Shown one piece after another: positions 1 to 24,000 of a stretch of DNA of 24,000 nucleotides. The notes under the pieces are model-generated. The model saw only the letters and a program-made list of their open reading frames with translations. It was not told where the DNA came from and searched no databases. The stretch is from Candidatus Scatosoma sp. Lineage in GTDB: Bacteria > Bacillota > Clostridia > Christensenellales > Borkfalkiaceae. How positions within the stretch are numbered: position 1 is the stretch's first letter; every line of letters begins with the position of its first letter. Where the stretch lies: NCBI GenBank assembly GCA_045643825.1, contig JAZRFV010000084.1, positions 47,946 to 71,945 on the forward strand. The letters run 5' to 3'. The position numbers and the translations under genes are program-made.

Positions 1-2106
1 GCCCGTATCGCATATACCTCTATTCAAGGTGTAACGGACGAAAATATCCGTGAAATTCGTTTACTTGCGAACAATTTATACTACGACGCAAACTTGGAAG
101 AGGATATTCGCACGAAGATATTAAGCGATACTGAGGTGAGCGATTATGCCAGCGATAAGCTCTATACCGTTCGTCGTGAAATTCGTTTGTTGAACGAGCG
201 CATTCGTACCCGCTTATCGGAATATCTTGTGGGGAGCGAAGGGAAATATTTACAAGACGGCATTATTACAATGCGTGATAATCGTTACGTTTTGCCCGTT
301 CGTGCGGAGTATAAGCGCAATATCAAGGGCTTTATACACGATCGTTCGTCGAGTGGTGCAACCTTCTTTATCGAGCCTGAAGAAATTTTGGAAATGAATA
401 ACGAACTCCGTTCCTTACAGATTGATGAGAAGGAAGAGGTAGAGCGTATTTTAGGCGAACTTTCCCGCCGTGTTGGGTTTATGAGTGACGAGCTGACCTT
501 GGATATTGAGGTGTTGGAGGAGCTTGACAGCTACTATGCTCGTGCCGAGTATGCTTATAAATTATCCTGCGTTAAGCCTGAAATTAACGGAAAGGGTATG
601 ATTGATATTGACCAAGGCCGACACCCTTTGATTGACCGTAAAAAAGTCGTCCCCGTCAGCCTTGCGTTGGGTAAGGAGTATCGTTTCCTCTTGATAAGTG
701 GTCCAAATACGGGCGGTAAAACGGTTACCTTAAAGATGGTAGGGCTGTTTTGTTTGATGGCAATGTGCGGTTTATTTATCCCCGCAAAACGGGCCACCCT
801 TTCTACTTTTGAAGAGATTTATTGCGACGTTGGGGACGCGCAAAGCATTGAAGAAAGCTTGTCCACCTTCTCGTCGCATATTACCAATATTATTCATATT
901 GTGAACAGTGCAAATGCAAACAGCTTGGTGCTTATTGACGAGCTTGGCGGTGGTACAGATCCCGATGAGGGACAAGCACTCGCAAAAGCGATCGTTTCTC
1001 ACCTTTTAGACAGCGGTTGCGCAGGCGTTGTAACCACGCACTATACCTCCTTAAAGGAGTTTGCATTTGCGGCAAAGGGCATTGAAAATGCTTGTATGGA
1101 GTTTGACACAAACACCCTGCAGCCTTTGTACGTTATGCATATAGGGTTGCCTGGTTCGAGTAATGCTTTGGCAATTTCAAGGCGTTTGGGGTTAAAGGAG
1201 AGCATTTTACAAGATGCGCTTTCTAACCTTTCCGAGGATGCCCAAAAGTTTGAAAATATCGTACGAAATGCGGAAGAAAGCCGTATTCAAGCGGAAGAAG
1301 TACTTTATGAAACCAATCGTTTAAAGGCGGAGTGGCAAGAAAAGCTGGATCTTTTAGAGCAGGAGCGTGAAAAACTCAAAAAGGAAAAGGAAAAACTGTT
1401 TGTTTCGGCAAAAGCGGAATCCCGTCGTATCATAAACGACCGCGTTTCGGATGCGGAAGAGCTTTTGCATGAAATTGAAGAAATTTTTGCCAAGGAAAAC
1501 CTTTCGCAAAATGATTTAATCAAGGCAAGAACCCTTAAAAATAAACTTTCCGATAAAGCGTATGAGAGCGAGTTTGAGGAAGAAAATTTACCTCAATACG
1601 TACCTGTAAAACCCGATCAATTAAAGCTTGGTCAAAAGGTATACGTAAAAACGCTTGCGCAAGAAGGCGAGGTGCAAAATATCCGCTTAAATAAAGGCGA
1701 GGCGGAGGTGCTCTGCGGAAATCTTCGTATGCGTTGTAAAATTTCCGATTTATCGCTTGTAATTCATGAAACAAAAGCGCAAACTGTTTCTAAAAAGAAA
1801 TGGCAAGGTGGTAAGAATGACGAGCGGGTGCAGGTAAAGAAATCGTTAAATCCGAAACCCGCGCCTACTCTTGAAATCAATGTAATCGGTTTAACTGTAC
1901 ACGAAGCGTTGCCCGAGGTAGAGGCATTTATTGATTCGGCGGTGATTGCTAACCTTGAAGAAGTGCGTATCGTGCACGGTGTTGGTACGGGAAAACTCCG
2001 CGCTGGTATTCACGAATATTTGCGTACGCATAGAAACGTTGCAGAATATAGGCTTGGAAAATATGGCGAAGGGGAAACGGGTGTTACTATCGTAAAAATC
2101 CGTTGA
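1..2106 (+). CDS. mutS2: Endonuclease MutS2 (MutS domain V ATPase plus C-terminal Smr domain). It is 5' partial because frame 1 is open from base 1; the tracked TTG at 94 is probably internal.
   Basis: Walker A LISGPNTGGKTVTLK, Walker B LVLIDELGGGTDPDEG and TTHY are present. A coiled-coil Lys/Glu-rich middle region is followed by a C-terminal Smr motif (VRIVHGVGTGKLRAGIHEYL). No stop occurs in frame 1 between bases 1 and 93. Confidence 0.9.
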   Translation, partial: ARIAYTSIQGVTDENIREIRLLANNLYYDANLEEDIRTKILSDTEVSDYASDKLYTVRREIRLLNERIRTRLSEYLVGSEGKYLQDGIITMRDNRYVLPVRAEYKRNIKGFIHDRSSSGATFFIEPEEILEMNNELRSLQIDEKEEVERILGELSRRVGFMSDELTLDIEVLEELDSYYARAEYAYKLSCVKPEINGKGMIDIDQGRHPLIDRKKVVPVSLALGKEYRFLLISGPNTGGKTVTLKMVGLFCLMAMCGLFIPAKRATLSTFEEIYCDVGDAQSIEESLSTFSSHITNIIHIVNSANANSLVLIDELGGGTDPDEGQALAKAIVSHLLDSGCAGVVTTHYTSLKEFAFAAKGIENACMEFDTNTLQPLYVMHIGLPGSSNALAISRRLGLKESILQDALSNLSEDAQKFENIVRNAEESRIQAEEVLYETNRLKAEWQEKLDLLEQEREKLKKEKEKLFVSAKAESRRIINDRVSDAEELLHEIEEIFAKENLSQNDLIKARTLKNKLSDKAYESEFEEENLPQYVPVKPDQLKLGQKVYVKTLAQEGEVQNIRLNKGEAEVLCGNLRMRCKISDLSLVIHETKAQTVSKKKWQGGKNDERVQVKKSLNPKPAPTLEINVIGLTVHEALPEVEAFIDSAVIANLEEVRIVHGVGTGKLRAGIHEYLRTHRNVAEYRLGKYGEGETGVTIVKIR

Positions 2107-2127
2107 TTTTACACTCAAGGCATAACT

Positions 2128-2167
2128 TTATAAAAGAGAAAATATGATAGATAAAACTCTTTTATAA
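2128..2167 (+). repeat. Perfect 11-bp inverted repeat (TTATAAAAGAG ... CTCTTTTATAA) with an 18-nt spacer, lying between mutS2 and the deacetylase gene. It may be a weak AT-rich terminator or an operator.
   Basis: Read directly: 2128-2138 is the reverse complement of 2157-2167. There is no clean U-tract, so its function is uncertain. Confidence 0.35.
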
Positions 2168-2178
2168 GGATTAATGCG

Positions 2179-2910
2179 ATGAAAAATAGAAATTTAGGGC
2201 AGTCTATACGCTTAAAATTAGCAACGAATATCGTTTTAGGTGTGCTGATTTTGTCGATTGGGGCGTTATGCCTTTCGCCTATACAAGAAAGTGTTTCCAC
2301 AAAATCCGACAATGCAAATATTTATCGTTGCGTCGAAGAAGAACCGAAAGGTGTTTCCTTAATGTTCAACGTGTATTGGGGTACGGATGAGGTGTATCGC
2401 ATTTTAACGATTTTGTCGGAGTATGACGCACGTGCCACCTTTTTTATCGGTGGGTGTTGGGCGGATGATAACGTAGACTGCTTGAAGGCAATTTATGACG
2501 CAGGGCACGAAATTGGAAACCACGGTTATTTCCATAAAGACCATTCAAAATTTAATTTTGAGGAAAATCAAAAGGAAATTAATGCGTGCAATCAATTTAT
2601 CCAACGTGCAATAGGGGTAAAACCTGTTCTATTTGCACCGCCATCGGGTGCATATAATGACGATATGGTGGCGGCGGCTACTTCGCTTGGATTATCCACA
2701 GTGCTTTGGTCGAAGGATACCATTGATTGGCGGGATAAAAATACGGCGCTTATTTACAGTCGAGCAACGAACAACGTGAAGAGTGGAGATTTTATTTTAA
2801 TGCATCCCATGAAAGAAACGGCGGATGCCTTGCGTGATATTCTGAAATTTTATCAAAATCATGGTTTGAAATCGGTAACGGTTTCGCAAAATTTACAAAA
2901 AGAAGGTTAA
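2179..2910 (+). CDS. Polysaccharide deacetylase (NodB homology domain, PdaB-like) with an N-terminal membrane anchor.
   Basis: An N-terminal hydrophobic segment (ATNIVLGVLILSIGALCL) is present. NodB-like motifs are FNVYWGTDEV, ATFFIGG, HEIGNHGYFH, LFAPPSG and ILMH. The start ATG has an upstream AGGA. Confidence 0.8.
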   Translation: MKNRNLGQSIRLKLATNIVLGVLILSIGALCLSPIQESVSTKSDNANIYRCVEEEPKGVSLMFNVYWGTDEVYRILTILSEYDARATFFIGGCWADDNVDCLKAIYDAGHEIGNHGYFHKDHSKFNFEENQKEINACNQFIQRAIGVKPVLFAPPSGAYNDDMVAAATSLGLSTVLWSKDTIDWRDKNTALIYSRATNNVKSGDFILMHPMKETADALRDILKFYQNHGLKSVTVSQNLQKEG

Positions 2911-2912
2911 AA

Positions 2913-4151
2913 ATGATATACGAGAAAAAATATGAAAATGGCTTGCGTCTCGTGGTAAAAAAGATGGAAGGCTTGATGTCCGTATCTATGGGTATTTTGG
3001 TCGGTACGGGCGCATCGGTTGAAACGGATGCCGAGGACGGTATTTCGCATTTTATCGAGCATATGCAGTTTAAAGGTACAAAGAAGCGCAACGCGTTTGA
3101 AATTTCGGATGCGTTTGACCGCTTGGGTGCGCAGGTGAACGCTTTTACCGGTCAAGACCTTACCTGCTATTATTCGAAATGTACGGTTGATCATACGGCG
3201 GCTTGCTTTGAATTACTTGCGGATTTATTCTTAAATGCAACCTTCCCTGAAGATGAAATGGTGAGGGAAAAAGGGGTTGTATGCGAAGAAATCTCTATGA
3301 ATGAGGACTCCCCTGAAGATTTGTGCTTGGATTTGTTAGGTACTGCACATTACGGTAAGGAAAACTATGGCCGTAATATTCTCGGCCCTGCAAGCAACGT
3401 AAAAGGTTTTACCGTGGAGGATATCTACCGTTATAAAAAGGCGAGATATTGCCCTGAAAATATCGTAATTTCCTTTGCAGGGAATATTGATGCGCAAACG
3501 GCACAAGCGCTTGTGGAAAGCTATTTTGGAAAGCTTGATAAAGGTGTTTTTGAGGAAAGGAAACAGACAATTGTCAATTGCCACCAAACACTTGTAAAGA
3601 CGAAACCGATTGAGCAAATGCACGTTGCGATTGCATATCCGTCCGTTGCAAGAGGGGATAAAAACGAAAACCTCATAAATGCCGTAAACGCTATTTTAGG
3701 CGGTTCGATGAGTGCAAGATTATTCCAAGAGGTACGTGAAAAACGCGGGCTTGCTTATTCGGTATATTCTTACCTTTCGCTGTTCCGTGAATGCGGTGCT
3801 TTGAAAATTTACGCAGGCGTTAATCCTACTCACGTCTACGAGGCGTACGGCGCAATTTGTGACGTAATCGAAGGGATGAAGAAAAACGGTATTACGGAAG
3901 ACGAGTTTTTGCGTAGCCGTGAGCAGTTGAAATCGGGTATGTTTTTTAGCAATGAAAGTACCAATTCACAAATGCTCCTTTACGGAAAATATATGTTGCA
4001 CTTCAATAAGATTTTTGACTTTGAGGAAAAGCTGAAAGCATTAAACGGAATGCGTCACGAGGAAGCCCAGGCGGTGATTGTCGATATGTTTGATGAAAGC
4101 CGTAAGGCGATTGCGTTGGTTGGCAATACGGATACGCCGTTGGCATTTTAA
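2913..4151 (+). CDS. M16 family (insulinase/pitrilysin-like) zinc peptidase.
   Basis: The inverted zinc motif HxxEH is present in GISHFIEHMQFKGT. The 412-aa two-domain M16 layout is present, with LFQEVREKRGLAYSVYS typical of the M16 C-terminal half. The start lies 2 nt after the upstream stop. Confidence 0.85.
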   Translation: MIYEKKYENGLRLVVKKMEGLMSVSMGILVGTGASVETDAEDGISHFIEHMQFKGTKKRNAFEISDAFDRLGAQVNAFTGQDLTCYYSKCTVDHTAACFELLADLFLNATFPEDEMVREKGVVCEEISMNEDSPEDLCLDLLGTAHYGKENYGRNILGPASNVKGFTVEDIYRYKKARYCPENIVISFAGNIDAQTAQALVESYFGKLDKGVFEERKQTIVNCHQTLVKTKPIEQMHVAIAYPSVARGDKNENLINAVNAILGGSMSARLFQEVREKRGLAYSVYSYLSLFRECGALKIYAGVNPTHVYEAYGAICDVIEGMKKNGITEDEFLRSREQLKSGMFFSNESTNSQMLLYGKYMLHFNKIFDFEEKLKALNGMRHEEAQAVIVDMFDESRKAIALVGNTDTPLAF

Positions 4152-4167
4152 TGGTGAATATATATAG

Positions 4168-4839
4168 ATGATATATTCCGACTTTCTTGAGATACTAAAC
4201 GGCTATGCGGAAAAAGAGTTTGCTGATTTTCAGCGCCGTTTGATTTTTACAAAGTATAAAATTCTTGGGGTAAGAACTCCAATCCTGCATAGGTTGGCAA
4301 AGGAGTTTTTCTCGGATTTTGAAACAATTTTCGCTTATCCAAACGAATATTACGAGGTGGCTGCAATAAAACTGTTTCAAGCGGCTACATTGCCTTACGA
4401 GGACTTTCTTAAATATCTTTACGATTGCATTACATTGATGGATAATTGGGCTCTTTGTGACGGTTTCAAGGCAAAATGCATTAAAATGCATAAAGAGGAA
4501 TTTGTTTCCGTCTTACAAGATTTGTTTGCTCATGGCGGTGAGTATGAGGAACGGTATCCGTTGGTTGTACTTTTAACGGAATATGTAGAGGGGAAATATT
4601 TACCGATTATAGAAGAATTTCTTCGTAAGGCAGATACTTCTCGTTATTACGTACATATGGCAGCGGCGTGGCTCATTGCCGAAGTTCTCGTGAAAGAGTA
4701 CGACGAAGGGGTGACGTTGTTAAAACAAGGTGTTACGGATGCCAAAACACACAACAAAGCGATACAAAAGGCAATTGAAAGCCATCGCTTAACAAACGAA
4801 CAAAAGGAATTTTTACGTTCCTTAAAAATAAGAAAATAA
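4168..4839 (+). CDS. DNA alkylation repair protein-like HEAT-repeat protein (AlkD/AlkC family).
   Basis: It is a 223-aa all-helical protein. The N-terminal pattern (EFADFQRRLIFTKYKILGVRTPILHRLAKEF) and WALCDGF resemble the DNA alkylation repair enzyme family. The call is made from memory of family motifs only. Confidence 0.55.
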   Translation: MIYSDFLEILNGYAEKEFADFQRRLIFTKYKILGVRTPILHRLAKEFFSDFETIFAYPNEYYEVAAIKLFQAATLPYEDFLKYLYDCITLMDNWALCDGFKAKCIKMHKEEFVSVLQDLFAHGGEYEERYPLVVLLTEYVEGKYLPIIEEFLRKADTSRYYVHMAAAWLIAEVLVKEYDEGVTLLKQGVTDAKTHNKAIQKAIESHRLTNEQKEFLRSLKIRK

Positions 4840-4857
4840 TTTTTACAGGTAAACTTT

Positions 4858-7029
4858 ATGGATATTTTACAAACGATTACACAAGAATTCAATTTAAATC
4901 CCACGCACGTGAAAAATATCGTGTCCTTGATTGATGAAGGCAATACCATCCCTTTTATTGCCCGTTATCGTAAGGAAATGACGGGGAACTGCGACGATCA
5001 GCTTTTGAGAGAGCTTTTCGATCGTCTTACGTACCTCCGCAACCTTGAAAAGAGTAAGGAAGAGAAAATTAAGGCGATTACTGAACAGGGTAAAATGACG
5101 GAGGAAATCCGCGTTGCGATGGCAAACGCCGTTACTTTGACGGAGGTGGAGGATATTTACCGCCCTTACAAACAAAAACGTAAGACACGTGCTTCCGTGG
5201 CGATTGCAAAGGGGTTGCAACCCTTTGCGGATACGATTTTGGCGCAGGATAAAGCCCTTGACGTACGAGCAGAGGCTGAAAAATATATCACGGAAGAGGT
5301 AAAAACGGTTGCGGATGCAATCGATGGTGCGCGTGATATCATTGCTGAAATTATTTCCGATGATGCGGCGACTCGTAAAAAGTTGCGTAATTTCTTCTTT
5401 AAACACGGCGAAATGGTTTCCTCTTACGCAAAGGGCAAGGAAGAAGCGGATGAAACGAAAACGTATGGTATGTATGCAGATTACTGCGAACCTGTTTCCG
5501 AGGTGAAGAGCCATCGTATTCTTGCCTTAAATCGTGGTGAAAAGGAAGAATTCTTGAAGGTATCCATCGTTGTGGATGGTGATTTTGCAAAGCGTATTAC
5601 GGCGGCAAGCTTCTTAAAAGACGGTGGCGAATCCACGAAGATTGTAAAAGAAGCGGCGGAAGACGGTTATGATAGATTGATTGCGCCCTCCGTAGAAAGA
5701 GAGGTTCGTTCGCAACTTTTTGAAGATGCAAGCGAACAAGCGATTAAGATGTTCGAGCTTAATTTGAAACCCTTATTGATGCAACCGCCTGTGAAGGATA
5801 AAATCACGATGGGTTGGGACCCTGCGTATCGTACGGGGTGCAAAATTTGCGTGGTAGACGGTACGGGCAAGGTGCTTGATAAAACCGTTGTTTTCCCCAC
5901 CCCTCCTCAAAATAAGACGGAAGAAGCAAAGGTTGTCTTGAAAAAGTTGATTGCAAAATACGGCGTGCAGGTTATTTCTTGCGGTAACGGTACGGCAAGC
6001 AAGGAAAGCGAAATCTTTATCGCTGAACTCGTTAAGGAGATTAAGGCGGAAACGGGTAGAGAAGTCGGCTACGTTATCGTAAATGAAGCTGGCGCATCCG
6101 TATATTCGGCGAGTGCGCTGGCGAAGGAAGAATTCCCCGATTACGATGTAACGGCACGTAGTGCGGTATCTATCGCTCGTAGATTGCAAGATCCTTTGGC
6201 GGAACTTATCAAAATCGATCCGAAATCCATTGGCGTTGGTCAATACCAACACGATATGAATGAAAAGCGTTTGGACGGCGTTCTTGTAGGCGTTTTGGAA
6301 GATTGTGTAAACAGCGTTGGCGTGGATTTGAACACGGCGAGCGTGTCTCTTTTGAAATTTGTTGCTGGTTTAAACTCTGGCGTGGCGAAAAACATCGTTG
6401 CGTACCGTGAAGAAAATGGTAGATTTAAATCCCGTAAGCAGCTTTTGAAGGTGCCGAAGCTTGGTGAAAAGGCGTATACGCAATGTGCTGGCTTCTTGCG
6501 TATTGACTGTGGTGAAAATATTTTGGATAACACCGCTGTACACCCTGAATCCTATGCAAAAGCGGAAAAACTCCTTTCCTTGTTCTCTTACACCAAAGAG
6601 GATGTGAAAGCTCGTAAAATCGACGATTTACGCCAAAAAATTAAGGCTTATGGCGAAGAGAAAGCGGCAAAAGAAACCGAACTTGATAAAGCAACGATGA
6701 ACGATATTATCACCGAACTTATGAAGCCCGGTCGTGATATCCGTGATGCTTTGCCTGCTCCCATCCTTCGTAAAGATATTATGGGCATTGAAGATTTGAA
6801 GGTGGGCATGGAATTGACAGGTACGGTGCGTAACGTCGTTGACTTTGGCGCGTTTATCGATATCGGTGTGCATCAAGACGGTTTGGTGCATATTTCCGAA
6901 ATTACCGAACGTTATATTCGTCATCCTTCCGAGGTATTGAAGGTTGGTCAAATCGTGCAGGTTCGTGTAAAAGAAGTGGATGTTAAGAAAAACCGTATCG
7001 GGTTGACGATGAAAAATAAGACGAAATAA
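4858..7029 (+). CDS. tex: Tex-like transcription accessory protein (YqgF/RuvC-like, HhH and C-terminal S1 RNA-binding domains).
   Basis: The N-terminus (TIPFIARYRKEMTG) is Tex-like, and the central region (GWDPAYRTGCKICVVDGTGK) is a YqgF-like fold. The C-terminal S1 domain reads GTVRNVVDFGAFIDIGVHQDGLVHISE. The length is 723 aa. Confidence 0.9.
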   Translation: MDILQTITQEFNLNPTHVKNIVSLIDEGNTIPFIARYRKEMTGNCDDQLLRELFDRLTYLRNLEKSKEEKIKAITEQGKMTEEIRVAMANAVTLTEVEDIYRPYKQKRKTRASVAIAKGLQPFADTILAQDKALDVRAEAEKYITEEVKTVADAIDGARDIIAEIISDDAATRKKLRNFFFKHGEMVSSYAKGKEEADETKTYGMYADYCEPVSEVKSHRILALNRGEKEEFLKVSIVVDGDFAKRITAASFLKDGGESTKIVKEAAEDGYDRLIAPSVEREVRSQLFEDASEQAIKMFELNLKPLLMQPPVKDKITMGWDPAYRTGCKICVVDGTGKVLDKTVVFPTPPQNKTEEAKVVLKKLIAKYGVQVISCGNGTASKESEIFIAELVKEIKAETGREVGYVIVNEAGASVYSASALAKEEFPDYDVTARSAVSIARRLQDPLAELIKIDPKSIGVGQYQHDMNEKRLDGVLVGVLEDCVNSVGVDLNTASVSLLKFVAGLNSGVAKNIVAYREENGRFKSRKQLLKVPKLGEKAYTQCAGFLRIDCGENILDNTAVHPESYAKAEKLLSLFSYTKEDVKARKIDDLRQKIKAYGEEKAAKETELDKATMNDIITELMKPGRDIRDALPAPILRKDIMGIEDLKVGMELTGTVRNVVDFGAFIDIGVHQDGLVHISEITERYIRHPSEVLKVGQIVQVRVKEVDVKKNRIGLTMKNKTK

Positions 7030-7058
7030 GGCGTTTGCGGAAAAATACGGAAAAACAC

Positions 7059-7087
7059 TTGACAATATAATCTATTTATATTAAAAT
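7059..7087 (+). promoter_or_regulatory. Sigma-A-type promoter for acpP: TTGACA, 17-bp spacer, TAAAAT.
   Basis: The -35 TTGACA is at 7059-7064 and the -10 TAAAAT at 7082-7087, 45 nt upstream of the acpP ATG. The RBS GGAGGA is at about 7120. Confidence 0.5.
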
Positions 7088-7132
7088 ACTTATGTCAAAT
7101 ACATTGACGCTAACGACACGGAGGAAAAATTT

Positions 7133-7357
7133 ATGTTAGAAAAAATCCAGGCTATGCTTGCCGAAGCTCTTAATCTTCCCGTTGAGAAGGTTACCCCTGA
7201 TGCAAAGATCGTTGATGATCTTGGTGCTGATTCGTTGGACGTTGTTGAACTTTTGAGCCAACTTGAAGACGAATATGGTATCACCATTCCCGATGACGAG
7301 GTTGAAAATCTTGTTACGGTTGCTGACGTAGCGACGGCAGTAGAAAAGCTTCAATAA
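7133..7357 (+). CDS. acpP: Acyl carrier protein.
   Basis: It is a 74-aa acidic protein with the phosphopantetheine attachment motif LGADSLDVVEL. A strong RBS (ACGGAGGAAAAATTTATG) precedes it. Confidence 0.85.
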   Translation: MLEKIQAMLAEALNLPVEKVTPDAKIVDDLGADSLDVVELLSQLEDEYGITIPDDEVENLVTVADVATAVEKLQ

Positions 7358-7373
7358 TTTTTTTTAAGAGTAT

Positions 7374-7404
7374 AAAATGCCTTTGGGTTACCCGGAGGCA
7401 TTTT
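7374..7404 (+). terminator. Rho-independent terminator after acpP.
   Basis: The hairpin AAAATGCCTTTGGG-TTA-CCCGGAGGCATTTT has a long stem and a 3-nt loop, and ends in a T-run. It overlaps the first codons of the tracked ORF that starts at 7377. Confidence 0.7.
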
Positions 7405-7430
7405 ATTATAGATATACAAAAGAGGAAATT

Positions 7431-8843
7431 ATGAAAAATAAATTCGTCAAATATCTATTATTATTCATTCTTGTGCTTATCCCTTGTGTAATGCAATCCG
7501 CATGCAAAAAAGCAAAAGGGGGTGTAGAGGAGTTTATACCTATCTACAACGAGGCATCAAGTGGGAGCGAGTCGCTTTTGGAGGAAAGTTCCGAAAGTGA
7601 GGCTGTAGAAAGTTCTTCGCAAACCAACGAGGAGGAAAGCTCTTCTGCGAGTGAGCGTGTTGAGCCTGAAACCTCGTATGAGGAAGATGAGGTTGAGGAA
7701 GAACCTACGGGTTGTACAACGCATAGTATGGTAATATCTTCCGTGGACGCTGATTGTATCACAGACGGGTTCTACAAAAAATGGTGCGAAAACTGCGATT
7801 TTGTGGAAGAATTCTATACAATCAACGCCATTGGGCATATCGGCACGGAGGCTGCTGAGATTTCGCCTACTTGTCAGGAAGACGGGTATAGCTCCTACAT
7901 ATATTGTATAACATGCGAAGAGATATTGGAGGAGGGTGCTATTCTTCCGATGATAGATCACGACTATGTAACGGGTTTTGGTGCTTGTATTTGGTGTGAT
8001 GCGGTTCAATTAAGTTACGAGGTTGTGGAGGGCGAGCGTTGCTACGCCGTATGTGTAGGACCTGTTCCCCGAAATCCGAAACCGTTGGCTCGTTTTGTAC
8101 ATATTCCCGACACCGTTACTGTTATTGCCAAGGATTCTACGGGGCAGGACAAGTTGTACGAAAATATTCCCGTTGTAAAAATTGCAACCAATGCATTTGC
8201 CAAGGCGTACGATCTAAATAAGCTCATTATTGGTAAAAACGTTGAGGAAATCGGGGTAGGCGCATTTATCCATTGCTTTAATTTGCGTGAAGTATATGAT
8301 AAATCTCAATTAAAGATTGGGCTGCAAGGTAGGGAAGAAAATGGCTGCATTACTGATAACGTAAAGCAAGAGGATATCCATTATACGGATGATTTTGTTA
8401 GTAAAATCAGCGAAGATAAGGCGAGTGGGTGTTTCTTATATACGGACGAGGATATGGTAGAGCTTATCGGTATCCGTGATATTATGGAGGATGTCGTGAT
8501 TCCCGAGGGCGTTACACACATGTCGAATGCCATTTTTGTGATGGCGCACCGAATTACTACATTGACGATTGCCACAACGGTAAAATATATCGCTCCGCTT
8601 GCATTTGGCCTTCCTTGTGACCAGCATAGGGCGCCTAATCATACGAAAAAGGATTGCTCTTTCTTCTTGGAAAAGATTACGTTCCTTAATCCATACGGCT
8701 GGAGTGCATACGAGGAAATCGGCGGGGCACTGATTTATAACTTTACGGCAATGGAATTGAGTGATAATCCCGAAGGTACTTGCTTGAATTTAGCTTGGGA
8801 ATATATGCGTATGAACGCGCATTGGATTCGGACGGACAATTAA
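7431..8843 (+). CDS. Secreted or possibly lipid-anchored surface protein. It has an acidic Ser/Glu-rich linker, Cys-rich CxxC modules and a BspA-type leucine-rich-repeat region.
   Basis: The start is moved to ATG 7431 (RBS AGAGGA) because 7377-7430 covers the acpP terminator. The signal peptide is MKNKFVKYLLLFILVLIPCVMQSAC, and its lipobox is atypical. The linker begins SSGSESLLEESSESEAVESSSQTNEEESSSASE. The Cys modules are CITDGFYKKWCENCDF and TCQEDGYSSYIYCITCEE. LRR-like segments include IATNAFAKAYDLNKLIIGKNVEEIGVGAFIHCFNLREV. Confidence 0.7.
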   Translation: MKNKFVKYLLLFILVLIPCVMQSACKKAKGGVEEFIPIYNEASSGSESLLEESSESEAVESSSQTNEEESSSASERVEPETSYEEDEVEEEPTGCTTHSMVISSVDADCITDGFYKKWCENCDFVEEFYTINAIGHIGTEAAEISPTCQEDGYSSYIYCITCEEILEEGAILPMIDHDYVTGFGACIWCDAVQLSYEVVEGERCYAVCVGPVPRNPKPLARFVHIPDTVTVIAKDSTGQDKLYENIPVVKIATNAFAKAYDLNKLIIGKNVEEIGVGAFIHCFNLREVYDKSQLKIGLQGREENGCITDNVKQEDIHYTDDFVSKISEDKASGCFLYTDEDMVELIGIRDIMEDVVIPEGVTHMSNAIFVMAHRITTLTIATTVKYIAPLAFGLPCDQHRAPNHTKKDCSFFLEKITFLNPYGWSAYEEIGGALIYNFTAMELSDNPEGTCLNLAWEYMRMNAHWIRTDN

Positions 8844-8864
8844 GCTCTAAACCATTGAAAATGA

Positions 8865-8893
8865 TTGCTTTATTTAAAAAGTTATGCTATAAT
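8865..8893 (+). promoter_or_regulatory. Sigma-A-type promoter with an extended -10 for the ABC-F gene: TTGCTT, 17-bp spacer, TGcTATAAT.
   Basis: TTGCTT is at 8865-8870, TGC at 8885-8887 and TATAAT at 8888-8893. The RBS AGAGGTG is at about 8913. Confidence 0.45.
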
Positions 8894-8925
8894 ACTGTGG
8901 TTAATAATAAAGACAGAGGTGTTAA

Positions 8926-10503
8926 ATGTTACAGGTTACAGGGGTATCCCTTCAATTTGGCAGTAAAAAGTTGTTTGAAGACGTAAATTTGAAGTTTACG
9001 AAGGGAAACTGCTATGGTATCATTGGTGCAAACGGTGCAGGCAAATCTACCTTCTTAAAGGTACTTTCCGGGGAGCTTGAACCCCAAAAGGGTTTCGTTT
9101 CTTTGGACAAGAATGAACGTATGTCCGTTTTGCAACAAAACCAAAATATGTATGACAATGAAACGGTTTTGCGTACCGTTATGCTTGGTTACAAGCGTTT
9201 GGTCGAAATCATGGATGAAAAGGATGCTTTGTACGCAAAGCCTGACTTTTCGGAAGAAGATGGCGTTCGCGCAGCGGATTTGGAAAGCGAATTTGCTGAA
9301 ATGAACGGCTATGATGCGGAATTCCAAGCCGCACAGCTACTTAACGCATTGGATATTGGTGAAGAATACCACTATTCGTTGATGAGTGATTTGGATGCAA
9401 AGCAAAAGGTGCGTGTATTGCTTGCACAGGCATTGTTCGGCGATCCTGACGTATTGCTTTTGGACGAGCCTACCAACAACCTTGACATTAAAACGGTTAG
9501 ATGGCTTGAAAACTATTTGATGGACTTTGAAAATACCATCATTATCGTTTCCCACAACCGTCACTTCCTTAATAAAGTATGTACCAACATTTGCGACGTT
9601 GACTTTGGTAAAATCAACATGTACGTTGGTAACTACGATTTCTGGTATCAAACCAGCCAATTGCTTGCGCGTCAACAAAAGGACCAAAACAAGAAAGCAG
9701 AGCAAAGAGCGAAGGAATTGCAAGAATTTATTGCGCGTTTCGCGGCAAACGCGTCCAAGTCTCGTCAGGCTACCTCGCGTAAGAAAGAGCTTGAAAAGCT
9801 TACGATTAACGACTTTAAGCCGTCCCTTCGTAAATATCCCTTCATTGATTTCAAGTTTGAAAAAGACATTGGCAACGATATCCTTATCGTAGAGGACTTG
9901 ACCAAGGAAGGTTACTTTGAAAAGGTTTCCTTCAGTGTTCAGCGTGATGAAAAAATCGGTATCGTATCCGATAAGAGTACCACTCTTACGATGCTCTACG
10001 ATATTTTGATGGGTAAAGAACAGCCCGACTCTGGTACGGTGAAGTGGGGTAAAACGATTTCCGTTTCCTATTTCCCTCAAAACAACAACGATTACTTCAT
10101 GGGTTGCGACTTGAACTTGGTGGAATGGCTTTCGCAATACTCCAACGACCATTTCGAAGAATATCTTCGTGGTTGGCTGGGTAGAATGCTTTTCTCGGGC
10201 GAAGAAGCGTTGAAGAAGGCAAAGGTGCTTTCCGGTGGCGAAAAGGTACGCTGTATGCTTGCTAAAATGATGCTTGAGGGCAGCAATTTCCTTATTTTTG
10301 ACGAACCGACCAACCACCTTGATCTCGAATCGATTACCGCACTTAACAATGGTTTAAGCAATTATAAGGGCTGTATGTTGTTGACCTCGCACGACCAAGA
10401 ATTGATGAATACCGTTGCAAACCGTATTATCGAAATCAACGATAAGAAGACCTACGATAGACCTGTTACCTACGACGAATATATCGACGAAACACATTCT
10501 TAA
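8926..10503 (+). CDS. ABC-F family ATPase, YbiT-like (two nucleotide-binding domains, no membrane domain). The second Walker A is degenerate.
   Basis: NBD1 has GIIGANGAGKSTF and VLLLDEPTNNLD. The interdomain linker is RFAANASKSRQATSRKKELEKL. NBD2 has LSGGEKVR, FLIFDEPTNHLD and LLTSHD. The overall order matches my recollection of E. coli YbiT. Confidence 0.85.
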   Translation: MLQVTGVSLQFGSKKLFEDVNLKFTKGNCYGIIGANGAGKSTFLKVLSGELEPQKGFVSLDKNERMSVLQQNQNMYDNETVLRTVMLGYKRLVEIMDEKDALYAKPDFSEEDGVRAADLESEFAEMNGYDAEFQAAQLLNALDIGEEYHYSLMSDLDAKQKVRVLLAQALFGDPDVLLLDEPTNNLDIKTVRWLENYLMDFENTIIIVSHNRHFLNKVCTNICDVDFGKINMYVGNYDFWYQTSQLLARQQKDQNKKAEQRAKELQEFIARFAANASKSRQATSRKKELEKLTINDFKPSLRKYPFIDFKFEKDIGNDILIVEDLTKEGYFEKVSFSVQRDEKIGIVSDKSTTLTMLYDILMGKEQPDSGTVKWGKTISVSYFPQNNNDYFMGCDLNLVEWLSQYSNDHFEEYLRGWLGRMLFSGEEALKKAKVLSGGEKVRCMLAKMMLEGSNFLIFDEPTNHLDLESITALNNGLSNYKGCMLLTSHDQELMNTVANRIIEINDKKTYDRPVTYDEYIDETHS

Positions 10504-10510
10504 TAGACAA

Positions 10511-10540
10511 AAAAAACCGTATGAACCCATACGGTTTTTT
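10511..10540 (+). terminator. Rho-independent terminator after the ABC-F gene.
   Basis: The hairpin is AAAAAACCGTATG-AACC-CATACGGTTTTTT, followed by ATTTT. Confidence 0.85.
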
Positions 10541-10543
10541 ATT

Positions 10544-10550
10544 TTCGACA
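10544..10550 (-). promoter_or_regulatory. Consensus Spo0A-binding '0A box' (TGTCGAA on the minus strand) upstream of spo0A.
   Basis: TTCGACA on the plus strand is the reverse complement of the B. subtilis 0A-box consensus TGNCGAA. A single 7-mer could occur by chance. Confidence 0.35.
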
Positions 10551-10568
10551 AATTTCGGGACGGATTAT

Positions 10569-10630
10569 CGATTATTTTACAATAATATACGATTATTTTA
10601 AAAATATTTTTGAATATTGTAAAATAATCG
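10569..10630. promoter_or_regulatory. Three perfect copies of the 11-mer CGATTATTTTA (two direct, one inverted), ending 1 bp before the spo0A -35. This is a candidate operator array.
   Basis: The copies are at 10569-10579 and 10590-10600 (direct, 21 bp apart) and at 10620-10630 (TAAAATAATCG, inverted). Two AATATT palindromes lie between copies 2 and 3. Confidence 0.4.
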
Positions 10631-10631
10631 C

Positions 10632-10660
10632 TTTACAAGTTGCAAATTATGTATTATAAT
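10632..10660 (+). promoter_or_regulatory. Sigma-A-type promoter for spo0A: TTTACA, 17-bp spacer, TATAAT.
   Basis: TTTACA is at 10632-10637 and TATAAT at 10655-10660. The RBS AAGGAGA is at 10690-10696, about 7 nt before ATG 10703. Confidence 0.5.
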
Positions 10661-10702
10661 AGGGCTACCATATGGAAAAAACTTAACACAAGGAGAACTA
10701 TT

Positions 10703-11461
10703 ATGAGAACAAACACAGTTATTTTACTTGAATCGAATATGGCGGTATTATCGCAATTAAGGGATGCATTGAGCGAGGATCGAAACTTTAACGTTGTATA
10801 TGCAGGCGACGATGGCGATGAAGGAATCAAACAAATTCTTTCCTTGAAACCTGATTTGGTGATTGTAGGCATGATATTAAAGGGTACGGACGGCTGTGGT
10901 GTAATCCGTATGGTGAAAAAGACGTGGGCGAATGCTAAAATTATCGCTATGGGTATCCCCAACGATGCATTGGTGGAACGGGCGATGTCGGAAGGCGCAG
11001 CTTATTATCTTGGAAAACCGTTTTCCGTTTCTACGGCGATGGAACGTATCCAAGAGCTGATGAAGGATAAGCCCTCTAACGGAAAGGATACGGCGGTAAA
11101 GCGTAAGCCTATCACGATAGAGGAAAAGATAAGTGAAATTTTCATTGCAATCGGTATTCCTCCGCATATTAAAGGCTATGGTTATTTAAGGGAAGGTATT
11201 AAGGCGACGATTGAGCGCCCGTATATCATAAACAGTGTTACGAAAGAATTGTATCCGTCTATCGCAAAGAAATTTAGCACAACGCCGAGTAAGGTAGAAA
11301 GGGCGATTCGGCACGCAATCGAGGTTGCGTGGAATAGAGGTCGTATCGATGCAATTAACGCTATTTTTGGGGCAAGGATTTATCTTGGCGTGGAAAAGCC
11401 GACTAATAGCGAATTTATCGCCCTTGTTGCGGATAAACTTATTCTTGAAAATATGGTATAA
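10703..11461 (+). CDS. spo0A: Spo0A-family sporulation master regulator (receiver domain plus Spo0A-specific DNA-binding domain). The receiver is atypical and lacks the phospho-acceptor Asp.
   Basis: The C-terminal domain carries Spo0A hallmark strings: IGIPPHIKGYGYLREGI, LYPSIAKKFSTTPSKVERAIRHAIEVAW and KPTNSEFIALVADKL. The start is set at ATG 10703 behind AAGGAGA. The tracked 10640 start would lie inside the promoter. Confidence 0.85.
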   Translation: MRTNTVILLESNMAVLSQLRDALSEDRNFNVVYAGDDGDEGIKQILSLKPDLVIVGMILKGTDGCGVIRMVKKTWANAKIIAMGIPNDALVERAMSEGAAYYLGKPFSVSTAMERIQELMKDKPSNGKDTAVKRKPITIEEKISEIFIAIGIPPHIKGYGYLREGIKATIERPYIINSVTKELYPSIAKKFSTTPSKVERAIRHAIEVAWNRGRIDAINAIFGARIYLGVEKPTNSEFIALVADKLILENMV

Positions 11462-11466
11462 AAATA

Positions 11467-11494
11467 AAAGGACAGCTTTAAAAAGCTGTCCTTT
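11467..11494. terminator. Bidirectional rho-independent terminator between the convergent spo0A and groEL genes.
   Basis: The hairpin is AAAGGACAGC-TTTAAAAA-GCTGTCCTTT, with A-runs upstream and T-runs downstream. Confidence 0.8.
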
Positions 11495-11515
11495 GCCATT
11501 ATTTTTCGGTTTTTA

Positions 11516-13448
<1,933 letters not shown>

Positions 13449-13466
13449 AAATTCCTCCGAAATTGC

Positions 13467-13483
13467 GCCGAGTAATGCTCGGC
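13467..13483 (-). promoter_or_regulatory. Short inverted repeat GCCGAG-N5-CTCGGC in the groES 5' leader, at the position where CIRCE usually sits. It is not a CIRCE match.
   Basis: It is read directly and lies between the putative -10 (13500-13505) and the groES RBS. The CIRCE consensus TTAGCACTC-N9-GAGTGCTAA is not present in 13449-13677. Confidence 0.35.
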
Positions 13484-13499
13484 TTTTATTTACCTTATT

Positions 13500-13527
13500 A
13501 TTATAAACATTTTTTTAGGATAATCAA
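13500..13527 (-). promoter_or_regulatory. Sigma-A-type promoter for groES-groEL on the minus strand: TTGATT, 16-bp spacer, TATAAT.
   Basis: On the minus strand, TTGATT is plus 13522-13527 and TATAAT is plus 13500-13505. Confidence 0.45.
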
Positions 13528-13609
13528 ACAAAAAAAGTGGAAAAAAGAGGAAAAATTTTTATACGGGACAAAAAATGCGACGAAAGGGACGAAAAAGCCT
13601 TTGAAAGTA

Positions 13610-13638
13610 TTGCATTTTAATAAAAATTGTGTTATAAT
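13610..13638 (+). promoter_or_regulatory. Sigma-A-type promoter with an extended -10: TTGCAT, 17-bp spacer (ending TGt), TATAAT. It heads the dCMP deaminase-ppiB-purB string.
   Basis: TTGCAT is at 13610-13615, TGT at 13630-13632 and TATAAT at 13633-13638. The RBS AAAGGAGGAG is at 13661-13670. Confidence 0.55.
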
Positions 13639-13677
13639 TTATCCAGTATGTATAGCCGTAAAAGGAGGAGTGTTTTT

Positions 13678-14136
13678 ATGGGAATGAATAAATGGGATAA
13701 ACGTTTTATGGCTTTGACGGAAACGGTGGCTACGTGGTCGAGCTGTTATCAGGAAAACCGTCACGTTGGTGCGATTATTGTAAAAGATAAGCGCGTATTG
13801 ACTACGGGGTATAATGGCGCACCTGCAGGTATCAAAAGTTGCGAAGAAAAAGGGGAATGCTTACGCCGTAAGCTGAATATTGCAAGCGGGACGAAGCACG
13901 AGCTTTGTTTTGCTGTTCACGCGGAACAAAATGCTATTATTCAGGCGGCTCGTTCTGGTATTAATATCAGCGGTGCAACCCTTTATTGTACGCATCAGCC
14001 TTGCGTTATATGCGCAAAAATCATTATCAACGCAGGCATTACGCGCGTTGTATATAAAAATGGTTATCCTGACGAATTCTCTTTGCAATTGTTTGAAGAA
14101 GCAAAGGTACTCGTTGAGAAATATGAAGAAGAATAA
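13678..14136 (+). CDS. Deoxycytidylate (dCMP) deaminase, ComEB-like zinc deaminase.
   Basis: The zinc-binding motifs HAEQNAI and PCVICAKIIINAGI (CDA fold HAE...PCxxC) are present. The start is set at ATG 13678, 8 nt after AAAGGAGGAG. The tracked 13627 start would overlap the promoter -10. Confidence 0.85.
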   Translation: MGMNKWDKRFMALTETVATWSSCYQENRHVGAIIVKDKRVLTTGYNGAPAGIKSCEEKGECLRRKLNIASGTKHELCFAVHAEQNAIIQAARSGINISGATLYCTHQPCVICAKIIINAGITRVVYKNGYPDEFSLQLFEEAKVLVEKYEEE

Positions 14137-14148
14137 GAGGTATATATT

Positions 14149-14670
14149 ATGAGCAATCCTATCGTTACTTTTGAAATGGAAAACGGTAAAACCTTTAAGG
14201 CGGAGCTTTACCCTGAAAAAGCGCCTAATACGGTAAACAACTTTTTGTCGTTGGTAAACAAGGGTTTCTATAATGGCGTAATCTTTCACCGCGTTATCGC
14301 AGGTTTTATGATTCAAGGTGGTGATCCCGACGGTATGGGTACGGGTGGTCCTGGTTATCGTATCAAGGGAGAATTCTCGGGTAACGGCTTTACGCAAAAC
14401 GACATCGCGCACGAAAGAGGTGTTTTGTCGATGGCTCGTGCACAACATCCCGACTCTGCTGGTTCGCAATTCTTCGTTATGCATGATGATGCGGAATATT
14501 TGGATGGACAATATGCTGCATTCGGCCGTGTAATTGAAGGCATGGAAACGGTGGACGAAATCGCAAATATTAAGACGGATTGGTATGATAAACCTTACGA
14601 AGAACAAAAGATGAAATCCGTTACGGCGGAAACCTTTGGCGTAGAGTACGCGGAACCTATCAAAGCGTAA
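14149..14670 (+). CDS. ppiB: Peptidyl-prolyl cis-trans isomerase, cyclophilin type.
   Basis: Cyclophilin signatures are FHRVIAGFMIQGGDP, GSQFFV and LDGQYAAFGRVIEGMETVDEI. Confidence 0.9.
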   Translation: MSNPIVTFEMENGKTFKAELYPEKAPNTVNNFLSLVNKGFYNGVIFHRVIAGFMIQGGDPDGMGTGGPGYRIKGEFSGNGFTQNDIAHERGVLSMARAQHPDSAGSQFFVMHDDAEYLDGQYAAFGRVIEGMETVDEIANIKTDWYDKPYEEQKMKSVTAETFGVEYAEPIKA

Positions 14671-14680
14671 GAGGTATACG

Positions 14681-16117
14681 ATGGTTGATTACAGCGTTTA
14701 TACAAATCCCTTAATGACTCGTTATGCTAGCAAGGAAATGCAGCACGCTTTTTCCGACGAAAAACGTTTTAAGCTTTGGAGAAAACTGTGGGTGGCGCTT
14801 GCCGAAGCAGAAATGGAGCTTGGCCTAAACGTCACGCAGGAGCAGGTGGACGAATTGAAACAATACGCGGACGATATCGATTACGAATTGGCTGCTAAAT
14901 TTGAAAGAGAAGTTCGTCACGACGTTATGGCGCACGTACACGCTTATGGCGAATATGCGAAAAAAGCAATGCCCATTATTCACTTGGGTGCAACGAGCTG
15001 TTTTGTAAATTGCAACGCCGAAGCGATTATGTTGGACGAAGCATTGGATATTATCTTGAAAAAGCTCGTCAACGTAATGGATAAGCTGAAGAAATTTGCA
15101 TTGCAATATAAAGACTTGCCTACGCTTGGCTTTACCCATTTACAGCCTGCACAATTGACCACTGTTGGCAAAAGAGCAACGCTTTGGTTACAGGATTTGG
15201 AGATGGATTATATCAACCTTATCCACGCCAAAGAAACGATTAAGTTGCGTGGTGTAAAGGGTACAACGGGTACGCAAGCAAGCTTTTTAGAGCTTTTCAA
15301 CGGTGACGAGGAAAAGGTTAAGGAATTGCAAAAGCGTGTTGTTGCAAAAATGGGTTACGACAAGGTATATGGCGTTACGGGGCAAACATACCCTCGTAAG
15401 CTTGATTACAATATTTTGTGCGTATTGTCGCAAATCGCCCAAAGTGCTTATAAATTCTCTAATGATATTCGTATTTTACAAAATATGAAAGAGATTGAGG
15501 AGCCGTTTGCAAAGAAACAAATCGGTTCGTCGGCGATGGCATATAAACGCAATCCTATGCGTTCTGAACGAATCGGTGCATTGGCAAGATACGTAATTTC
15601 TTTGCCTATGAACAGCGCTTTGACGGCTTCTACGCAATGGTTTGAAAGAACCTTGGATGATTCGGCAAACCGCCGTATTGTAAACGCGCAGGCCTTCTTG
15701 GGGGTAGATGCCATTTTGAACGTATATATGGACGTTGCGGATAACCTTGTGGTTTATGAAAAGGTAATCGAAAAGCATATCCGTGCAGAGCTTCCATTTA
15801 TGGCAACGGAAAATATTATGATGGAATGCGTGAAGGCTGGCGGTAACCGTCAAGAATTGCACGAACGTATCCGCGTTTTATCCATGGAGGCAGGTAAAAC
15901 CGTAAAGGTAGAAGGTGAAGATAATAACCTTATAGACCTTATCAAGCAAGATGAAATGTTCCGACCTGTTTGGGATCATTTGGGTGATATTCTTGACGGG
16001 AAAAACTTTATCGGTAGGGCTCCTTCGCAAACGGTTGAATTTATCGAGGAAGAAATCGATCCCATTTTAAATAAGCATGCGGATTTGCTTGGTGAAAAGG
16101 GTGACGTTCGTTTATAA
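14681..16117 (+). CDS. purB: Adenylosuccinate lyase.
   Basis: The fumarate-lyase signature GSSAMAYKRNPMRSE is present. The N-terminus (YTNPLMTRYASKEM) is typical of long-form PurB. The length is 478 aa. Confidence 0.95.
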   Translation: MVDYSVYTNPLMTRYASKEMQHAFSDEKRFKLWRKLWVALAEAEMELGLNVTQEQVDELKQYADDIDYELAAKFEREVRHDVMAHVHAYGEYAKKAMPIIHLGATSCFVNCNAEAIMLDEALDIILKKLVNVMDKLKKFALQYKDLPTLGFTHLQPAQLTTVGKRATLWLQDLEMDYINLIHAKETIKLRGVKGTTGTQASFLELFNGDEEKVKELQKRVVAKMGYDKVYGVTGQTYPRKLDYNILCVLSQIAQSAYKFSNDIRILQNMKEIEEPFAKKQIGSSAMAYKRNPMRSERIGALARYVISLPMNSALTASTQWFERTLDDSANRRIVNAQAFLGVDAILNVYMDVADNLVVYEKVIEKHIRAELPFMATENIMMECVKAGGNRQELHERIRVLSMEAGKTVKVEGEDNNLIDLIKQDEMFRPVWDHLGDILDGKNFIGRAPSQTVEFIEEEIDPILNKHADLLGEKGDVRL

Positions 16118-16126
16118 GAGGAAATT

Positions 16127-16291
16127 ATGAAGAAAAATACATTACAATACATTGCCATTGGGTTGTTGACTTTAGGTATTGCAATTTTGTTGGGTGTTGG
16201 CATTTGGCTTGGCGTATCGGGTTCGAAGGACGTGCCTACTCCTCCTACCAGCTCCGAATACGACGATGGCGAATGGACAAATAATTATTGA
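16127..16291 (+). CDS. Untracked 54-codon ORF encoding a small membrane-anchored or secreted peptide. It is a candidate precursor or accessory of the downstream cassette.
   Basis: My translation is MKKNTLQYIAIGLLTLGIAILLGVGIWLGVSGSKDVPTPPTSSEYDDGEWTNNY*. The RBS AGAGGA lies 5 nt before the ATG. The ORF starts 9 nt after the purB stop and ends 3 nt before the next start. It falls below the ORF-track length cut-off. Confidence 0.5.
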   Translation: MKKNTLQYIAIGLLTLGIAILLGVGIWLGVSGSKDVPTPPTSSEYDDGEWTNNY

Positions 16292-16294
16292 TTT

Positions 16295-17032
16295 ATGATA
16301 TACGAAATTGCAGGGCTTCGCGTTAAAATTGAAAATCAGTACGATTTCACCACGAAGTTTTGCCACGAATATCTTTCAGAGGATCAAACCTCGCCCGTGG
16401 ATATCGTTGCAAAGGTTACGGCGGAGGAATTTGCGGCCGAAAGAGCCACCTCTGAAGCGTTTTCGGATGGATATATTGAAAATATATGCCTGTATCGTAG
16501 CTTGTGTAATCAAATCCCCGTGTTGGGGCGGATGTTGTTACATTGCGCCGTGTTAGAATATGATGGAAAGGGTTACGCCTTTTTAGGCCGTAGTGGGACA
16601 GGGAAATCCACACATACCCGCCTTTGGAAAAAGTATTTGGGCACCCCGAGGATGATTAACGGTGATAAGCCGATTTTACAATTCATCGGGGAAGGCTTTC
16701 TTGCCCATGGAACTCCTTGGCGAGGTAAAGAGTCGTGGGGGATTCGTTCGTTTGCACCCCTTTGTGGACTTTGCTTTTTAGAACAGGCGAAGGAAAACTC
16801 TATACGAAGGTTAACGTCTTCCGAGGTTTCTGCTCGTTTGTTTGGGCAAATTCTTTTACCGGAAGAGGAAGAAAACGTTGTTTCCACGTTAGAGCTTGCG
16901 GATAAATTGATTGCAACAACTCCTGCATATTTATTGAAGTGCGACATTTCAAAAGAAGCTGTAAAGCTGTCGTTCGAGCAATTGACAGGCTTGTCGTTTG
17001 AAGAAAGGGAACAATCCCTTGAAGAGGTATAG
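16295..17032 (+). CDS. HPr kinase/phosphorylase C-terminal-domain-like P-loop protein (HprK-related kinase of peptide-modification clusters).
   Basis: The P-loop context HCAVLEYDGKGYAFLGRSGTGKSTHTRLW parallels the HprK H-G-x-L-x(n)-G-x-SG-x-GKS motif. The N-terminal Y-x-x-x-GL-x-V-x-I-E pattern is typical of HprK-related kinases. It is adjacent to a PqqD-family gene. Confidence 0.6.
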   Translation: MIYEIAGLRVKIENQYDFTTKFCHEYLSEDQTSPVDIVAKVTAEEFAAERATSEAFSDGYIENICLYRSLCNQIPVLGRMLLHCAVLEYDGKGYAFLGRSGTGKSTHTRLWKKYLGTPRMINGDKPILQFIGEGFLAHGTPWRGKESWGIRSFAPLCGLCFLEQAKENSIRRLTSSEVSARLFGQILLPEEEENVVSTLELADKLIATTPAYLLKCDISKEAVKLSFEQLTGLSFEEREQSLEEV

Positions 17033-17034
17033 AT

Positions 17035-17298
17035 ATGAAGATTAAAAAAGGCTTTGTTCTCCGTGTGGTTGGTGGCGAAAACGTCGTTGTGCCCGTTGGC
17101 GCAATGAGTAAAACCTTCCATGGTATGATTAATCTCAATGAAACGGGGGCTTTTATGTGGAAGTTTTTCTCCGAGGAGCATACCTTGGAAGAAGGTGTTG
17201 CCGCATTGCTGTCGGAATATGAGGTGGAAGAGGATCGTGCTCGCGCTGACGTTCAAAAATTCATGGATGCAATCATGGGGAACGGTTTTGCTGAATAA
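17035..17298 (+). CDS. PqqD family protein (RiPP recognition element / peptide chaperone).
   Basis: It is 87 aa. The pattern VVVPVGAMSKTFHGMINLNETGAFMWKFFSEEHTLEE...VEEDRARADVQKFMDAIMGNGF matches the beta-strands plus winged-helix layout of PqqD/RRE proteins. The call is made by recognition only. Confidence 0.7.
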   Translation: MKIKKGFVLRVVGGENVVVPVGAMSKTFHGMINLNETGAFMWKFFSEEHTLEEGVAALLSEYEVEEDRARADVQKFMDAIMGNGFAE

Positions 17299-17768
17299 TG
17301 GAACAAATTGAAAAGCAAACAATTGAAGAGGTATTGTTATCACACGGAAAATATGTCGGACCTACGGTTGGTGTCAGTATGCTACCGATGTTGAAAAATC
17401 GTCGCGATACCATTGTTGTGTTGGCAAAAACGGAGCGATTGAAGCGCCTGGATGTAGCATTATATCGCCGTGGAGATGCCTATATTTTACACCGTGTATT
17501 GCAACCGATTGAAGGTGGATATATCATTCGAGGTGATAATTGCTACTCCGACGAGAAGGTGCCTGAAAACGCCGTTATCGGCGTTTTATCAGAATTTTTC
17601 CGCAAGGGAAAGCATTTCTACTGTACGGATAAAAAGTACCTTAAATACGCGGAAAAACGCTTAAAAACCTATAAAGTAAGACGTTTTTTTGTCTTGTTAA
17701 AGGCGAGATGTAGGAACGGTGCAAAGCGTGTCCTTTACGCGTTTGGTTTAAGAAAGAAGAGAAAATAA
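17298..17768 (+). CDS. S24/S26-family serine peptidase with an S26B (SipW/Sec11-like) Ser/His motif pattern and no N-terminal membrane anchor.
   Basis: The motifs are GVSMLPML (nucleophile Ser box), YILHRVL (HR[IV] box in place of the bacterial KR[IV]) and IIRGDNCYSDEKV (GDN box). The N-terminus is hydrophilic and the C-terminus is a basic tail. The start ATG overlaps the PqqD stop (TAATG). Confidence 0.6.
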   Translation: MEQIEKQTIEEVLLSHGKYVGPTVGVSMLPMLKNRRDTIVVLAKTERLKRLDVALYRRGDAYILHRVLQPIEGGYIIRGDNCYSDEKVPENAVIGVLSEFFRKGKHFYCTDKKYLKYAEKRLKTYKVRRFFVLLKARCRNGAKRVLYAFGLRKKRK

Positions 17769-17770
17769 CG

Positions 17771-19447
17771 ATGAAAACAAAAGCAAATAACAAAGGAAAA
17801 ATTTGGTTAAAAAAAGAGACGAGACCTTACCGCTCGTCTATCCTTTTTTTGACGAGTCTTGCCGTCTTTACGACGGTATTTTCCATTTTATTTGCGTACA
17901 TGGTGCGTTATCTCATTAATAGCGCATCGAATAAAGAAACGGAAAAACTGTGGCTTTTTGCTGGTTTACTTTTAGGATTTTTGCTTTTAAAAATTGTCTT
18001 GAAGGTAATGCGTGGCTATTTCTCGGAAAAGGCAAATGCAAAGATGACTGCAGGGCTTCGTACTCGTTTATATGGTAAAATATTGCGCTCTGATTACGCG
18101 GCAGTACAGCAATATCACAGCGGAGACTTAATCACTCGTTTAACCACCGACATTAATGAGGTTTCTGCGTATTCTGTTTCCTTATTACCTGCGGTTGTGG
18201 CTATGGCAATGCAATGCGTTGGATCTATTGTGGCTCTTTTGACGATTGATCCGTTATTTACCGCTATTTATGTGTTCGCAGGGGTAATATTTGCCGCTAT
18301 CACGATGTTTTTTAGAAAGCAATTGAAAAAGCATCATAAAGAGGTGATGTCGGCGGATGCGGAATCCCGTTCGTATATGCAGGAAAGTATTTCCTCACTT
18401 TTGACCGTAAAGGCTTATGGGGTTGAGGGGAAGAGCACGGATAAAGCGGAGGACTTCGCACAAAGCTATTATCAAAAGCGTATGAAACGCAACGGCTTGC
18501 GCGCAGGGATGAATGCAATTTTCTCGCTTTTGAGTAATTTTGGCTTAATTTTTGCCGTTGTATGGTGCAGTGTAAGTATATTGTACGGTAGAACGACTGA
18601 CTACGGTTCGATTTTGTCGGCAATTCTACTATTGATGCAGTTGCAATCGCCTCTTTCTTCATTCTCGACGATACCACCTGCGTACTATGCTCGCATAGCG
18701 AGTGGCGAGCGTTTGGCTGAAATTGAAGATATCACCGTAGAAATAACGGAAGAAGAAGGTGACGGACAGACAATTTACGAAAACCTTGCGAATATTTCCT
18801 TTAAAAACCTTGCGTTTACGTATGGTCGAGAGGAAATTTTAAGCGATATGTCGGCGCAAATTAATAAAGGTGAAATCGTTTGCTTAACGGGGCCGTCGGG
18901 CGCAGGGAAAAGCACAATATTCAAACTTTTACTGCAAGTGTATCAACCGACGTCGGGGAGTATGGTTTTGCAGATGCAAGAAGGTGAAAGCCCTTTAACA
19001 GCAAAAGAAAGAGATTTGTTTGCTTATGTCCCGCAGGGGAATTTCCTTTTCTCGGGTACAATTTATGAAAATCTTGCATTTTTCTCAAAAGAGACAAATT
19101 TGGAAGTATTAAAGGAAAAAATGCTCTCTTGCATAAAGACGGCTTGTGCAGAATTTGTTTTTGAGCTCCCTCAAGGTCTTGACACTGTTTTATCGGAAGG
19201 TGGCGCAGGTTTGTCGGAAGGGCAATTACAACGCTTGGCTGTGGCAAGGGCATTGCTTTCGGAACGTCCTATTTTGTTGTTAGACGAAGCGACCAGCGCG
19301 TTGGACGCAGATACGGAAAAACGTTTGATTGAAAATATTGCAAATCTCAACAATAAAACCTGCATATTGGTTACCCATCGACCTAAAGCGTTGGAGGTTG
19401 CCGATAAGGTTTTGCATATTGAAAACGGAAAAGTAACACAAAAATAA
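17771..19447 (+). CDS. ABC exporter, fused permease plus ATPase (type I exporter half-transporter).
   Basis: The N-terminal half is hydrophobic with about six transmembrane segments. The NBD has Walker A LTGPSGAGKST, signature LSEGQLQRLAVARAL and Walker B ILLLDEATSALD. There is no C39 peptidase domain. Confidence 0.9.
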   Translation: MKTKANNKGKIWLKKETRPYRSSILFLTSLAVFTTVFSILFAYMVRYLINSASNKETEKLWLFAGLLLGFLLLKIVLKVMRGYFSEKANAKMTAGLRTRLYGKILRSDYAAVQQYHSGDLITRLTTDINEVSAYSVSLLPAVVAMAMQCVGSIVALLTIDPLFTAIYVFAGVIFAAITMFFRKQLKKHHKEVMSADAESRSYMQESISSLLTVKAYGVEGKSTDKAEDFAQSYYQKRMKRNGLRAGMNAIFSLLSNFGLIFAVVWCSVSILYGRTTDYGSILSAILLLMQLQSPLSSFSTIPPAYYARIASGERLAEIEDITVEITEEEGDGQTIYENLANISFKNLAFTYGREEILSDMSAQINKGEIVCLTGPSGAGKSTIFKLLLQVYQPTSGSMVLQMQEGESPLTAKERDLFAYVPQGNFLFSGTIYENLAFFSKETNLEVLKEKMLSCIKTACAEFVFELPQGLDTVLSEGGAGLSEGQLQRLAVARALLSERPILLLDEATSALDADTEKRLIENIANLNNKTCILVTHRPKALEVADKVLHIENGKVTQK

Positions 19448-19470
19448 GAAGGACCGAAAGGTCCTTCTTT
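19447..19470 (+). terminator. Rho-independent terminator closing the long plus-strand gene string.
   Basis: The hairpin AGAAGGACC-GAAA-GGTCCTTCT is followed by TT. It begins at the last base of the stop codon. Confidence 0.8.
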
Positions 19471-19525
19471 CATAGGGATAAAATTAAATATATATTATTT
19501 ATCATTTTATTTTGGAGTAATAAAA

Positions 19526-20167
19526 ATGAAAACCTATCTATTCGATTTTGATGGTACGCTCGTTGATTCGATGCCATCTTTTATCGCCGGAGTCCTTAAA
19601 GAATTAGATAAAAATAATTGTCGATATAATGACGATATAATAAAAATAATAACGCCTTTGGGTTTTGCGGGTACGGCTGATTATTTTATTAAAACTTTCG
19701 GTTTGGATATGAGTATTGAAGACCTCGTTTCGGCTTTTAAAAATAATATTGCCAATGATTATTTTTACAATATACCGGCAAAAAGCAATGTTGTGAGGGT
19801 TTTAAAGCAATTGAAAGATGAGGGGGCAAGTCTAAATGTTTTAACTGCAAGTCCTCACGTTACCCTTGACGCGTGCTTAAAAAGATTAAAAATATTTGAT
19901 TTATTTGATAACGTATGGTCGTGTGACGACTTTGCAACGACAAAAGCAAATCCTGAAATTTATAAATGGGTGGCACAAAAGCTTAACGTAAACGTGAAAG
20001 ACGTGTTGTTTTTAGACGACAATATCAATGCTAATTTGACGGCAAAGACAGCAGGAATGATGGTGTGTGGTGTTTTTGATGAATCTTCTGCCGATTATAT
20101 AGAACAAATGAAAGCCGCATGCGATTTCTATATTTATGACTTTGAGGAATTATTAAACATAAAATAG
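19526..20167 (+). CDS. HAD superfamily hydrolase (subfamily IA-like phosphatase).
   Basis: HAD motif I is LFDFDGTLVDS, motif II is VLTASP and motifs III/IV are K...FLDDN. The RBS is TTGGAGTAATAAAAATG. Confidence 0.8.
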   Translation: MKTYLFDFDGTLVDSMPSFIAGVLKELDKNNCRYNDDIIKIITPLGFAGTADYFIKTFGLDMSIEDLVSAFKNNIANDYFYNIPAKSNVVRVLKQLKDEGASLNVLTASPHVTLDACLKRLKIFDLFDNVWSCDDFATTKANPEIYKWVAQKLNVNVKDVLFLDDNINANLTAKTAGMMVCGVFDESSADYIEQMKAACDFYIYDFEELLNIK

Positions 20168-20182
20168 ATAGTTGACATAAAG

Positions 20183-20211
20183 AAAGACTAACGAGCATTT
20201 CGTTAGTCTTT
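20183..20211. terminator. Bidirectional terminator hairpin between the convergent HAD and AraC genes.
   Basis: The hairpin AAAGACTAACG-AGCATTT-CGTTAGTCTTT has an 11-bp perfect stem. Confidence 0.8.
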
Positions 20212-20255
20212 TAAACTGCTTTAAATATAATTTGAAGGGCTTTTAGACGCCTTTT

Positions 20256-21143
20256 TTATTTTATGCTGTTTCTATATTCGCTCGGGCTCATACCAACGTG
20301 TTTTTTGAAGGCGTAGGCAAAGGTGGAGATGGAGTCGAAACATAATAGATCAACGATTTCTACGAAAGATCGTTTTTTTCGTATCAGCTTTTTTGCTTCG
20401 TCAATTTTTAATTTTAAATAGGTTTGATAGATGGTTTTTCCTGTTTTTTCACGGAAAAAGGTGCAAAGCCTCGTCGTGCCATAGTGCAATTCCGCACTTA
20501 AATCGCTCAATTGAAAACGTCCATATATTTTTGAGGTTAAAATGCGGACGATTTCGTCCTGAAGCTCGGTAGAATCGGCGATTTTTGATACGAAAAACTC
20601 TTGTGAGGAGGAACGCTTTTCTGCTGTTCGGAGTAGGTAAATCAGCAAGGTTTCTAAATTGTTTTTGATAATTTGCTCGCCACCGAGATTAGGGTTATCC
20701 TTTAATTTTAATACGTTCAGGTTGGGATCAAAATCGGGCAACTCAAAGGTGTCCGCTGCCTCCGACATAATATTTTGTAGAAGGTATCGATAATTTTCAG
20801 GCACAGGTATTTTCTTGTCTGCAAAGAAATTCATCGATTCTGAACGGCAGGAAAAGGAAATAATAAAGAGGTTAGGCTCTTTATTTCCGCTCTCCGTAAA
20901 ATGCGGCTGATTGGGTTTTATGAAAAGCATTTCACCTTGTTTCAACTCAATCTTTTTTCCGTCGATACCAATAAAAACGTTTTCTTTATCTGCATAGTTA
21001 ATTTCCCAAAAGTCGTGCACTTCCTCGGGGAATACGTAGTTTTTCTCCAACGCCTGGTAATGGATTGTCGCAATCTTTTGCACGTTTAAAAGATTGGAGA
21101 TTTTATGCATATAAAATTTTTTCTTTTGCGTTTTTTGTTCCAT
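20256..21143 (-). CDS. AraC family transcriptional regulator (N-terminal cupin-like sensor plus C-terminal double HTH).
   Basis: The C-terminus (LSDLSAELHYGTTRLCTFFREKTGKTIYQTYLKLKIDEAKKLI...FDSISTFAYAFKKHVGMSPSEYR) is a typical AraC HTH pair. The gene is divergent from the kinase gene. Confidence 0.85.
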   Translation of the reverse strand: MEQKTQKKKFYMHKISNLLNVQKIATIHYQALEKNYVFPEEVHDFWEINYADKENVFIGIDGKKIELKQGEMLFIKPNQPHFTESGNKEPNLFIISFSCRSESMNFFADKKIPVPENYRYLLQNIMSEAADTFELPDFDPNLNVLKLKDNPNLGGEQIIKNNLETLLIYLLRTAEKRSSSQEFFVSKIADSTELQDEIVRILTSKIYGRFQLSDLSAELHYGTTRLCTFFREKTGKTIYQTYLKLKIDEAKKLIRKKRSFVEIVDLLCFDSISTFAYAFKKHVGMSPSEYRNSIK

Positions 21144-21149
21144 ATCATC

Positions 21150-21178
21150 ATTATAGCAAACAAAAATTAAAAAGTAAA
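21150..21178 (-). promoter_or_regulatory. Possible promoter for the AraC gene (minus strand: TTTACT, 17-bp spacer, TATAAT). Its -10 ends only 6 nt before the ATG, which suggests a leaderless transcript.
   Basis: The minus strand reads TATAATGATGATATG. TATAAT is plus 21150-21155 and TTTACT is plus 21173-21178. No Shine-Dalgarno sequence precedes ATG 21143. Confidence 0.3.
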
Positions 21179-21244
21179 CTGTTTTGAAATATTTTAATAA
21201 TATTATCCGTGAAAGAATTCCAAAGTTTTAGGAAACAATTTCTA

Positions 21245-22369
<1,125 letters not shown>

Positions 22370-22378
22370 TTGCATTAA

Positions 22379-22413
22379 AAAAACAGCGTGGTTTAGTTAA
22401 CTACGCTGTTTTT
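22379..22413. terminator. Bidirectional terminator between the convergent nahK-like and TetR genes.
   Basis: AAAAACAGCGT pairs with ACGCTGTTTTT (11 bp), and further pairing occurs inside the 13-nt loop. Confidence 0.8.
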
Positions 22414-22417
22414 ATAT

Positions 22418-22990
22418 TTATGCGTGATGTTCGCCAATACAATCTTTGATTATTTTTACGATATCCTCTATTGGGGTATCGCAATCATTGTCAATCCATT
22501 TATACACGATGGCAATTGTCCCTTGTGTATAGAATTCTAATAAGTAAGTCTTCTTTTCTTCGGGGACATTATAATGCGAAATAGCAGGATAGAGGATGCT
22601 TGAATAGATTTTTTGATATGTTTTATTTGCTTGAAAAAGCTGTGGCTTTTGATGGACGAGCTTTAATATGTGTTTATTCCTTTTTACAAAATTGAGATAG
22701 GGGATTAAATGCTTTGAAGTGATAAGGAAGGGCTCTTTGCCTATATCTACTTGCTCAATGCCATTTTGTTTAAAGGATTTAGAAAACTCTTCATTTAACA
22801 TTTCAAGGCATTCTTCCAACAATTCATAGATATTATCGTAATGCAAATAAAAGGTAGAACGGCTTACGCCTGCTTTTTGTACAATGTCTTTTACCGTAAT
22901 AAACTCCAGATCCTTCTTTTCAAGCAAGAGTAGTAGGGCTTGGTCCATAATTCTTGCCGTTGTATAATATTTGCCTTCAGTCTTTTGCAT
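22418..22990 (-). CDS. TetR/AcrR family transcriptional regulator.
   Basis: The N-terminal HTH is FITVKDIVQKAGVSRSTFYLHYDNIYELL. A strong RBS (AAAGGAGGTAAACAATG) is embedded in the 3' end of the upstream gene. The two genes overlap by 14 nt. Confidence 0.85.
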   Translation of the reverse strand: MQKTEGKYYTTARIMDQALLLLLEKKDLEFITVKDIVQKAGVSRSTFYLHYDNIYELLEECLEMLNEEFSKSFKQNGIEQVDIGKEPFLITSKHLIPYLNFVKRNKHILKLVHQKPQLFQANKTYQKIYSSILYPAISHYNVPEEKKTYLLEFYTQGTIAIVYKWIDNDCDTPIEDIVKIIKDCIGEHHA

Positions 22991-23594
22991 TGTTTACCTC
23001 CTTTGCGTTGTGTTTTGCCGTTTTTATTATATAAAACGAAAGAAAAATAATCAATAGTGAAATTGCACAGCCTAAACCACAAAGCACGATATACCGTAAA
23101 AGAAGGTTATCCTTGCCCCAGGTTGCCATCATTGTGTTTGCGAGGGTAAGCATGGATACGCTTGCGGTAATAAGACTGATAATTCGCAATGTTTTATACA
23201 GCAAATGCGGATGTTTTATGTATTTTATAAAATTTATGATACCAACGGCCATCGTGGAAAAGGTATAGGTCGCCAAGGCGATTACTACAATTTCATGATA
23301 TACGGTTGGGTGATGCTTGAAAATCATAGGAAAAATCAATGCGGATATCCATAAATTTAAGAATAACAACAACCATCCATACGCCATATATGCGTTGTTT
23401 TCTTGCCTTTTTGTTAGAGCTGGCCTATAAACGATAAAGTAAAATATGGTCAAGCGGAATATTGCCAAGGCAAAGAAATATACGCCCATCACGAAAAACC
23501 AATTAGAATGGTAGATTGCCCCAAGACAAAAGAGAAAAAGTGAGTAAAATATATTAAAGAGGAAAGATGCGCATAAAAAACATCTTATGCGCAT
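22977..23594 (-). CDS. Polytopic membrane protein of unknown function (about six predicted transmembrane helices).
   Basis: The sequence is highly hydrophobic (FLFNIFYSLFLFCLGAIY, VMGVYFFALAIFRLTIFYFIV, GWLLLFLNLWISALIFPMIF and others). The start is ambiguous. ATG 23594 follows AAGGAA, whereas the tracked ATG 23693 has no RBS and overlaps the upstream gene by 50 nt. Confidence 0.55.
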   Translation of the reverse strand: MRIRCFLCASFLFNIFYSLFLFCLGAIYHSNWFFVMGVYFFALAIFRLTIFYFIVYRPALTKRQENNAYMAYGWLLLFLNLWISALIFPMIFKHHPTVYHEIVVIALATYTFSTMAVGIINFIKYIKHPHLLYKTLRIISLITASVSMLTLANTMMATWGKDNLLLRYIVLCGLGCAISLLIIFLSFYIIKTAKHNAKEVNNAKD

Positions 23595-23643
23595 ATCTAC
23601 ATTTTCCTTCAATGTCCGTAATATGGAGGGGCGTTTGCGCTCT

Positions 23644-24000
23644 TTATTGTTCTTGTGCAATTTCATTCGCAAGACGTAAAATATCCGTTGCATACTTATT
23701 TTTCGACTTTGTCAGCATCCGTTTGTAGATAGGGTAGTTGATGGCTGTACCTAAAATACCGATGCAGCCGATGAGGATGCCAAGGGCAACCGAAAGGTTG
23801 TTTCCTGCACCAATTACTTTCATTGCAAGGCTCATGCCCGTTCCCAAAATAAGGCTGGATACAATACCAAAGGTAAAGGAAAAGATTTTTGCGGGGCTTT
23901 TAGCGCGTGCATCTAATTTTTTCAAGGCTTTTACCTTTGAGGTTTGCTTCGGAGCATATTCGTTTGCGATTTGCTCCGCGTAGATTTTGTCAGTATTCAT
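23644..24000 (-). CDS. Small two-transmembrane membrane protein of unknown function. Its ATG sits exactly at the window edge, so the 5' end cannot be verified.
   Basis: A hydrophilic N-terminus (MNTDKIYAEQIANEYAPKQTSKVKALKKLDARAKSPAK) is followed by two hydrophobic helices and a basic C-terminal tail. It is the first gene visible in a three-gene minus-strand unit that ends with the TetR gene. Confidence 0.5.
   Translation of the reverse strand: MNTDKIYAEQIANEYAPKQTSKVKALKKLDARAKSPAKIFSFTFGIVSSLILGTGMSLAMKVIGAGNNLSVALGILIGCIGILGTAINYPIYKRMLTKSKNKYATDILRLANEIAQEQ

Follow-up and report, generated by a model that had tools for sequence, protein, structure and literature searches.

A Spo0A protein without the phospho-acceptor aspartate is widespread and conserved in the gut genus Candidatus Scatosoma

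Spo0A is the textbook example of a developmental master switch operated by Asp phosphorylation. In Candidatus Scatosoma its receiver domain has become a pseudo-receiver, as judged from the alignments described here; of the catalytic quintet Asp-Asp/Asp/Thr-Ser/Lys, the protein of the source genome keeps Lys alone. With a probability of roughly 60%, we favor the explanation that this protein is a vertically inherited Spo0A ortholog turned pseudo-receiver regulator, working without phosphorylation. The gene lies in a 24,000-nucleotide stretch of the source genome (the window), and the sequence read comprised these 24 kb plus about 20 kb for each relative. Relatives were represented by the 120 nearest protein clusters and by 80 species-level genomes including the source, with a 79-sequence alignment covering the genus.

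The initial annotation had called the protein Spo0A, and both the equivalog model and the fold bear this out. The 252-residue product scores 221.4 bits against NCBIfam TIGR02875, the Spo0A equivalog (residues 6 to 251), a modest margin over the cutoff of 200, and its fold matches 1fc3 and 1lq1. Pfam recognizes PF00072 (Response_reg) on residues 6 to 116 with 48.5 bits (cutoff, 30.2) and PF08769 (Spo0A_C) on residues 143 to 246 with 133 bits. The Spo0A_C domain aligns by phmmer with 1lq1 (E = 6e-37) and 1fc3 (E = 2e-36), both of which share the identical recognition-helix segment VERAIRHAIEVAW, and Foldseek superposes it on solved Spo0A structures at an rmsd of 0.9 to 1.3 Å with 56 to 58% identity. 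By these comparisons the DNA-binding domain is fully canonical. An AlphaFold2 model built from a 57-sequence alignment (mean pLDDT, 90) gives the receiver a (beta-alpha)5 secondary structure at pLDDT 92 to 98, with linker residues 124 to 133 below 50. The modeled receiver superposes on many receiver structures at an rmsd of 1.3 to 1.8 Å and on the Spo0A receivers 5wq0 and 1qmp at about 1.5 Å, with only 18 to 21% identity to the latter two. The features of the locus are listed in Table 1.

Table 1. Features of the spo0A locus, in coordinates of the 24,000-nucleotide window
Feature	Position	Strand	Basis or remark
Hairpin terminator closing the upstream ABC-F gene, separating it from spo0A	10511..10540	.	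13-pair stem, then T-run
Perfect Spo0A box TTCGACA (reverse complement of TGTCGAA)	10544..10550	+	159 nt upstream of ATG
Degenerate second 0A box TTCGGGA, 5/7 matches	10554..10560	+	Exactly 10 bp after the first
AT-rich 15-mer repeats (ATATTGTAAAATAAT) between 0A boxes and -35	10571..10628	.	Conserved columns
Sigma-A-type promoter TTTACA, 17-nt spacer, TATAAT	10632..10660	+	11/12 consensus matches
Ribosome-binding site AAGGAG	10690..10695	+	Direct sequence reading
spo0A CDS, 252 aa + stop	10703..11461	+	Product identical to protein P0001; start ATG 10703 and stop TAA 11459-11461 by direct sequence reading
Pseudo-receiver domain, residues 4-121, (beta-alpha)5 fold	10712..11065	+	PF00072, AlphaFold2, Foldseek
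Codons 10-11, Glu-Ser replacing Mg-binding Asp-Asp	10730..10735	+	Sequence and HMM alignment; GAA 10730-10732, TCG 10733-10735
Codon 56, GGC, Gly replacing phospho-acceptor Asp	10868..10870	+	Sequence, phmmer, HMM alignment
Codons 60-61, Lys-Gly replacing canonical Pro-His of the MPHLDG loop	10880..10885	+	Genus alignment
Codon 83, ATG, Met at conserved Thr/Ser position	10949..10951	+	Alignments
Codons 105-107, Lys-Pro-Phe, receiver Lys motif retained	11015..11023	+	Genus alignment; codon 105 AAA 11015-11017
Variable interdomain linker, residues 122-138	11066..11116	+	Low pLDDT, highest entropy
Spo0A_C DNA-binding/trans-activation domain, residues 139-250	11117..11452	+	PF08769, phmmer, Foldseek
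Recognition helix SKVERAIRHAIEVAW	11288-11332	+	Inside Spo0A_C domain
Bidirectional hairpin terminator shared with convergent groEL	11467..11494	.	12-pair stem, both strands

The receiver pocket of the window protein consists of Glu10, Ser11, Gly56, Met83, and Lys105, against D10/D11/D56/T86/K108 in canonical Spo0A. Codons 10, 11, and 56 and the retained Lys105, as given in the initial annotation, match a direct reading of the sequence, and its claim that the protein lacks both the acidic pair and the acceptor Asp is upheld by proper profile alignment. In three independent alignments (phmmer, MAFFT, and HMM), Gly56 pairs with the acceptor Asp and the surrounding positions are ungapped. The phmmer alignments with CheY (6er7) and VraR (5hev) place dlvivGmilkgtdg opposite dlvtmDivmpemdg, and MAFFT against Bacillus subtilis Spo0A again puts Gly56 on the acceptor. 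A canonical-pocket HMM trained on 38 Spo0A sequences with the D-D-D pocket sets vlivDDnkel opposite VILLESNMAV and pdvvilDiimpklDG opposite PDLVIVGMILKGTDG, both at maximal posterior probability. Gly56 ends strand beta-3 (residues 52 to 56 of the AlphaFold model), and profile alignment finds no Asp at the end of this strand. The conserved Thr is likewise replaced in the window, as had been claimed, although the equivalent of B. subtilis Thr86 is Met83 and not Gly84. With Glu-Ser for the Mg-binding pair, Gly56 for the acceptor, and Lys-Gly for the Pro-His of the beta3-alpha3 loop, Asp phosphorylation by a phosphorelay or an orphan kinase should be impossible at the canonical site.

The remodeled pocket is shared by relatives, at least 79 species among them, from ruminant, chicken, and human gut, the species genomes being mostly Candidatus Scatosoma. 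Across the 120 nearest protein clusters, position 56 is always Gly or Ser and position 11 always Ser or Ala; 119 of the clusters have Glu10, and Asp56 is missing from 76 of the 80 species genomes. The genus alignment has Gly at position 56 in 50 sequences, Ser in 23, Asp in 3, Asn in 2, and Ala in 1; all four Gly codons are used, and a single nucleotide change from a Gly codon is enough to reach any of the variants. Glu10 (75/79) and Ser11 (67/79, encoded by both the TCN and AGY families) predominate, as do Lys60 (74/79) and Gly61 (78/79); Lys105 is kept in 78 sequences, and Pro106 and Phe107 in all 79. Position 83 is Thr in 52 and Met in 14, a single step from ACG to ATG. The species bearing Asp56 have Arg60 rather than Lys60, still with Glu10, Ser11, and Ile83, and all four are nested and derived in the neighbor-joining tree. 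Farther out, Asp56 is absent from 26 of the 117 nearest 50%-identity representatives, and position 11 is occupied by Arg or His in a sister lineage. Receiver-less proteins with 3 to 4 tandem Spo0A_C domains also exist. One related metagenome-assembled genome (MAG) is labeled Catabacter, suggesting Christensenellales, and NCBI places Scatosoma in Clostridia incertae sedis.

The survey of relatives proposed for Gly56 thus finds Gly or Ser lineage-wide, and no ortholog pairing GAC with a DD pocket came to light, which leaves the Asp-less claim intact. Since the pocket substitutions recur in every relative examined, they go beyond chance or error. Sequencing or assembly errors in a MAG could in principle have produced them, and the window does hold one probable error, an in-frame TAA in groEL; against this, the residues are the same across 120 independent protein clusters and across 80 genomes drawn from many different studies and hosts, and Gly56 and Ser11 survive synonymous turnover. 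The artifact explanation, as the initial annotation had argued, is refuted, and the chance that it holds is minute.

Loss of the pocket has not been accompanied by decay of the gene. The reading frame is free of internal stops in all 79 full-length genes examined. Estimated from 92 pairs, since dS is saturated in most of the pairs overall, dN/dS is about 0.16 in the receiver and 0.04 in the DNA-binding domain and highest, at 0.36, in the linker, which is also the segment of highest entropy in the 79-sequence alignment. The lowest receiver entropy lies in the loops of the former active site (LESN, GDDGD, FLKGxDG, ATG, and YYLVKPF). The receiver shares 19% identity with that of B. subtilis compared to a mean of 38% for homologs with the D-D-D pocket, and the C-terminal domain shares 57% compared to 58%. 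Pocket loss is fixed while the domain is kept by selection, as seen in the 76 of 80 genomes without Asp56, the receiver dN/dS, and the synonymous turnover; the receiver domain is still folded and under purifying selection.

In the window, spo0A has an ABC-F ATPase gene upstream and groEL/ES downstream; the groEL gene reads TAA in frame where 40 relatives have GAA or GAG. The gene order mutS2-deacetylase-M16-tex-abcF-spo0A is conserved throughout the genus, and in some species polA-coaE-glg follows spo0A. The abcF-spo0A adjacency reaches sister lineages with E-R-D and E-S-N pockets, and the order spo0A-polA-coaE-glg reaches the E-S-N lineage and spo0A-polA-coaE the E-R-D lineage. In the neighbor-joining tree the pocket changes stepwise, from D-D-D to E-S-D to E-R-D/E-S-N to E-S-G. 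This stable housekeeping neighborhood, common to the sister lineages with intermediate pockets, is in keeping with gradual change in one orthologous line. Different spo0A alleles on two 286,039-bp contigs raised the suspicion of a tandem duplication; these contigs are most likely different assemblies from two species.

In Bacilli and Clostridia, spo0A is typically located downstream of spoIVB, which is not upstream of spo0A in the window or in the genus loci. The missing neighbor would fit a paralog, an Asp-less second copy that competes or co-regulates at 0A boxes without responding to phosphorylation while a canonical, phosphorylatable spo0A resides elsewhere in the genome. Many non-canonical pockets occur among the 117 nearest 50%-identity representatives, some of which could be paralogs, and 11 of 118 Spo0A-positive genomes carry 2 to 3 spo0A paralogs (Galperin et al., bioRxiv 10.1101/2022.02.25.481979). 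We nevertheless hold a paralog to be unlikely: each of the 80 genomes has a single locus of the Asp-less type, the neighborhood is shared with the intermediate-pocket lineages, the protein passes the Spo0A equivalog cutoff, and the other 107 of those 118 genomes have a single spo0A (bioRxiv 10.1101/2022.02.25.481979).

The upstream region points to autoregulation. The spo0A gene forms its own transcription unit, with its own predicted promoter and terminators on both sides, and the -35 and -10 elements are both conserved across the genus. In 67 of 76 orthologous loci, the 260 nt preceding the start codon contain a perfect 0A box, in most cases between -130 and -180, against a background of 0.19 boxes per kb, and the 0A-box columns of the upstream-region alignment are >90% conserved compared to 30 to 60% in the flanks. 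The genus consensus of the tandem boxes is TTTCGACAAAATTCGACA, and in many species both boxes are perfect, with a spacing of 10 bp. The AT-rich 15-mer, present in the window as one inverted and one direct copy, recurs with up to 2 mismatches in 63 of 76 upstream regions. Three sister-lineage promoter types were examined: a box stands upstream in the E-R-D (L081 and L083) and E-S-N (L084 to L086) types, and no 0A box was found upstream of the gene for P0373, the third. The whole window holds 3 boxes, a background level; those at 8521 and 13424 were rejected as targets, both lying within coding sequence (the latter in groES), leaving the box upstream of spo0A as the meaningful one. Given how often a perfect box precedes the gene (67 of 76 species), Spo0A probably feeds back on its own transcription, although the boxes could serve another Spo0A.

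A separate matter is endospore formation, which the protein may still govern. No sporulation gene was found within the 24-kb source window or in the loci read from the relatives (about 20 kb each), including the divergent contexts (L076 and L079) and the alternative downstream regions (L046, L049, and L051). In the sister lineage with the E-R-D pocket, spoIIIAA-AD lies 9 kb from spo0A; the best 120 matches for sister-lineage protein P0295, with identity down to 61%, include no Scatosoma. [quoted passage not shown] Could spo0A then be a relic of lost sporulation, a functionless remnant drifting toward a pseudogene? A receiver divergence about twice that of canonical homologs and the lack of sporulation genes in the window go in the same direction, but the full-length frames in 79 species, the low dN/dS in both domains, the conserved promoter, 0A boxes, and terminators, and the pocket residues kept through synonymous turnover already contradict this explanation, which we consider highly improbable. 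That Scatosoma and its sister lineages still sporulate, with a decision that bypasses Asp phosphorylation of Spo0A and uses dosage and autoregulation or a pocket ligand or partner instead, is a tentative and rather doubtful proposal.

How the protein might be controlled depends on what the former active site can still do. The features Ser11, Asp36, Asp37, Thr83, and Lys105 are highly conserved and grouped on the ex-active-site face, and Lys105, kept in 78 of 79 sequences, normally contacts the phosphoryl group; they would suit a covalent switch elsewhere, by a Ser/Thr kinase acting on Ser11 or Thr83 or by Asp phosphorylation at Asp36/Asp37 or a secondary Asp56. Such a switch is quite improbable: the window protein and 13 other species have Met in place of Thr83, there is free variation at position 56 (Gly, Ser, Asn, Ala, or Asp), no kinase gene is conserved adjoining spo0A in the loci examined, and the usual autophosphorylation chemistry of receivers is not open to a protein that lacks the Asp-Asp Mg site.

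Under the preferred explanation, a pseudo-receiver ortholog, regulation would be non-canonical because the pocket chemistry precludes the canonical switch. The initial annotation had deduced different regulation from the same chemistry, and this fits the purifying selection, the remodeled but conserved pocket loops, and the upstream 0A boxes. Scatosoma Spo0A would bind 0A boxes unphosphorylated, and its output would be set mainly by protein abundance with autoregulatory feedback. We lean toward a constitutively "active-like," dimerization-competent receiver held by a new pocket network of Lys60, Glu10, and Asp36-37; alternatively, a partner protein or ligand may dock on the remodeled pocket. 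The regulon may comprise sporulation genes or repurposed targets. Since Spo0A is largely inactive in B. subtilis and Clostridioides difficile when its receiver is unphosphorylated or carries D56A (bioRxiv 10.1101/2022.02.07.479450), the Scatosoma receiver may be locked off rather than on.

Canonical Spo0A proteins (B. subtilis, Geobacillus stearothermophilus, and C. difficile; TIGR02875; 1qmp, 1fc3, 1lq1, and 5wq0) have the same two-domain architecture, and the Scatosoma protein shares with them the Spo0A_C domain, recognition helix, 0A boxes at its own gene, receiver fold, and Lys-Pro-Phe motif. It differs in having Glu, Ser, Gly, and Lys-Gly for Asp10, Asp11, Asp56, and Pro-His in a receiver of ~19% identity. 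B. subtilis spo0A has a sigma-H-dependent sporulation promoter, whereas the Scatosoma gene has what looks like a sigma-A-type promoter and no upstream spoIVB. The substitutions D10A, D11A, D56A, and K108A each reduce sporulation in C. difficile (bioRxiv 10.1101/2022.02.07.479450). In the aspartate-less or pseudo-receiver regulators ChxR, HP1043, GlnR, and FrzS (PMC4395418 and PMC12632262), as in Scatosoma Spo0A, profiles recognize a receiver without the acceptor Asp or acidic pocket, the state is conserved across orthologs, and phosphorylation-independent activity is presumed. The window receiver also matched FrzS receivers, both in sequence and in fold. Streptomyces WhiI and BldM are further pseudo-receiver regulators, and WhiI, a developmental (sporulation) regulator, has a degenerate pocket. 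Unlike all of these, the Scatosoma protein has a Spo0A_C output domain. Spo0A is not listed as a natural pseudo-receiver in the two reviews (PMC4395418 and PMC12632262). The commonest Asp substitute of aspartate-less receivers is Glu, in contrast to Gly or Ser in Scatosoma.

Non-spore-forming Firmicutes retain a vertically inherited, usually single-copy Spo0A (Galperin et al. 2022, bioRxiv 10.1101/2022.02.25.481979), and the Scatosoma gene is similarly retained in a lineage that may not sporulate. Loss of the phosphorylation site does not come up in the same survey, where only the Macrococcus gene is described as "highly degraded" (bioRxiv 10.1101/2022.02.25.481979); Scatosoma spo0A, in contrast, is not degraded but specifically remodeled. 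Output is uncoupled from Asp phosphorylation in B. subtilis Spo0A sad67 and the isolated C-terminal domain, and CheY D13K/R shows that activation can be mimicked by placing a basic residue in the acidic pocket; basic residues are also present at position 11 of the sister lineage (Arg or His) and in the pocket loop of Scatosoma (Lys60). Unlike these laboratory mutants, the Scatosoma state is natural and fixed in the genus. No report of an Asp-less or pseudo-receiver Spo0A turned up in the searchable literature.

An abundant gut genus therefore has, as its sole Spo0A type detected, one that lacks the acceptor Asp yet is strongly conserved, and pseudo-receiver Spo0A may be common among uncultured gut Clostridia. 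A genome that carries spo0A cannot on that ground be credited with phosphorelay-controlled sporulation. Pseudo-receiver evolution can be traced here through successive pocket states of one orthologous gene in conserved synteny, and the catalog of pseudo-receiver regulators gains a new output-domain class, Spo0A_C. These bacteria offer a natural system for asking how the Spo0A receiver gates, or ceases gating, the DNA-binding domain. If sporulation does proceed in Scatosoma and its sister lineages without Spo0A being phosphorylated on Asp, another mode of control would have taken the place of the kinase/phosphorelay checkpoint there.

The window protein, a 252-aa product of a monocistronic gene, is placed in the Spo0A family by three sequence criteria: its output domain, its full-length HMM score and its 0A boxes (Spo0A-binding DNA motifs). 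It scores 221.4 bits against TIGR02875, the NCBI Spo0A equivalog, above the cutoff of 200, and its C-terminal domain aligns with the Spo0A DNA-binding domain structures 1lq1 and 1fc3 (E = 6e-37 and 2e-36), with an identical recognition helix, VERAIRHAIEVAW. An AlphaFold2 model made on a 57-sequence alignment (mean pLDDT 90) contains a clean (beta-alpha)5 receiver with Gly56 at the C-terminal end of beta-3. Foldseek superposes the N-terminal half on the Spo0A receivers 5wq0 and 1qmp at ~1.5 A rmsd with only 18-21% identity, and the C-terminal half on 1fc3/1lq1 at ~1 A and 56-58%. However, the protein lacks the family hallmark, activation at Asp56, and is in this respect a pseudo-receiver regulator.

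The initial annotation had read Glu10, Ser11, Gly56, Gly84 and Lys105 in the receiver. Direct reading returns the codons it gave for the first three residues, whose placement has the same register, with no gaps by the key sites, in three independent alignments: phmmer against the CheY and VraR structures, MAFFT against B. subtilis Spo0A, and an HMM built from 38 canonical homologues with Asp at positions 10, 11 and 56 (D-D-D; pocket triplets below denote these positions). In the last, 'VILLESNMAV' falls under 'vlivDDnkel' and PDLVIVGMILKGTDG under 'pdvvilDiimpklDG' at maximal posterior probability. The conserved Thr is replaced as proposed, but its equivalent is Met83, not Gly84; the receiver Lys is kept in the motif Lys105-Pro106-Phe107. 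These alignments show that canonical phospho-acceptor chemistry is absent from the predicted pocket.

Features of the spo0A locus and its product (window nucleotides or Spo0A residues)
Feature	Position	Detail
Polysaccharide deacetylase, then M16 peptidase	2179-4151	
Hairpin terminator	10511-10540	of upstream ABC-F gene
Perfect 0A box	10544-10550	TTCGACA (complement of TGTCGAA), 159 nt before ATG
AT-rich 15-mer copies	~10571-10628	ATATTGTAAAATAAT
Sigma-A-type promoter	10632-10660	strong, TTTACA-17-TATAAT
Ribosome-binding site	10690-10695	AAGGAG
spo0A	10703-11461	plus strand
Glu10-Ser11 codons	10730-10735	GAA TCG
Gly56 codon	10868-10870	GGC
Met83 codon	10949-10951	ATG
Bidirectional terminator	11467-11494	common to spo0A and convergent groEL
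groEL	11516-13141	minus strand
groEL codon 58	12965-12967	in-frame TAA
Conserved cassette	16295-19447	
Receiver, Pfam PF00072	residues 6-116	48.5 bits
Spo0A_C, Pfam PF08769	residues 143-246	133 bits
Low-variability loop	Leu9-Glu10-Ser11-Asn12	
Low-variability loop	Gly35-Asp36-Asp37-Gly38-Asp39	
Low-variability loop	Phe58-Leu59-Lys60-Gly61-x-Asp63-Gly64	
Low-variability loop	Ala82-Thr83-Gly84 (orthologue residues; Met83 in the window protein)	
Low-variability loop	Tyr101-Tyr102-Leu-Val-Lys105-Pro106-Phe107	

Could the pocket be a sequencing error? Its recurrence in the 120 nearest protein clusters and in 80 species genomes bears out the earlier view that it is not. Across the clusters (79-100% identity), position 56 is Gly in 86 and Ser in 34, position 11 is Ser or Ala, Glu10 occurs in 119, and the conserved Lys is present in all. 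The one-genome-per-species scan yielded 80 distinct genomes with Spo0A of 60-90% identity, mostly labelled Candidatus Scatosoma (Clostridia incertae sedis in NCBI taxonomy) or unclassified Clostridia MAGs, one labelled Catabacter, with deer, sheep, goat, chicken and human gut as hosts. Of these, 76 have Gly, Ser, Asn or Ala at position 56. The other four (L044, L047, L052 and L062) have Asp, combined with a retained Glu10-Ser11 pair and with Ile in place of the conserved Thr. Asp56 co-occurs there with Lys60 -> Arg and is best read as secondary in one nested subclade. All four Gly codons are used for Gly56, and both the TCN and AGY families for Ser11, so these residues have been kept over long periods; a single nucleotide change separates every Ser, Asn, Asp or Ala codon at position 56 from a codon for Gly.

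Most of the 80 loci keep the gene order mutS2, polysaccharide deacetylase, M16 peptidase, (DNA-alkylation repair), tex, abcF, spo0A, followed by groEL/ES, dCMP deaminase, PPIase and purB; some species have spo0A-polA-coaE-glgBCDA instead, an arrangement found in the E-S-N sister lineage. abcF also neighbours spo0A in a further human-gut lineage, a very common one with an E-R-D pocket (L081-L083 and L087-L090; P0295, P0135 and P0373), where Glu-Arg or Glu-His stands for Asp-Asp and Asp56 is kept; the collection indexes this lineage's proteins in 375-443 blocks. A neighbour-joining tree places D-D-D first, then E-S-D, then E-R-D/E-S-N, then (D/E)-S-G, a pattern of apparent stepwise degeneration within one positional orthologue, the acidic pair being lost ahead of the acceptor Asp. 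In a 50%-identity representative sample, query-biased and possibly including paralogues, only 37 of the 117 full-length proteins closest to the query are D-D-D and 26 are without Asp56; loss of the canonical pocket may thus be broader than this genus.

The same search returned four metagenomic proteins, P0132 (439 aa), P0134 (454 aa), P0137 (394 aa) and P0138 (428 aa), with 3-4 tandem Spo0A_C domains (PF08769, 311-399 bits in 3-4 stretches) and no Pfam receiver match, an architecture unfamiliar to us. In one species (L059), a ~4-kb insertion separating spo0A from groEL holds a partial duplicate: 22 aa (7909-7974) that share 95% identity with the C-terminus of Spo0A. Two contigs of 286,039 bp, JAFTVF010000006.1 (L011) and ENA scaffold_21 (L091), differ in their Scatosoma spo0A allele (83% identical as protein), and the coordinates of the two genes are 30 kb apart; most probably independent assemblies of two species happen to coincide in length, a tandem duplication of the spo0A block being a lesser possibility. 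Where groEL has this stop codon, 40 related loci have GAA or GAG; a one-base error of sequencing or assembly in the MAG is the probable cause, the alternative being that an essential gene carries a nonsense mutation. The downstream cassette has a peptide-export look, encoding an ScmC-like protein (TIGR04249/PF27840), an unknown 156-aa protein and an ABC exporter, with a small PqqD-like ORF in relatives' versions and no evident radical-SAM gene in the cassette.

Has the receiver been abandoned? None of 79 full-length orthologues has an internal stop, and Nei-Gojobori dN/dS over 92 pairs unsaturated at synonymous sites is lowest in the DNA-binding domain (0.04), intermediate in the receiver (0.16) and highest in the linker (0.36). 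The receiver is under selection, and it is folded in the AlphaFold2 model. Receiver identity to B. subtilis is 19%, compared to a mean of 38% for D-D-D homologues of the same sample, and that of the C-terminal domain 57% compared to 58%; the receiver's divergence is about double theirs, and the output domain's is no greater. Its lowest-variability parts are exactly the former active-site loops, so the pocket has been rebuilt as a new constrained surface, not given up; position 56 itself is comparatively free to vary.

A second 0A box (5/7 match) follows the perfect one by 10 bp in the window. Of 76 species, 67 have a perfect box in the 260 nt preceding the start codon, usually between -130 and -180, and many have two perfect boxes exactly 10 bp apart; box columns are >90% conserved in the upstream alignment, compared to 30-60% for neighbouring columns. 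Boxes also occur in E-R-D (L081, L083) and E-S-N (L084-L086) promoters; none was found upstream of the P0373 gene (L087, L089). Two further perfect boxes of the window fall within coding sequences, and its overall count does not rise above background (0.19 per kb). Output domain and cognate motif are thus conserved at the sequence level, and the upstream box with the identical recognition helix indicates that this protein, or some Spo0A in the cell, would bind the spo0A promoter. The AT-rich 15-mer, which separates these boxes from the promoter's -35 element, is conserved in L001-L080 in 1-4 direct or inverted copies, with similar ATTATTTTACAAAAATA elements in sister lineages; it may act as an UP-like element or as the operator of a different regulator.

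No sporulation genes were found in the window or in the ~20-kb neighbourhoods of relatives read. A spoIIIAA-AD operon lies 9-10 kb downstream of E-R-D-lineage spo0A (L083, 19293-20771), so at least that relative retains sporulation genes. Descriptions of Christensenella species in culture give them as non-spore-forming, and predictions for Christensenellales MAGs are mostly, with some exceptions, of non-sporulating organisms. The deacetylase best matches the sporulation proteins PdaB and YlxY in NCBIfam (177 bits, under their cutoffs); its pairing with the M16 peptidase resembles B. subtilis ylxY-mlpA and is not alone evidence of sporulation.

The window Spo0A would be a 0A-box regulator independent of phosphorylation, with output set by its level through the sigma-A promoter and autoregulation; instead of this, or as well, the remodelled pocket could be recognised by a partner or ligand. 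CheY D13K is an activating change, to which we liken Lys60 in this protein and the sister lineage's Arg/His11, Arg at the acidic-pair position being the natural counterpart of CheY D13K/R. Because these basic pocket residues resemble it, we lean slightly towards a receiver fixed in a dimerisation-competent state. A receiver locked off and in need of a partner is possible, in line with C. difficile Spo0A, whose D56A and acidic-pair mutants are largely inactive and dimerise poorly (bioRxiv 10.1101/2022.02.07.479450).

Retention of Spo0A in non-spore-formers is already known (bioRxiv 10.1101/2022.02.25.481979), as are aspartate-less or pseudo-receiver regulators as a class (PMC4395418, PMC12632262). 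Spo0A is absent as a natural pseudo-receiver from these two reviews and their supplements, and no description of a natural Spo0A without the acceptor Asp was found in the searchable literature. The Asp56-less Spo0A, apparently unreported, is a real and well-supported natural variant of a paradigm regulator.

Follow-up and report, generated by a model that had tools for sequence, protein, structure and literature searches.

A putative clostridial branch of the LPP RiPP machinery without a nucleotidyltransferase

A compact gene array downstream of purB

The window (the entire 24,000-nucleotide stretch analysed) contains five co-oriented ORFs spanning 16127-19447 on the + strand. Read from the sequence, they are separated by 3, 2, -1 and 2 nt, with the negative value corresponding to a TAATG overlap between the RRE and peptidase ORFs. 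The coordinates thus confirm the tight packing described in the original prediction. The array is closed by a GC-rich hairpin of 10 pairs, 5 of which are G-C. The prediction had placed a single terminator here; the hairpin is indeed present, but it was scored by the scanner as a - strand terminator, and the T-tract on the + strand is short. From its sequence, it is likely a bidirectional terminator. Upstream, the housekeeping genes lead to the small ORF at intervals of 12, 10 and 9 nt, and their synteny (deaminase-PPIase-purB) recurs upstream of the cassette in most related loci. As the small ORF starts only 9 nt past the purB stop, the cassette probably does not form a separate transcription unit and is co-transcribed with these genes.

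Table 1 Features of the array and its upstream neighbours, numbered from the first letter of the window.
Feature	Position	Strand	Basis
dCMP deaminase, peptidyl-prolyl isomerase, adenylosuccinate lyase PurB	13627-16117	+	Coordinates; Pfam of L001 orthologues
Small ORF at the lppA position, 54 aa	16127-16291	+	ORF call; Shine-Dalgarno AGAGGA
WTNNY codons, C-terminal end of small ORF	16274-16288	+	Family consensus [D/E]-x-W-T-x-N-Y-stop
LppK-like kinase candidate, HprK/PEPCK-fold P-loop protein, 245 aa	16295-17032	+	Pfam ScmC (PF27840)
Walker A P-loop GRSGTGKST	16586-16612	+	Read from sequence
Discrete PqqD-type RRE (LppB-like), 87 aa	17035-17298	+	PF05402
LppS-like leader peptidase candidate, SpI/S26-type, anchorless, 156 aa	17298-17768	+	sigpep_I_arch; hhalign against LppS; fold
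LppD-like MsbA-type ABC exporter, 558 aa	17771-19447	+	PF00664 + PF00005
GC-rich hairpin closing the array	19446-19469	unassigned (.)	Hairpin scan and sequence

Relationship to LPP clusters and other known systems

These genes recur in this order in lppAKBSDN, the LPP (linear polyphosphorylated peptide) clusters that were first described in 2026 from Paenibacillus alginolyticus and further Bacilli (Popov et al., Nat Commun 2026, PMC13381572). The earlier view that this gene combination is absent from all characterised systems is therefore outdated. Experiments on LPP clusters showed that the peptide, presented by the RRE, is phosphorylated by the kinase, freed of its leader by the serine peptidase and exported in linear form by the ABC pump (PMC13381572), which is essentially the logic that had been predicted for the window. 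The LPP precursor starts with a YxxPxVLxHQxIxFETxxS leader and varies towards its C-terminus; LppA is cleaved after F-E-T and phosphorylated on Ser+3, and the pathway is marked by polyphosphorylation of a core Ser and by RRE-dependent leader cleavage (PMC13381572). The models that match the window's cassette (TIGR02228, PqqD and TIGR02203) are those by which the published co-occurrence table defines LPP clusters (PMC13381572).

The four family assignments of the original prediction hold (ScmC/HprK fold, PF05402, S26-like fold, ABC_membrane plus ABC_tran). At the level of profile searches, the PqqD and ABC models matched, the peptidase gave weak matches only, and the Hpr_kinase_C HMM, when run directly, did not match the P-loop protein. 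The latter is assigned to PF27840 'ScmC' in the precomputed Pfam annotation, and its best NCBIfam match is TIGR04249 ScmC (E 7e-9, 35.4 bits, cutoff 125). Foldseek searches with the AF2 model (pLDDT 91.8) returned ATP-PEPCK and HprK/P as best matches (E 5e-7 to 1e-4), and the kinase candidate is accordingly assigned a predicted HprK/PEPCK fold. Across 15 homologues, H83, N122-G-D-K-P126 and the P-loop residues S100-T106 show no variation, and R99 shows almost none. The protein shares 35-41% identity with the kinase domains from two distant relatives, L094 and L088, both located near canonical LppA-like precursors; its likeness to the LPP kinase is judged from fold, motifs and these domains.

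The PqqD-type RRE (PF05402, E 1.4e-16) has PbaB1 9x90 (5e-4) and LppB 9x8z (7e-3) as its best PDB sequence matches. LppB holds the YxxP leader through N33 and D70 (PMC13381572). Residues N35, D72 and F76 of the window's RRE align with LppB N33, D70 and F74. They recur in 69/69, 66/69 and 69/69 relatives respectively, whether or not the clade has the small ORF. The L088 RRE, encoded near a canonical YEKP...FET precursor, has almost the same binding strand as the window's RRE (FHGMINLN). A 5-residue insertion, KTFHG, sets the RRE apart from LppB.

HMM matches of the peptidase are limited to sigpep_I_arch (TIGR02228, 4.4e-5, below cutoff) and SodN protease (6e-3), while its predicted fold matches SipA, LexA, UmuD/UmuD' and SpsB. 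Using hhalign, it could be aligned with LppS (WP_029196374) at 78% probability (E 1.9e-5), placing S27, H65, D80, D85 and E86 opposite LppS S29, H68, D87, D93 and E94; the mutationally essential Ser, His and Asp of LppS are in register with S27, H65 and D85. All 79 relatives share Ser27, His65, Asp80 and Glu86, and 75 of them share D85. No transmembrane segment was found (highest Kyte-Doolittle 19-residue window 0.79), and an N-terminal helix is accompanied by a very basic C-terminal helix with a net charge of +17 over residues 109-156. Pairwise BLASTP against members of the LPP paper's SSN (used as published) gave 34% identity (6.5e-20) to a member of cluster 9, E values of 2e-13 to 1e-7 for members of cluster 4, and 27% identity (8e-6) with LppS, which belongs to cluster 1. 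The RREs of clusters 9 and 4 were filed as 'RRE others' and left unanalysed (PMC13381572); both peptidase and RRE of the window probably fall in branches that were listed but not studied. The exporter is a half-transporter, its membrane and ATPase domains joined in one protein (PF00664, 5.7e-35; PF00005, 1.1e-27), and has no C39 peptidase domain; its top NCBIfam matches are TIGR02204 (277 bits) and TIGR02203 (269 bits).

The window's cassette thus has four proteins in common with LPP clusters: the HprK-like kinase, the discrete PqqD RRE, the SpI/SipW-like Ser-His-Asp peptidase that lacks an anchor, and the MsbA-like exporter. Both follow the order A-K-B-S-D, with a small ORF at the A position, and neither contains a cyclase. 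In contrast to LPP clusters, which occur in Bacilli in a capsule-locus context, the cassette is found in gut Clostridia, in a housekeeping operon after purB, and lacks the LppN nucleotidyltransferase (NTP_transf_5). A tblastn search with four NTP_transf_5 proteins found none in the window nor in 86 of the 87 related loci. The sole match, L055, has the gene directly after the exporter, as a link to the full LPP layout, and NTP_transf_5 is fused to the kinase in P0248, P0262 and P0343.

Similarities to other systems are more partial. Clusters for phosphorylated lasso peptides of the paeninodin (class II, split-B) and pseudomycoidin type (K, B1, B2, C, D, N; PMC6993621, PMC13381572) also combine an HprK-like kinase, there acting on a precursor peptide, a discrete PqqD B1 protein and an ABC exporter D, and PbaB1 is the best solved relative of the window's RRE. 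However, the window lacks the Asn-synthetase-like C, the transglutaminase-like B2 and the nucleotidyltransferase, and an S26-type serine peptidase replaces the cysteine peptidase. In the SynChlorMet cassette (TIGR04248-TIGR04250: ScmC, ScmD, ScmE/F) a ScmC-family P-loop protein likewise adjoins a PqqD-family protein, but the window's proteins score far under the equivalog cutoffs (27.4 bits against a cutoff of 100 for the RRE and TIGR04248, ScmD) and radical SAM/SPASM ScmE/F genes are absent. To our knowledge, the TIGRFAMs descriptions of that cassette mention neither a peptidase nor an exporter, and a literature search found no paper on it. SodX, the nickel-SOD maturation protease, and SipW/Sec11-type enzymes (S26B) share the S26 fold and Ser/His pair of the peptidase; SodX is also soluble, and takes off an N-terminal propeptide. 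The window's peptidase nevertheless scores under all of the corresponding cutoffs, is genetically tied to a kinase, RRE and exporter, and differs from SipW-type housekeeping signal peptidase I, an anchored enzyme whose catalytic domain faces the outside, in having no membrane anchor.

Conservation of the cassette and the small ORF

Co-occurrence of the four genes extends across many species: 80 species-level genomes, from uncultured Clostridia of the Christensenellales type, retain the kinase-(RRE)-peptidase-exporter set, which is therefore not a chance assembly. The cassette proteins are highly conserved (kinase mean column identity 77%) and inheritance looks vertical, in contrast to the patchy distribution of LPP clusters in Bacilli (PMC13381572). 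The flanks are housekeeping genes that differ from clade to clade. A deep clade has the core trio without the RRE, a further difference from LPP clusters. Other relatives occur in glycosyltransferase, LicD, VanZ or Wzt loci, and in L092-L095 kinase and S26-like peptidase are fused as a single protein.

The absence of other maturation enzymes noted in the original prediction was also upheld, with no radical-SAM, lasso-cyclase, B2, YcaO or LanM gene within ~8 kb of the cassettes in the window and 87 related loci. Among the window ORFs scanned with Pfam there was no radical-SAM, Asn-synthetase-like or transglutaminase-like protein, and the latter two (cyclase C and B2) are also absent from the precomputed Pfam annotation of the syntenic contigs L001 and L004-L007.

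The small ORF product begins with a basic region, continues through a hydrophobic segment at residues 9-27 (Kyte-Doolittle maximum 2.43) and a Pro/Ser/acidic linker, and ends in DGEWTNNY. Orthologues immediately precede the kinase gene in 28 related loci and 2 metagenome contigs, with a tandem duplication in L016, and one (L174) accompanies a cassette of the deep RRE-less clade. The C-terminal [D/E]xWTxNY was seen only at this position, and in no other ORF among the 11319 in the loci. Its codons vary synonymously (ACA/ACG/ACT, AAT/AAC, TAT/TAC, TAA/TGA) and the spacing to the next start codon is also variable, which shows selection acting on the protein at the C-terminus. The family has a signal-peptide- or lipobox-like N-terminus (a lipobox in 17 of 27 members), a variable middle and a conserved C-terminus, the opposite of the LPP precursor, and the window's small ORF contains neither a [Y/W]xxP motif nor a YxxP...FET leader. 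In ~57 of the 80 genome loci no small ORF occurs within 8 kb, and the cassette proteins there are still conserved. Scans for a YxxPxVLxHQxIxFETxxS-type precursor found none in the 24-kb window or in L001-L087 (~16 kb each), while the identical scans recover those of L088 and L094. Small acidic lipoproteins also occur near these canonical precursors.

Proposed pathway and alternative explanations

Four observations link the cassette to LPP clusters: the proteins are homologous, their catalytic residues are conserved, the gene order is shared and the genes co-occur across species. We assign a probability of roughly 0.7 to it being a clostridial branch of the LPP RiPP machinery without the nucleotidyltransferase. 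By homology with lppKBSD, the HprK-like P-loop protein would use ATP to phosphorylate a hydroxyl residue on a ribosomal peptide. The PqqD protein would bind the peptide and hand it over to the cytoplasmic SpI-like Ser/His peptidase for removal of its N-terminal part, and the MsbA-like pump would send the linear product out. The most likely substrate, at slightly better than even odds, is the small ORF product, which would be recognised via its conserved C-terminal [D/E]xWTxNY instead of a YxxP leader. Extending the analogy with LppA, we speculate that a cut after the invariant Thr may free x-N-Y, whose terminal Tyr would then accept the phosphate; against a Tyr acceptor stands the finding that LppK does not phosphorylate Thr or Tyr substrate variants (PMC13381572).

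The evidence does not support the 54-aa product as a normal RRE-recruited precursor, as the original prediction had it: it lacks the motif for which the RRE keeps the binding residues, and it also occurs with an RRE-less cassette. Its Sec/lipoprotein-like signal would furthermore put the conserved tail outside, with kinase, RRE and peptidase in the cytoplasm, and the majority of cassettes have no adjacent small ORF. The missing motif, the signal and the cassettes without a small ORF count against the small ORF as substrate and raise the possibility that LPP-like machinery acts on a canonical YxxP-leader peptide encoded elsewhere, the WTxNY protein being an exported, often lipid-anchored accessory such as an extracellular partner of the exporter or product. 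Conservation of the YxxP-binding residues irrespective of the small ORF, the match to the L088 binding strand, and the acidic lipoproteins next to canonical precursors in L088 and L094 are in keeping with this, and the LPP dataset has a column, with entries, for precursors elsewhere in the genome (PMC13381572). We regard it as rather unlikely, given the absence of a canonical precursor from the window and 87 loci and the position of the small ORF, which fills the exact lppA slot, is translationally coupled, has never been seen apart from the kinase gene, and is found even where the RRE is missing.

It is improbable that the cassette has no role in natural-product formation and instead serves Christensenellales as a housekeeping module for envelope-related processing and export, with LPP-type parts put to a different use such as the maturation or removal of a peptide anchored in the membrane. 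Such a role would suit its embedding in the deaminase-PPIase-purB operon with 9-12 nt gaps, its apparently vertical inheritance across 80 species with high protein conservation (against the patchy LPP distribution in Bacilli), the RRE-less core trio and the glycosyltransferase, LicD, VanZ or Wzt loci of relatives. However, all four proteins are homologous to those of an experimentally shown RiPP pathway, and distant relatives have obvious RiPP precursors. Discrete PqqD RREs are known solely as adaptors that bind peptides. The distant relative L091 (35% identity), with a Cys-rich precursor and an rSAM/SPASM maturase fused to the kinase domain, could, together with the ScmC match of the kinase, suggest that the cassette was once part of a larger known cluster (lasso, SynChlorMet or radical-SAM type) and is now incomplete or decaying, with the core enzyme just outside. 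This is very improbable and largely refuted, as the L091 radical-SAM region gave zero tblastn matches in the window and 87 loci, and Pfam found no radical-SAM, Asn-synthetase-like or transglutaminase-like protein among the window's ORFs. The housekeeping flanks differing between clades also speak against it, and the invariance of catalytic residues in 79 peptidases and 15 kinases argues that there is no decay.

The LPP branch therefore remains our preferred assignment. The cassette is of a kind already known from LPP clusters, but in this branch one enzyme of that machinery is missing and the candidate substrate peptide is an unusual one.

Organisation and identity of the cassette

The five packed ORFs of the cassette lie where the original prediction placed them, with confirmed gaps of 3, 2, -1 and 2 nt, and the predicted hairpin is present at the array end. 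One point has to be amended: the cassette is probably not a self-contained unit. The purB stop lies only 9 nt before the small ORF and the upstream genes (dCMP deaminase, PPIase and purB) are packed as tightly as the cassette itself, so that the whole array resembles a housekeeping operon of which the cassette is the distal half. A downstream HAD hydrolase was considered as a cassette member and rejected, as it was found only in the window and in one other locus (L001). Elsewhere in the window, a 238-aa ORF without a Pfam match (22977-23693, minus strand) is located directly upstream of a TetR-family regulator gene on the same strand, with a 14-nt overlap with its start.

Cassette features in the window
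Feature	Position	Strand	Length
Small ORF	16127-16291	+	54 aa
HprK-like P-loop kinase candidate	16295-17032	+	245 aa
PqqD	17035-17298	+	87 aa
Anchorless Ser-His peptidase	17298-17768	+	156 aa
ABC exporter	17771-19447	+	558 aa
GC-rich hairpin closing the array	19446-19469

The identities of PqqD (PF05402, 1.4e-16) and of the exporter (ABC_membrane and ABC_tran, with MsbA-type models as best NCBIfam matches) are clear. In the case of the kinase candidate, Hpr_kinase_C gave no direct match. Precomputed annotation places the protein within the new Pfam family ScmC (PF27840), and its best NCBIfam match is TIGR04249 ScmC (7e-9, under the cutoff). A confident AF2 model (pLDDT 91.8) resembles ATP-dependent PEPCK and HprK/P (E 5e-7 to 1e-4). 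Across 15 homologues the P-loop core S100-T106 (within GRSGTGKST), the preceding His83 and a following N-G-D-K-P are invariant, a pattern we take to mirror the His / Walker A / Asp layout of HprK/P. No exact match to this kinase was found in the contig index.

The peptidase has only weak HMM matches (archaeal-type signal peptidase I, 4.4e-5; SodN protease, 6e-3), and the first fold matches of its model (pLDDT 76) are SipA, LexA, UmuD' and SpsB, with E about 1e-2. Its description as an anchorless Ser-His peptidase is correct: Ser27 (GVSMLP) and His65 (LHRV) are invariant in 79 relatives, as are Asp80 (RGDN) and Glu86, while Asp85 is kept in 75. The protein contains no hydrophobic segment, and its C-terminal helix carries a charge of +17.

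Conservation in uncultured gut Clostridia

Scanning a single genome for each species, we recovered 80 loci. Almost all belong to MAGs of uncultured Clostridia from gut or rumen, carrying the labels Candidatus Scatosoma, Christensenellaceae or Catabacter. The kinase, peptidase and exporter genes are adjacent and co-oriented in nearly every locus long enough to judge, with the PqqD gene between those of kinase and peptidase in most. In a deep clade of 12 loci, no PqqD gene was found within about 8 kb. The cassette is preceded by purB in most loci, with different flanks in the deeper clades, and is apparently vertically inherited in gut Christensenellales. Two purB-linked copies, one with and one without the small ORF, occur within a single MAG in two instances (L034/L042 and L012/L062); these are probably two strains binned together rather than true duplications.

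A tblastn search with one radical-SAM region gave no matches in 87 loci, Pfam detected no lasso C/B2, YcaO or LanM among the scanned window ORFs, and NTP_transf_5 occurs in just one of the 87 loci. The proposed absence of a nearby core enzyme therefore holds, and the idea that such an enzyme always sits just outside the cassette, making it a fragment of a larger cluster, is one of the weaker rivals. The single NTP_transf_5 gene (L055:3481-4512) is directly 3' of the exporter gene, in the order K-B-S-D-N (kinase, PqqD-type RRE, SpI-like peptidase, exporter, nucleotidyltransferase). This is the only Scatosoma-type locus retaining one, and it links the branch to the full layout of linear polyphosphorylated peptide (LPP) clusters. 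In four deep-clade loci (L064, L072, L076 and L083), a gene pair encoding proteins of about 700 and 250 aa adjoins the cassette, on one side or the other; judging by C-terminus and size, the two may be pyruvate formate-lyase (PFL) and its activase (PflA). This recurring pair was considered as a hidden maturase of distant cassettes and set aside, being present in only 4 of 17 neighbour-mapped loci and looking like the ordinary enzyme and activase.

Relation to linear polyphosphorylated peptide clusters

The original prediction knew of no characterised system with this gene combination, which is now out of date: the same gene set has been described for the LPP clusters of Bacilli (Popov et al., Nat Commun 2026, PMC13381572). 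These comprise a precursor LppA, an HprK-like kinase LppK, an RRE LppB, an SpI-like peptidase LppS, an MsbA-like LppD and an NTP transferase LppN, expressed as lppA-K-B-S-D-N (PMC13381572). LppK places up to four phosphates on core Ser3, and LppS (catalytic S29, H68 and D93) cuts the leader after F-E-T, requiring LppB and being inefficient when the peptide is unphosphorylated; no effect of LppN could be detected, and the final product and its role were left undefined (PMC13381572). A YxxPxVLxHQxIxFETxxS leader is common to the precursors, whose C-termini vary (PMC13381572). The predicted pathway of RRE recruitment, phosphorylation, cleavage and export was thus largely right as a functional reading, although the kind of system is now known. 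Our literature search found no paper on SynChlorMet or on PqqD with HPr kinase and signal peptidase, and neither the RRE-Finder paper nor a 2025 RRE paper mentions kinases or S24/S26 peptidases.

The window peptidase aligns with LppS (hhalign probability 78%, E 1.9e-5) with Ser, His and Asp in register. The best solved relatives of the window PqqD are PbaB1 (9x90) and LppB (9x8z), and the YxxP-holding residues N33, D70 and F74 of LppB have their counterparts in N35, D72 and F76, conserved in 69/69, 66/69 and 69/69 relatives respectively. The HMMs by which the co-occurrence table defines LPP clusters are TIGR02228, PqqD, TIGR02203 and NTP_transf_5, with the kinase mostly 'no_match' (PMC13381572); all but NTP_transf_5 match the window cassette. 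In contrast to LPP clusters, the cassette has no LppN, its genomic setting and inheritance pattern are different, and neither the window nor any Scatosoma-type locus contains a precursor of the YxxP...FET or YxxP/KP...DVI type. The peptidase is also nearer to members of SSN cluster 9 (34% identity) and cluster 4 than to LppS (27%), and the RRE is 40% identical to cluster-4 RREs, which were filed as 'RRE others' and left unanalysed (PMC13381572). The LppS N-terminal helix contacts LppB (PMC13381572). At position 10 of the equivalent helix, Glu is found in 64 of 67 PqqD-containing cassettes and Lys in 10 of 12 PqqD-less ones, a suggestive split that is confounded by phylogeny.

A kinase profile was searched against 1.84 billion representatives, with clustering at 50% identity. 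The 10099 clusters matched at E<=1e-3 (1051 at E<=1e-30) extend the family well past the published analysis. Gene fusions among these proteins tie the cassette parts together: kinase with NTP_transf_5 (P0248, P0262, P0343), kinase with S24/S26 peptidase (P0319, P0447 and the 380-aa proteins of L093-L095, where the order is PqqD, kinase::peptidase, ABC, NTP_transf_5) and rSAM/SPASM maturase with kinase (P0449). The last belongs to a distant cassette relative that is a full radical-SAM RiPP cluster (L091:7383-15083). It encodes NTP_transf_5, an S26-like peptidase (37% identical), a 778-aa protein joining an rSAM/SPASM maturase to a ScmC-type kinase domain, an 82-aa peptide rich in Cys/His/Tyr, PqqD and an ABC exporter. 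Genes for glycosyltransferase, LicD, VanZ and choline kinase surround it. In two distant loci, short ORFs (L094:3799-3936, L094:5840-5977 and L088:2894-3010) combine a [Y/F]xKP...(FET/INE)xDVIxxS leader with acidic, Trp-containing C-termini (DGNWYDE, GKEDW, GEDVWE). They adjoin small Ser/acid-rich lipoproteins in both loci, and look like clostridial or Bacilli-MAG LppA-type precursors.

Taken together, homology, gene order, gene fusions and the conservation of catalytic residues make it almost certain that this machinery operates in the manner of LppK/B/S/D; the chemistry itself is an inference. What is new is a clostridial, LppN-less and operon-embedded LPP branch with an atypical candidate precursor, one clade of which also lacks the RRE.

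The small ORF as candidate substrate

In the window and 28 of 87 loci, the kinase gene is immediately preceded by an ORF with the terminal sequence W-[T/S]-x-[N/S]-[Y/H]-stop, with near variants in two further loci. All members have a Shine-Dalgarno sequence, a basic N-terminus, a hydrophobic stretch of about 20 residues and a variable polar or acidic linker before the conserved tail; in 17 of 27, a lipobox Cys and following polar residues end the hydrophobic stretch. On the kinase tree, the small ORF is present throughout one large clade apart from a few losses, whereas the sister clade has none. No other ORF among the 11319 in the loci carries WTxNY, and a role as general mark or sorting signal was rejected on this basis. 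A metagenome scan for [D/E]WTNNY-stop returned 101 stretches; the two genuine cases are immediately upstream of a kinase gene, and the remainder are chance matches without ORFs. In one of these two metagenome contigs (L174:1-1000, reverse strand), ...DQDWTNNY-stop is followed by kinase and peptidase genes with no PqqD gene between, the proteins being closest to the PqqD-less deep clade, and in L064 a divergent small ORF precedes the kinase gene outside the purB context. The association with the kinase is old, specific and independent of purB and RRE. An RBS or RNA element acting on the kinase gene was rejected given synonymous codon variation, differing stop codons and a spacing to the kinase start that varies from overlap to about 15 nt; it is therefore the peptide that is under selection.

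A 22-aa ORF, MYKKMYLIFLYFKN[YF]NEWTNNY, matched the motif scan and recurs in eight environmental metagenome contigs (L106, L107, L151, L158, L161, L170, L186 and L194) where the surroundings contain no cassette; it is apparently unrelated. Among genuine LppA precursors, some Paenibacillus cores end ...DGSWTPLP or ...DGSWSPLP (Supplementary Data 1, PMC13381572), resembling the window tail DGEWTNNY (16265-16288), which may be coincidence or a shared functional epitope.

The small ORF is a candidate substrate: it occupies the lppA position, is translationally coupled, occurs exclusively with the kinase gene, carries x-N-Y after a conserved Thr, and is duplicated in one genome (L016:7523-7991, tandem lipoprotein-like WxKNY ORFs upstream of the kinase gene, ending EGWSKNY and QKWTKNY). 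We speculate that T-x-N-Y echoes F-E-T|x-x-S of LppA, which is cut after Thr and phosphorylated on the hydroxyl residue at +3. However, a motif for RRE binding is missing from the small ORF, while the RRE itself seems able to bind one: the strand it would use, FHGMINLN, is almost the same as that of L088, which lies near a canonical precursor. With its Sec- or lipoprotein-like N-terminus, the small protein would have an extracellular tail; most cassettes stay conserved without a small ORF, and LppK rejected Thr and Tyr at the acceptor site (PMC13381572). Under the main rival reading, a canonical precursor would be encoded at another site and the small protein would be an exported accessory. 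A non-RiPP housekeeping role is a weaker rival.

We tentatively propose, at roughly three chances in ten, that the LPP-type kinase, peptidase and exporter of Christensenellales have been retargeted to a new class of precursor. In place of a YxxP leader, such a small precursor protein would have an N-terminus of Sec or lipoprotein type, and it would be recognised through its conserved C-terminal [D/E]xWTxNY independently of the RRE. Processing would follow the invariant Thr, and phosphate would be placed on the terminal Tyr or on Thr. If this retargeting is true, a widespread group of gut bacteria would constitutively produce, from a housekeeping operon, a very small conserved phosphopeptide or a modified lipopeptide.

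Uncultured gut Christensenellales, namely Candidatus Scatosoma and its relatives, thus have the kinase-RRE-SpI-exporter machinery as a conserved feature. Their version has lost the nucleotidyltransferase, forms part of a housekeeping operon and is accompanied by a peptide that is conserved in the five residues of its C-terminus. This suggests that LPP-type machinery can work without the YxxP leader and, in one clade, without the RRE. With four enzymes and one short conserved motif, the branch offers a simpler model for LPP chemistry.

Follow-up and report, generated by a model that had tools for sequence, protein, structure and literature searches.

Gene organization of the locus

The features located in the window (the whole stretch of DNA analysed, 24,000 nucleotides) are collected in Table 1, together with the leader peptide genes found on other contigs of the source genome (G000). 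The ORF under study (P0001) runs from an ATG at 16127 to a TGA at 16289-16291 and encodes 54 aa; the position and the product given for it in an earlier note on this DNA agreed exactly with our reading of the sequence. It begins 9 nt downstream of the purB stop codon (16115-16117) and ends 3 nt before the ATG of the kinase gene (16295), and this 3-nt spacing is conserved, in agreement with the tight coupling to a peptide maturation and export cassette that had been proposed. The Shine-Dalgarno motif AGAGGA, which shares the last base of the purB stop codon, had also been recognized, but its spacing to the ATG is 4 nt and not 5 nt. Neither a promoter-like nor a terminator-like site was seen on the + strand in the gap between purB and the ORF. 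The ORF and the cassette are presumably co-transcribed, and their translation is probably coupled.

Table 1. Positions of the features of the purB-kinase region in the window and of the leader peptide genes on other contigs of the source genome (G000).
Feature	Position	Strand	Basis
purB (adenylosuccinate lyase), upstream in the same gene run	14681-16117	+	TIGR00928 (E = 5e-121)
Shine-Dalgarno motif AGAGGA	16117-16122	+	sequence
54-codon ORF (P0001), N-terminally anchored product with acidic tail and C-terminal W-T-N-N-Y	16127-16291	+	sequence, homologues, positional orthologues, selection
Signal-anchor part (aa 1-32), MKK and approximately 29 uncharged, mostly hydrophobic residues, no lipobox Cys	16127-16222	+	
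Pro/Ser/Thr-rich acidic linker (aa 33-49)	16223-16273	+	computed composition and charge
C-terminal tag W-T-N-N-Y, stop codon directly after	16274-16288	+	pattern counts, codon variation
HprK-like P-loop kinase (LppK counterpart)	16295-17032	+	Walker A GRSGTGKST; ScmC (7e-9); fold
Discrete PqqD-type RRE (LppB counterpart)	17035-17298	+	PF05402 (1e-16)
Anchorless signal-peptidase-I-like Ser/His/Asp peptidase, S26-type (LppS counterpart)	17298-17768	+	triad, fold
MsbA-like ABC exporter without C39 peptidase domain (LppD counterpart)	17771-19447	+	PF00664, PF00005
Hairpin terminator closing the gene run	19446-19469	.	only good hairpin found
Leader peptide gene (G000)	C89:14575-14715 (L212:3076-3216)		
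Leader peptide gene (G000)	C86:68976-69110 (L213:2977-3111)		
Leader peptide gene (G000)	C86:143180-143311		
Leader peptide gene (G000)	C86:63380-63502		
Leader peptide gene (G000)	C63:1980-2114		
Leader peptide gene (G000)	C62:21143-21289		
Leader peptide gene (G000)	C21, match 12889-13002	minus	
Leader peptide gene (G000)	C61, match 9798-9902	minus	

The AlphaFold model of the kinase (pLDDT, 93) gave PEPCK and HprK/P as the best Foldseek matches (E = 1e-6 to 1e-5); in public precomputed annotation, all of its close homologues are placed in Pfam PF27840. For the PqqD-type RRE, the best PDB sequence matches were 9x90 (PbaB1; 5e-4) and 9x8z (LppB; 7e-3), and in this weak alignment the counterparts of LppB N33, Y60, D70, and F74 are retained. 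The motifs S27-M-x-P, H65-R, and G79-D-N (D80) of the peptidase are invariant in 25 homologues. A search of the PDB with the peptidase sequence returned nothing, whereas the fold search with its model (pLDDT, 94) gave SpsB, SipA, and LexA as the best Foldseek matches; the match to TIGR02228 was weak (4e-5). In the exporter, the match to the bacteriocin_ABC model begins at model position 158.

This gene order was compared with that of the linear polyphosphorylated peptide (LPP) clusters (lppA-K-B-S-D-N), which were first described in 2026, in Bacilli only, from Paenibacillus alginolyticus DSM5050 (Popov et al., Nat Commun 2026; PMC13381572). In that system, LppB binds a YxxP leader, of which the Tyr and Pro are fixed by LppB residues N33, Y60, D70, and F74; LppS cuts after the leader; and LppK polyphosphorylates Ser3 of the core and did not phosphorylate the Thr and Tyr variants of this target Ser, while the related lasso-type HprK-like kinases act on a C-terminal residue (PMC13381572). 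Clostridia, lipoproteins, and membrane anchors are not mentioned in the LPP paper (PMC13381572). Downstream of the 54-codon ORF, the same genes occur in the same order (HprK-like kinase, discrete PqqD RRE, anchorless SipW-type peptidase, and MsbA-like exporter). Unlike in the LPP clusters, there is no LppN nucleotidyltransferase in the window (no NTP-transferase was detected among the nine ORFs scanned between 14681 and 22369), and the host is not a member of the Bacilli but belongs to an uncultured gut genus of the Clostridia. By gene content and order, the cassette is a reduced K-B-S-D clostridial relative of the LPP clusters of Bacilli.

Of the 100 genomes of the genus that were sampled, 80 had the kinase gene, as did 24 of the 26 high-quality ones. 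The purB-kinase adjacency is kept in most Scatosoma genomes, and in positions 13610-19470 of the window the cassette is joined to purB without a visible promoter or terminator. RiPP-type clusters are not usually arranged in this way, and the arrangement suggests that the role of the cassette is a housekeeping-like one. The reduced cassette is a near-core, purB-fused operon of an abundant genus of uncultured gut Clostridia.

Conservation of the 54-codon ORF

Public gene calls contain the 54-aa protein and three homologues (53-56 aa, 57-76% identity). In approximately 21 of the 81 kinase-bearing genomes of the genus (the source genome included), the same slot between purB and the kinase gene is filled by an ORF of the same architecture encoding 45-91 aa. 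The last five codons vary synonymously (ACA/ACG/ACT, AAT/AAC, and TAT/TAC, with TAA/TGA for the stop), with W-T-x-N-Y being kept, and the pairwise dN/dS within the family was 0.17-0.31 in the four computable pairs, dS being saturated in the two other pairs. Neither the lack of conservation nor the non-coding substitution pattern against which the earlier note had cautioned was thus found, and the ORF is a real, conserved gene under purifying selection. Although the ORF is short and the Pfam and NCBIfam scans gave no family match, the probability that it is merely a chance open frame in the purB-kinase spacer is negligible, since the frame stays open in these approximately 21 genomes, ends each time at the conserved motif and a stop codon, has a good ribosome-binding site, and shows the synonymous variation and low dN/dS described above.

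Anchor and tail architecture

The protein consists of an MKK n-region, an uncharged and mostly hydrophobic stretch of approximately 29 residues without Cys, and a 22-residue tail with a net charge of -4 and a Ser/Thr content of 27%; the basic n-region, hydrophobic stretch, and acidic tail rich in Pro, Ser, and Thr recognized earlier were all borne out. Having no Cys, it lacks the lipobox by which a lipoprotein (SPase II substrate) would be recognized. Among the 21 positional orthologues, the n-region carries a charge of +2 to +8, the h-region has 18-29 residues, and the net charge of the tail ranges from -2 to -15. A lipobox Cys closes the h-region in approximately 14 of these 21, and the rest, including the protein of the source genome, have a plain TM or signal anchor; in the close relatives, of which the kinases are 85-86% identical, L-V-A-C or F-V-A-C is found in place of L-G-V-S. 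All orthologues end with W-T-x-N-Y, except for two variants (WTSSY and WTNNH). The N-termini of the orthologues, which switch between a TM anchor and a lipobox, do not align, and the last five residues are near-invariant. To the question of whether the tail or the N-terminal half is conserved, the answer is thus the tail, namely, its C-terminus. What is conserved as a property is anchoring combined with an acidic tail, and the tail is predicted by the positive-inside rule to lie outside the cell.

Comparison with LppA and distribution in the genus

The ORF occupies the position of lppA, and its product of 54 aa falls within the range of 35-200 aa for LppA-type precursors. Unlike LppA, however, it contains neither the YxxPxVLxHQxIxFETxxS leader nor any [Y/W]xxP motif; a membrane anchor is found in place of the leader, and it is the C-terminus, not the N-terminus, that is conserved. 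The RRE-binding motif [YW]xxPx[LVIFAM] is absent from the protein and from all 21 positional orthologues, and a leader-only profile gave at most 1.3 bits on the 21 anchored ORFs. A degenerate leader, Y-I-A-I-G-L, was considered in the N-terminus and was rejected; it is part of a continuous hydrophobic run and is not followed by a D-V-I-x-T-S box (see below). The proposal of a RiPP precursor with an N-terminal leader is therefore not supported: no RRE-binding motif is present, and the N-termini are anchors or lipobox signals. The LppB residues that fix the leader Tyr and Pro have retained counterparts in the RRE of the window, which points to a YxxP ligand.

The distribution of the ORF does not support the view that it encodes the precursor of the cassette, since an ORF of this kind is missing from about three quarters of the Scatosoma cassettes. 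In the kinase tree, ORFs of this type are found in one subclade (18 of 26 rows) and in none of the 23 rows outside it, a pattern that needs at least five changes; the kinases of this subclade are approximately 62-86% identical to that of the source genome. An ORF with the strict WTxNY ending is absent from 15 of the 24 high-quality cassette-bearing genomes. From the restriction of the ORF to one kinase subclade, it follows that the cassette existed, and persists, without the ORF.

Other anchored ORFs were observed in the slot before the kinase gene. In two basal Scatosoma lineages (L017:1358-1504 and L078:697-1002), the purB-kinase slot contains acidic ORFs of the lipoprotein type that end with ...N-W-I-G-Y... 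or ...D-W-I-G-G, not with W-T-x-N-Y; occupation of the slot may thus be older than one would conclude from the strict tag. In a MAG of Acutalibacteraceae (L083:2642-3273), a leader-bearing peptide gene is followed by a gene for a Ser/Thr-rich lipoprotein that ends 3 nt before the kinase gene, which gives a second, independent example of the slot being occupied by an anchored protein of low complexity. The recurrence of anchored ORFs at the three loci hints at a direct link with the kinase.

No other conserved small ORF was found within 6 kb of the Scatosoma cassettes, where only PqqD and GroES formed clusters, and a regular expression for leaders of the LppA type found none in the source genome or in approximately 157 loci.

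Dispersed leader peptides as candidate precursors

Three anchorless ORFs with the C-terminal tag carry YxxP near the N-terminus and were the starting point for the profile of a leader family. With the profile built from these three, small open frames were found in 79 of the 101 genomes of the genus. The peptides of this family have 35-55 aa, with a paeninodin/LPP-type leader close to MKK-x-Y-x-x-P-x-L-x-V ... D-V-I-x-T-S followed by an acidic core of Gly, Asp, and Trp (alignment A3, 26 sequences). In our comparison, the T-S of the family is situated 19-20 residues past the Tyr, where the LppA consensus has its phospho-acceptor Ser. The source genome has eight paralogues (40-48 codons; Table 1), which are unannotated and anchorless, at least six with a clear ribosome-binding site; none is encoded on the contig of the window. 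In public databases, 81 clusters of leader peptides were found, all of them named hypothetical.

The leader peptide family exists and co-occurs with the kinase. Among 201 genomes of the order, which are related and thus not independent, a full-length kinase and the peptides were found together in six (three families), the kinase alone in two, the peptides alone in one, and neither in 192. Outside the genus, the peptides adjoin the cassette at L083 (the Acutalibacteraceae MAG mentioned above), at L113 and L124, and in G144; two of these cases are MAGs of Eubacteriales/Clostridia. Unlike in the LPP clusters, the leader-type peptides of the source genome are dispersed on other contigs and not encoded beside the enzymes. 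[quoted passage not shown] We consider the dispersed leader peptides to be the likely substrates of the cassette in the window. The likely precursors of the reduced cassette are multi-copy, dispersed, and unannotated. Of the two reservations expressed in the earlier note, one (that the hydrophobic segment is a genuine membrane anchor and that the real precursor gene lies elsewhere) is, in our judgement, the better reading, and the other (a different conserved small ORF in orthologous cassettes) came true in spirit: the family has eight copies in this genome, co-occurs with the kinase, and adjoins the cassette in other families.

The tail of the 54-aa protein was then compared with the cores of these peptides. 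A Trp among the eight C-terminal residues, together with a net charge of -3 or below over the last 15, was found in 15 of 32 leader peptides and 16 of 21 anchored ORFs, versus 11 of the 1,733 long ORFs of the source genome. The profile of the leader peptide family aligns to the anchored ORFs over the last 10-25 residues only, with weak HMM E-values (0.004-1), and three or four of the leader peptides end with the exact WTxNY. The resemblance between the tail and the cores is one of composition and of a short motif.

The C-terminal W-T-x-N-Y tag

The DNA pattern for W-T-x-N-Y followed by a stop codon had 77 matches in the 101 genomes of the genus, versus four for the reversed-pattern control. 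In 200 other genomes of the order, there were 14 matches versus 43 for the control, that is, no enrichment; the stop-terminated matches examined outside the genus, at eight of the ten loci fetched outside the source genome, were in frames of 6-53 codons in which neither a start codon nor a signal peptide was seen. Judging from these counts, W-T-x-N-Y-COOH is a portable tag specific to the genus Candidatus Scatosoma. Within the genus, it ends small anchored proteins, many large lipoproteins with the Flg_new (Listeria-Bacteroides) repeat or with BspA-type LRR or beta-helix domains, low-complexity acidic lipoproteins, membrane proteins, and a few leader-bearing peptides. The 54-aa protein has the three properties by which we define a tagged protein (an export or anchor signal, an acidic stretch, and W-T-x-N-Y before the stop). 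The only other W-T-x-N-Y protein in the source genome is a lipoprotein of 694 aa (G000:C56; L157:2126-4210, minus strand) with nine Listeria-Bacteroides (Flg_new) repeats, which ends with S-W-T-Q-N-Y. Approximately 21 of the 77 tag occurrences in the genus (about a quarter) are located directly upstream of the kinase gene; a correlation between tag and cassette within the genus is uninformative, since the cassette is near-universal and the genomes are incomplete MAGs.

In scans of the 54-aa protein and the tagged proteins, no Pfam or NCBIfam model matched the C-terminal tag. No sorting enzyme was found beside the genes for the tagged lipoproteins, the neighbours being housekeeping genes, and no receptor for the tag was found. 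In the systems LPXTG/sortase, PEP-CTERM/exosortase, and GlyGly-CTERM/rhombosortase, a short lineage-specific C-terminal motif is likewise present on unrelated secreted proteins, and, as in such systems, a minimal tagged protein is encoded here beside a candidate processing system. Unlike in these systems, the protein terminates with W-T-x-N-Y itself, which is followed by neither a TM helix nor a basic cluster, and no sortase-like enzyme was found beside the W-T-x-N-Y genes.

Possible role of the 54-aa protein

We favour, with moderate confidence, the view that the ORF encodes a small membrane-anchored surface protein with a tethered, core-like tail, and not the leader-dependent precursor of the cassette. 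The N-terminus would hold the protein in the cytoplasmic membrane, as an uncleaved or SPase-I-type signal anchor in this genome and as a lipoprotein signal peptide in most sister species, and the short Pro/Ser/Thr-rich acidic tail would be displayed outside the cell, ending with W-T-x-N-Y-COOH. The ORF would be co-expressed with the LPP-like cassette of kinase, RRE, SpI-like leader peptidase, and exporter, by which the eight dispersed anchorless leader peptides with their acidic, Trp-terminated cores would be matured and exported. [quoted passage not shown] Its role could be that of a tethered analogue, of a partner in docking or immunity, of a competitor or an immunity-like decoy, or of a non-canonical substrate. 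In one subclade, the precursor slot would then be held by a membrane-anchored protein with a tail mimicking the peptide cores; for genome mining, the locus illustrates that the precursor need not be the small ORF found where a precursor is expected.

That unrelated surface lipoproteins carry the same five residues points to a surface-directed role of the peptides and allows a wider reading, which we put forward only tentatively and regard as less probable than its negation: W-T-x-N-Y-COOH would be a new genus-specific extracytoplasmic tag on the cassette peptides, the mini-lipoproteins, and the large adhesin-like lipoproteins, all of which would be directed to a single surface receptor or share a single step of attachment or processing, with the 54-aa protein as the minimal tethered client. 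In a bolder form, the kinase would phosphorylate the tails of the tagged surface proteins. If this reading is true, a RiPP-type pathway would be tied to the organization of the cell surface. The five-residue tag is a concrete handle for finding the partner of the peptides.

It is rather unlikely that the 54-aa protein, and perhaps other WTxNY-tagged proteins, are non-canonical substrates of the cassette. The C-terminal acidic W-T-x-N-Y would then serve the RRE or the kinase as a follower motif; phosphorylation by the kinase, ahead of export or in the course of it, would fall on Ser or Thr of the tail or on the terminal Tyr, and the exporter would help to move the highly anionic tail across the membrane. 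The position of the ORF in the lppA slot with its stop 3 nt before the kinase start, the share of the tags of the genus found in this slot, the Ser/Thr-rich tail, and the recurrence of anchored Ser/Thr-rich or acidic ORFs at L083, L017, and L078 are in favour of such a role, as is the modification of a C-terminal residue by the related lasso-type HprK-like kinases (PMC13381572). However, the ORF has no [Y/W]xxP motif while the RRE of the window keeps the residues for a YxxP ligand, LppK was inactive on the Thr and Tyr variants of its target Ser (PMC13381572), the ORF is confined to one kinase subclade, many high-quality cassette-bearing genomes have no strict WTxNY ORF, and cytoplasmic enzymes are unlikely to act on large lipoproteins exported by Sec.

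An unrelated neighbour, that is, a WTxNY surface lipoprotein gene inserted between purB and the kinase gene in one subclade without any functional tie, seems to us still less probable. Tagged genes do occur in housekeeping contexts (e.g., ZIP transporter/TrxB-like, argH/argC, and leuS-like), the tag is present outside the ORF-bearing subclade (e.g., in G001), and the cassette is found almost throughout the genus, including where the ORF is missing; nevertheless, about a quarter of the tags of the genus are found in this single slot, the ORF has been kept in most rows of a subclade of which the kinases have diverged to approximately 62-86% identity with that of the source genome, the 3-nt gap to the kinase start is conserved, and the tail resembles the cores of the likely substrates of the cassette.

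The Phr pro-peptides of Bacillus and the PapR pro-peptides of B. cereus are 40-60 aa long and consist of a signal peptide and a linker followed by a C-terminal pentapeptide that is conserved. The layout of the 54-aa protein is the same in size and in each of these parts, and a Sec-exported pro-peptide from which the C-terminal pentapeptide is released as an extracellular signal may be envisaged. Such a function is very improbable: RRNPP quorum sensing of this kind has an adjacent receptor and a species-specific mature peptide, whereas no RRNPP-type receptor or Opp genes are located beside the ORF, of which the neighbours are purB and the cassette, and the pentapeptide is nearly identical across species and not strain-specific. 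Moreover, the same pentapeptide ends lipoproteins of 200-700 aa, and most of the orthologues are lipid-anchored.

Tandem arrays with a shared tag variant

In two genomes of the set, genes for an acidic low-complexity lipoprotein and for a leader-bearing peptide are arranged in tandem (L166 at G100:C87:1500-4200, the same as L187; and L186 at G011:C2, the same as L188). The array in G100 has a third small ORF, and the members of each array share their tag variant, WTPNY in G100 and WTSNY in G011. Tandem neighbours with the same variant were counted as three WTPNY in G100, two WTSNY in G011, and two WTKNY in G008, and this sharing suggests a local exchange of 3' ends between lipoprotein and precursor genes.
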